A stretch of 64,000 nucleotides of DNA from Octopus sinensis (GCF_006345805.1 NC_042999.1:137206001-137270000); one strand, 5' to 3'; positions 1-64,000 are shown, counted from the first letter of the stretch. Program-made: numbers and translations. The notes: generated by a model from the sequence alone, not told the origin.

Positions 1-1122
1 TGCTATTTTTATTTATCTAATCTTTAGTTTATATTGAGTGTGGTAGATAGTTATGGTATTATTTTCATTCTTACTCTTTAGCAAAACATGTATATCTGTC
101 AAGATATATAAAAAAGGGATTTATTTCTTCTCTTTAATGATTTTTTTTTTATGTTTGTCGATGAACCACTTAAAATAATTAGCCATCTAAAAAGAAAATA
201 AGGAAAATGTTTTAAAGACATTTAGATTATCGATTGTTCAATATACTTTGATAGAATTACTTTCAAATATTTAAATGTAGAGACATCAATCTTAGTAACA
301 ACACATAGCAAAGCCAAACATCGAGAACATTTCAAAAATTCTTTGATTGCATTCATAATTGCATGGATTTACATACATAGATACATACATTGTGTGCATG
401 TGTGTGTGTGAGTGTGGGGGAGGCTACACAGCTGCTGAATCACTGTTATTTAGTTTCTCACTTGATATGATCCATCAGGTGACAACATCAATTTGTTGAG
501 GAAGAATCTGAGTAGTGATAGTGAATCGTCAGCTTCATAGGAAAAAAAAAAAAAAGAAAATTTACATGTAATGAGAGCTCTTTCTCCCACATTTGTTAAT
601 ACACACACACATATACACACACAGTATATCTAGTTCATGATGATGATGCTGATATACACATACACAGTATATATAGTTCAATATATGATACAGTAAAATA
701 CAATATAAATAATTCTGTAATTTTTTATAGTGTTCATTCAATGAAAACAAGGTGGAAGGGGCTTTCTTGTCTTGTTGCAGGCAATCACTTTAGTGCAATA
801 GCTTGATAAAATAAACCTACTTCCTAGACTGGTGGCAGGAAAGGCATCCAGCCACAATAAAAGAAAAATGTAATGAAAATTCATGACATACACAACAGAC
901 TGATGGGTGCCTCTGTTGCTGTATGGCAGATGAACTGTTCTGAGTGGTGAGGCATTGCGGGATCTGTCCAACCTATACCACCATGAAAAATGGATGCAAA
1001 ATGATGGAAGTGATATTAAGTTGTACAAGATTCTGCAAGTACATATTGAATATTATAGTGTTTATGAGACACAAAATGTGTCTTACCACATTGATCAAAC
1101 CGTGTATGTGTATATTTCCACA

Positions 1123-3107
1123 TAGTTAGTTAGTTAGTTAATTTTTTGGCTCAAAAAGCAAAAAAGCAAGGCCATGTAGGGGGACATGGAGCTATGTACA
1201 GGGTGGTGTTCATGTAAAGAGTTCAGGCCACTTGTGGTCAAGGGAGACTTTGAACCGAGCGGTCGTCGGCATCTTCACCATCTCGTCTGGCAGCTTATTC
1301 CACGGATCCGCAACCCAGACGGAGAAAGCCCCTCTCCTTCGATTGAGATGAAATCGTCGCAGATAGAGCTTTTCGGAATGACCCCGCAGCCGACGCTCTG
1401 GAGCAGGAGTGAAGAACAGCTCCTTTGAGAGGTTACACTTTCCACTTATGATGTGAGCAAGAATGAGATCACCACGGCGTCGTTGTTTTTCTAGAGAATA
1501 TAGGTCGAGCGTCTTCAGCCTTTCTTCATAAGACAAACTCTTGAGACCAAGAACCATGCGGGTAGCCAGCTTCTGGACTCTTTCGAGATGCTGTATGTCT
1601 TTGAGGAGATAAGGAGAAGAGGCTTGAATCCCGTACTCCAATATGGGTCTCGCCAGCGTGACATAGAACGGTAAGAATATGGCTGCTGTGAGCATTCCGA
1701 ATGACCGTCGAATCAAGAACAGAACTCCGCATGCTTTGTTGGCAGCATGGACACACTGGGCTGAAGGCGAAAAGGAGGAATCCACCAAGATACCCAGGTC
1801 CTTTACCTGATCGGTCCTCTCCAGCAGCAGATGACCTGGCTCGAAATCAAGTTGAGTTGCAGGAGGAGAGCCAACAGGCAGATGACAGCATTTTGACACG
1901 TTCAGACACAGGTCCCATTCGTTAGACCATCTCCAAATTTGGTGGAGGCATCGACGAAGATCCTCTATATCACCGCGAGTAGCGACCAGTTTGACATCGT
2001 CGGCAAATAGAAGGGTGTGTTACGTGAGGTCATCGGGCATGTCATTTATGAAGACTAAGAACAATAAGGGCCCAAGCACTGAACCTTGAGGCACGCCACT
2101 GCGCGCACTGGAGACGTCGGACCGCGAACCATTAACTTGGACTTGGAAGGAGCGATCTGAGAGGAAGGCACCAACCCATCATACAATATCCAGATGGAAA
2201 CTATATGCTTGAAGCTTGACAAGTAATAGGCGGTGGTTTACCGAGTCAAAAGCTTTGGCAAAGTTCAATAAAATGATGTCAACAGCATCACTATCATCGA
2301 GGATGCGCGTCACCAATTCTTCCATTACCAGTAAGTTGGTCAAGCATGATGATCTCTTCGGCACGAAGCCGTGTTGGGAATCAGAGATAGAGGCTGTGTT
2401 TTGGAGGTGGAGCATCATACTTTTCTTAAGGATGGTTTCGAACGTCTTGCTGATTATTGATGTAAGGGAAACCAGTCGGTAGTTAAGCGGGTCTTCGCGG
2501 CTCCCTTTCTTGAAAATTGGGCAGATTATCGCTGTTCTCCAGTCCACAGGTATAACACCCATTGCCAATGACATATTGAATAAATGTGTTAAGGGCTCAC
2601 AGATGACCGGAGCCAACGCTTTGATAACTCGTGGGTGTATGCCGTCAGGGCCGTGACCCTTGTTGACATCGAGGCCTTGAATAACGTGTTCGACTTCGTC
2701 CCGCGTGATGACCAATCGAAGCATTGGAGGTACCAATCTATCAAATGGAGGGGGTTCACAACCATCATCTTGTTTGAAAATAGTTGAAAAAGCCTCCGCA
2801 AATAATTGACTCTGTTGATAAGGGTCCTCAATCGATATGCCTGTTGAGTCTACCAACGTTGTAATTTGGTTGTTCAAGTGGGAATTCTGTTGGACATAGG
2901 CAAAGAAGGTTTTTGGATTGCTACTGACATTTGCCGCGATTCTGTATTCATATCTGAAGCGTTCTTCCTTTTCAATTTTCATGGCTCAGTCTCGTTGAGT
3001 TTTGTACACCTCAAAAGCTGCAGTCGAATCCAGATTTTTGAATTCAGCCCAAGCAATATCTCTGAGTCAAAGTTCTCGTTTAACCTTCTTCGTCACCCAG
3101 GGCTCCA
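1123..3107 (-). mobile_element. 5'-truncated CR1-clade non-LTR retrotransposon (RT and C-terminal region), disrupted
   Basis: ORFs 2179-2982 and 1210-1899 plus the linking sequence give GPDGIHP, QHGF...SCLTNLL, FAKAFDSVNH, GVPQGSVLGPLLF, LFADD (1996-2007), KDLGI, LERVQ, RRRGDLI, RGH and WNKLP. Two in-frame stops and a frameshift; (TAAC)n 3' tail at 1123-1141. Confidence 0.95.
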
Positions 3108-6100
3108 ACATACATGCACATATATATGTTTATGTAAATATAAAATGTAGTTTCATGTAGTTGTGTTTACGATAAATCTGTGTGGCCAGGGTTCAAACCT
3201 CTTCTTACTGTTATAGAAGTATAGATACAAGATTTAAGTAAAATTGAAAAGTTCAGTCAAAAATTTAGAACTGAACTATGGAATCACTTTACTGATCTCT
3301 CTCTCTTCCCCTCTCTCTTGCACTTGGATATCCTATACATTTATCTATCTGTCTGTACAGTTTATATCTTGCATCTTTGTTGCTTGTGTGATTTCTGGGT
3401 GAGAATTTGAATTCGTACATCATAACCTTTGAAGAAATTAACACAAAAGTTATAAGCACAGGAAATAATTTTTATTCAGAAGAATTTTTAATGGATTCTG
3501 ATTGAAAATAAATTTGTGATAACATTGGTGGATTGAGTCTATGAAACTGAAGAATTTGAACTATCAGAGTAATTTACCTACTTACTGTCATGATTATTTT
3601 GAATTAGAGCTAAGCTTTGTTTCATCTTTAATATGTGTGAAAGCCTGGGTGAATGCACATAAATGTACATTGTGAATGGCTCTAACGGATATTGTTTATA
3701 TGAAAGATTTTGACCATTTTGCAGTATTCTATTCAGTTTATTGCAGTATTATATCCACTTTACTAAAAAGACAAGGTGGGTCTTGCTGCAATTTTGCACT
3801 TGTAGGTTTTGTTGAGTTTAGAAATATCTGAAAGGCTAAGACTAATAGATTTTATTAAACCTATTCAATGTCTTTGAAGGATTTGGTACTAATGTATTTG
3901 CTCTATATTGTTCATGGTCTTAAAAGGCTTGAAGATAATAAATTTATTAAAATCTAGACTGAAAATGAGCTACTGCAAACTTTATCAATAGTAATCCATT
4001 GAGATATATTGTCCTGAATGGAGTTTTAGTCAGTGTCATAAGTTTCATAGTTGTAATATGCATTCTCAACAGTTGTAATAAATTTTTAAATAATCCACAG
4101 GTATTCATGCAGTTAAATGAAATTCATTTCACAGTCTAATGAAATACTGGCAAGTTACATATTCTATTGTTGCTTAATTGATGATCAGGCAAGATGCATG
4201 GTCAGAGGCATTCCAGCCATAAATCTCCTGCCTTTGTAGTGTAGGATCACTTTATTGTCTATTGTTATCTGAAGTGGATTTGGTTGTTTTACTTGCAACT
4301 GGGCAACCACTTACAAGCTTCTTAAAATAGAAGAGAGACAAATCCTCTCTTGGATGTAATAGCAAGTTGCTTTTCCCATGGGATTTATTGAGTTTGTCAT
4401 TTGCAAGCCATAAATTCACTTGTCAATCTTATAGTGCAGCAGCTGCTGTCCATTGCAGTGAATGTTGCCCCCAGAACTAAGTTAAATTTAATCGTAGGGA
4501 GTAAAGTATCTTGCCAAAGAACAATACAAAGATTGCTACAGAATGAAAGCCACTGATTGCTTAGCTGGTCATTCAGTACTATATCAGATGAATTATTCAT
4601 ATTCTTTAAGTTTGAGTTTTTATGAAGAAGTTCATGTATTGTTATGGCATTTCATGTGATGAACACTTCATTTAAATCTAATGATAATTAACTTGTTAAT
4701 TTATTATTTTAAAAATATTTTATATTTTATGATTTTTCCTTTTTTTTTTATAGCAGTATAAAAGCTCCCTGTGTGAAGAGAACATCTGTCAAAAATATCT
4801 ACTTAAGAGCTTCAATTATAATATTTTTATAAAAATAGCCAGTAATTGTAAAATTTTGTTTTTAATTTCTTCCACTAATTTATAAATTAAAACAAATTTA
4901 AGTAATTTAATTTCAAAATGACCAATTTTATTTGTTTTTTATTCATCTAATTTTAATTAAATTTTTTAATTCACCATAGAAATATTACAAAATTAAATAT
5001 TTAAAAAATTTATTTTGCTTTATTTTCCTTTTATATTTTACTTTTATTTAAATAACAATGACTACAGAGGTTTTTAAATTGCTTTCAATAGTTGTAAAAT
5101 GCTATATTCTTAAGGCTGTTTTCTTTTGTTTTGTACTATTAAACATTGTTTGAATTATAAATAGGTCGCATGAGTTTATTCAATTAATGAACAAACTTTA
5201 GTACAATACTTAATTAACATGTTCGTTTCAATTTTCTTTTTTGTGAATTGATAAAAAGTTCTTATTTTGAATGAAATAACTGTCAAAGATTCTTAAAATA
5301 TTTCTCTGTTCCATATCAAATTTCTGATGTTAGTCCTAGAACTTATCTTAAACTATTCATTATTCAAAGTTTTTTCTTTTTCCTTTCTCTGAAGTGACCC
5401 TGCCAGAGTTTGTATTGCCTTTCATTGTTCCAAGGTCATAAAAACATTAAATTTATTGTTGCTAAAGATAGTAGGTATTTTTCAGAGTCAATGGATTTTC
5501 ATACTTCAGTAGAATTTTTTTTCTAACTCTGTTTTTACTCTATGAAGCCTAACAAGGATTAAAGGAATTATAAAATCATTTTCAAGAATATGACCTAGAA
5601 ATCAAGAGACTCAGTCTTCAGTGATAATTCTTATATTCTTGTAATTATCAAAAGTTCTAAGACGAGCTGTTTTGATGATAATTTTTCTGATGTAGACATC
5701 AGTAATACTTAAAATATATTTTCATTATGTTTATTAGTTTGATCTTCAGTCATTATCAGATGTAGGTGTCTTATTTATGGATTTATGCATAGTCCCAGAT
5801 TAGATTTGAACTAGGAACCCTTGTTTTTTAGAGGGTCTATTAATCTGTTTGTTAAAGGCTCCATTTCACATCCTCTTTAGGACAATGTAGATATTCAGGA
5901 GTAAGACAGAAGCATAGTATGTGAATACTGAATGCACAACATTTAATCTATAGCCCAATATCAATAAGCTGCCTGTGAACCAAACATGGAAACAGGGTTC
6001 TATCAGCAAATGTTCCTTTGATGGCATGTGTTTGTTAAACAATTCCTCTAAAACTAAATTTTGAGAATTTGGTTAATTCTCAGTAAAAATATCTTGTTTT

Positions 6101-9100
6101 TAAGTTCAACATAAATCTGTTTATAACCTGCTAACCTTAAACTTGCTTTATATATAACTCTCTTAGGAGCAGTGAAACATTAAAATATATTGGAAGTCTT
6201 GCCTTCCCCTATCAACTATATCATTGCTAACCTGTCACTCTCTCCTTACCTACATACTCTCTTCTGCACCCCTTTATACTCTTCAACTCGTGACTCATTG
6301 GTCATCACCCTTCAACCCTACCACACTCTTTTTGACAGCTGCACACTGTTTCCCATCCCCCTCATCTCATGTTCTTCATATAATCTTGCTATCTCCTTAC
6401 CCACTTCTACTTGCCCTATACCTTGTGTTGCTACCTGGGCACCTCATATCTGATATTTATATCTTCGCAGCTCCTCCTACTCTTTCCCCACTCACCACTA
6501 AATATGAGTAACCTTGCAGCCCTTATTCAGTAACCTGTTCTGTCCACCCCTTTTTCTCTTACTTTAACCCCTCACCTCCTAGCGTAAAGTGGACTACCCC
6601 TTTTCTCTGGGTTTTTAGTCTTGCGAGTTTCATGACAACAACCTAAATAGTGCAGGTGGAATTTTAAAAAAAAAAACGGTACTCACTGTTGGCATTAGGA
6701 ATGGCATGGAGTTGTAGAAACCATGCCAAAGTATATATTGGCGCATGATGCAATCCCTGGATCCAACAGATCCTGTAAAACCATCCAATCCATGTCAGCA
6801 TAAAACAAGGACATTAAAGGCTGATGGTGATATTTGGTTGTTGAGTAAAAGCAAAATTAAAAGTAATTTGGATTTTATTTTTCTTTCATCTTAATTACTG
6901 TAATCTTCAAGTTATATACTAGAAGTTATTTTATAAATGTTGTTGTGTGGAGATATTCATCTTCCTTTAAAATTTTGAGTGGTAGATATTTTGAAAAATT
7001 CAAGTTCTACTATTAAAGTTTTAAAATCACTTCAAAGAAGATTCAAATTTTTATTTTTGTGGTCGCAATACTACTTCATAGAAATAGAAAATTGATCAAG
7101 TAGATAAAACCAATGAATAGTTGCTCTTTTTCCTTTGGGAACAATTCAGGCAAACAATATCAAAATTTTTGTATTCAGGCAAACAATATCAAAATTTTGT
7201 ATAAAGCATTTCTTTTATTCACTTGGTATATCTGATTTCTTCACTCAACTCAATGACGTGGTCTCTATCTGACCAATTCTAGCAATGTTGCCTACAGTTT
7301 TTTATACAATTGTGAAATGTTATCTTATATTCTAGTGGTTTTGCAATTTAGCTAAAAAATTTTTCTTGTTAAAAAATAGGAAATAAACATTCCATAAATG
7401 AATTTGAAACTGAAGAATGTTGTAAATTCAAACAAAGAAAGTAGTTATGAATCAATAATACCAATAATTTGGTTTGAAACAGAGCTGCCATAACTGTACT
7501 ATATATGATGTGTATATGATGGATATTCAGAATGAGTGGGAACAGTGTTGCAAGATGATATCTGTGGGATTAGAGAATGATAAAAATAACTGGCAAATTA
7601 ATGCTTAAAAGTAGAAATTTCTTTATATCTAAATTTATGAAAGATATAGACAGACATCTTGGTCCTAGGGAAAACTTACTAAACGGCCATGTGATCATAA
7701 TTTCAAAAAAACTGTTTTAATTTTTTTTTATTGTGCTTTTCAATAATGGATATTACTCTTTCTTCAGTTTGTCTAACTGGAAACAATAAGAAGTATTAAT
7801 TCTGATTCATATATTATATCTGAATGGTTTAGTGATAAGAAAGACCCAACTGTAAGGATATTTACTCCAACAATATTGATGATGTCAATGTAATGAAGGA
7901 GCCTCTAAGAGATTACTTGCTCTGTTAGAAATAGTAGCCAGATGGAAATCAAACCACACCTTATTGCCTCAGAAGGACAAGTTAAATGTTGTGATCTGAG
8001 GTGGGGAGGGGGGAGATGAAATGGTCATAGTTTGAATGCCTTTGATTGCAAGTCTGCTCAATCAGAGCTGATTTGGTGCTAAATAATAGCAGTTGTGTTT
8101 CCTATCTAGGAAACCTTTCATTAAGAGCCTCTATTTAGTCATTTGACTTGCTAGAAATAGCAATCAAATTTTAAAATTCATCTTGAAATAGGAAGGACAC
8201 ATTAAAGAAATCCTAACAACAACACTTCTGAAAAAATTATCATCAGTCTTTTCAGAATGATTGAAGTCAACAAGGAATCTTCTTTGTAATCACTCAAACT
8301 TCTGGTAACAGCAGCCAAATCTCCCTCAAATCATGTTGTCACCTTAAAAAAGAAGGGATACATTACACAATGCAAAATGGCATTGACTTGAACATATTTG
8401 ACCCTGGATTTGTTGGATTAGGAACTAAACAATGAGTTCGGGCATGGTTTGTGGTTAAGAAGTTCACTTCACAATCACCATGGTTTTGGGTTTCATCTCT
8501 CAACAGAATAACTTGGGTGAGAATTTACTACCACATCTTTAACTTGTGAATAGAATATACTTGACAAAAACTGCATAATCTTGGTGTGTTTGTGTGTAAG
8601 ATCATTGCCATTTTACATCAGGTTGGTCATTACTATCTGAATCAGTTTATGTTTGGAGTTACTTATTTATGCGATGGCTTGCACCATGTTGCATTCATGC
8701 ATTCTATTTTTGGCAAGATTTTAAAGGCTAGATGCTGTTTCTAACAACAGGTGTACTTTATTGTGACACCAGAACTAGAACTTATCAGATCCTCAATGAG
8801 ACTCAAGTGCTCTCTCAACCTCATGCTTGTTACTGCTTATTTGCCAATCACTTGACAGTGTATTTGATGCATCTTATCAAGGCACATATGAGGTTGAGTT
8901 GTACCTCAAATGACAAGAGTATGCACTAGTCCACATTCTCAGTTGTTCAGGGTAACATGACTTACAAATTGAACAGAAAGGTCAGTTGTGAAAAATGAAC
9001 TAGACGAGAGGGAGTAAGAAAGAGGAGTATGAAGGAGAAAACTGTGAGAAAGAATGGAGAAATGAGAGACAGTAATAAAAGGAGTAATGGAAGAAACAGT

Positions 9101-11088
9101 GATGTCGGTGTAATGAAAAAGAGCCACATAATAATGGTAGAGAGTAATAGAGAAAGCAAGAGATGGATAATCATAAGAATGGCCAATGGTAAGAGAGTGT
9201 GATGGATGTCAATGAGTTATTTGGGAAAAGGAGGAATGGTGGCTATAGCAGTACAGAGGGTAGTGTTAGTTGGTAAGAGAAAAATGTTATCAATAGACAA
9301 TAGTAAGAATGATAGATGTCAATAAGGAGTGATCTGAGGAATGGGAGTAATGGCTAGCAGTACAGGAGGATAAATAGGAAAGTGTATTGGATACCAATAG
9401 ATCAGATGTATTCCTCACTCATACACAAACACGTGCACACACTCTCACATGTAATGTGTACAAGTATGAATGTGTGTTTTTACTGATGTATATTGACAAA
9501 GATTATAAAACATCATTGAGAAATTGAAAAATGAGTGCTCTCTGAATTACCTCTTGTGATAGTTGATCTGGTCTAAGCTACACACACACACACACACACT
9601 CATGCTCTTATCACTATTGGTGTTAGAAATGCTGTGGACTAGTGATTGGCTCATTGGAAGCCTGGAACCATTGACACTATTTCTCACCAATTGTTACATA
9701 AAATACACCAACAACAACTTCTGAAATAGTCTTGACCATGAACACAATGCTGCACTGGTAACAGGTCACCAGCTAACATTCTTTTCATTGTTGCTCTACT
9801 ATTATATCAACTTTTGCAGCTGCAACTCTGAAATGAAGGCAAAATTGTGAAAAGAAAAATTGTAGAAATGGCATATTCAAAATCAGTCAAAAGTTATCTG
9901 TTTTTTACTGCAAATTCTTGGATATCAAATTATGTTTTGTTGCCTGGTTCTCAGTTTCCATGAACAGTCCATTATTGTACAAAATTTGTTACATGAAATA
10001 TTTCTGTCCAGCTGTATAAATATTTAAGAATTTTCAATGTCTGGCTTTATAATCTAGAAAATTGAATTTATTTTTCTCTATTATTACATTTTAACTCTTT
10101 TTAGTGAATCTTTGTTTACAGTAACAAAATCATTTATTTATTACTCTTATTATATGGGAGGGTGATAAGTGGAGTGAAAGGAATGCTAGTGCTGAATTAT
10201 CAGATTTTGTTTTGTCACTCATTTTTACATTCTAAATTAAAATACTTCAGCCATTAACTTAACCTTTTAGTCTTATGTTTTCCCACAAGATTCATTCATG
10301 AAAATAAATCCCAGGCATATAATTGACTAACTCTTTCCTGCAAATTTGTAGTTTCATCCTTAAGTGAGACACAATCATCATTATTATCATTATCAAAAAG
10401 TGATAGTGCCAAACTAAATTTTTTAAAGAATCTAGTTGTACTTCTTAACATTCTATTCAAATTATTTTAAGATCAATGTAGACTTGCCTCACTCTTGGCT
10501 CAATAAAATATATACTGATTATAAAATTGTTTGATTCAGTCAACTGTAATCTTCCTTCACAAATCAGAGACATTCATTATTCTAATAAGTGCAGTGATTA
10601 TTGTTATTTCAAAACAATATTTTGCAGTATTTACAAAGCTTTACATTCTGAGTTCAAACCTCACCAGGGACTTTTCAACCATTCAGTGACTAAGTCAAGT
10701 ACTAGGTTTGGTCTAAATAATTATGTTCATCCCCCAAATTTAGTCTTATTGCTTTGGGAAGAATTATTTTAATATGAGATGAAATGTAATAGAGTTGATG
10801 CAATAACTAAAAGTATTGTACTGGAATCAATTCTATCTACTATACTCCTTTCTTATAAGTTTGTGTACTTTTGCCAAAGTTAGAAATTGTTAGTGTTGTT
10901 ATTATATTTCAAATCCCATCGGAGTAAACTTTGTTGTTCATCCTTTCAAGGTCAATAAAATAAAATAAAGTACTGGTCAAGTACTGTAATCAAAGGCTTC
11001 AACTATTCCCTCCCTCAAATTTCAAACCATTTACTTATTCTAGAAACATTTACATTGGGCAGAGAGATGGTAGAAGTTTTAATACCTT

Positions 11089-11197
11089 GGTCACCCTATG
11101 ATCCAAGGTTAGCACAGCAGGCCATCCTGCGAGCCATGAAGTGAGTTCATGGCTCGCAGGACGGCCTGCTATGCTAACCTTGGATCATAGGGTAACC
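11089..11197. repeat. Near-perfect 109 nt hairpin (52 bp arms, 5 nt loop, 3 mismatches)
   Basis: ggtcaccctatgatccaaggttagcacagcaggccatcctgcgagccatgaa-gtgag-ttcatggctcgcaggacggcctgctatgctaaccttggatcatagggtaacc. Confidence 0.97.
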
Positions 11198-11597
11198 TGC
11201 TGTGCTTCACAAGACCTACTGAGTCAAGTACATTTACATCATCAAAATAAAAATCAAATGGAAATTGTAGTTGTGACACCCATGCCAGTGGCACGTAAAA
11301 AGCACCATCCAAACATGGCCGATGCCACTGCCGCTTTGACTGGCATCAATGCCGGTGACAGGTAAAAAGCACCAACCGATTGTGGCCATTTGCCAGCCTC
11401 CTTTGGCTCCTGTGCCAGTGGCACATAAAAAGCACCCATTACTCTCACAGAGTAGTTGGCGTTAGGAAGGGCATCCAGCTATAGAAACACTGCCAGATCA
11501 GACTAGAACCTGGTGCAGCTTCTTGGTTTCCCAGACCCCGGTCAAACCATCCAACCCATGCTAGCATGGAAAATGGACGTTAAATGATGATGGTGAT
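11146..11597 (+). mobile_element. Older 5'-truncated RTE 3'-end copy
   Basis: tgctgtgcttcacaagacc resembles the ORF2 end (YAVREKT). Followed by aatggaaattgtag..gtggcacgtaaaaagcaccatcc units and the ttaggaagggcatccagc...catgctagcatggaaaatggacgttaaatgatga tail. Confidence 0.8.
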
Positions 11598-11600
11598 GGA

Positions 11601-11767
11601 CAAAAATGCTCAGCAGTATTTCTTCAAGCTTTACATTCTGAATTCAAATTCTGCCATGGTTGACTTTGCCTTTCATACTTTTGGGATCAATAAAATTAGA
11701 GCCAGTCAAGTACTGGGATCAATATAATCAACTACCTCTTTCCCCTAAAATTTCAGGCCTTGTGCTT
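11601..11767 (+). mobile_element. SINE family A copy (other copies at about 10640, 10900, 13370, 14780, 15570, 16900, 17330, 23860, 29060, 29860, 41290, 43750)
   Basis: ttctgaattcaaattctgccatggttgactttgcctttcatacttttgggatcaataaaatt: B-box-like motif plus shared core. Confidence 0.8.
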
Positions 11768-12385
11768 ATGGATTATTACAATGTTGCTGTTTTTAAATGT
11801 TTTCTTGCAGCTTGTCTTAGAGCTGCAGTGCTGTTCAAGTGAAGTCTTATACTGGGGACCTGGTAATATTAAGCTTCTTCCAGTTGAGCAATGCAGTTTT
11901 GGAGGAAATATCCATACTTTTGTTTTATAGTGAGCTAATGAAGAGAATGAGTGACAATTTACTAAAGAAGACCCTGAACATTAATTAAAATCAGCTTAAT
12001 AGTTTATTCCAGAGAACTTTCACACCAGGGCCAAAGCGTAGCTTCTGCAACCTAATAAAACTGCCAAACTAAAGATTGCTAGTCTGATTTGGGAAAAGTT
12101 TTATAGGTAATGAATTATCAGTTGGTCCCTGTCTCGGATACAGAAAGTGTACAAAACAGTTGGCAATGTTGAAAGGTTATTGTCTCTTGTAGGACAGCTC
12201 TGGTTGTTGTCTGGTTCCTGCCTTTTGCAGTGCAAGACAAGCAGTATTCTGTTTGGTGGATGTCTTTGTAAGGTTTGAGGACAGATCTTTACTTCTCTAA
12301 TCAACTGTTCAGCTTTTTCAAATATTACTTGAAAGTAGAAACGTTGCCCTCAAACAAATTTCATGAATACTGAGTGATAATGGTA

Positions 12386-12431
<46 letters not shown>

Positions 12432-12669
12432 CAGATAAAGAGAGAGTGAGTAAGAGCCAATTCTCAACTTCTGCATGTAAGTTGCAATCAAGAGAGCAGG
12501 AAGTACTGAAATGTAAGTTGATTAGTTGTGTGGTGGTCTGTCCTCCTTAGGTAGTGATTTCCCACCTCTTTTTAGGTGGATATTTTTTTTTTGATATTGT
12601 ATTTAAACTTTTAATGTTTTTTATCATGTATTGTCTTTCACCTGTTTATATATGTGCATTGCTTATATA

Positions 12670-13046
12670 AAGCACAGGCATGGCTGTAGTTGAGAGGCTT
12701 GCTTCCAGTTTCCAGTCCCTCTGTGTGACACTTTGAGCAAGTGTCTTCTGATATAGGACCAAACTGACCAAAACTTTGCAAGTAAATTTGTTAAATGGTA
12801 AATAAAAGAAGCTTGTGTGTGTTTAACATCGTGTGATTGTTGTAGACAAGTGTTACTGTCATACAAGAAGTTTTCTTTTCCAATGTTCCATGAAAACCTG
12901 ACCAGCCATAGGAAAATATTACCTTACTTGGAAACAAGTGAGAGTTGGCTACAGGAACAGCATCTAGCTGTGGAAAAAATGCCTCAAATTCCTTCATGCC
13001 CATTTGAGCTTGGAAAAGTGGACATTAAAACAATGATGATGATGAT
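12670..13046 (+). mobile_element. Full-length CORE-like SINE (family C): tRNA-like head, core, internal (GT)n, RTE-like tail
   Basis: cactttgagcaagtgtcttc core (compare CORE ACCTTGGGCAAGT); ends ggaaaagtggacattaaaacaatgatgatgat like the RTE 3' end. Confidence 0.7.
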
Positions 13047-14365
13047 TGCCAATGTTTTGTAACACTTTTGTATGACCTGCTCTGTATTATAAAGCAAGCG
13101 CCTGTGGTTAATAAAGAAACCATTCTTCTCTAAATGATGGCAGCCAACATAATAAAGCAATGATGAGATCCCAAAGGAATCAACTCTGCCTTTCATCTCT
13201 CTTTGGTTGATAAAATATGTATCCTCAATATATTGGGAGTTATTCAATAAGTTATACAGCTCCTCCTCTTAAAACTTGTACTGAGGTATGCAAATGTAAA
13301 AAACCTTATGTTAAGAGCATGAATTGCTAGATTACTATGCAAGATGTTTTACAAGGATTAATTGCAGCTTTACATTCTGTATTCAAATCCCACTGGTTGA
13401 CTTGGCCTTTCATTCATTCTGTATTGATAATATATCTACCAGTTAAGTACTGAGATTGATTGAATTGACTATATACTCTCCACCAACATCACATTTGTGT
13501 AACCTAGTATTTATGTTAGAAATTATTATATGGTCTCTGTTTTTCGTATTTGTGCAATGAATTATCATGCCTATATCCTTAATTATCTTTCAGCAAGTGC
13601 ACTGACCATATCTACTAAAAGTTACTATATTAGTCAGTATAAAATTGAAAGAGAAAGATGTTTTTTTTAATGTTCTTTCTCTCAGTTTGAGTGTTAGAGA
13701 TATAAAATATGACAAAGTATTTTCTCAAATGCTCTGATTCTATCATTAATAAATTGTCCTTGTAATATTTGGTTTCAGAGTTCAAATATTCTAAAATTGA
13801 CTATAAACCTTCCTATTCTGTGTCTATATATCTACCCCTGGATTAGTTATATCCCTGCTTTCCCTACTAAAAAGACTGCCATATCCATGACCCCACAAAA
13901 CTGACTTACATCTCTTCTTCCAAATTGACTCTATCCACAACAACTGACTAAATCCCACCCATAAATCATGTGACTTTTATGCCTATGTTACTGTTATTTG
14001 GTATTAATGTAAATCCTTTACTTTGTGAATTCAACTTCCATAAAGGTTGCCTATTTTAATTACACTGGAATTTATACAGTACTATTCATATTAGGGTTAT
14101 TTGAATAATATTACTCCTCTAAAATGTGTGACCCTATGGGTATTATCAGATATTGTTATTATTTTCCTTATTGTTGAGATTAGAAAAATGTTATCCGTTG
14201 ATTAAATGTTTTGCACTGCTTTTGGGATCATCCTGTTATTTTTTTTTTATTTTTGTTTTCAGTGGTGTATTGGACTGCATTATGTAATATGTCCTCTTAA
14301 GACAGTAGGATGGCAATTTCAATGAGATTTGGGTGCTGCTTTTACTAAGTCTAGTAAACACAGAT

Positions 14366-14502
14366 TAGTCATAGGCAAACTATGGCCCGTGTGATTTTCT
14401 GAATGGCATACCTAAAGAAAAATTTTAAGTATTGCTGTCTGCCTTGTAATGAGCCATGTCTCATGCAGCCCACATCTAGTAAAAGGTTGTCTGTGCCTGA
14501 TG
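14366..14502. mobile_element. Small hAT-like MITE remnant
   Basis: ggcaaactatggcccg at left and aaaaggttgtctgtgcctg at right resemble hAT/Charlie-type subterminal motifs. Confidence 0.35.
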
Positions 14503-16039
14503 TAGATGCTTTCGCATTAGCTCATAGTTTTTTTGTTCACTTTTAATATAAAAGGGATGTTGAGTAGTGGTTTCTTTTATTTATGTATTTACTTTTGTAG
14601 CCTCGTTCTGATTTAAAATCCTTCCTCTGTGTGTGTGTGTGCATGCACACGCACATTAGCAGCATGTTATTGTGGAATCTGCACTAGTGAAGTTATGTCC
14701 TTGGTATGAGTAAAGATCCTCTTAATTTTAATGTATGTTGTCTCCTTGTTGCTAGTGTTACATGGTAGAATTGGTAGAACATTAAACAAAATACCTTGTA
14801 TTTTGTTCCATCCATTAATGTTCATATTCCACCAGAGTAAACATTACCTTTCAACTTTTCAGAGTCAATAAAATAAGATCCTAGTATTGGGGTTGCTTTC
14901 ATCAACCCCCTCCCTTTCCATAGTATTTGTGACGTGTCTGTATTAAAAACTTATATAGTATGTTTTGTTGGTATTAGAGGTGGTTGTTTTTATTTTGTAA
15001 TAGGTTAAAGGAAGAAATGAAGGACCTATGATCTTTTCTGGGCCTTCATGACTAGTGATAGACTGAGACATAATTATCTTCAGAACAGAGTCCTAATTCA
15101 AGTGTTCAGACTCCTCTAAAAGTACCAAGCACCATGTGATAATCTTTAACCAAGCCACAAATTAAGTCTATCCCCTAAGAACAGTTGAATAATTTCAAGG
15201 AATATATGAAATATGATAACCTTTATTTATTGAAACTTGGTTATAAATCAAGCAACAGCCATTAATTTCGATTGTTCAAGTGCATAATTAGGTCTAAAGA
15301 CAAGACTATCATTCCAAAGGAGAAATTACTTGTTGAAACAATAATCTGATAATGCAGTCAAAACCATTTATACCTTTTCCTTTTTTTTTCTTTCTTTTTT
15401 TTTTTTCAAAGTAGAAATGTGATACAGTTTGTAATCAGTAAATGCCAGGTGAATATTTAACAAATGCTACACTTAAATCTGGGACAGTTCTACTGGGAGG
15501 GGAAAATATATCATACGACAATAATTTTCATTGACTTGTAAAATTGCAATAGCAATAAACTGAAATGAATTACTCTTGCACTGAGCTCAAATCCAACTGA
15601 GATTCAATTTTATCTTTCATTTTCAGGGCTGATGAAATAAGTACTTGTCAATATAAACGACCATTCTTCTCTCACTAAATTTCTAACCTTAATGATCTCA
15701 CTAGTTTCTAGTCATTAAAGAAAAAAAAATGATCTGGTGTGAATTATTGCTACATAGATAATTGTTTCATATCTCAATGGGATTACTCAGAATTTTACAT
15801 TGTGACTGAAAAAGGATAATCCGGAAATATTTCTTTAGCTCCATCAGAGAATTTTACTTATTTCAGTCATTGAAATGCAGCCATGCTGGGAATCCCATTA
15901 CTTATTTTTAAGTCTTATTCTGTAAGTCTCTTTTGCTGAACTGCTAAATTATGGGCATGTGAACAAACCAACACCAGTTAATCAATGTAGGAAAAAGAAA
16001 GACACACATGCACACACCACCACTACCATCATCATCATA

Positions 16040-16465
16040 TAACTACTTTTCCATACTTCCATAGGTTAAATGGTGTTTATTTCTACAGCTGGATGCTCTT
16101 CCTGTCACCAGCTCTCGCCTGTTTTCAAGCAAAGTAAAATTTTCCCATGACCTGACATGTTCTCACAGAATATTGGAAATGAATGACACTGTTTGTATGG
16201 CAGTGACACTCATAAGTATCACACAATTGTCAAGGCAAGAAGATGCAAACACACATGCATGTCCCCTGACCCATTCCCAACATACACACACACACACACA
16301 TTTTTTTAGTTTCCACCTACCAAATCTACTTGTAAGGCAATGGTCAACTCGAGGCTATAGTAGATGACACTTGCACTTGCCAGTATGGCACACAATAGGA
16401 CTGAGCCTGAAATCACATGACTGTGAAGTGAACTTCTGAACCACACAGCTAAGTCTGTGCCTGTG
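16040..16465 (-). mobile_element. Full-length SINE family C copy (others at about 8450, 20330-20730, 27830, 31025-31350, 35115, 38720, 48630, 58720)
   Basis: Reverse complement of head, core, (CA)n, body and tail in the same order as the 12670 copy. Confidence 0.7.
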
Positions 16466-17589
16466 TAAAAGATCTGATAGTTTTATACTGAGTGAGCCAC
16501 AACTAAATACACAAATAATTTAATCATGACTTACCATGTTCTTAATTAAAATCTGCTGAAGTCATATCTGCCTCTCATCCTTCTAAGTTAATAAATAGCT
16601 AGCAAGTACTGGGGTTAATGTAGTCAGTTATACTTCTATCACTATAATAAATTTTGATGTCTTGTTACTTCTTATGTAAAAATTAAATTATACACTCTTC
16701 TCTCTTCACTATATGCGGTTATGTGCCTTTCCGCTCTCTGTTGGTATATCAAACTGTTCTGATTGATGATACTTAGATGAATGCATGATCAAGTTCAATA
16801 CAGCTCCTTTTGATAAAGCTGTAGGTATTTTACTTCAAATGTTTTTATTTGATACTTTCTATTACTACTGGAATGTCAATGTTTATAATAGTAAGAGGAC
16901 AGGGGACTGGTTGAGTCTTCTACAGCACCAGATAAAAGGTCTTGTATTTCATTAGCTCTCTTTACATTTATATTTCAGACTCCACCAAATTCAGTTCTGC
17001 CTTTCATTATTCTGGTGTTGATAAAATAAAGAACCAGTGAAATGCTGTAGTCAATTTGACTAGATTCTCTCACAAAATTTTGTTTATTAGAAGTTATAAT
17101 TAAAGGGCAACAGATTGACACAATCATTTGGGTGCTGGACTAAAATTTAGTTTTTATCATCATCATCATCATCGTTTAACGTCATCATTTTATATTTTGA
17201 GTTAAAATTCTACTGAGGTTTAATATTTTTATTCATATTTCAGAGTTCACTAAACTAAAAGACAGTAAAGTAATGGAGGTTAATATGAAGTTCTGGCTTT
17301 GTGTCTGTGTAATAAATCAATATTTAGTCATGTTTTTACATTCTGAGTTCAAATCTCATCAAAGCCATCTATGTTTCATCTTTCCCAGAGTAGATAAAAT
17401 GAGTACCAGTCAGATTCTGAATGGAGTCATTCTAATTCACTCCACCCTTCCTATGTATTAAGAAGTATTTCTTAATACATTAATGTTTTGTTAGAAAGTA
17501 TCATCAAAGCCTCTAATTTATATTCTAGTATATCTTAGATTTTATATTTATAATTTAGAAGGAAATTAAGTATTATGAGTGATAAAAAG

Positions 17590-17790
17590 GTGGTTAGCTG
17601 CACTGGATGAAATACTTATTGGCATTTCTTCCAGCTTTTGACATTCTGAGCTCAAATTCTGCTGAGGTCAGCTTTACCTTTCATCCTTTTGAGGTTGATA
17701 CAATAAGTAACAGTCAAGCACTGGGATCAATGTAATTGATCCCCCCCCCCAAAAAAAAAATTGCTGACCTTGTGTCAAAATTAGAAAGAA
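17590..17790 (+). mobile_element. SINE family A copy inside the spacer of the 106 bp inverted repeat
   Basis: ttctgagctcaaattctgctgaggtcagctttacctttcatccttttgaggttgatacaataag. Confidence 0.8.
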
Positions 17791-18255
17791 TTATCTCTAG
17801 TAATAATATTATAAGTCTGAAGATATAAAAAACATCAAATATATTCTCTCATTTGAAGACAAATGTTCTAAAAATTGCTTGTTTTTACAAGCAAGAAATT
17901 TACATAGTTTGTTTTTCCTATGTTGGGGTATAAGCATATTTGATGCCAGGAAGTACAAAAAGCATCTTGGCTAAGGACACAGGTGTAATTATCTCTGGCA
18001 AAGACAACTTCTATGACACCATGCCAACTCATTCAACCATCCCAAGCTGATTACAAATATCAATAACCATAATAAAACAGCAATAGTAGATACTAATAAT
18101 TAACAACATTTTGTTTCTTATGCAAATAATTAAAAGTTTGGTTTAGATAGTTGGCTATATAGGAAGATATGAAGCTGTGATAGTCTGTATCTAATTAATT
18201 ATGGTAGATCCGTTCCAAACTCGACATTTTTCGTTTTCTGTTCTGCTTTTTTCAG

Positions 18256-18272
18256 TTTAATGGCTCTTAAAG
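18256..18272 (+). other. Candidate 17 nt cassette microexon (tttaatggctcttaaag) in the NKAIN intron
   Basis: Long pyrimidine tract tttttcgttttctgttctgcttttttcag| with TGC near the AG, and donor AAG|gtaaag; several CpGs upstream. Confidence 0.35.
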
Positions 18273-18969
18273 GTAAAGAAATTTCCTTCTAAATTATATA
18301 TATAAAATTTAAGATATACTAGAATATAAATTAGAGGCTTTGATGATACTTTCTAACAAAACATTAATGTATTAAGAAATACTTCAAGTTTTCAATAATG
18401 ATATCTAAATATATGCATATGTGTCAGTTATTAACAAAATAATTGTCTATTTAAAATTTGAAAATTTGAAGCTTTAAGATAATGACTAACTTCTTTGTTA
18501 AAACTGTAATAAAAAATTGCAATGTTGTAATGATATTGTTTTTCTTAGATAAGCACAAAAATGAGAATTTGTTTTCACTTGGAAGTAGTACCATTCATGC
18601 CATTCTCAAGGTTATTAACAATGTATTAATGCAGTGGATGGGGTTCAACAGGAGAACAAAGCAATACCATTGATTAGGTTTGACAAGTATTTATCACTGC
18701 CTGTAGCTCACTTGTCTTTGTAATAGTAGTATTGTTGTCATAGTAATTGCAACACTGATTGCTTTCTTACGTACATCAATTATTGAAGGGCAAGAATATT
18801 AATTGGCATAAATCTCAGATTAAGACTGGAACTTGTTTTATTGACCAAGGTAGAGTGGTCAACAAAGCTAATGTAAAAGTATTTGAACTTGGAACAGAGA
18901 AAGAGAAAATATTTAAAGCAATTGATGATGATTTGAATGTATGGGGTCTGTTATTGTAATGATAAATTG

Positions 18970-19916
18970 TTTCTGATTTAGGCTCTATGCCAGCAATTTT
19001 CAGGAGAGTGGGATGGGAGTGGAGGGGTTGGCTGATTTCATCAACCCCAGTACTTACTTAATGGTACTTAATTTTATGGATCACAAAAGGCTGAAAGGTC
19101 AAGGTGACTTTGGCAGTATTTGAACCCAGAGTGTAAAGTCCAAGAAAAATTCAGTATGACATTTTGTCCAATGCTGTAATGATTTTTTCATGTCAACTTG
19201 CTACCTTTATTATAATATTAATATTAATAATGGTTTCAAATTTTGCCACAGGGGCAGCAATTTTAAGGGAGGGGATGAGTTGATTACATCGACCCCAGTG
19301 TTGTACTGGTACTTATTTTATCGACCCTGAAAGGATGAAAAGTAAAGTCAACCTCAGTGGAATTTGAACTCAGAATGTAGCAATGGGTAAAATGCCACTA
19401 ATCATTTTGTCCGGCATGCTAATGCCTCTGCCAGCTTGCCACCTTTATAATAGTAGTAATAATAATAATGATAATAATAATAGCCACAAGGACAGCAATT
19501 TTGAGGGAGGGGATGAGTCGATTACATCAACCCCAGTGTTCAACTGGTACTTATTTTATCAAACCTAGATGGATGAAAGGCAAAGTCGACCTCAGCTGAA
19601 TATGAACTCAGAACGTAGCGATGGGTGAAGTACTGCTAAGCATTTAGCCCAGCATGCTAACTATTCTGCCAGCTTGCCACCTTAATAATAATAATAATAA
19701 TAATGATCCTTTCTACTATAGGCACAAGGCCTGAAATTTTGGGAGAGGGGGCTAGTCAATTAAATCAACCCCAGTGCTCAACTGGTACTTATTTTACTGA
19801 CCTCAAAAGGATGAAAGGCAAAGTCAACCTCTGCAGAATTTGAACTCAGAATGTAGAGGGAGACAAAATGTCACTAAGCATTTTGCCCAGTGTGCTAACA
19901 GTTTGGCCAGCTCGTC
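18970..19916 (-). mobile_element. Head-to-tail stack of four tRNA-derived SINEs (family A, Deu/Nin-like core)
   Basis: Copies at about 18970-19190, 19231-19446, 19482-19684 and 19705-19916, each with a reverse-complement B box (atttgaactcag) and core ggatgaaaggcaaagtcgacc; separated by (TAA)n. Confidence 0.85.
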
Positions 19917-21094
19917 ACATTTTTTTCACATCTGGAACACAGTAACAAAATTATAATAGAGGATTATAGTTGTTTGTTCAACTCTAGTGTTTACTATAAA
20001 TTTTTTTTTTTTTCAACCTAAAAGAATGTGAGGCAAAGGTGACCCCTAGAATGATTTAAACTTGGAATCTATAGAAAGTTGGATTAAATACTGCAAAACT
20101 TTAAATCTGATGTTCTAACATTCTGTTACCTTTTTGATATTAATTACTTCTCACTTTCATACAAAACTATGAATTAGAATTGACTCTTGTAAAAATTTTA
20201 TTGAAGCAGAAGCAAAATTGCCCCTGGTAAAGTTTTGAGCTTCAGAACATGTGAGTGAAAATTATCCTCATTTTTAACATCCACTTTTCCATGCTTGTAT
20301 GGGTTGGACAAATGTCTATTGAATCGAAACAGATTTTCTACACTCAAATACCCTTCCCGTCACCAAACCTCATCTGTTTACAAGCAAGGTCAAATTTTCT
20401 CATGGCCAGGCATAATTTCACAGAATATTGGAAATGAATGACGCTGCTTATATCGCAATGAGACTCATTTACAGCTATCAAAGAGACATAAACACTCTTG
20501 CTTCTGCATACATATGTCTGTGTTTGTATGTCTATCTATCTATCTAATCTATTGCATACACACACAGACACACATATATATATATATGTATGTATGACTT
20601 CTGCAAGGCAAGGCTTTGGCCAGCCTGGAGCTATAGCAGAAGATGCCCAAAATACCATGCTGTAGAGCTGAACCTGAAGCCATGTGGTTGATAAATAAAC
20701 TTCTTATCCACACAGCCATTTCTGTGCATATAGTATATTTTGAATTATAATTCTAGAAAAAAGTTCACCACTGATCTTAGATTTAATTAAAAACTTCAAT
20801 TTCTTTCTTTAGGGGATGTTATTAAACTGCTAACCTTTGCTTTACCTGTTTTTGATCATTTATTTGATACAGGTATCCAGCAAAGGGCTATTCATTTGCT
20901 CACTGAAAGGGCTAGTCACTTGTTCACTGCATTTCAAATTACGACAGTGACAAGGAGTGTCTGTAATTTGATGGACTTCATCCAAAGAGCACTGGTTTTT
21001 CACCAATATTTATATCCTTTGCAATTTCCATTTATTGAATACCACTCCCAAAGTATTGGTCAACCAGATGCTTCCCTAGCATTTGCTCAGCATT

Positions 21095-21640
21095 TTATAA
21101 TGGGATCATTTCTGAAACCATGTGGTTGTTAAGCCATATCTGTACCTGTTTTGTAGTGAAAATGTACACCCCTCCTGGTAAAAAGTTGTAGTAGCCAGCC
21201 GTTAGGCCAGTAGCCAGTTGACTGAGGAAGGTCAAGAGGTGGACTGTGTTGATAGTCATGTCTGTACTGATATAATAATTATACTGTGATACTGAGTGGA
21301 TGATATAATAAGCCAACCTTTTGAGGATAATAACACTGTATGACTGAGGGTCATACAGTGCCAGATAGAACCATTCTATTGACGACTTTGGAATATAACA
21401 ATATCTGTCAGAGCAACAACTGTTGTCAAAAGACTGCTTTACAACAGAACCCTTATGTGAAATAACATCTTTGTGTAGCAACTCTACTTTGGTGTTACCT
21501 TCATAGATGTAACAGCCTAGAAGGTGATATTTTGTAGAGAAATATCACTTATGGTGAAATAAGACATAAGAATTTTGAAAAGTCTTGATGAAGTTACTGA
21601 ATATATTCCAACTCCTTGTGCAAGTATCAACAAGTTTTCG
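21095..21640 (-). pseudogene. Possible highly decayed LINE APE-endonuclease region
   Basis: The 128 aa ORF frame extends upstream to HLLGCYIYEG and contains TAGYYNF, loosely like the GLGVYI and TD.AG..YNF segments of CR1/L2 endonucleases; catalytic GDFN not intact. Confidence 0.3.
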
Positions 21641-24600
21641 TACTGTGTGCCTAAAGCTTTATATGCTTTTATTTCTAATGAAACAGTGCCACAGAAACCT
21701 ATTTACCATAATGCTTTGTATTGCAGTGTTATAGTTACCGACTTGAGGTGATTTGTGGTCTGTGTTGGTGTTGTTTTTGTTGTGTATTATCATTTATGTA
21801 GGCTTATGTATTGTTTCATTGTTGTAGTTTGAAGAAACTTATGGCTTGTGGTGCAACATTGTTTCTACTACTATTACTACTACTATTTTTAGCAATGGAG
21901 ATAACAATGCTGTAATACTAGTTGTATTGTTTAGTTGTTTTATTTAATAGAGGCAGCTGCAACAGTTGTAGTATTAAGAGGATATATCTTTTGTATAAAG
22001 ATATGATTTTGCTTTGGGTGGTTGTGGCGATAAAAGCATTAGGAGAATCTAGCTTTTTGTAAATTTCTTTGTATAGTAAGTGTTAGTAGCATTAGTAGTT
22101 ATTGCATAGATAAGATTTGTGTTAGTAAATTATTTAGCACCAGGTCAGCCTTGATTTAACAGACAGACCTATGATTAAACATATTCAATCTTCTGCCTAT
22201 TTCTTATTCAGATGTTAATGTGTCTAGGACTACCTTATTTAATGTTTTCCTTTTAAAAGCATCAAACAGGAAAGATGATTTGAGAAAGATTTCACTTCCA
22301 TTTCTACCAGGTTAACTGACTTTGAAATTTTTGTTGTAGTGATGGTGGTAGTGATTAAAAACTCCCTTTTGGCATAATAAAAAATTTAAAAACCAGCTTG
22401 ATTTATTATCATCATAACTGTTATTATCCAGGGAAAAGTATTCATATATTGTAAAATACCTTTGTTGCTATTTAATAGATTGCTGTACAGTTAATTTACT
22501 AATGTTAAGCAGTAGCTAGATATGTTAGTTGCCAGATAAGGTGATATGTAAGGATAAAATGTAAAAAAAAACTGTTAGAAGTAGGTAAGGTACACGTATA
22601 TTAAAGGTTATAATTGTTATATTTCTTCAACAGATTAGTTATCTTTTTGTTTTACCTATATATTAAAGGCTTCAAATGCACATTCTACAAAGGCAACCAA
22701 AATAATTCACACACATATGAGTATTAAGTGATCCTTGTACATAGTTACTCAACCTGTTTCAAGTAGCTGCAAAAATCCATTACAACACATGTGCCATTTA
22801 AAAAAAGAATAAACACTTTAGATGATGTCCTAGATATAGTATGGCTGATTAGGGGCTGATTTGGAGTTAAGCAATGCATATATTCTTTTTGATATAATTA
22901 CTTGAACATTGAAATAGTTGTAGAATTATTAACAGATGTGTAAGGATGGTGAAGTCAATGTACTGACTATAGTTTGGTGGCAAGAGAACCAAAAGATACT
23001 TGTTTTTGATGTGTCAAAGTAATATGGATTTATGTGTGAGGTGCCCCAAATCACACTATATTCTTGTCTCCAATTTTGGAGGTCCTTCATAATTTCAGAA
23101 TTGTTGCTTGATAAGTTGTTGATTGGAAATCATATTTTGGTTTTGTGGCTCATGGTCACTTGCACAGTTCCACTGCAGCTGACATTGTGTCAGTGACCAG
23201 GTCACAGAAGTGAGGAGAACACTTTGGCTCCTCAATAAATAAATCAAATGTATATATAAGTTTTTATGCATTTTTAAATGGCTACAATGTAATTGTTATC
23301 CTTATTTCTCTATTTATTAGTGATTATTTCACTTGTATTAATTGTCTGCTTTGGCAGCAGTCCCCAATCTTACCATAGACCATTTTTATGCTAGACAATT
23401 TTTCCAATGACCAGTGTATCACTTGCTCAACAAAACAATAAAATGCATAATCAGCATCATCATTTAACATCTGTCTTCCCTACTGGCATGGGTGGAATAG
23501 ACTGCAATAGTCAATAAAATAGAAATGAAATTAAAAATGCTATACTTTCTATGTGGTCTGTTACTAGTTCTTAGCCCAGTAGTTGGGAATCCATGCACTA
23601 AGGGACATCACATATTTATTAATGACCTCATTGTTATTTTTCATTTTGTTCTTTTACCCTGTATAAATTTCCTAATGTTCTTGATTTATTTTTTAAGGCC
23701 TTGTGATCAGTAAAAGAAATTATTAGTAGTAGGTGGATTGGCTGATTCATTCTTCTGGGGCCAATTGGATAATATATCAGCCTAATACTGGGTCCATTAT
23801 AATCAACTTTTCCTCTCAAATTTCTGGCTTTGTTCCTATTTTAGAAATTATTAACACACGAGTTGGCAGAATAGTTGGAATTTTGGAAGAAATGCTTTGC
23901 AGTATTATTTCTGTGCTTGTACATTCTGAGTTCAAATCTCAGAAGTCAAATTTACTTTATATACCTTCAGGGTTGATAAAATACCAATTCAAGAACTTGG
24001 GTTGATATCAACTAAACCTCTCAAAAATTGCTGGCCTTGTGCCCAAACCAGAAATGACTATTATAAGTAATACCATTGCTGTTGATGTAGTAGTAGTAGG
24101 CTTGGAATTTATTTTTGAGCTCCTATGCAGCTACTGAGCCTGCAGCTAAACTATTAAGCAACTCATAATCAATTTTAAAATGTAGGTCACATGTTTTCTT
24201 AAGTCTTAAGATAGCCTACACCTAGTACAAAGGCAGAATGGAAACAGAATAATATTAAAAAAATGAAATTTAATCTATTCTTACATGCAGTATATCTATC
24301 ACTGTAGCTATGCAAACAGTATACTACATCTAGGTGTTCCTAATAATTCGGTTGGCTATCACTAATATAGTTGATACACTAATATAGTTGACAGGTTGAT
24401 ACCAACTAAGTATGAACTGCTGTAATTTGAAGGTACATACTTTGTGATACACTGAAAAGAAGGACTAATAAATAGTGATTGAAAGTTGCTGTGACTTTAT
24501 TGTGGAATGTACCTGCATTAGAAACAGACCAAAGAAAGGCTTAATAGAAGATAATAGATAATGTTGATGCTATTTATGTCTATGTCAAACAGTATACTAT

Positions 24601-26513
24601 GTTATATGATGGATTGTCCTTTGGTTTCAACAATGAACATTCAACTGAATGCCTGGCTAATTAAATTAATATGTGGCTGAGTATTCTACTGACATGTGTA
24701 CTCAATGTAATTCTCAAGCTGAATCAGTGTAACACAATACAATATTGTATTATTTTAGTGATAAAATATTATCCTAATGAGACCAAAAGCATGTCTGGTG
24801 TCGTCTTCTATACATGATAAAATAATTGAAATATTAGTTATTCATTAATAGATTTTCATGATTGTATAGTTACTTATGGTTAGCATTTTTCATGCTCCCT
24901 GCATAAATGTTAACTCTAGCTTAACTACTGAGATAAATATTTATTCTTTCACACAAATGCCTTAATTATGTCAGAAGATAAAAAGACACTTGAAAATCTA
25001 GTATATTGTAGGCCATCCAACTGAAGCCATTTTGCTGAAACAGTGGTAATAACTGTAAAATCAAGTGTGTGTGTGTGTATTTGGCCATCTTTCAATTAAA
25101 GTTTGAGTTATTCAAAACAACTAAACATATAAATGCAGAGTTATTTAAAATATGTACATTTGTTTTATATTTACATGCATACATACACCCATTCATGAAT
25201 ATATATACACAAGGGTCCCTGTAGCTCTCTGTTCTTTAGAATGAGTGCTACAATACTTAGGGTATTGACAAAAATGTATGATATAAAGATCTTATGAACA
25301 AAATGAATGACCAAAGGCTATTATACCTATCTTTCAAGAATTTGTCATTTTCTACTTATATGAAATTATCCTCATTGCATTTTTAGTATCAGAACTGATA
25401 CTCACAATTGAATGAGCTATAAAGGAAATCTGCTCCACAAATATTAAATTCTACAAGATTCTGACATCAACTGGAATCTTCCAGTAAAATAGTGATATTA
25501 AGATTCCATCTGAGAATAAAAGGGCTTGGAAGAGGCTTATTTATGATTAGTACAGGCAGCCTTCAAATCTTGAATGGTATCACTCAGATCACAACTGCTA
25601 AGCAACAGTAGTCAAAAGCTCAAAAGTAATGCATAATCCAGATCATGTCCCATTCTCAAAAAGGTTATGCATTACTATTTCTTTATGGCTGTGTTTCCTG
25701 ACAACTTGAGGATGATGTCACTATTGATAGAAAGTGAGGCATTTCTTGTAGTCTTGACCATTATATTTTGAAGGTTATGCGTTTGTAATTCAAGAGCAAG
25801 AACCCCACACCTAGGATGTGATTGAGAATATTGTCACATTTCTGTGGAGGATATTATACATGTGACTAGGAGGTGTTCCAAAATATTGTATATTGTTATT
25901 AAAACAATAAACAAAATTTCTTAAAAAAGACTGCTTTGAGATAAATATAGAAAATATTTATGATGAGCATATGTTTCAGTGCAAAGATCATTGATAGAAC
26001 ATTTATATTAAACACTCTCCAGATGCAAACTTAAGTCTTGTATACTTGTTTGGAATAAGGAAACTTGGTTATAGAGGTCATTTGTTTTGCAGATGTAAAC
26101 ATTTTCAAAATACTTTTCTATTCAGATTATAAATTTCAACTTATAATAGCACATTTAATCATGATATTATCTAAATGGTAATTTTGAAAAACTGGGTTTT
26201 CGGGCAAAGAAAATGACCAACTGGCACACTTTGCAAATGCAATCTGTAAACAGAACTCTAAAAATTGGCAAAACTTCCTTAAAATCCCAAATACAACTCT
26301 TCACTTAGTAAATTTAAATAATTTCAGAAAAATAACATGCAGCACGGATTTTTAACATATATATACATAAAGGTAAAATTGGCTGCTCAGAGGATAACAA
26401 AAATATTGCCTCTATTTTTTAAACATTTTTATTAGTCTTTCCTTTTTTTTAAAAACATTGCCAGTGAGCAGGTGATCAGGTTAGAAGAGAAAACATATAT
26501 GCTCGCATGCGCG

Positions 26514-26516
<3 letters not shown>

Positions 26517-26590
<74 letters not shown>
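26517..26590. repeat. (CA)n microsatellite (similar runs at 9578, 12388, 38690, 60905)
   Basis: Direct reading; accounts for spurious HT/CV ORFs. Confidence 0.98.
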
Positions 26591-26594
<4 letters not shown>

Positions 26595-28129
26595 AACACA
26601 AACCCATATATGTATGTCTTTGTGTGTTTGTATACATACATATCTTTGGGAGTATGTATAACACAACTGAAATTGACTGAAAGATAAAATAACTGGCTTT
26701 AAATCAAATTTTGGAATAGAATAAACTTAATGGGTTTTGTGGCGTATCAAAAAAATGTCATCTGTCTGACATATTGAGCTATCTTATTTATTATGGAATT
26801 TTAATTTTTGCTGAAATAGAATGAAAAACATTCAAACTGCAAGTCATCTCATTTCCATTTGAATTATACATGAAAACTTGTTCTAATACTTATAAATATT
26901 ACATTTAGTCTAAAAAAAAATTAACCCAAATAACTATTTCCTTTTGTGCACATTTTGATGTAGATGTACATGCATAAGATTGATATTTTTTCTGTACCTC
27001 TGTTATGAGCATTTGAACCAGACCTCCATCTCCAAAGTTTTCCCTGCATTTTGTGAACAATTGTATTGTTGGTTATATGTTTCTAACATGCGTTTCACTG
27101 GTTCATTACATTTACTTTGGCAAGGGAGTCTATTCTGCTCAGGTAGAATAAAAATTACAAGGTATTTTTTATTAATTTGGTCAAAATGTCATGCAATACT
27201 GTCAGTGCCAGCATTACTGTTATAGAGGATAAGGGCAGACTAATTCAGTTTTGAGTTCATGTGTACTATAACTAGATATAAGTTTCTATTCTCTCTGTGG
27301 TTAGGCCAATGGTTAAATGGTCTCTGAAGCTACAAGAATTGCTGAGACTAGTTAAGATTTTCTTTTTCTGACCAGAGAGAAGGAAGCATGTAAGGTGACC
27401 AGTATATCTACTTTCCATGGTAAGGCTAAAAATGTGTATCTGCTATTAACCTACATATTCAAGTTTACTCCCCTCCCTCTCTCTCTTAAATGTATGTGTG
27501 TTTGTATATGTCTACTGTTTATAACTCCTTCTGTACCATGGTTTCACATTAAATATTTAGGAATTTGGACACGGTAATCTTCAGTGGACCTTTGTAGCAG
27601 TTGGAGAAGGCTGTCATATATGCCATGTTCTATAAATGCATATTAAGTATTTAATACAGAAAAATAACAGTATCTAACCATTCTGTTTACACTATATGTG
27701 ATTAATCCCTGCTTATTTCATATAAACTAACATCTGTCTGTACATACTTCCAGCATTAAAAAAAATATTCCAGTGAGCATTTTTTTTTTGTCTTTAGAAC
27801 ACAACTTAAGCACACATATATGGTGGGTTTTCATAATAGTTTCTGCCCACCAAATTTTATTCACCAAGATATTAGTCAACCTGAGACTAATGTAGAAGAC
27901 ACTTGTGTAAGGTACTACATAGAATCAAACCTGGAACTGTGTAACTGTAAAGCATACTTCTTAACCACAGTCAAATTTATACCTGAATCATTGGTTGTCT
28001 CACAGATTTTCAAATAAAATCTGTTAATGTGATTTTTGCTAATGATGTATAACTTAAGTTTTAGATGTATGATAAAAAAGCTATGATGTGTATGATAAAA
28101 AAAAAGGTATCATTTAACCTTTTTCTCAA

Positions 28130-28490
28130 GTACTCCCACTTACCCTCATATAAATGCAAAGTATATATAGCAAGACACCTCTATTATCCCTGACATAAAC
28201 TCACCTCCTTACCCTTTCTAATACTTGCCTCACTTAAGTACATCAGGACTTTTTCTTTCTCTTATTCTTGCTTGCCTTGCAAGTTACTCGGTTAACCTAC
28301 TAGTGCCAGTGACATGGAAAAAGCACACAGTACATATTGTGAAGTGATTGGTGTTTAGGAAGGGCATTCAACCATAGAGACCATGCCAAAGCTGAAATGC
28401 AGTATAATGCATCTCTGTGGCTTATTAGATTTGGTCAAACTATCCAACCCATGCTAGTATGGAAAAAAGATATTAAATGATAATAGTGAG
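28130..28490 (+). mobile_element. 3' end of a second RTE-related family (CT-rich upstream segment); relatives at 6190-6830, 58280-58500, 60500-60625, 38540-38660
   Basis: ttgcaagttac..cctactagtgccagtgacatggaaaaagcac..ggtgtttagaagggcattc..ccaacccatgctagtatggaaaa..ttaaatgat, sharing the RTE terminal motif. Confidence 0.65.
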
Positions 28491-30374
28491 TCCAGTATGC
28501 TTCATAACATCATCATTCTAACTTGAAGTAGTGAGATTAGATCTCGAGATGCTATGCCTCACAAAATGAGCTGTGATAAGCAATGATACTCTGTACCAGA
28601 TCTACTGATCTGATGTTAAAATGATAATCTACAGAAACAAAGCTCAGTATCAACATTTAAGCAACAACTGTGTTGAATTAAATTCCAAACTTTAAATTTC
28701 AAGTAGTTTTACCATCTGAAATTCAGACTGAATTTTCTAAAATTATTCCCCCTCCCCCCATTGCATATGATTTACAGCTTTCACACATATTTACTACACT
28801 GCTTTTAGATGCTTCTATGTGTGGAATGTTGCATGTATGAGTTTGATAAAATAGTTGATAAATTATTTTGTAGACAAGTAGTGACTATGCTCCTCCCCAA
28901 AATGTATGACCTTAGTGAAGTTTATGATGTGTACTTCCAAATGTTATCTTGCATTTCCATATATTTACTGATATCCCAGTACATATTTGTAAATTTGAAT
29001 GTTGATTCTTCACCTATGTGTATAATTTTACTAGAATTGTTATTTTGCCATACAAACTGATCAGTAGCATTTCATTCGTCTTTACATTCTGAGTTCAAAT
29101 TCTGCCAAGGTCAACTTTGCCTTATCCTTTCAAGGCTGATAAAATAAGTACCAGCCAAACACTGGATTTGATGTAATCGACTTCCCTCTCCCTAAAATTG
29201 TTAGCCTTGTGCTAAAATTTGAAGCCAATATTATAACTTCATTTATTATTTTCTGTTAAACTGCTAAAATTAGTCGTTCAGATTTTTGTTAATGTAATCA
29301 AAAAATAATTTTACAAACAACTGCAACAAAATACAAATATCTTGGTGAAAATATACCAGTATTATGGTTAAAGATCCAATTAAGGCCTGCAAATTGCTTT
29401 TCACCATGATTTTCAATGACAGCCTAGCAACATTGTTGTAGTAGTTATGGTGACAGTTGCCTTGTTTGAGGTTTGTAATTAATTAGTTATCACCACCACC
29501 ACCAGCATCATCGCCACCATTGCTATCATCTTCTTCCCCATCAATTTGTGTCCATTTTAGTTTGAAGCTACCTTAAGTTAAACATTGACGTTTTCAAGTG
29601 CTCTTATCATTGATTGTTTTTTTTTCTTCAATACAAATGGTTGTAGGGGGTGTACAATTGATTTGAGTCAGATCAATAACTAGAAATTAGTTTATTAACC
29701 CAGAGATATAAAAGGTAATGTTAGCTCTGGTAAGCTTTGAACTTCGCGATTACACTAAATACTGCTGAACATTTTATCTGGCACTTAACTATTTCTGCAG
29801 CTCTATCACCAATTATTGTTATCATCGTCATCATCAGTGTTATTTCTTCTGACTCTTTTCAGAGAGTAAGTTGACAGAATGCTTAGAACATCAGTCAAAA
29901 TTTCATTCAGTTGCTTTTTTAAATATATTGGCTCTTCACATTCTGAGTTCAAATCTTGCCAAAGTCAACTGCCTTTCATCTCGTTTTGGGAGTTGGCTCT
30001 GAACTTGCACAGCTTATGTTTTCTTTGTGCTTCTTCAATCCTTTTCTGTTTATAGGGCAAGGTTGTTTTGTGGAGAAGCTGCAGTTGCCCATGCATACCA
30101 GTCTCCCCTCTCCATACCTCCAATGTTGTTCAAGGGAAAGGCAAAGGCCAATATAGCTTGGCACCAGTGATTTTGTAACTCATTTCTACAGCTAAGTGAA
30201 CTGAAGCAGTGTCAGATAATCTTGCTCAAGAATACAACAGTAAGAGCCTAGATGCTGTTCTGAAAAACTGGACTGCCAACTCATTGAGATTTGATTATAT
30301 CAATGGATGGAACCCTTGGGTCCCAGTGCACATCTAAATCTGGTAGAACCCATTCTCTCCAGATCAGATTTGTT

Positions 30375-30376
<2 letters not shown>

Positions 30377-30412
<36 letters not shown>
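30377..30412. repeat. (GA)n microsatellite followed by (TA)n at about 30525-30562
   Basis: Direct reading. Confidence 0.95.
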
Positions 30413-30416
<4 letters not shown>

Positions 30417-30521
30417 AAGTATCAACTGTTACTTCATTGATTCTGAAGAGATGAATGGCATAGTTGGTGAGATTTGAACTCAGTGCAAGTTGCAGGTGCA
30501 CCACCAATTCATATGTGTGTG

Positions 30522-30564
<43 letters not shown>

Positions 30565-30751
30565 CATGCATGCATACATACAAAGAACGAGAAATAGCAT
30601 GTGGTAACAGAGATCAATAAAATCAATTGTTTAGTTTCAGCAGAGTGGATGTCCATGTGTGTGTGTGTCAGACTATCAGAGCCAGTATCTGTTATTATTA
30701 ATATTGTTATTTAAAATTTTTTTCAATATTGTTATTTTTAATTTTTTTCAG

Positions 30752-30832
30752 TATTCAATATGGAGTTTGCTATGGATAGGTTGGAATATTTTTGTCATTT
30801 GTCTCTACTTAGAAATTGGTATATTAAGCAGG
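30752..30832 (+). CDS. NKAIN: NKAIN internal coding exon (equivalent to vertebrate exon 3; third TM helix), YSIWSLLWIGWNIFVICLYLEIGILSR
   Basis: Acceptor tttaatttttttcag| and donor AGG|gtaagt; 81 nt, phase 0-0. Translation matches the NKAIN motif YAVWLVLWVxWNxFxICFYLExGxLS (family sequence recalled). Confidence 0.92.
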
Positions 30833-33381
30833 GTAAGTAAACATTCACTTTATTCTGATTGTATCTGTGTGTCTTATCTGTATAGCCAAGAGAGTTTGTA
30901 TGGTTAAAAGAATGGGTTATGTCTTAGAGGATTATCTTATGGATCCAAAAAACCTATTTGAAATGGGTGGCAATACCAGCAACAGCCTATCTCCCACCAG
31001 AAGTTTTATATAAAATATGTCGGGTGCAGGCATAGCTGTGTCATTATGAGGTTTGCTTCTCAAGTACCTTGGGCAAGTGTCCTCTACAATTGCCCCAAGC
31101 CAACCAAATCCTTGTGGTGGTGGTGATATGTTTGTGTATACCCTTGTCTTGATATATGATTGCTGTAAATGACTCATGCAAGTGAACTTGTTTGCTTTCA
31201 GTTTTCCATGAAAGGCATGTCTTATCTACAAGAAAATATTTTACATTGGAAAGGTGCAGGTTGGTGGCAGGATGGGTTTCTGGTCATAGAAAATCTGCCT
31301 TGACAAATTCTGTCTGACCCTGCAAGCATGAGAAAGTGAACATTAAATGGCGTGTTATTTTTATTATAATGGTTGCTATCAATAAGGCAGTAGAGTGCTG
31401 GACAAAATAACATCCTAGGAGTTTTGTTGATACTGCCTACATTCAAGTCCTACTGACATCAACTTTAACCTCTCCTTGGCTGATTAAATAAATAATCTGG
31501 TATTGGTTCTACCAATTAGAGTCCCTCAAATACAAATTTATGGCTTAGTCCTAATATGAGGAACCAGTATTGATGGTGTCATTGTTTCTTTAAGCTCTCT
31601 CTTGCTGGTGTTGACTTTACAGAGGCTCCTATTAAGACCAATTAAACAAAAATACCATTAAAAGTACTGAAATTGATTAATTGATTAATTTAAATACCTT
31701 TTTAGTCCACAATGCATGATCTTTACCAAAGTTAGAAATTATGTTATTCAAACTCATTGAAAAAAACAGAATCTTTATTCTGACTTTCTTACTTCAATTT
31801 TAAAGTGAATTCTTTTTTGCCCTAACTAATGTTATTTCAACTGAGCAATTTGATAAGGGATTAACTTACTTCCCAAAAGATTGGTTGATTATATCTTGTC
31901 ATATGTTCTCTGTTGTGCCTATGAGAAAAACTGGAGGATCGTCTATGTGGCTGAATCTCAAATTGTATCTATCATTTTAAAAATAAGATACACTGGATAA
32001 TGTAGTCCATAGTAATCTATTCCTGACCCCACTCCAACCAAATATCTGTGGATTGAATGCTTTAATCGTAGGCCTTAAGAGGGGCTGACTTGGGGCTAAA
32101 TAGCACAACTTACAGTACTTCATTCTGCAAGCTGCTGTTCTATGCAACAGTCTCTCTCTCTCTCTCTCTCAAACTCCAGTTTTCTCAACTTCATTTTCAC
32201 ATGCTCTCTCTTTATTTGTCTAATTCTAGAAATTCATGAAAGACTAAACTTGAGTCTCCATAAAAAAGATAAAATATGAGAAACAAATTATGGTTGTAGC
32301 ATCCTTTGAATTCCTTGCAGTATGTTTAGTTATTGGCTAGTCCCTGGTTAGCCTTGAATTAACAGATCTTTATGATCAAAGACATTCCAACCAAGATCAT
32401 CCTGTTTCATTAAGCATACCTTAAACATTATTATCCAGTGTATTTTTCCTTTTGTGATAATGGTATGACTTGAGGGAAATTTTGGCTGCTATTTCTAGCA
32501 GGTTGATTCATCACATTAGAGGCTTCTCTGCTGACTTGAATACTTTAAGCAGTTTATTTTAATTTCAGGGATTTTTCAAAATAATTAAAAATGTTTTTTT
32601 GTAAAAAAAAAAAAATTATGTAAATAAATTGAAAGTGTCTCAGAAATATTCAACATTATAACAAGCTTGAGTCAAATTAATATTTAATACCATTTTTTTG
32701 TCATCTTAATCAATATTTATGTTTTGATATTATTAATTTTTGTTTTTAAATGAAGTTTCACTAATCTTATTTTATTGGGAAAAGTTAAGCTGTATTCACT
32801 ATCTGAACACTTTTTAATTGGATAAAACAAGATGGATGAAAGTCAGCTGTATTTCTTAAAAGACTGTGGGTTTTTTTCTTTTCTTGTAATATCATTAGTA
32901 TAACTTGGTTAAATAAGTAGACAAGCTTAAGTGAAACTTACATCGCATTCTTGTGCACTCTTGAGACAGTGGTAGTGCTACACACACACACACACACACT
33001 TGTGCATGCACACACCCACACTGATACATACACATGTATAAATGCACCTGTGTGTACACATGCTCACACAAACACATACTCTTGAACCACTTGCTCACAG
33101 ACACTACTTCTTGCTTCTTCTGTTGCTATTGAGATATTTCTTTTGAAATAGACTTTCCAATTAGGCCCACATGATGCATCTATTTCTATATCTCCATCAA
33201 TCCTACAATAACTTATCTCTCAGATTCCATTTTACTGAGTCCTTACCCTCTGCAATCCTATCCTAATTTACATTTTCCAAGCAGACATCTATTTACAGGT
33301 GTTTAAAGTGAACTCATGTCCTTCAGTTACACTGGTTTAGGAGGGCAGGCAAAAGTCAAGGCTACTGCTGCTTTTCTTGCT

Positions 33382-33808
33382 CAGGGCTGGATTAAGACCC
33401 ATTGAGGCCTTAAGCACTTAAAAGATTTTGGTGCCACTATATATATGTGATTCAAAATTTAAACAAGCCAGCCATAAAATGATTTTTTTTTTTTTTTTGT
33501 TTTTCAAAATGGAACAAAACGAAGAGCAAGATGGGAGAAAATGTTTATTTTATCTTTTTATGCTTCCATTTTATATTTCAAAAGTTTTCTCTTACTCTTT
33601 TTCTAATTGTAAAGTCTTTGCTCACTATGACACCACGAACACTTTGAAATTATATTTCTGATCATATACACTACCTCGAATATTATTTTAGCAAGTTTGA
33701 ACTGATTTCTTTTGTGCCGTAAACAATTTACATTTTTGTGGTGGTGCCCCCCCTTCTTTTGATGCCCTAAGCATGTGCTTACTTTCTTTAATGGTTAATC
33801 AAGCACTG
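33382..33808. mobile_element. MITE with CAGGGCTGGATTAA-type terminal inverted repeats
   Basis: cagggctggattaagacc at left, tggttaatcaagcactg at right; no clear TSD. A similar end occurs at about 54415-54558. Confidence 0.45.
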
Positions 33809-33829
33809 GCGATTATTAATAATAATAAT

Positions 33830-34050
33830 AGCCCTTTCTAAATGAGGTGCAAGGCCTGAAATCTCTTGGGAGGAGCTTGTTGATTTCATTGATCCCAGTG
33901 CTCAACTGGTACTTATTTCATTGACTCCCCTGAAAGAATGAAAGGCACAGTTGACTTCATAGAAATTTGAACTTAGAGCATAAAGATGGAAGAAATGCTG
34001 CTTAGCATTTTGTCCAACATGCTAACATTTCTGCAAGCTCACCACCTAAC
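33830..34050 (-). mobile_element. SINE family A copy
   Basis: Reverse-complement core gaatgaaaggcacagttgac, B box atttgaacttag, (TAA)n tail. Confidence 0.75.
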
Positions 34051-35728
34051 CAAGATGTCCTTTACAGACAGGTGTTCTGTACCTTTTTTGCTGGTGATAC
34101 ATCATAGAACAAGGTGCCTAATCTAACAGCACCAGCTCCTCTTTAGATACCTTCATCTGATTTAACTCTGTTGCAATGTTGCAAGCATTCAAACCAGTTG
34201 CTTCTGTACATTTTGTTTTCTTTTTTCAATTTTACATGTTTGAGAATGGACCTGTAAGGTTTAGGGACACTTTCTCAACTCTTCTGACTAAATTATAAAA
34301 GAAAAAAGGTACTGGCTCATTAAGTTGACTATCTAATTCCTAGTGACCTAAACCAACTGTATTTCTTTAAATAACCAAGATATTTTGAAACCAGTTAGTA
34401 GCCATACATAACATATTGAACAAAACACCTTAATAGTCCAATATCATTCTGATAATCAAGAAAACATCTACCGTTATTCACTCCATAGCAGCCAGATCTC
34501 CCTCAAATCACACTCTCCCAACTTAAAAATATAGTTTGGAACATATAAAAGGATCAATAAGAATATATAACAACTATTGAAGTTTTTGTTGGTCACTTTA
34601 AAAAAAATTTACATTGAGTTACATTTTTCATCTTCGCCCTCAACACAAATACTACTGAATTAAAAATGGATACATAGAATTTCAATAGTTGTTCAGGTGG
34701 GCTCAGGGAGTATATCATAGAAATTAGTGTCTGTATCATTTCACAAAATGTTTAATTTTTACTTTTCTCTTCACCTTACTTTTTCTTTACAACCTCCTTT
34801 TTCCTACTCCATTTCAGCCACTGCCTCTCTTCCACCATTCATTTGGTTTCTGCTGTCTCTTCTCTCCCTACCTCCCATTTTCATTTTATACCTATTTCTT
34901 CATTTGCCTTACACACATTCCTCTTTAAAAATTCTGCTTAGTTGGATATTTCATTATTTCACTTGATCAGTCTCCTCAAAATCAATGTTCCAGGATATCA
35001 AATATTTCTCATTCCTTCTGTGAATCTCATGACTCATTGATTATAGTAGTAGCTCTTGAAGACCTTCACATTATACAAGTATGTGTGTATGTGTGTATAT
35101 ATATATATAAATAAAGCACAGGTGTGGTAAGACGTGTGCTTCCCCACCATGTGGTTCTGGGCTCAGTCCCACAGCAAGGCACCTTGAACAAGTGTCTTCT
35201 GCTATAGCCCTAGCTAATCAAAAACTTGTGGCTAGATTTGGTAGAAGGAAACTGAAAGATGCTAATTGTGTGTGTGTGTATACATACCCACACACATGTG
35301 TGTGCTTTCATATATATATATATATATATATACTTTGGGTATGGTAGATGAGTTCAGCAAAAATTTAGATTCAGATGAATATTGTACGTAAGTTGAGGCA
35401 CCAGAATTTAGTACAGTATTATCCATACAATTTCAAAGTAAGGTGATTAAAATCAAAATAAGCAACAAGGATATCCAGGGGTAATGGAGTATGATCGCTT
35501 CATGCAACTCCATTTAATTGAACAATGCAATCATTACATCAATTTAAAATGCAGAGCAATCCTCAGCTGTACAAAGTCATAGAATTTAATTAAATTAGAA
35601 CAGACAGACACATTAGTATGATTTAACCTAAAATCTCCAAGAAGTTAAGGAGATAGACAAAGAACATGCTGCATTCACTCCAGCATAAAACCTTCTATGG
35701 TCATATATATATATATATATATATATAT

Positions 35729-36085
35729 ACTAGCTGAAGGACCTGGTGTTGCCTGGGTTAATGCAGTTCTTATTCAGATTTGTAAGCAATTACTATAAGG
35801 ATATATTTTAATGATTGAACTTAGGCTATAAATACTAGCATGTATTTGTTGAGTTTAAAAACCCTTTGCATAGAAAAAGTTGAAAGCTACCCATAGGACA
35901 TGAGTCCACATCTTTTGTAGGTATGACAGACATTCTAGCATTGGACGAAAGTAACCCTTTGAAATCTTCTATCCACTTTAGAAACTTTATTCGGATTGGT
36001 GAAGGGAAAATAATATATGGCAACTGTATATTTTAAATCCAGTACACTATAAAAACATGCACTCTCATCAGTTTTATAGTGTGTC
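35729..36085 (+). mobile_element. Non-autonomous Helitron/Helentron-like element in a (TA)n run
   Basis: Starts actagctgaaggacctggtgttgcctggg, a CpG-decayed form of the ACTAG...CCCGGCGTTGCCCGGG terminus. Small inverted repeat acactataaaa...ttttatagtgt near the putative 3' end. Confidence 0.4.
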
Positions 36086-36112
36086 TACTGCAAATTTGTA
36101 CAACTTTGCAGC

Positions 36113-36195
36113 AAGCATAGGATGCAAGCCCAGGTAAAATCAACCACTGATGCAGATCTTGGTGGTAGTAACAAATAAATGAACACCTTGGAGAC
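36113..36195 (+). pseudogene. Decayed fragment of 28S (LSU) rRNA
   Basis: tgcagatcttggtggtagta-acaaata (36151-36177) matches the conserved eukaryotic LSU segment GTGCAGATCTTGGTGGTAGTAGCAAATA. Upstream aagcataggatgcaagcccaggt aligns to AAGCCTAGGGCGCGAGCCCGGGT with CpG-type changes. Confidence 0.7.
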
Positions 36196-38687
36196 TTTAC
36201 TTACTGCTTAGTGAAATGAATAATTTAGGAGTAGCATGTTTTGAGAGATGTTTCAGCTTATCTATAACCTATAGGTATACTGAAGTATCCTTCAAGACAC
36301 CGTAGATTAGACCATTACATTTAGAAACTAAAAGCTATGATTTTCAACCATTTTATCATGCTAAGTTTTTACTGTTTCAATTATTCATTTATTTACAAAG
36401 TACATGGCCTTCCCCAGCATATTCTTCATATTAAATATTTTATCACTCTTTTGCCCCAGAATGTTACGTGAAATCGACTCTGTTAGGATTTAAATTCTGA
36501 ATATTGTGAGATAAACTATATTATCAAAGGCATTTAATCCACTGCTCCATCAATTTTTAAAATTTTTTGACAATTTTCCCAACCTTTTCCAACCATTCTA
36601 ATAAAAGTTCTAAGGTCACGCAAGGCACACATCGATTTTAAATAATTGTATTTGATGATGAGTTGTTTATTTTTGTTCTTGTTTCTTTCTTTGTTTTTCT
36701 GTTTTAATTTTGTTACTGTTTATTTTTCACCTTTTTTAATTCGGTTTCTTTTGCTTTTGTTTTTCAAAATCCTTTTGATTTCTCAGAGCCTTTTAAAAAT
36801 TTTATTTCATTTTACATATTTGTTTTTTATTTTCAACCCTGGAGTTCATTCTTATGGGTTCCTTTGAATTGATAAGAAAATAATAAAAACAACTACCACT
36901 CTAATCCACCCACCTTCAATAGTTAAGCTTTATAGTTTGTAATGAGGTTTCAGCCTCACTCTCAGACCCTTAAATTGGCTATTAACTGTCAGATTGTGTA
37001 ATAATAATAATGATACAATATCATTAATTGATCCATTTCAGCTTGCCATTCCAAAAAAGATGACTCATTTTATACCTTATTTTTGTATGGGGATGGTGGT
37101 GGTGGTAGTAGAGAGTATTATTAGTGGTGCTGTTTCTCTCCCTTCTACCACCACCACCACCTCTGTAAATCACTTCACTATTGAGCCACTGATTGAGCCT
37201 TTACATGGTTTCATGACCCGCTATTTATTAATAGCAGCCAAATTTCTTCTAATCACACTCTACTGCCTTGGGATAAGATTGTTATAGCTGAAATGCCTTT
37301 GATCATAAGTCTGGTCCCAGGTTGGTCCTAACTGTGCAAACCACTTCACAACTTTTTATCTCAGTTTGTAACACTTTTATGAAGACTAAATTATTTTTGT
37401 TCATTATTCAATTTATTTAACTAAATTTAAATTTTTCTCTCTTTACTTCTTTCTCTCTATTTAACCTGTTTTTTTTTCTTGTCCTTACCTACTCTCTGTC
37501 TGTCTGTCTCTGTCTCTTTCTCTCTCTCCCTCCCTCTCTCTCTTTTTCTCTCTCTTCATCAATATTTCCTGATATTTTTTACATTTCACTCTCATTTTAT
37601 TTTCTTAAATAGTCATCTCACTTACCAGGTTTCACTTTGTGTACTCTTAGCTCTCTATTAAGTTTTGTCCATCTCTGTCTGTCTGTGTGTGTGTCTCTCT
37701 CTCTCTCTCTCAAAGCTATTAATGTTTTCATCAACATTACACAAGTCCTGGTTCTTCTCACTCTGTAGGGCAGTTTATAAGTTTATTCTCTTATGAATAA
37801 CAGGCATTCATAAATTAACCCATAAAAGACTTTTGAAAAGAAAGGACAGGATTTAAAAAAAAATATTTATAATTACTGCTTGAAATAACTTCATTAAACT
37901 TTTGATATAAGAATATCAGTTTACATTAGTTCCTCAAAGCATCTACTAAGTCAGTAACAATTCTACCAGGCTATCACAGGTACTTTTCTCCAGAATAATT
38001 TCATAACAAATTGTAACAACTAAAAATAAGTCAGATAAGGAATGGCAATACCAATGACTTTTGTAGGCCATCTCAAACTGGTGGGATTGTTGTCATTAGT
38101 AACTAGCCTGAAAGTTTGCAGGAAAACCATGAGTGAGTATGGAACTAGTTAGTGGTGGAGACTGATGCGAACCAAGGACCAGGTGATGGTAGGTTTCCCC
38201 ACCACACACACCCTGATATTTCACCTTGAATCAGCCTTAATCAAGTAGACTTATAATCAAAAGTACTTGAACCATTTTTCCACTTCCCGTTTTTTTCTGG
38301 ATGTGGTGTATATTCTACTCTTATTTTTTTATTTGTTTCAGTCATTTGACTGTGGCCTTGTTGGAGCACTGCCTTGAAGGGTTTTAGTCAAATTAAGACC
38401 AGGAATTTTTTTTTTAAGTCTAGTACTTATTCTATTGGTTTCGTTTGTCAAACAACTAAATTATGGGGACGTAAACACTAACACTAGTTGTCAAGCGGTG
38501 ATGGAGGACAAACACAGATACACATAGACACATACATACATATCATCATCATTTAACATCCATCTTCCATGCATGCATGAGTAGGATGTTTGACAGGAAC
38601 TAGCCAGGTAGAAAATTTACCCAAGACTACTGTGTCTGTTTTGGCAGGGATTCCTAACACCAGCCACTCTACAGATATATATACACG

Positions 38688-38723
<36 letters not shown>

Positions 38724-41689
38724 GACGGGCTTCTTTTAATTTCTACCAAATCCACTCACAAGGCTTTGTTGGCCCAGGGCCATTGTAGAAGACACTTACC
38801 CAAGGTTCCACACAGTGGGACTGAACCTGGAACCATGTGGTTGGGAAGCAAACTTCTTACTACACAGCCACAATTTATTTTTTAAGTTCAGAAGCTCTCT
38901 CTTTGATTCAAGGTAGCAATGTGAAACAAGAAACATTGTTGAATTTTAGAATCCTACTCAGAAATACAATGCATCATTCACAACAGAATTTGAATTAACA
39001 TGCCATGAACCAAGCACTCTAGCAGTCTTGGATGTTTTAACTTCTACATCCCAGCCATTGAATCAACTCCTTAGTACTCCTATTTATTTACTCTATTTAT
39101 TTACCTTGGAGACAAGAATATCATAAAAATATATGAATAGCTAACCATTCAGAAGCAAACCATTCAAAAACTGATGATAAAATCCATTAGAAAATTGTGA
39201 AAAACTCAAAAGCAAAACATATTTAATATCAATATATCAATCTACTGTGATTAGTAAATGTATCTAAATGGAATGTTTTAGCCATTTACTGGAGTTTAGC
39301 GGAATATAGTTATTTACTGATCTTTTTAAAGATGAGTGATCATGTGTACTTCTCTGTACATGCATGTACACACACACACAATCTTAACCATGAAAACAAT
39401 CAATAGACGAAAGCAATTCATTTTTTTTTTTCTATTTCATTACACACACACACGCACATATATTACAGAAACTCATTCAGTCATACTTTATGCATACTAA
39501 CACATGTATACATTCACACACACGTGTATATACACCTCATTTGCATTTACATACTTTGCCTCTTGGCCATAAAAGCTGTAAACTACACACATGAATATAT
39601 ATACTGTGTGTATTAAAATAGTTATTAAAAAAAAGTAATAGACAAATCTCTATAATAGTAACCCTTCTCCTTCAAAAACAGCAACAAAATCACAAATTTA
39701 ACGATACATATTATAATACAGCTCAGTAAATACATTTAATCAAAAATAGAAATGCATCCTCAAGTGCTTTTGATTTTCAGAAGAGGTAACATAGAATTCG
39801 TATTCAAACAATGATAATTCCCATCTGTTTCACTTGAATTCTTCATGGCTATGGGTTAAATTCTGATAGAAACAAAATGAAAAAAGAAATAATAATAAAA
39901 TATATCTAAAACTAAATGGCAGTATTTAATGTAAGTATGAAAGGGGGTGGTATATAGAAGTAGTCAATAATGAAACTAAAAACAAATCTTCATATATGTG
40001 ATAATGAGTGAAAACTCAAATCTAAAAGAAGAAAAAAGAAAATAAAATCGAATAGTTTGGGCAAACAAGAATCTAGAAAATAGAAAAGTGTATAGACTGA
40101 TGGAAGTTGTTAGGTTGGCAGATATACTAGACAGACAGGCAAACAATCACAGACATATTGACTGACATAGGTATACAGATGGACAAGCATGGACAGACAG
40201 GTGTAGGCAGACAAGCATGGACAGTCAGATAGATGGTAGACACAAAAATATAGCTAGTTAGGCAAAAATGTAGCCAAGATAGGCAGAGATGAAGCCTAGC
40301 TAGGCAGAGAGGTAGAATAAAGTACATTAATATATCAATGATATTAGGAAGTAAAAATATAAAATAAAGGGGAAAATATGGAAGACAAAATATTTTTCAA
40401 TAAACATGGGGCAGCTGATGATATTGATTTAAAGAAAAGTTATATTGAGAGGCAAGAGGAGATAACTTGAAACGATTACAGTTAAGAGGATTTAAGGAGA
40501 GATTAATTTCTAAGCCTTATGAAGACGTAAAAGTGATGGAGATATAGCAAGTATGAAAAAAATAGATTGAAACAAAAATAAAAAAAAATGGTGCTGTAGT
40601 CATGAAGTACAGACATGCATGTATGCACACACAGGTACAAACTGGCACACTCGCTTACACTCACATACTTCACAATCGGGCAAACCCCACACATATACAC
40701 ACAAGCATGCAGTTTACTTTCAAGTAGAGGAAGTAGTTAACTGACAGAGCAATAATAAATGCTTGGAATCAATGAAAATCTCAAGAGGTTTTCCAAGACA
40801 TGCCAAACACTTTGAATAAATAGCAACAAATTACTTATGTCATAATCAATGCTAGTATAGTAAAAATGCCTTCACTGCCATTAGGTGATGTTACCAGAAA
40901 CTAGAAACTTTCAAAGAAATCAATCAATCAATAATGGAAAGAAGCATGTTTTCTATTCCTTTCAGGTTTCTTATGTGTGTGGGTGGGGAGAGACAATAAC
41001 AAAAACAAATGTGTAGTGTATATTAATACTGTGACTGGTTTATATTCAGCTGATCATGTTCATTTATGAGTAACCGATTTTAGAAGCACAAAGGCAGCAT
41101 TTGAAAAGGGTAGGTATTAATAAAGGAAATGGTATTGTGATTCTTTTGATTGAAAACTAGTAATGGAGTGATTCAGCATTTGCTGTGAAACATCATATTT
41201 CACTATCATTTTCTGCCAGCTCCTCTATGTTGGTGGTAATAATAGCGTCGTTAGAGTGCAAGACTCAGTGAAAATAGTTATGAGTTGAGCTAATTGCTTT
41301 ATGATGCATAATTCTGAGTTTAAATCCTGTCAAAATGAATTCTGAATTACCAACATGACATTAGGATTGATTCAATTAAGTATCTTCATCAATTAAGTAC
41401 ATCCGTCTAGGATAAATTGGCCCTTTGCATGTGCATGCAATTCCTTTATCATTAAGATCTCAGTAAATTGATTTAAGCCCACAAACTTTTGAGGGAAGCG
41501 ATAGGAACCATTACATGGTCACTCAGTATGTTAGAGCTAGAAGCTGAATCTCCCTCAAATGATACTCTACCAACTTAAAAACAAATACATTGAATAATGT
41601 TGACTAATATATGGTATTTCTGAAAAACTAAAATGTGGTAGTTATGGTTTCATTGTATTTTCATTATAGGTCTACTCAGTTTGGACCAT

Positions 41690-41940
41690 AGTGGAGGTGT
41701 GTAGTTTAGTAATTAGTGTTGAACTCATGAGTGTAAGAATGTGGTTTTGATTCTTGGACCAGGCGATGTGTTGTGCAAAACACTTCATTTCATATTACTC
41801 CAGTCCAATCAGCTAGTATAACTGTTACCCAGTTACAGACCAGCATATCCCATGAAGGTGGGTAATATATACACAACAGAAGCCAGCCTTGTTACCCTAT
41901 GGCTTAGGAACAACCTTTGGTCCAATCTGGACCATAACCA
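41690..41940 (+). mobile_element. Another tRNA-derived SINE family copy
   Basis: gtggaggtgtgtagtttagtaattag (A-box-like) and ggttttgattcttgg (B-box-like), then cacttcatttcatattactccagtccaatcagct core. Confidence 0.55.
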
Positions 41941-42458
41941 TCATCATAATTATCACCTGTCATTTCTCTTTCTTTTTAAAGCTTTGTGCTTTATATAATT
42001 AATAATCATCATAATTACATATTAATAATGACTATATTGCTAACTTAGCAGTAATAGAAAATAATGAATTTAAATATTTTTAGATACATTTCTCTCTTCT
42101 TCATCTGATTCAAAATCATACCTAGATTAGTTTCGTCTTTCCCGTCTTTAACACTTAAAATAATATCAGTTACATACTGATCTGCTTGTATTGACTATAT
42201 AGTTTCCATCTTTTTGATCCAGTGACTCATGAAAATAAATTAAGTCTACCAAGATATTAATGACAGAATAATTATTCTATCAGTTTACTTTTTACTTTGA
42301 ACTGAAAGTGTCACCAACACTATCTGACTATGATCTATTGTCCTTGTAAAAATGTTCTGTGTGTAGTTAATTTTGTCTGGGTTGTGATTAGTGTTCTCTT
42401 AATGCTAAGGAAGTAAACAAACAAAACAATAGAATACCACTCCAAGTAATTTCTGGTA

Positions 42459-43748
42459 CGAGGGGCGTTCAATAAGTAATGCCCCTGACCCACTTCCCAT
42501 AGCAGTAGAGCAATGAAATTTGGCACAGTTATTAGTCTTTTTCTACATAAAAACCACCCAGAGTTACATTTCTCCCATCGTTTGATGCAGCTCTGGAGAC
42601 CGTTTTTGTAGAAGACCCCAGCTTGGTCCTCCAACCATGACGTGACTTCAGAAATCAAGGCTGCATCATCTGGGAAACGCTTTCCTTTCAAAAACAACTT
42701 CATGACTGGGAAGAGGGGAAAATCAGAGGGTGCAAGGTCAGGAGAGTAGGGGGGATGGGGGAGGAGTTCATAGCTGCACGCCTGTGCTTCTGATCTGGTG
42801 ACATGGGAGTTGTGGACCGGAGCGTTGTCCTGCAGCAGGAGGATGCCTTTGTTGATCTTGCCTCGCCTCTTGATTTTGATAGCTTCTCTTAATTTCCTCA
42901 AAAGTGAAGCATAATAGGCTCCTGTAATTGTGGTACCCTTTGCCAGGAAATCTGTCATCACTACTCCGTCCTGGTCCCAGAAGACTGTGAGCATGACCTT
43001 ACCAGCGGAGGGCTGCACCCTTGCCTTCTTTGGAGGAGGTGAGTCACGGTGCTTCCACTGCATTGACTGGGCTTTGGTCTCTGGATCATAGTGATGGACC
43101 CAGGTTTCATCCTGTGTAATCAGACTTTTGAAAAATTTTGACTCATCTTCTTGGCACATCTCCAAATTCATCTTCAAGCACTCGACGCGTTCTTGCTTCT
43201 GGAAAGGTGTGAGCAACCTGGGAATCCATTTGGCAGACACCTTTTGCATGTGCAGATGGTCATGAATGATAGTTTCCACAGACCCGGTATTAATCTTGAC
43301 CTCATGGGCTATTTGGCGAATAGTTATGCGTCGATCTTCCAAAATGGCAGCCTCAACTTGACGGACAGATGCCTCATCAATGGCAGAAGAGGGTGACCAG
43401 ATCTGGGAGCTGTTTCCACAGAGTTCCGACCATGTTTGAATTCATTATGCCAGGGTTTTACAAGGTCATATGATGGGGCATCATCACCATAAGTTACTTT
43501 AATTTCATCAAAAGTCTTCCGTGGTGTGCGTCCTTTCAAATACAAAAACCGGATCACTGCTCGCCACTCAACAGGCTCCATTTCACACTTGACTCAGTTC
43601 AAACACCTGTAAATCAGAAACCACAATTAGTTCAGAGCTGTAATTTGCCACTTAATTTATAGAGATATAAATAATTGCACTTGCAAAATTTCAGCTAGAT
43701 CAAACAACTGCAAGTGGGTCAGAGGCATTACTTATTGAACATCCCTCG
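42459..43748 (-). mobile_element. Near-intact mariner transposon (1290 bp, DD34D), probably irritans-like
   Basis: 37 bp TIRs cgaggggcgttcaataagtaatgcccctgacccactt (42459-42495) and 43712-43748 with 3 mismatches; TA at 42457-58 and 43749-50. Transposase has WIPRLL, DETW, QDNAPVH and HPPYSPDLAPSDF, with 34 residues between the last two Asp. Two frameshifts (near 43390 and 42565). Confidence 0.96.
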
Positions 43749-43844
43749 TATTTGTATCCTTGTACATATTCTGAGTTCAAATTTAACTGGGTTTGACATT
43801 GTCTTGAATCTTGCTAGAGTTAGTAAAATAAGTACCAATGATAT

Positions 43845-44060
43845 TTTGGTTTCAAATTTTGGCACAAGACCAGTAATTTTGGGAAAGGGGTTAAGTCAAT
43901 TATATTGACTTCGGTGTCCAACTGATACTTATTTTATTGACCCTGAAGGGATGAAAGGCAAAGTCAATCTTGACAGAATTTGAACTCAGACTGTAAAGAA
44001 GGACAAGATGCTACTAAGCATTATGCTTGGTGTGCTAAAGACTCTGCTAGTTCACCTGCC
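43845..44060 (-). mobile_element. SINE family A copy, tail-to-tail with the plus-strand copy interrupted by the mariner
   Basis: ggatgaaaggcaaagtcaatcttgacagaatttgaactcag. Confidence 0.8.
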
Positions 44061-44378
44061 TTGTACCAGTCATATATTGATACTGATTTATTCAACTTTG
44101 AACCTCTCATGTAATTTTATAATCCTTATCCATTGTAAGAAAACAATTATCATAATCCTGATCAATATTACTACTACTATTACTTCTCCAAAATGTACAA
44201 AATTTCGCACCACTGATTGAAATCTTCATTATTACTGTTATTGAGATAGATACAAAGTATTTAGAGATCTACTTTAATAGACCCCTAAATATCTTGCATT
44301 CAAAATCCTTGGGTCAGTTTCCATCAGCGCTAACTTTACCTTTCATGTCTTTGGTGTGTTAATAAATTATATAACACA

Positions 44379-44550
44379 TTATTTACATTACTTACATTTG
44401 ACAGATATTTGTCCTCATCTTTGTTGTTAACACGTTTCGGCTGGAGGGTATATCAGTCGAAACGTTGTGTTAGCAACAAACAAGATGAGGGCAAATATCC
44501 ATCAAATGTAAATAATGTACATAATTCCTCATCTCTTAAACATAGAACTG
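44379..44550. mobile_element. Collapsed Penelope-like element end: palindrome retaining half of a minimal hammerhead ribozyme
   Basis: Inverted arms 44379-44443 and 44454-44524 around loop gagggtatat. ggctg-loop-cagtc-GAAAC-GTT-gtgtt is stem II, GAAAC, palindromic stem III and cleavage triplet; the CTGATGA core is absent. Confidence 0.6.
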
Positions 44551-45711
44551 AATTATATAACATATTATAAATACAATCATGTCTTCTCTATAATACAAAA
44601 CCTTGACCCTTGTCAACAGAAATTTTGACCTCCAGACAAACAGCCTAGACATTCATTTGTCATTGGTTTCTTGTCATTGTTTTCCAAAAGTGACTTAGTG
44701 ACAAATAAGTAGACACTATCTTGTCCCAAAGAAGTGTGTTTTGTTTTCTTTGCTGGGAGAATTGATTTATGAGAAAAGCAATGATTGAAAAATTTTCGAT
44801 AAGTTATTGCTGTAGACAGCACAAACCACCCCTCCTCTTTTGTTTTGTTTAATAAAGACTTTTAAAGTATTATACGGCTCTTGACAAATCAATGTATTGG
44901 AGCCTCTGCATACACAACCATAGCCTTCATAGATTAGTGTTAGATCTCTGGACTTGTACTGCGACTGGGCAAATGCCCAGTGTGCCCATGCCTCAAGATG
45001 GTACTGTGTCTAATCTCAACTAAGATGGAATAAACTCTACTTTTTGTTACAAGAGAGAAGGATTAACACTTAATCCATTCAGTTCTTATTCTACTATTGT
45101 TGTTTAACTCAAGTTGGCTTTGATTGAGAAGACCTATGATTGTTACTCCAACCATAACCATTCTTCCTTTTAAGATAGTTGGAGATAATATGAAGAAGAT
45201 TTGGCAGCTATTCTTAGGAAGCTGATTTGCTGCATAGTGATTCTCTTAGTGACTCAGTGATAAAGTGCAAAATTTAGGTAGATTTAGTTATCATTTCTAG
45301 CAGGTTTAATAACACCTTTATTGTCTTATGTATTACAATAATTGGTTAATATGCTAGGAATTGCATACAAGTACTCATATACTCATTTGTCTTTCATTAC
45401 TCTTTCTTACAAGAGACACACCGCCGGAGGGTCATTACTCCAAGAACTCTCTCTCTACCCTATTCTTCATTTCTTCATCTGTTTACTTTCATTGTTTTCT
45501 CTTTCTTTGCTTCAATATAATTATACTCATATTATTTCATTTTGTGAAACTCCAAAGTTCATGGAACCATTGCCTATACTATTTCCCATTGAGTTAAGTG
45601 AATGATTAAGGCAAATACATTCAAGATAGAACAGTAGTTTTCTAGTTAGGAACACTTTCCTATGACAAGAATCAAACTCAGCACTCCAAATCAACATGTC
45701 ACTTGTCAATT

Positions 45712-45712
45712 T

Positions 45713-45752
<40 letters not shown>
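45712..45752. repeat. (CTA)n microsatellite
   Basis: Direct reading. Confidence 0.95.
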
Positions 45753-45753
<1 letters not shown>

Positions 45754-46314
45754 AGAAGCCAACAAAAGAGAATCTACCATAATCTTTTGAGCAGGTAGAC
45801 ATAGTCACCAAATGTCTTTAAACTGACATTCAATCAAGTGTATTATGAAAACAAGAAAAATATTGGATAATGTAGCCCAGGGTTCACTATTTCTGGAGAA
45901 AAGATGGAATGACCATTGCTACTACTTTTGTTTATAGTGGTGAATTCTACCACCTGTAGTACTTACTTACAGCGAGGGAGACTAATTTGATGAAAGCATG
46001 TGTCCTCTGATTGCAGACCATGGACTATTAATTTGTTTGCTAGTCATTGTCTTGTACATGGCACTCTTTACAGTCATCCTTGCTCTCTTTAGCAAACTGT
46101 GTAAAATAGTCCAGCCGTGATCATCTCCTCTTATTTTCAGGCAAGATATCATCATCATCATCATTTAACGTCCACTTTCCATGCTAGCATGGGTTGGACG
46201 GTTCAACTGGGGTCTGGTGAGCCCGAAGGCTGCACCAGGCCAGTCAGATCTGGCAGTGTTTCTACAGCTGGATGTCCTTCCTAACGCCAACCACTCCGAG
46301 AGTGTAGTGGGTGA

Positions 46315-46710
46315 TTTTATGTGCCACCGACACAGGTGCCAGACGAGGCTGGCGAACGGCCACGCTCGGATGGTGTTTTTATGTGCCACCGACACAGGTG
46401 CCAGACGAGGCTGGCGAAAGGCCACGCTCGGATGGTGTTTTTATGTGCCACCGACACAGGTGCCAGACGAGGCTGGCGAACGGCCATGCTCGGATGGTGT
46501 TTTTATGTGCCACCGACACAGGTGCCAGACAAGGCTAGCAGACGACCATGCTCGGATGGTGTTTTTTATGTGCCACCGACACAGGAGCCAGATGAGGCTG
46601 GCGATCGGCCACGATCGGATGGTGATTGTTACGTGCCCACAGCATGGAGGCCAGTCGGCTACGGCCACGTTTGGATGGTTTTCTCGTGTGCCACCGGCAC
46701 TGGTACCACA
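46315..46710 (-). repeat. Seven-unit 55-63 bp minisatellite in the RTE 3'UTR
   Basis: GTGCC anchor at 46321, 46383, 46445, 46507, 46570, 46633, 46688; unit ttttatgtgccaccgacacaggtgccagacgaggctggcgaacggccacgctcggatggtgt. Confidence 0.95.
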
Positions 46711-46882
46711 AAGATACAAATTCCATTGATGTTCATCTATTTTGATTTTGTTTGATTTTTTGATTTGATTTTTGATTTTGATTTTCACTTGCCTCAACAG
46801 GTCTTCACAAGTGTCACAAGAAGGAAGGTATGCACAGGTGGACTGACTACGTCCCAGGTAGGGGCCACGGGTTATGGCCTGA

Positions 46883-48052
46883 CTAGTCTTGCCGGGTCTT
46901 CTCACGCACAGCATACTTCCATAGGTCTTGGTCTCTAGTCATTTCCTTGGTGAGACCTAAAGTTCGAAGGTCGTGCTTCACCACTTCGTCCCAGGTTTTC
47001 CTGGGTCTACCTCTTCCACAGGTTCCCTCAACTGCTAGGGTGTAGCACTTTTGCACACAACTGTCTTCAGCCATTCTTGTCATATGACCATACCAGCGCA
47101 GCCGTCTCTCTTGCACACCACAACTGACGCCTCTTAGGTTCAACTTTTCTCTCAAGGTACTTACACTCTGACGATTATGAACACTGACATTACACATCCA
47201 TCGGAGCATACTGGCTTCATTTCTTGCGAGCTTACGCATATCCTCAACAGTCACGGCCCATGTTTCACTACCATGTAGCATGGCTGTACGTACACATGCA
47301 TCATACAGTCTGCCTTTTACTCTGAGTGAGAGGCCTTTTGTCACCAGCAGGGGTAAGAGCTCTCTAAACTTTGCCCAGGCTATTCTTACTCTAGCAGTTA
47401 CACTTTCAGCACACCCACCCCCGCTACTGACTTGGTCTCCTAGGTTGCGGAAGCTATCAACTACTTCTAGTTTGTCTCCCTGGAACGTGGTAGAAGTTGG
47501 TCTCTGCACGTTTCCAGAGTTTATTTCTCCTGAGCATCTGCCACATACGAAAACTATCTTCCCAGTTAGCCTACCTTTGACATTGCTGCACCTCTTATGT
47601 GTCCATAGCTTACACTTGGTGCACCTTATAGAGTTTCTACCTACACCTTTTTTACAGATCGAGCAGGGCCATCTACCTGAAGTCGTTTGTGGTTGGTCCA
47701 CCTTCCTACTTATTAGGACTTTGGTTTTGGCTAGGTTGATTCTAAGGCCCTTCGATTCTAATCCTTGTTTCCACACCTGAAACTTCTCCTCCAGTTCTGA
47801 TAGTGACTCAGCAATTAGAGCAAGGTCATCAGCATAGAGGAGCTCCCAGGGGCATCCTGTCTTGAATTCTTCCGTTATTTCCTGGAGGACTATGATAAAT
47901 AGGAGGGGGCTGAAGACTGAACCTTGGTGGACCCCAACCTCTACCCGGAATTCTTCACTGTACTCATTGCCTACCCTCACCTTACTAGCAGCGTCTCTGT
48001 ACATGGCTCGCACAGCTCTCACTAACCATTCATCTATCCCTAGTTTCCTCAT
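46883..48052 (-). pseudogene. RTE ORF2 C-terminal 389 aa (reverse transcriptase, PHD finger, thumb/C-terminal region); uninterrupted but 5'-truncated
   Basis: Provided ORF; RT motifs as above; C4HC3 zinc finger at 47534-47665. Confidence 0.9.
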
Positions 48053-48122
48053 TGACCACCAGATAAGGGATCGGGGGACCCTGTCAAAGGCTTTCTCCGA
48101 GTCAACAAAGCCAGGTACAAGG

Positions 48123-48174
48123 GCTTACCTTTGGCTAGGTAGCTTACCTTTGGCTAGGTAGCTTACCTTTGGCT
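48123..48174. repeat. 2.7 tandem copies of 19 bp gcttacctttggctaggta at the RTE 5' truncation point
   Basis: Units at 48123-48141, 48142-48160 and 48161-48174. Confidence 0.95.
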
Positions 48175-48363
48175 TATTAATAATAATAATAATAATTTAA
48201 TTACAATATTATTATTGATATTAGTTATAATTTAATAACAGTATTATCATTATTGGTATTAATAATAATGATAAGGCAACAAGCTGTTTCATATAAACAA
48301 AACTAATAAAATAATAATAATAATAATAATTTGTATAATAATAATAATAATAATAATAATAAT
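48175..48363. repeat. Degenerate (TAA)n microsatellite
   Basis: Direct reading. Confidence 0.9.
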
Positions 48364-48795
48364 GCAAGACAATATTACTCAGTATGTCTTTCCCTTTCTT
48401 TTAAGGTATCATTCGAAAGAAAGTTGACTGCTTTTTCTAGCTGGCTGAGCAACAGTATAAAAGCTCCCACATAAACATAACCGTTTATTAAGCACCCTAT
48501 ATTTTGATGAGGCCAGTGACTGAAGGAGGCCTAATGCTTTTCTCAGGTCTATATCAACAGAAGTGAAGAGAATTGACTTTAAATGAACACTAACAAACTG
48601 TGTAATTACAAAGTTAATTTTCCAATTATTAAGCCTCAAGTTTGACCCCATTGCACATAAAACTTTGGGTAAGTGTCTTCTGCCATAGCTGTGGATCAAC
48701 CAGTCTTGTGAGTGAAACATGGAAACTGCTTGGCAGTTTATCTGAGGAATTGATCCTATTCTTGGCTGGTAGACCTAATCTGTCACTTAGTTTAA

Positions 48796-49009
48796 CCCTT
48801 TTGTTATCATATTTTTTTTTAAATATACCCTCTTTATTTGAATTAATTTGGAAAATAATGAAGAATTTTGTAAAATAACTTTGTCATTAAGTTGTTTGAA
48901 ACAAATTAACATGAAATTTTGATGGGAAATATTAATTTACACCACTTTAAATTTGTAAGTTTCTACCATAGAACCAGAGGCAGTCTTAGTTTGTTTGGTA
49001 TCAAAAAGG
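48796..49009. mobile_element. TTAA-flanked MITE (piggyBac-like termini)
   Basis: TTAA at 48792-95 and 49010-13; ends cccttttgttatca and tggtatcaaaaagg are imperfect inverted repeats. Confidence 0.75.
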
Positions 49010-49039
49010 TTAACATGAGTACCTGACATTTAGATGACT

Positions 49040-49114
49040 TCAGCAGAATCCACTCTGTTCCAAGTATTCAAGCCAGAATCCTGCTCTGAGAAAGACTTTA
49101 TTTCCTCTGAGGTC
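49040..49114 (-). CDS. Candidate exon following the microexon (DLRGNKVFLRAGFWLEYLEQSGFC*)
   Basis: gtgttcatgtcccttttcag| acceptor 105-123 nt after the two donors; phase 0 reads 24 codons to TGA. Confidence 0.25.
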   Translation of the reverse strand, partial: DLRGNKVFLRAGFWLEYLEQSGFC

Positions 49115-49237
49115 CTGAAAAGGGACATGAACACTAAAGCATCAAAATACTTTAGGAAGTTGAAGCCGTATCTTAGCGTCAGATGACCAGGAATTAAGAT
49201 CGTAGAATTAGATACTCACCATTCTAATTTTACTTAC

Positions 49238-49258
49238 TTCAAAGAGTTTATTGTTCAT
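49238..49258 (-). CDS. Candidate 21 nt symmetric microexon (MNNKLFE) with an alternative in-frame donor at 49220
   Basis: cccagatttccag| acceptor; GAA|gtaagt donor, and ATG|gtgagt 18 nt further on; only phase 0 is open. Confidence 0.3.
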
Positions 49259-50079
49259 CTGGAAATCTGGGAATTTGCCAAAAAACACGCACACACACTC
49301 ACATAATATGGATAATAAAGTAGATAATTAAAAAAGTAAAAAACTGTATGCTAAAATTAATTTTTCTTTCTTTGTATCAATGCAGTAGTAGTGTTAGTGT
49401 GATAAAAATATATAAAAAGAACACAAAATGATACTCCAAACTTATTTCAATTTGTTTTTTTCTCCTATATTTATTTTAATTTTATGTTTATTTTTTTGTA
49501 GTGGCGGGTGAGGGTTATATTTATATATTTTTGGCCTCTTTCATTATTCTGTTTTTCAAAGCAGAATCTAAAAACAATTGAGATAATGTTTGTGCATGCA
49601 GGTACACACTGTGTCTATATTCACGTGTTCTCATATACTATGTACACATGCATATGCACACACACACACACACACACATTTACATGCACATTACTTTATA
49701 TGCTTGCTTGTGTATGTGTGTATAGGTGTGTATTTTTACAGGTTTACATGCACAAATACACACACATACGTGGGCATGCTCACATCACACCAGGCCTCTT
49801 TTACCAAAGTTGTTATTGCTTGCCATGACAATAAAAGTCAGCAGTACAGCAGCAACAGCAGCAGTAGCAGCAGCAATATTCTTTTCTAGCTGTGTCTTAT
49901 TTCAGATAGTAATGTGCTATTTCAGGTGGATGTCAGGCAGGGGTGATGATGAATGGTAGTGGTGGTGATGGTTGTGGTGGTGGTTGGCGGTGAGCTAAGA
50001 TGTGTAATCTAAATAAACACGTCTGGGTTCCTGCTATAAGATACAACCAGCAGATAGAACAGCAGCATCATAACCACTA

Positions 50080-50212
50080 TTATTGTGAGTGTTGTTATTG
50101 TTGCAGTTATTGCTACTGGTGCTGCTGTTGCAGTTATTGTTGGTGCCGCTACAGTTGTTATTGGTGCTGCTGCTGTTGTTGGCATTGCTATAGCTGTTGT
50201 TGCTGCTGCTGT
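50080..50212. repeat. Cryptic triplet repeat (GTT/GCT)
   Basis: Direct reading; source of Thr/Ala- and Asn/Ser-rich ORFs. Confidence 0.85.
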
Positions 50213-50710
50213 TATGGTCATTTCTTTTCTTGTTTTTCCGTTGGGGGCATTTTGGGAAGAAGCATCCCAAACTGGATTTTCACTCAAAATATGGAATTGT
50301 AAAGATGCAATATGATTATTGCTTTTTTCCTTTCTTTCTTTTTAATGATCACAAAGGACTTATAATTTGAAGCAAGGACAGAAAATGAGATTTTGTAATA
50401 GTCATTCCTTTCTCACGTGCATTAACAGTCTCAAATATAATGTTTTTAACAGAATGCTATAATTGTGTTCCTCAGTTGGTTTGTCCTAAGCTTCTTGATC
50501 TGATCTACTGATGTTATATTAGTTTCTTTTGAAAAACCCAATAATGCAGAGCAGTAATAGAGCTGAATATTATTGCTGGTTTGGAACCAACAAGTTTGAG
50601 AGTACAAAAGCTGTTAGAAACGTGGACAGAAACGAACATGGTGTATTAGCTGGCCAAAATAATTTTTATTGTTCTTCAAACTTCTGTAGCAGGTTTGCTT
50701 TTGTGTGTGT

Positions 50711-50810
50711 TTAATGTTTTGGTTTGTAGAAAGGGTTCGAGCCATGGCTTTTATGGGCCCAGTGAAATCGATCCAGTTGATATTTCTTTTGACCAATTGC
50801 AAGCTGACCA
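50711..50810 (-). CDS. Candidate terminal coding exon of nested antisense gene (GQLAIGQKKYQLDRFHWAHKSHGSNPFYKPKH*)
   Basis: atttattttttccttaaag| acceptor; phase 2 continues the previous exon to TAA at 50711-50713; AATAAA at 50670-50665. Confidence 0.4.
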
Positions 50811-51574
50811 CTTTAAGGAAAAAATAAATGGGCAGAGAAGGAATTCCTTAAAACTAATAAGGTAGGGAGTAGGGACAAGGCTTAGTAGCAAGTGTATGTC
50901 CTGAAAGAAAGGGCACAAAATGGGATAATGAGAGGAGAGACAACTTTGTCAATTATTTGAGTGGATAGTATTTTTGTTGTTTTGTTTTTGTTTCATTCCA
51001 TGAAATTTAATATGTATGTATGTATGTATGTAGTAGCAGCACTTTATTAGATATGAGAGAAGATTCCATTATGGGTCATCACATTAGTGCTTACTCCATT
51101 TGTATTACAATTTTTATAGTGGGGTCCAAATTTACACACTTAGCCCTTTGAGAGCTTCTTAATTTACAGTGTATGAAACTATAGACTATCCTAACTTTCT
51201 TCTTGGACTATTACTGCATAATGTTAGCATTTGATTTTTTTATTAATTAAAAATCAGCAAACTTGACTTTATTTTTCACATTCCAAATTAGGACAACATT
51301 AAGGAAAGTAAGAATCCACTTGTAAAACTTACAAAAAATATTTTTAAAAAACAGTCTGAGTTGTCAAAATTAAAATTTTTTTATTAGAAAAAAAATATTT
51401 GCAAGATAATTATTTTCTGTGTAGGAATTCAAAATTGAATTAATCATAAAATGTATGATTTTAATCTTTTATTTTTTATTATTTTTCCTGTTTAATCAAG
51501 GAGGAAAAAGCAGTGCCCGTGATCTTTTTATTTTCTCAAGGCCTAAAACTGGAAACTTGGTTTGAATTCTTTAC

Positions 51575-51665
51575 GATTGATTGAACTGCATTAAAGGTAT
51601 CCGAGGAACGGGTGATGGTGTAAAACCAGGCAACGATGAAATCTGGCACCTATTGATTTTCTTAA
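51575..51665 (-). CDS. Candidate exon of nested antisense gene (VKKINRCQISSLPGFTPSPVPRIPLMQFNQS)
   Basis: atctttcttatgcctcag| acceptor and |gtaaag donor; 91 nt; only phase 1 is open, matching the previous exon; CpG-retaining. Confidence 0.45.
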
Positions 51666-51699
51666 CTGAGGCATAAGAAAGATATTATATATAGGTTGA

Positions 51700-51915
51700 A
51701 TATGGTTTATTAAATCAGCCCTATTGTAAAATTGGTACTTATACAAGCCAACATGGTTGCTTGACCTGTTAAAAATATCAACCAAATCTCTCAAACCACA
51801 TCTTATTATGTTAAGAAAAAAAGAACACACTGGTGTTCTAGATATACTAGTTTTGAATGTAAAGCTGAAAGGTCATGGTTGGAATACTTTTGATCATAGA
51901 TTTGCTTGACTATGG
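51700..51915 (+). repeat. Dispersed repeat family D (also at about 7900, 8140, 8290, 14270, 22140, 22730, 31930, 32340, 34470, 41510, 45090, 57570)
   Basis: Recurring gacctgttaaaaata-cagccaaatctc-ctcaaa...ttaaaaaag...tggataatg...cctttgatcatag motifs on both strands. Confidence 0.7.
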
Positions 51916-52600
51916 CTGATCTATGCCTCAACAACAGGTACTATTTATTTTATTAACCCCAACAAAAGATAATATGCAGTTCATTTCACTTAGGATTTGA
52001 ACTCAGAATAATGAGTTGCACTCTACTCATTGAACTATCTCACTATCCTATTGATCTCAATTATTTATAGGAAATAGACTAAATTGCTTTAATTAGTTAT
52101 ACTTAATATTTTTAACATTTCTGAATTGTAAAACATCTTGATAAGGGTTAAATTGGTTTTATTTTTATTCCATTTGATGCATACCTAAATCTTAAGCTCT
52201 CTAATGAGTAGAAATGTTTAATTAAAATATTCAAAGTTTAAAACTAATTAGTCTCTAGCTATTTCTACATTGTTAATCATTTAGCTTTTTGTAAAACTAT
52301 TTAAATTATTGAAAGTCATTAACAATATTTAATTGTAACAACATTCCTTTTTGGAATGTTGTGTTGCTAATACTTCAGTTAAGTTTGAAACATCATGGTA
52401 GATAAATGGATAATCTTCAGTTAAAACATTATTAAGAATAACTTATTGCTCACACTTTTGATTATACTGTTGTGGTAACCATATCGACAATGACAATGTT
52501 GTCAATAGCAAGAGTATTGTTGCTGATGGAAACTGCAAAGAAGTCAGTGTTTGTAATGGCAAAGCAGTTAATGATGGTGATGACAGTGATGATGATGTTG

Positions 52601-52643
<43 letters not shown>

Positions 52644-54202
52644 GTGTGTGTGTGTGTAAAAATGAATATCACAATGAACAAATATATTAATGCACAGTTA
52701 TTCTTTTGTTTACCTCTTTTCAAAATAGTTGTGCATTAACTAAGATAATGTAGTATTATTAAATACTTGTTCTCTTGCCTTACTTCTAAAGAACAATATT
52801 TAGACTCTGAAAAGAATTATCATTTACCTTTTGAAATTTTAGTTTGTTCAAAATGTCTTATTCAGATAGAGAGAGAGAAGAATCACCCATAATTTTCACT
52901 GGCTTCCCTCAATGGTGAGAGTGATGTATTTAACCATGGCAGAGTTGCCAGAAAAAGCAAAGAACAAGGGTTTATCATGCATTTTTTATTATGGTACCAG
53001 TTTTTGAGAGGTTGTTAGGTCCTTGATAAGACTAAAGGGTCATCTCAACCCTATTTTCTTTCCATTCATTCACCAACTACTTTAAAATATGTACTAGTTG
53101 TATCTTATTGTGGCACCAACTCTAAACAGACAACATTGAACCGTCATTTTGACAAACTCATTAAATTGCAGAATATTGAACTAGGGTGAGATGGGGTAAA
53201 GAGGTAAAAGTATGAAAGAGGATGGTTTTGAAGAGGAGGAGAAAATGGGAGAGACAGTGCAAAGAACAATGGAATGACTAATGGCAGTTATATTTGCTAG
53301 TATAGAAGAGAAGGAGAGTGTGGTAGTGGTTGGTGATTGTGATGGATACCAGTGATAAATATATCTAGAACTAAATCTCCTAAAGTATACTTTGTAATTT
53401 CAAGGAGATTAAACTGCTATTTCTTATCAGATTGAGTAACAGCATAGAGGTTATCTTGTTGGCACACAGTTCTAAAGATTCCAGTAAGTTTCAAACTTGG
53501 AACATTCTCTATATGAAGCAGCTGAGATCACCATAACACTGTTTCAAATTAATGTGGACCATTTTTGAGCCTAGTCCATTGATAGTTATTGGTGAAAGTG
53601 AGTTCCTTGTAGAAGTAAAAGAATTTGTACACTTCTCCAGGTACTGTATATATGCTACAGTTTTAACTTAGCAAATCTTATCTACTTATGCTTACAGGCC
53701 TAGGCAAATATTTTTGCTCTAACAACCACTAGAATTCCTTTCCTGTTTGTCAGTACAAGGTGGCATTGTGATTGGTGCTAGGAAGGACATCTTGCCAAAA
53801 TACATTTAAAAAAAGTAATTACATGTGTGTGCATACCTGCATCTAAACTAAATGTGCATCTGTTCATGCATCTAAATAGATTTAGTTCAAGACAAGTATG
53901 AAAGCCATGAGATATTAAGTGCTTTCATTTGTATCATGTTTCATCTATATTTTCCACTGTAACTTTGACAAAGTTGATAGTTAGCCAGTTACTTTTCTTT
54001 CACTAACATGGAGTTCATAGTTACTTGTTTGGTCATTTTGTGTTAAATTTTCATGGCAGTGTGGTTTAGTTGATTTCACAACTATCTGGGTCCACGTTTA
54101 ATCCCACTTTCTGTGTGTGTCTTTCACTGAAGTATATTGGCAAACGATGTAAACAATAGCAAAAACAGAAAACAAAAAACTGGCATCATCGAATAGAAAT
54201 AC

Positions 54203-54290
54203 CTTGTGTGATATTTGTTCTGCCTGAATTACAATCACTCGTCAATTTTACCAAAAAATGCAATAAATCCATGATTGACCCATTAGAAAC
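54203..54290 (-). CDS. Candidate exon of nested antisense gene (VSNGSIMDLLHFLVKLTSDCNSGRTNITQ)
   Basis: ttggttacag| acceptor and AAG|gtattt donor; 88 nt; only phase 0 is open; ends in phase 1. Confidence 0.45.
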
Positions 54291-56150
54291 CTGTAACCAA
54301 TGACATTATGGTTGACCAAATGTAATAAATACAGCAGTTATTGGTAGAAGGAAACTTTGTCCCATGCACATGTGTATGTGTGTGTATATATATATATATA
54401 AAACTCTGTGTGTGTAGGGCCCTAGGGTAGCTGCTGCTCCAGGCAAGCTGAACTTTAGTATGTACAACCTGATGGTTGTGGAAATTTCCTTGTCTTTGTC
54501 ATGCCCTCCTTGGCACCCCAGGCAACTGCCCACGTTGCCAGTACCTTGAGCTGGCCTTGTATGTGTGTGTACGTGGTAATATGTCATAAAATATATCAAC
54601 AAAATATCTTAATAGAGCAAGTGTTATCTGGTATAGAAATCAGTATGCTGGGTAGAGTGGATATATATATATATATATATATAGTTGACAGTCTACTCTG
54701 AGATTCATCCTTAGTTGGACAGTTCATGACCCATGAACAGCCCAACTAAGAGTGATACTCAAAATAGACTGTTAACTTTGATATTGTTTGTGCATGTATG
54801 TGTGTGAAGGACTATTATATCCGAGTTGCATGTGGTTGGACTCTACAGTTAGATAGATCACTATAATATTTAGTTACATGATATTATGTGCATTTCATTA
54901 ACAATGAATAAATATCAGTTTACATACAAAAAATTTCATAAGCTGATTGCATTGTCAAATTTTCAGAGATTGCACAGCTCTCATAATCTTTAGTATTCAT
55001 ATTGGACCGTTGATGATGTTGTATTGGCTATTATAATGACTGGTAATGATGTTAACATTCCTTGTTGAAATTATCACTGGTTGTTCTGCACTCTTGAACA
55101 TTGGAATAAAGAAAAAATTCTTACTTGAGAAACAGGTAAGGGTTGGTAGTAGGAAGGGCATCTTGATATATAAAATACAGTCTGCATGTGTGTATGCACA
55201 GCTAAACTGCTGGATCAATCTGTACTTGAGAAACAGGTAAGCATTGGTAATAGGAAAGGCATTTGGCCATAAAATGCTACCTCAAATAACTTGCCTTCTA
55301 ATCCAATCTTAGCATGGATAAATAGGTATTAGATGAATGAACAAACAGGAGGAAGATAGCTTTTAGAACTTTCTGACAGTCTCTCTAGCTACAGCCTCTT
55401 GTAAATAGCAGTAATGTGATTAATGTGGCAAATACCTAATCATATAACAAGAATTGATACCTACCTCATTGTGTTCAACCATTGATAAATTTATTGCCTG
55501 TGAATATGAAATTCCTCTTCATTTCTCTGGAAACTTACATCTACACCATTGGAAATTGTGCATCTATACAAAGGATTAATTCACCCTCTCTGTAATGCTA
55601 ATAAGCAGGAATTGAGACCCACCTCGTTGTGATTAACAATGGATAAATTTGTCTTCTGTGAGTATGTAATCCCTCATCATATCTCTGGAAATTCATATGT
55701 GCTCTATGGATTAGGTCACCTTCTCTGTGATGCTATTAGAACTTTTTTAAAATTCTGTGATAAGACTGTACATCATCTTTAAAGAACTTTAATGAACTTT
55801 GGAAATCTGTTTATGTTACTTAATTATCTACATTACTTCATGAGTATAGCCTCAACCACTAGGATGTCTAGAGAACTCGCATGTATTTTAGCTGATGGGT
55901 ACGGGACACGTTTATATGCTGTAATTTTTACAACTTTTAATAAAGCCTGTCCTTGTATGAAACGATTGTACTAAAAACCTATCCATTCTTGTTGCTTCTT
56001 TCTCGCTTATAATCACCCCACATTACTGTATTGTTAAAACAGTATAGTTTTTTTTGGTGCATCTAAGTTAGGTACCATATTCAAGTAAATTCATTTAAAT
56101 TAACTTGAATCTTTATTGCTTTTTGTATATATATATATATATATATAGTA

Positions 56151-56663
56151 GGCCGTTTGCCAGCTCTGTCTGGCCCCGTGTCGGTGGCACGTAAAAGCAC
56201 CATCCATTCGTGGCCGTTTGCCAGCTCTGTCTGGCCCCGTGTCGGTGGCACGTAAAAGCACCATCCGTCCATGTCTGTTGCCAGCCTCGGCTGGCCCCCG
56301 TGCCGGTGACACGTAAAAGCACCGTCCGCTCGTGGCCGTTTGCCAGCTCTGTCTGGCCCCGTGTCGGTGGCACGTAAAAGCCCCATCCGTTCGTGTCCGT
56401 TGCCAGCATCGCCTGGCCCCGTGCCGGTGACACGTAAAAGCACCATCCGTTCATGGCCGTTCGCCAGCTCTGTCTGGCACCTGTGCAGGTGGCACGTAAA
56501 AAACACCCACTACACTCGCGGAGTGGTTGGCGTTAGGAAGGGCATCCAGCCGTAGAAACACTGCCAGATCTGACTGGGCCTGACGAAGCCTTCCAGCTTC
56601 ACAGACCCCAGTTGACCCGTCCAACCCATGCTAGCATGGAAAGCGGACGCTAAACGATGATGA

Positions 56664-56669
<6 letters not shown>
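56151..56669 (+). mobile_element. 5'-truncated RTE 3'UTR copy with six 60-62 bp tandem units and (GAT)n tail, lying in a (TA)n run
   Basis: GTAAAA anchors at 56191, 56252, 56313, 56374, 56434, 56496. Followed by ggcgttaggaagggcatccagc...ccaacccatgctagcatggaaagcggacgctaaacgatgatgat, the reverse complement of 46148-46310. Confidence 0.9.

Positions 56670-56720
<51 letters not shown>
56666..56720. repeat. (AT)n microsatellite continuing from the RTE (GAT)n tail
   Basis: Direct reading. Confidence 0.95.
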
Positions 56721-56721
<1 letters not shown>

Positions 56722-56987
56722 TTTTGATCTACTAGTAGCTGACAGTAGGGACAAAATGCTTGTCAATTTACTATGACAAACAGCTAATTGATTTATTAGC
56801 AAAATCCATCTTTCAATTTGAACTTAGCTCTGCAAGCTAATTGGTAGTAGAGAAAAATAAGATAACAGACTAAATTTAGTCTCGGCATTCCATTTACTAA
56901 TTCAAAATCTTACTAGTGTCAATTGTGCTTTTCACCCCTCTATGATGAATAAAGTAATATGCAGCAGTCAATTTTGTTGATCTTTAC

Positions 56988-57091
56988 CTGTACTTCTTTA
57001 AAAGATTTGCTTTCTTCCTTATCAAAAGAAATCATTGTTATCTCAAAGTTTAACATAAAAATGTTTAAGCAGATATTTATCATTTTAGTTT
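56988..57091 (-). CDS. Candidate exon 1 of 4 of a nested antisense gene (xTKMINICLNIFMLNFEITMISFDKEESKSFKEVQ); acceptor uncertain
   Basis: Donor CAG|gtaaag at phase 0; acceptor ttcttgctattag|; open frame. Confidence 0.3.
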
Positions 57092-57346
57092 CTAATAGCA
57101 AGAATACCAACAGGCAGTGGTTGTAAAGCAAAATCTCTGATTTCACCAAATAAATATATCAAGAGTGACTTAGCTACTACCAATGTAAATAATTTTGTTG
57201 CTATATTATTTTAGATATCTGGCTGCAGCTAAGATTTATCTTTCGTTGTTTTATCACATATGTTTTTTTTTTCATTTTGTATACATTTTCTCTTCATTTG
57301 GTGTGGTTTTTTTTTTTTTTTGAACATTCATTTTTCCCTCGTTTTG

Positions 57347-57562
57347 CTCTTTAGCATTTAAATTGGTTATATCTGGCTTTAAATATTCTCTGTTTTATAT
57401 TCAAGCTGGCTAGATTTGGCCTCTCACACCTAATCTGCAACATCATTCTAAAAATACACTAACACATCAAAATCTTGAAGCTACAACATAATGCATGATT
57501 AATTCAAAACAACGTAAACAAATAAACATTACATTTGACAGAGTAACCTGTATGTCAAAGGG
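57347..57562. mobile_element. Second TTAA-type MITE family
   Basis: Left end ctctttagcatt is inverted relative to right end atgtcaaaggg-TTAA. Confidence 0.6.
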
Positions 57563-58884
57563 TTAAATCAGATCAGCCTTGACTGAGCAAACCTATACTC
57601 AAAAGCAATACAGCTGTGACCAACCAACTGACTAGCATCCCTCCCACCACTAATTTCAGGCATTGTACCTAAATTAGAAACAAGTGTAGACATATCATCT
57701 TGGTAGTGCATTATCCAGTATGACTTTGTTTCTTTTCTTTTCTTTGAGATAATATGATGTCTTAATGCTAACCACTTTAAGTGAAACAAAAGTAGAACCT
57801 GTTTCATCAGATAGGCAAATCTATTGAGGCAAGCAGGGTTGTTTCTTGACCCAAAAGCAGGTACTGGTTGTAGCCATTCTGCTACAGCCAGTGGTCCATT
57901 CTGAACACTTAACCATATAGTTTAGCACCTCAGTCTTATATCTACTGTACTTCAGGAATTCTTTAATAATTATTTGTAAATTTAGTGGTTTAGTGATAAT
58001 GTCAAAGATCATTTGTTCATGTCTTGATATTCTCATATCATGGTTTGATACTCTCATATCTTTCCCCTTTCACCCCGTTTACTAGCCACATTAGCCCATA
58101 TGAACAGAGACTACAAGGAGCAGTGAATATTTTTTTTCTTGAAGGGTACATGGATGGTATCCTCACTAGTTTTGATGATGCCCTGAAATCACCCAATATC
58201 CTCTGTAAAGTTATTTGTGAATAACTGGAGATAATATAAGGTCAAGAAAACCTTCAGTCTTGGCTCACTGAGGATATGACACCCTCTCCAATGCTAGTGC
58301 CATGATAAAATCCTCCCAGTACACTCTGTAAAGTGGTTGGTTTAGGAAGGACATCCAGTCATAGACACCATCCTCAAAAATAAAATGTACAATCAAGGTG
58401 TGGTTCTCATTTGGTATAGAAACCCAGTTGCTTCAAATAAGAACTGACTTCGATCTTGACAACCCATGCCAGCATGGAAAGTGAACATAAAACAATGATG
58501 ATATATATATATATATATATTTATATATATGGAAGATGGATCTTTCTCAGAATTTCCAACTATGAGTTTGCAGTTGTTCAGTCAACTGAGCTGCCAAACT
58601 TGTTGAACCAGTTGTGTATTCAATCCAGAGGAATGTTTACTCTTGACATGATACTCGGGCAGAATAGGCATGACAGTGTGGCAAGTCTGGGTCTTTGAAT
58701 TACTTCTACAATTCAATATGCTTCTGCACAGGTTCTGTCTACCTAGTTTCACTCACACTGCATGATTAGACATGAAGCTATAGTGGAAAATAATAGCTCA
58801 TGGTGCCAAACAGTGAGATCAAAACAAGGAGCTTATGATTCAGGAGTGAACTTCTGAGCCATTCAGCTATATTTCATCAATATT

Positions 58885-59110
58885 TGTGTGTGTGGTACAT
58901 ATTTCTGCATGTGTGTGTAGATGTACATATGTGTGTAGATGTACGTGTGTGTGTGTATATGTATGTGTGTGTATATGTGTGTGTGTATGTGTGTATATGT
59001 ACGTGTGTGTATGTGTGTATATGTACGTGTGTGTATATGTGTGTATATGTACATGTGTGTATGTGTGTACATGTATGTGTACATGTGTGTGTGTGTATGC
59101 ATATATGCAT
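58885..59110. repeat. Compound TG/TA microsatellite with repeating higher-order units
   Basis: Repeats such as gtgtgtatatgtacgtgtgtgtat; source of six overlapping low-complexity ORFs. Confidence 0.9.
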
Positions 59111-60674
59111 ATAAACTGGTCAATATCATAAAAAAATTGAAGCATTGAATCTAAAGATATATGGACATTTGCTACTAGGCAACATCTATATTTAATTGTA
59201 GATCAAAGAAAACTCTTTCAATATTAATGAAATCAATAATGTCTGTGAAAGGTAAAAATATGTGTATATAATGTATAATACAATGAATTGCAGGCTTTGT
59301 AAGAAACATCTTTTGTTAAACCTTAGAATGTTTTTAGGAACTCTTTTCATAATCTTTCAGTAACCTATATCTTTATAGTCTTCAGGGTAGTCATTGGTAT
59401 CTGTTAGTAAGGTGAAAGAGTCACTTACTCAGATTCTAGTATTGGCATTCACTGTTTCCTTGGTAAAAGACATTCAACTCTCATTGGCCAAATCAACTCA
59501 GCTGTAAATATGTATTATATAGTAATAGGCCTCACATGCCTACCATTGCCTCACATGGTTATTTGGCCCTTGAGTGCCTTTTACAGAACTTACGCTGTTC
59601 TAAATATTTGGACTAAACTCCTTAGAACTCTCATTGTCTGGAATTTTCCTGCAATTATTGAACTAGAGATGTTTAAGTTGAGTGTAACTCCCATTATCCC
59701 ACTAGTCTTAGAAAAGTCTTAGGTTGTAGACTATATTCCTCTTTCTTGATTAACTTAGAAACAAGTCATGGGAGAATTTGTTCATACTTCCACCTTCCCA
59801 ACAATAGTAATGATATTGATAATTGACAAGTGTTTATTATCTTGTAGCCTATATATCTAGAAGAAACAAAAAGAATTTACTCCTGTATATTCTTCAGTGA
59901 ATTATATAGAAATTTCAACAATGAGGTTAATGGTAACTGTACATTATAGTCTTCAGTTGATTCTATGCTGTTCTCACTAAGCTAATCTATTCTTTGTCAA
60001 AAGGATTTTTAAATAGCCTGGTGTTTTACTGTAGTTTTTATAACATTTAGAAAGTAAAGAGGGAAATAATATCTTCTTGGATAGAACATTTGTTATTACA
60101 GTAGTATCTCCCTTGAGAGGAATTGAATACTGAACTGTAAGCCAAAGAAATGCTAATCATTTCTATTGTGATATGAGGGAATTTGTGTGGTATCGAATGA
60201 CCATGTAAAACAGTGGGTGTAGGGAAATTTACCAGTACATAAGAATTTGCAGGGCCACAAACATTGAATCTTTAGTTTCATTGATTCTTAAGAATGCAGC
60301 CATATTAAGTTATAAATTTTGGTATCAATGCTTGAATAATTACCTTCATATGAGTTTTCTGAAATTCTATCAGCTGGTGGCTTCAAGTATGAATGGTAAC
60401 CAAAACATCACTTTCAGGTTCCCCACTCCTGACATAGAGGCTTTCTGTTTGGTTTGCTATTGTTAGATTCTTTATTTCGATTGTATCCATTCATTACATT
60501 CTTGGCATGGTTGGCATTATGAAGGGCATTCAGCTGTAGAAAACCATGCCAAATCAGACTGGAGTCTTGTGCAGATTCCCAGCTTATCAGCATGGACAAC
60601 AGACATTAAATGATGATGATGAAATGAAATAAAATAGCACACATGCATGCCTGCACACACACACACATGCACAC

Positions 60675-60911
60675 ATCAATTTAACACCCACTTTTCGATG
60701 CTTGAATGAGTGAGATAGACTTTCTGTGGCTAGATGTGCTTCCTGTTGCCAACACTGGCCTATTTCACACAAGTCTTCCTAGTCCTTTGGAAATGAACAA
60801 CACAATGACAAAACTTACTTCCATGGAAGATTGCAGACAAATACCACTACTTGTATGATGGAGGCATCTGCATACAGTTAGCAAGCAATATCAAGACATG
60901 AATATACACAC

Positions 60912-60984
<73 letters not shown>

Positions 60985-61139
60985 TTTTAGTTTTCGTCTG
61001 CCAAATCCACTTAAAAGGTTTTTGGTCAGTCCAAGACCAACATAGAACACACTTGCCTAAAGTACCATAAAGTGGGATGGAACCAAAAAATCACATGGCT
61101 GCAAAGCAAACTTCTTAACAATACAGCCACACCTGAACA
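60675..61139 (-). mobile_element. SINE family C copy with long internal (CA)n
   Basis: tttcttttagttttcgtctgccaaatccac..cacacttgcctaaagtacc..gcaaacttcttaac adjoining the (CA)n run. Confidence 0.7.
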
Positions 61140-61259
61140 TGTATGTATGCATGCAAGCAAATGCTTCTGTATAAGAATACAGATGTATACAACTACACTG
61201 TTGTGTGTGTGTGTATTTACATGTATGTTTACATGAGTTTGTATTTTTATAGATGTATA

Positions 61260-61780
61260 TAAGGTCTGATCAGAAAGTATTGGGACTGTTGCTATGGTAA
61301 CAGAGCTAAAGTACAGTGTGTAAGCTATTTGCCACAGTTTGACCTTGAATTTTGCCATGCATGCACACAGTTATAATGTTCTTGCTCACTTCCGTTGTTT
61401 ATAGCAGTGCTTGGAAGTAAAGTATGTTGAGTGTGGTCATCTCAAAAAGAAGATTGGGTTTCAGCTGCGCAGGGTCTCTGATTGTGTGGTGGAAGATGAA
61501 AATTTCTTGAAAACGGTCATATGTGACAAATTTTTGGTCTATGGCTATGACTCCAAAACCAAGTCAAGAATCCAATCCCACTTGAAAGGAACAAGATTTC
61601 AAAATGTTGATGATATGCACAAGAATGCAATGATGCAGCTTCTTGCTGTCTCAAAAAAAGGAGTTCCAAAAATGCTTCCATCAATGGAAACGACTGCTTC
61701 AATGGAGATTAAATGCTGAATTGATAAGTGTTGTAGTTTGCTTTTTATAGCAAGTCCTGATATGTTTTGATCAAACCTCG
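61260..61780 (+). mobile_element. Internally deleted mariner derivative (about 520 bp), different family from 42459
   Basis: Ends TA-taaggtctgatcagaaagtattgggactgttgctat and atagcaagtcctgatatgttttgatcaaacctcg-TA are imperfect inverted repeats. ORF 61411-61719 fuses DENFLKTVI..VYGYDSKTK to HLKGTRFQNVDD, the two halves of a mariner catalytic domain. Confidence 0.8.
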
Positions 61781-62461
61781 TATATAGTCTTGGTCAAAAC
61801 TCTGAATGCAAAGATGAAATAAAGATGAAAACTAATTATCTACTAGATAATTGCAAGCAACAACACAAAGCTAATTTATATTACTTAGTATGATATATAA
61901 ATGAGGAAATATTTCGAAGTTTCTTCTATTTGACATTTCTGATACAGCAAGGTACATAGAAATTCATGAAATTATCATAAGAAAATAAGGGCTTCTTAAA
62001 TTGCTTTATATGGCAATAGGCTAAGGTTCAAGAAGTTACCACCTCAACTAAATGTAGCTGTAAGTGCTGACCAGATAGTTTCATTTAGATTTCATTAGAA
62101 ATGTACAAATTATTTGGCAAATCATTCTGAATTTGTCACAACACTTCACACTGATCTCTTGATTCAATCTCTTTGTATTTGATCCCCATCTGCATCTAGC
62201 ATTACTACAAGGAAATAATTGCTGACAACAGTAAAATGCTTGAATTTTTCTCTCTCCTTCAATCTCCCCTTCCCCTTCTCCCTGTCTTATGTGTGTATAT
62301 CTTTCGGTTTAAATATATCTATTCCTCTGCATGTGCCTCTCTATATATATGGTATCTGGGTGTGTGTTTGTGTGTGTATTTATCTTATTTCTTAGTATAA
62401 GAATATCTTCTTCTGCTTCTCTCTCTCTGAATTTTAATGCCTTGATTTCTTAATTTTACAG

Positions 62462-62674
62462 ACACGAGAATTATACATTTTAAATATTGGAACGAAGAAT
62501 AAAAGCTGGTGGTTAGAACATGGCATTGGTTGTCAGGTGACAAATAACACATGGGAGAAAAATTACCATGGAGAAACCAGTAGACCAATTCCACCTGAAG
62601 AATTTGTAGAAGGGTGTCTTGTAGAATATTATTATGTTGAATTCATTCATGCTGCTGTGCAGTGTTTGTTTTCA
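62462..62674 (+). CDS. NKAIN: NKAIN internal coding exon (equivalent to vertebrate exon 4; extracellular loop and start of TM4), TRELYILNIGTKNKSWWLEHGIGCQV...EGCLVEYYYVEFIHAAVQCLFS
   Basis: Acceptor ttcttaattttacag| and donor TCA|gtaagt; 213 nt, phase 0-0. SWWxExGxGC and GCLxEYxYxExxHxxxQ motifs, with the two conserved loop cysteines typical of NKAIN proteins. In frame with the 30752 exon. Confidence 0.93.
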
Positions 62675-63910
62675 GTAAGTACTTTTAATATCTTTCAGAT
62701 CTTTAACTATTTTTCTTTTCTAACCACACTATTTCTTTCATGCTTTTAACTCATTTTCCCAAGTTTTTAAATATTCTTTTGTTTTTAAACATTTCTTTCC
62801 CATATATAACCACTTCTTTTAGGTTTGTAGCCACATTTTCTTGTTAACTGTTATTTGCATAACTTTAACTGATTCTTTCATGGCTTTAACCATTTCTTTC
62901 TGGCCTTCAACTACTTCTGCTTCTTTCATGTATCTAACTATCTATTTTACTTTTGTTGAAGCTATTTTTCTAAATTCCATTTTCAAAGATTTCTTGGAGA
63001 AATTAAATAAAGTGACAATTAACTGACAAAAAAATCAGTAGTTTGGATTGCATAACCAAACTAAGCTGTTTCTTGACATAGACTTATTTAAACCTCAGTA
63101 TAATCTAGTCTATATCAGCTGTAAATCAGTATCATGTGAAGTTGTACTTAACTGTTGTAAACAGTTCTCTTCTCCACTCTCTCTCTCTCTCTCTCATTTA
63201 CTTTTTATACCTTTATTTTATCACTTTACCTCTCTTAATGTTCCTCCTCATTGTATAGCTTTATCTTCATTCCACATTTTTTCTTTTACTCACACTATCT
63301 CTTCCTTCTCTCACTCTTCAGTCATTTCCTATATCTAATTGTCTTCTTAGGACTACTGCTCTTGCATGCTGCTGATTCTCACCCTATCAGTATATCTATT
63401 TATCTAAGTAATCTTCTACTCTTTATAATAATTTCTCCTCTTATTTCTCTCAGCACAGCTACAGCTTTCTCTTTTCAATCAACCAACAATTTGAACACTT
63501 GATTTTTTTATAGCGTTGTGAAAGACTAATTCTCTATTTGTAGCTGATGAAGCATAACAATGCAGAAATACAAGCATTTTATGGTTTAATGACATTATTC
63601 ATAGCATGTTTTGCGCAATATGTTTTTATTTATTTATTTACATATATCTGCAGCATCAGAAATGCTTTGCCCACTAGGCTCATAATGCTTATATTTACAA
63701 TGCCCCAAAACACTTTCATATACAATGCTTCCCCACTCCCCTCAGTAGAGATAACAACCTTAACAACTCTAACATGTTTGAATGATGGTAGGTTAAAATC
63801 AAGAACAATTATTATGATGCCTATTAGCAAATGTTCATGGGGAAGCTTCTTTTTAGGTACTGAATAACATCTCTCCTTCCTGTGTTACCTGCCATATCTC
63901 TTTCCCAGTT

Positions 63911-64000
63911 TTCAGAGTTGGCACTCTAAATGTAGGCACATTGAAAGGTAGGTCTGGCGAGATTGTAGAAATGTTTGAACGGAGATGTGTTGATGTATGT
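63911..64000 (+). mobile_element. Start of the APE endonuclease domain of another RTE LINE, running off the window
   Basis: Frame 63911-64000 reads FRVGTLNVGTLKGRSGEIVEMFERRCVDVC, matching the RTE endonuclease N-terminus (xGTLNVGT...RRxVDxxC). Confidence 0.85.

What the first reader, a model, noticed from the sequence alone, without database searches (positions are those of the whole stretch)
17450..18385. Young 106 bp inverted duplication that loops out a candidate microexon in NKAIN pre-mRNA
Seen: arms 17462-17567 and 18280-18385 are 104/106 identical (U-U and G-U in the plus-strand RNA) and match no repeat family seen elsewhere in the window. The right arm begins 7 nt after the donor of a 17 nt exon-like element. 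The left junction carries its own 12 bp fold-back (atgtattaagaa-gtat-ttcttaatacat). Established: such junctions are typical of template-switch or templated-insertion repair; long intronic duplexes are ADAR substrates and can promote exon skipping or back-splicing; coleoid cephalopods have exceptionally extensive neural A-to-I editing. Inference: a recent local rearrangement created a dsRNA element that could gate a cassette exon in a neuronal Na/K-ATPase partner gene.
Basis: partly seen in the sequence, partly recalled or inferred. Interest (0 to 1): 0.7.

Follow-up and report, generated by a model that had tools for sequence, protein, structure and literature searches.

The report
Young inverted duplication in NKAIN intron
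A 106-base piece of an octopod NKAIN intron was recently copied backwards about 0.8 kb upstream, most likely by faulty DNA-break repair; it would form a long RNA hairpin, but nothing shows that it controls a real exon.

Summary
Arms 17462-17567 and 18280-18385 are 104/106 complementary (one G-U, one U-U), 712 nt apart. Homology stops sharply at both ends, and there is no other copy in the 64 kb window. Shuffled sequence gives inverted matches of at most 18 nt.

The gene context holds by inference. NKAIN (PF05640) exons lie on the + strand at 30752-30832 and 62462-62674, and the upstream exons are outside the window. TE proteins are closest to Octopus.

The best explanation is a single, recent, local fold-back or template-switch repair event with no demonstrated function. 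The left copy looks derived:
- It abuts a 3'-truncated SINE.
- It is bordered by 6-7 nt direct repeats.
- It carries a 9-nt extension that a snap-back on the right arm's own end predicts (113/115 over 17453-17567).

The TIR-transposon reading has no target-site duplication.

The "microexon" (18256-18272) is not supported. Equally good acceptor/donor pairs occur 31 times on this strand. It is 17 nt long and reads FNGS-stop in the phase-0 intron.

RNA editing and splicing effects are plausible in principle, because the predicted RNA duplex is -148 kcal/mol. They cannot be tested here. No octopod genome, reads or RNA-seq were reachable, so copy number and the ancestral state remain open. Ordinary; low interest.

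The parts
18280..18385 (+). Right arm, the probable source (ancestral) copy of the 106-nt segment. It is unique intronic sequence.
   Evidence: The inverted-repeat pair is defined. No border direct repeat of 5 nt or more. No SINE homology. No homology in the flanks.
17462..17567 (+). Left arm, the probable derived copy. It is the reverse complement of 18280-18385 with 104/106 identity.
   Evidence: It is bordered by short direct repeats: ATTAAG at 17457-62 and 17565-70, AAGTATT at 17463-69 and 17568-74. It lies in the 141-bp gap between two SINE copies.
17453..17461 (+). A 9-nt extension (ATGTATTAA) outside the left arm. It is a direct copy of 18367-18375 and the reverse complement of 17472-17480. 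Read as snap-back synthesis from the end of the copied strand: a GAA/TTC stem with an ATAC loop at 18376-18385.
   Evidence: The predicted product rc(18280-18385 + rc(18367-18375)) matches 17453-17567 at 113/115. The chance expectation for the 9-mer in the arm is about 0.004.
17453..17480 (.). Left-junction hairpin with a 12-bp stem and a 4-nt loop. It exists on this side only.
   Evidence: 28-nt self-inverted match; fold, -11.2 kcal/mol. The right arm has no counterpart.
17332..17451 (+). SINE copy 1, truncated at both ends. Its 3' truncation falls 1-10 nt from the left junction.
   Evidence: nhmmer with a SINE profile built from 12 window copies matches profile positions 50-166 of 234 and ends at 17451. 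BLAST to the consensus covers positions 50-163.
17568..18279 (+). The 712-nt spacer, which is the loop of the RNA hairpin. It holds a full-length SINE (17593-17814) and unique sequence with no coding or RNA-family signal.
   Evidence: SINE; no protein homologue for any stop-free stretch; no Rfam match.
18256..18272 (+). The 17-nt exon-like element TTTAATGGCTCTTAAAG. Good acceptor tract (UGC at -12 to -10), moderate donor (gtaaag). Judged a chance pseudo-exon.
   Evidence: sequence; 31 comparable pairs on the + strand; reads FNGS-stop in phase 0.
30752..30832 (+). NKAIN exon A (YSIWSLLWIGWNIFVICLYLEIGILSR), phase 0 at both ends. It is the first NKAIN exon downstream of the finding, 12.4 kb away.
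62462..62674 (+). NKAIN exon B (71 aa).

Best explanation
This is a by-product of one recent DNA repair or replication error, with no demonstrated function.

Proposed sequence of events (inferred):
1. A break occurred just 3' of a SINE copy, at about 17452.
2. One resected 3' end, or a stalled nascent strand, folded back and copied 106 nt of the same intron lying 0.7-0.9 kb downstream (18280 to 18385) in reverse orientation.
3. The new strand came off its template and snapped back on its own end (TTC pairing with GAA), adding 9 more nucleotides.
4. The other break end captured it. The 3' tail of the SINE was lost in the process.

The result is a 106-bp inverted repeat with a 712-bp spacer inside a >30 kb phase-0 intron of an octopod NKAIN gene. 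Two substitutions have accumulated since.

Shown: the anatomy, the uniqueness within the window, the sharp ends, the junction signatures, the gene context and the in-silico duplex.
Inferred: the direction of copying (left derived, about 65-70% sure) and the break/fold-back pathway.

When the intron is transcribed, the arms should pair into a long, AT-rich, near-perfect dsRNA. It would be an ordinary promiscuous ADAR substrate, like the many inverted SINE pairs nearby. I expect no consequence for the NKAIN protein. The adjacent 17-nt 'exon' is most likely a chance pseudo-exon.
For: - Inverted repeat of 104/106 with sharp boundaries and no flanking homology.
- Far beyond chance.
- Single pair in 64 kb, while the window's real repeat family (the SINE) has about 19 hits at 64-86% identity.
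- The arms have no SINE homology.
- Asymmetry points to the left copy as derived. SINE 1 ends at profile position 166 of 234, exactly at the left junction. Retroposition truncates 5' ends, so a 3' truncation implies a later break or deletion.
- 6-7 nt direct repeats border only the left copy.
- The 9-nt one-sided extension is reproduced by a snap-back model at 113/115, with 9-mer chance about 0.004.
- The pathway is documented experimentally. In yeast, fold-back priming at a resected break, unwinding, and capture by the other end with 0-5 bp microhomology give inverted templated insertions of 2 to about 150 bp (PMC11724301).
- Short-range template switching creates perfect hairpin stems in one step (PMC5453318 and PMC8794818).
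- No functional signal in the spacer or arms: no Rfam family, no tRNA, no protein homologue.
Against: - No outgroup, second individual or reads could be examined. The ancestral empty site, the direction of copying and the single-copy status genome-wide are therefore unproven.
- The priming junction (17567/17568 against 18279/18280) shows no flush microhomology unless the ATT of the ATTAAG border repeat is counted.
- The two junction readings exclude each other. Either the 9-nt extension is new synthesis, or ATGTATTAAG pre-existed with a 6-nt duplication. Each leaves one coincidence of p about 0.005.
- A pre-existing 12-bp hairpin at the left site could instead have triggered a switch in the opposite direction, making the right arm the derived one.
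- The 712-nt loop is much longer than in the experimental fold-back events (41 nt).
Confidence: 0.72

Rival explanations
1. The new dsRNA is a regulatory element: it loops out and gates a 17-nt neural cassette microexon of NKAIN, is hyper-edited by ADAR, and tunes splicing.
For: - A stable 106-bp duplex is predicted, -147.8 kcal/mol for the arms, and it dominates the MFE and centroid folds of 17400-18450.
- The donor of the exon-like element lies 7 nt from the stem base.
- The acceptor has a long pyrimidine tract and a UGC at -12 to -10, a motif associated from my own knowledge with SRRM4-type microexons.
- The gene is a neuronal-type NKAIN in an octopod-like genome.
- Inverted repeats of 30-40 nt are enough to change splicing outcomes in reporter constructs (PMC4201285).
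Against: - Comparable acceptor/donor pairs occur 31 times on the + strand and 18 on the - strand. About 0.45 are expected in any 924 bp, so the proximity is unremarkable.
- 17 nt shifts the reading frame, and in the phase-0 intron it reads FNGS-stop.
- The donor has A at +5.
- The structure is very young (2 differences), so it cannot be a conserved regulator.
- No expression, junction-read or editing data are available.
- A 17-nt exon could not sensibly circularise.
Confidence: 0.04
2. The 924-bp unit (17462-18385) is a non-autonomous DNA transposon (MITE, foldback or MULE-like) with 106-bp terminal inverted repeats that later received a SINE. Alternatively, the arms are two independent insertions of one short repeat family.
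For: Long, near-identical terminal inverted repeats are the hallmark of such elements. The genome is TE-rich, with a mariner-like transposase, LINE RT and many SINEs in the window. Copy number outside 64 kb could not be checked.
Against: - No target-site duplication of 3 nt or more at any symmetric boundary shift of +/-6 nt.
- The termini (GAAGTATTTC...) match no superfamily motif I know.
- There is no other copy or fragment in 64 kb.
- A transposon does not explain the one-sided 9-nt hairpin extension or the SINE truncation at the left junction.
- Exact scans of JGI metagenome and IMG/VR contigs for an arm 23-mer found nothing, but those collections are not expected to hold octopus DNA.
Confidence: 0.1
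3. An assembly or sequencing artefact: a chimeric or mis-joined read created a false inverted copy.
For: Inverted chimeras occur in long-read and amplified libraries. No read data were available here.
Against: - The arms differ at two positions.
- The copy is short and discrete, with a 712-bp spacer that contains an old SINE.
- The junctions have the fine structure of biological repair events.
- Missed-adapter artefacts invert whole read ends, not 106-nt internal blocks (my own knowledge).
Confidence: 0.05
4. The same kind of event in the opposite direction. The left region, including a pre-existing 12-bp hairpin, is ancestral. The hairpin stalled synthesis and provoked a template switch that wrote the right arm.
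For: Quasi-palindromes promote template switching (PMC5453318; yeast quasipalindrome work listed). The arm homology ends inside the hairpin, 3 nt before its loop.
Against: - A 12-bp perfect hairpin sitting by chance exactly at the boundary is unlikely.
- The right arm has no border repeats.
- The SINE truncation sits at the left site.
Confidence: 0.09

Closest known systems
Fold-back (snap-back) templated inverted insertions at double-strand breaks (yeast MAT system, PMC11724301; SD-MMEJ/TMEJ snap-back synthesis, PMC5728401 and PMC2943611)
   Same: A reverse-complement copy of nearby sequence on the same molecule. Discrete ends. Little or no microhomology at the capture junction. The copy length (106-115 nt) falls inside the reported 2 to about 150 bp range. 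A secondary short hairpin-primed extension is present at one end.
   Different: The loop between template and copy is 712 nt, against 41 nt in the yeast system. No clear priming microhomology is visible. This is a germline-fixed event in a mollusc, inferred from one sequence and not observed experimentally.
Short-range template-switch mutations (four-point model of Loytynoja and Goldman, PMC5453318; creation of RNA hairpins and de novo miRNAs, PMC8794818 and PMC10710096)
   Same: One mutational event creates a perfect reverse-complement repeat able to form a hairpin stem in the transcript. It may replace pre-existing sequence between the switch points, here the SINE tail.
   Different: The events described there are mostly tens of nucleotides with short loops. 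This one is 106 nt with a jump of about 0.8 kb, and it is not in an RNA gene.
Intronic inverted-repeat dsRNA as ADAR substrate or splicing modifier (inverted Alu pairs, PMC526178; short intronic repeats and circRNA, PMC4201285)
   Same: An intramolecular long duplex in a pre-mRNA intron of a neural gene. It is more perfect (98%) than the inverted SINE pairs around it (76-81%).
   Different: It is not made of a repeat family. It does not bracket a verified exon. Editing and splicing effects are untested.
MITEs and foldback transposons with long terminal inverted repeats
   Same: Two near-identical inverted termini about 100 bp long around a non-coding interior of under 1 kb.
   Different: No target-site duplication, no second copy in 64 kb, and an asymmetric extra hairpin at one end only.

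Membership tests
Template-switch / fold-back templated inverted insertion | A reverse-complement copy of a nearby segment on the same chromosome | tested here: met
   104/106 identity, with the source 712 nt away.
Template-switch / fold-back templated inverted insertion | A discrete copied block: homology ends abruptly at both switch points | tested here: met
   The 150-nt inner and outer flanks align no better than shuffles.
Template-switch / fold-back templated inverted insertion | Junction signatures: microhomology, short duplications or secondary snap-back synthesis | tested here: inconclusive
   A 9-nt snap-back extension (113/115 fit, p about 0.004) and 6-7 nt border repeats are present. 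The two readings compete, and the priming junction has 0-3 nt of microhomology.
Template-switch / fold-back templated inverted insertion | The ancestral state lacks the copy (outgroup or polymorphism) | not testable with these tools
   No octopod genome or reads were reachable. ORF look-ups and searches were empty. The only indirect support is the SINE 3' truncation at the left junction.
TIR DNA transposon / MITE | Target-site duplication flanking the terminal inverted repeats | tested here: not met
   Only a 2-nt AA at the exact boundaries, and none at shifts of +/-6 nt.
TIR DNA transposon / MITE | Multiple dispersed copies in the genome | tested here: inconclusive
   None in the 64 kb window. 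The genome-wide count could not be obtained.
Neural microexon (3-27 nt cassette exon) | Length of 3-27 nt with functional splice sites | tested here: inconclusive
   17 nt, a good acceptor and a moderate donor, but 31 equally good pairs occur on this strand of the window.
Neural microexon (3-27 nt cassette exon) | Preserves the reading frame or gives a productive isoform | tested here: not met
   17 is not a multiple of 3, and it reads FNGS-stop in the phase-0 intron.
Neural microexon (3-27 nt cassette exon) | Junction reads or cross-species conservation | not testable with these tools
   No RNA-seq data and no orthologous loci were available.
ADAR hyper-editing substrate (long intronic dsRNA) | An intramolecular, near-perfect duplex of tens of base pairs or more | tested here: met
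   106 bp with one U-U and one G-U, -147.8 kcal/mol. It is present in both the MFE and the centroid fold.
ADAR hyper-editing substrate (long intronic dsRNA) | A-to-G clusters in RNA relative to DNA | not testable with these tools
   No transcriptome data were available.
NKAIN gene (host locus) | Match to Pfam PF05640 above the curated cut-off, on the + strand | tested here: met
   99.3 bits against a cut-off of 25.9, profile positions 65-156. The best database relative is a Haliotis NKAIN2-like protein at 63% identity.

The most novel reading that the evidence does not exclude
A lineage-specific, newly born 106-bp intronic dsRNA in octopus NKAIN is heavily A-to-I edited in neurons. By masking or exposing the adjacent 5' splice site, it switches a 17-nt poison microexon (FNGS-stop) and so tunes NKAIN dosage. 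This would be a caught-in-the-act case of a repair accident creating an editing-dependent splicing switch.
Probability: 0.03. Interest if true: 0.55.

Novelty: new member of a known kind. Interest (0 to 1): 0.17.

Why it matters
The locus is a clean, well-resolved natural example of how one repair or replication error can create a long, perfect RNA hairpin in an intron. The junction detail (a one-sided snap-back and loss of a SINE tail) fits experimentally defined fold-back insertion models. It could serve as a marker for octopod population or species comparisons, and as a defined non-repeat substrate for asking how cephalopod ADARs treat a new dsRNA. It tells us nothing yet about NKAIN regulation. 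Large TE-rich introns are expected to hold many such structures.

Tried and rejected
1. Orthologous or allelic loci.
- Exact look-ups of four window ORFs next to or inside the element (62, 63, 128 and 54 aa) found nothing.
- A concatenated query of all stop-free translations of at least 26 aa from the arms, spacer and flanks found no protein at E <= 0.01.
- The source species' NKAIN is not in the protein collection. The best hit is Haliotis at 63% identity.
- Comparison between species or individuals was therefore impossible.

2. Copy number. Exact scans for an arm 23-mer in JGI metagenome contigs and IMG/VR found nothing. These collections are not expected to contain octopus DNA, so this says little.

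3. Is the arm a SINE tail? MAFFT forced part of the left arm against the SINE tail. A profile search (nhmmer, all filters off) ends SINE 1 at 17451 and gives no hit for either arm. Rejected.

4. Older, longer inverted repeat with a gene-conversion tract. Rejected, because there is no residual homology in the flanks.

5. Structured RNA gene, tRNA or miRNA in the arms or loop. No Rfam match in 15-21 kb apart from sub-threshold simple-repeat hits at 20505-20583, and no tRNA.

6. hpRNA or siRNA source acting in trans. Considered unlikely, because the arm is copied from the same intron and so has no other evident target. Not testable here.

7. Upstream NKAIN exon in the window.

Full report
**1. 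The observation**

Region 17300-18550 was read directly. The repeat finder reports arms 17462-17567 and 18280-18385 of 106 nt, 98% complementary, with 712 nt between them. A base-by-base comparison gives 104/106. The two differences are at 17538 (G) opposite 18309 (T) and at 17548 (T) opposite 18299 (T).

The longest exact inverted match within 4 kb is 76 nt in the window. In ten shuffles it is 13-18 nt.

The arm has no other copy in the 64 kb. The best other blastn-short hits are 12-14 nt, and self-BLAST depth over the arms is 1, meaning only the partner. It is the most perfect inverted repeat in the window. The rest are inverted SINE pairs at 76-81% and microsatellite matches.

Homology stops sharply. 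The 150-nt inner and outer flanks align no better than shuffled sequence.

The 12-bp fold-back at the left junction (17453-17480) and the 17-nt exon-like element (18256-18272, 7 nt before the right arm) are both present.

**2. Context**

Two NKAIN exons lie on the + strand:
- 30752-30832 (27 aa, phase 0 at both ends)
- 62462-62674 (71 aa)

Together they match Pfam PF05640 at 99.3 bits over profile positions 65-156 of 206. The nearest database relatives are gastropod NKAIN proteins at 63-71% identity.

The exon for the conserved N-terminal part (profile positions 1-64) is not found anywhere in 1-30751, even with a molluscan query and permissive settings. The finding therefore lies, by inference, in a phase-0 intron of more than 30 kb that begins upstream of the window. 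It is 12.4 kb upstream of exon A.

A LINE reverse-transcriptase ORF in the window has its best named relatives in Octopus bimaculoides (84%) and O. vulgaris (82%). This supports an octopod origin.

The neighbourhood is full of one SINE family of about 212-234 bp, with 19 BLAST hits to its consensus:
- A partial copy (SINE 1, 17332-17451) ends just before the left arm.
- A full copy (17593-17814) lies inside the spacer.
- A head-to-tail array of three to four copies lies on the opposite strand at 18957-19899.

**3. What the element is**

The arms are not SINE-derived. A profile built from 12 copies and run without filters ends SINE 1 at 17451 (profile position 166 of 234) and gives no hit to either arm. 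An apparent similarity in a forced multiple alignment was spurious.

The whole 924-bp unit has no target-site duplication. There is only a 2-nt AA at the exact boundaries and nothing at boundary shifts of +/-6 nt.

The two arms are not equivalent. Three features mark the left copy:
- It abuts the 3'-truncated end of SINE 1. Retroposition truncates 5' ends, so a missing 3' tail implies a later break or deletion at that point (the mechanistic statement is established knowledge).
- It is bordered by 6-7 nt direct repeats: ATTAAG at 17457-62 and 17565-70, and AAGTATT at 17463-69 and 17568-74. The right arm has none of 5 nt or more.
- The 9 nt just outside it (ATGTATTAA, 17453-61) are a direct copy of 18367-75 inside the right arm.

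That last feature is what one expects under a specific sequence of events. A strand copied from the right arm up to 18385 folds back on its own end (TTC 18383-85 pairing with GAA 18376-78, loop ATAC). It is then extended by nine nucleotides. The predicted product matches 17453-17567 at 113/115, and the chance of the 9-mer is about 0.004. This also explains why a hairpin exists at only one end.

**4. Most likely mechanism**

I commit to a single recent repair or replication error with these steps:
1. A break occurred near 17452.
2. Fold-back or template-switch synthesis ran along 18280 to 18385 on the same molecule.
3. The new strand dissociated.
4. A short snap-back extension followed.
5. The other break end captured the strand, with loss of the SINE tail.

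Every step has an experimental precedent. In yeast, a resected break end folds back at a microhomology, Pol delta copies 2 to about 150 bp, the new strand is unwound, and the other end captures it with 0-5 bp of microhomology (PMC11724301). Snap-back synthesis is a feature of SD-MMEJ and Pol theta end joining (PMC5728401 and PMC2943611). Short-range template switches create perfect hairpin stems in a single event (PMC5453318 and PMC8794818).

The anatomy is shown. The pathway and the direction are inferred.

Weak points:
- The priming junction has 0-3 nt of microhomology.
- The loop is 712 nt, much longer than in the experiments.
- The snap-back reading and the 6-nt duplication reading of the left border exclude each other. 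Each leaves one small coincidence unexplained.
- A pre-existing hairpin could have driven the opposite direction of copying.

Two differences in 106 nt make the event young compared with the SINE copies, which are 14-36% diverged from their consensus. I do not give an absolute age.

**5. Function**

Folded as RNA, 17400-18450 is dominated by the arm duplex in both the MFE and the centroid structure. The arms alone give -147.8 kcal/mol. They are 20% G+C and contain 84 adenosines. Such a duplex is a textbook promiscuous ADAR substrate (established knowledge; PMC526178 for inverted Alu pairs), so editing is plausible if the intron is transcribed where ADAR is active. That is an expectation and has not been tested.

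The proposed microexon does not hold up:
- With criteria no stricter than its own features (at least 11 of 14 pyrimidines, YAG, GTRAR, 3-60 nt), there are 31 such pairs on the + strand and 18 on the - strand. About 0.45 are expected in any 924 bp.
- It is 17 nt long, so it shifts the frame.
- Entering from a phase-0 intron it reads Phe-Asn-Gly-Ser-stop.
- Its donor has A at +5.

The one point in its favour is a strong pyrimidine tract with a UGC at -12 to -10.

The spacer and arms have no Rfam family, tRNA or protein homologue. Because the arm was copied from the same intron, small RNAs made from it would have no evident trans target.

**6. Rivals**

- Transposon with long terminal inverted repeats: about 0.10. 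It has no target-site duplication and no second copy, and it does not explain the asymmetry. Genome-wide copy number is unknown.
- Same event in the opposite direction: about 0.09.
- Assembly artefact: about 0.05. The two mismatches and the biological-looking junctions argue against it.
- Regulatory microexon gate: about 0.04.

**7. What could not be done**

No octopod genome, reads or RNA-seq are reachable with these tools. Exact ORF look-ups, a concatenated translation search and DNA pattern scans were all empty. A literature search found nothing on octopus NKAIN structure.

**8. Verdict**

This is a real, young, local inverted duplication with informative repair junctions in an NKAIN intron. 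It is a new member of a well-known kind of mutation. The functional story is unsupported and, for the microexon, contradicted by frame and by background frequency. Interest is low (0.17).

Noticed in passing
window 18957-19899 (- strand): A head-to-tail tandem array of three to four SINE copies (TRF period 238, 79% matches). The copies form inverted pairs of about 81% complementarity over roughly 100 nt with the SINE at 17593-17814, which sits inside the loop of the 106-bp inverted repeat. This gives competing intronic dsRNA structures.
   Followed up: partly
window 30700-30755: A 25-bp unit (AATATTGTTATTTAAAATTTTTTTC) is tandemly duplicated 2.2 times and runs straight into the acceptor of NKAIN exon A. 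The polypyrimidine/acceptor region of a real exon is thus itself a recent local duplication.
   Followed up: no
window 46310-46637 and 56151-56501: A G+C-rich 61-62 bp minisatellite (5-6 units) occurs twice about 10 kb apart, apparently in opposite orientation. It produces long spurious ORFs with repeated CHRHRCQTRLA-like motifs.
   Followed up: no
window 42335-43581 (-), 46883-48052 (-), 1210-2982 (-): TE coding remnants: a mariner-like transposase split into two ORFs, a 389-aa LINE reverse transcriptase with a PHD finger (best named hits Octopus bimaculoides 84% and O. vulgaris 82%), and further RT fragments near the window start.
   Followed up: partly
window 17289-17324 and 17332-17451: A SINE 3'-tail fragment (profile positions 173-208) lies directly upstream of SINE 1, which is itself 5'-truncated at profile position 50. 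The area left of the finding is a patchwork of broken SINE pieces, which suggests repeated local rearrangement.
   Followed up: partly
window 20505-20583: Sub-threshold Rfam hits to mir-297, mir-466 and mir-1277 (36 bits against gathering scores of 81-100) on both strands. They are most likely a TG/TA-type simple repeat and not a miRNA.
   Followed up: no
window 58908-59099 and 60906-60976: Long (TG)n-rich and (AC)n microsatellites about 1.8 kb apart, just upstream of NKAIN exon B. They give many 72-84% inverted matches, another potential low-complexity intronic duplex.
   Followed up: no
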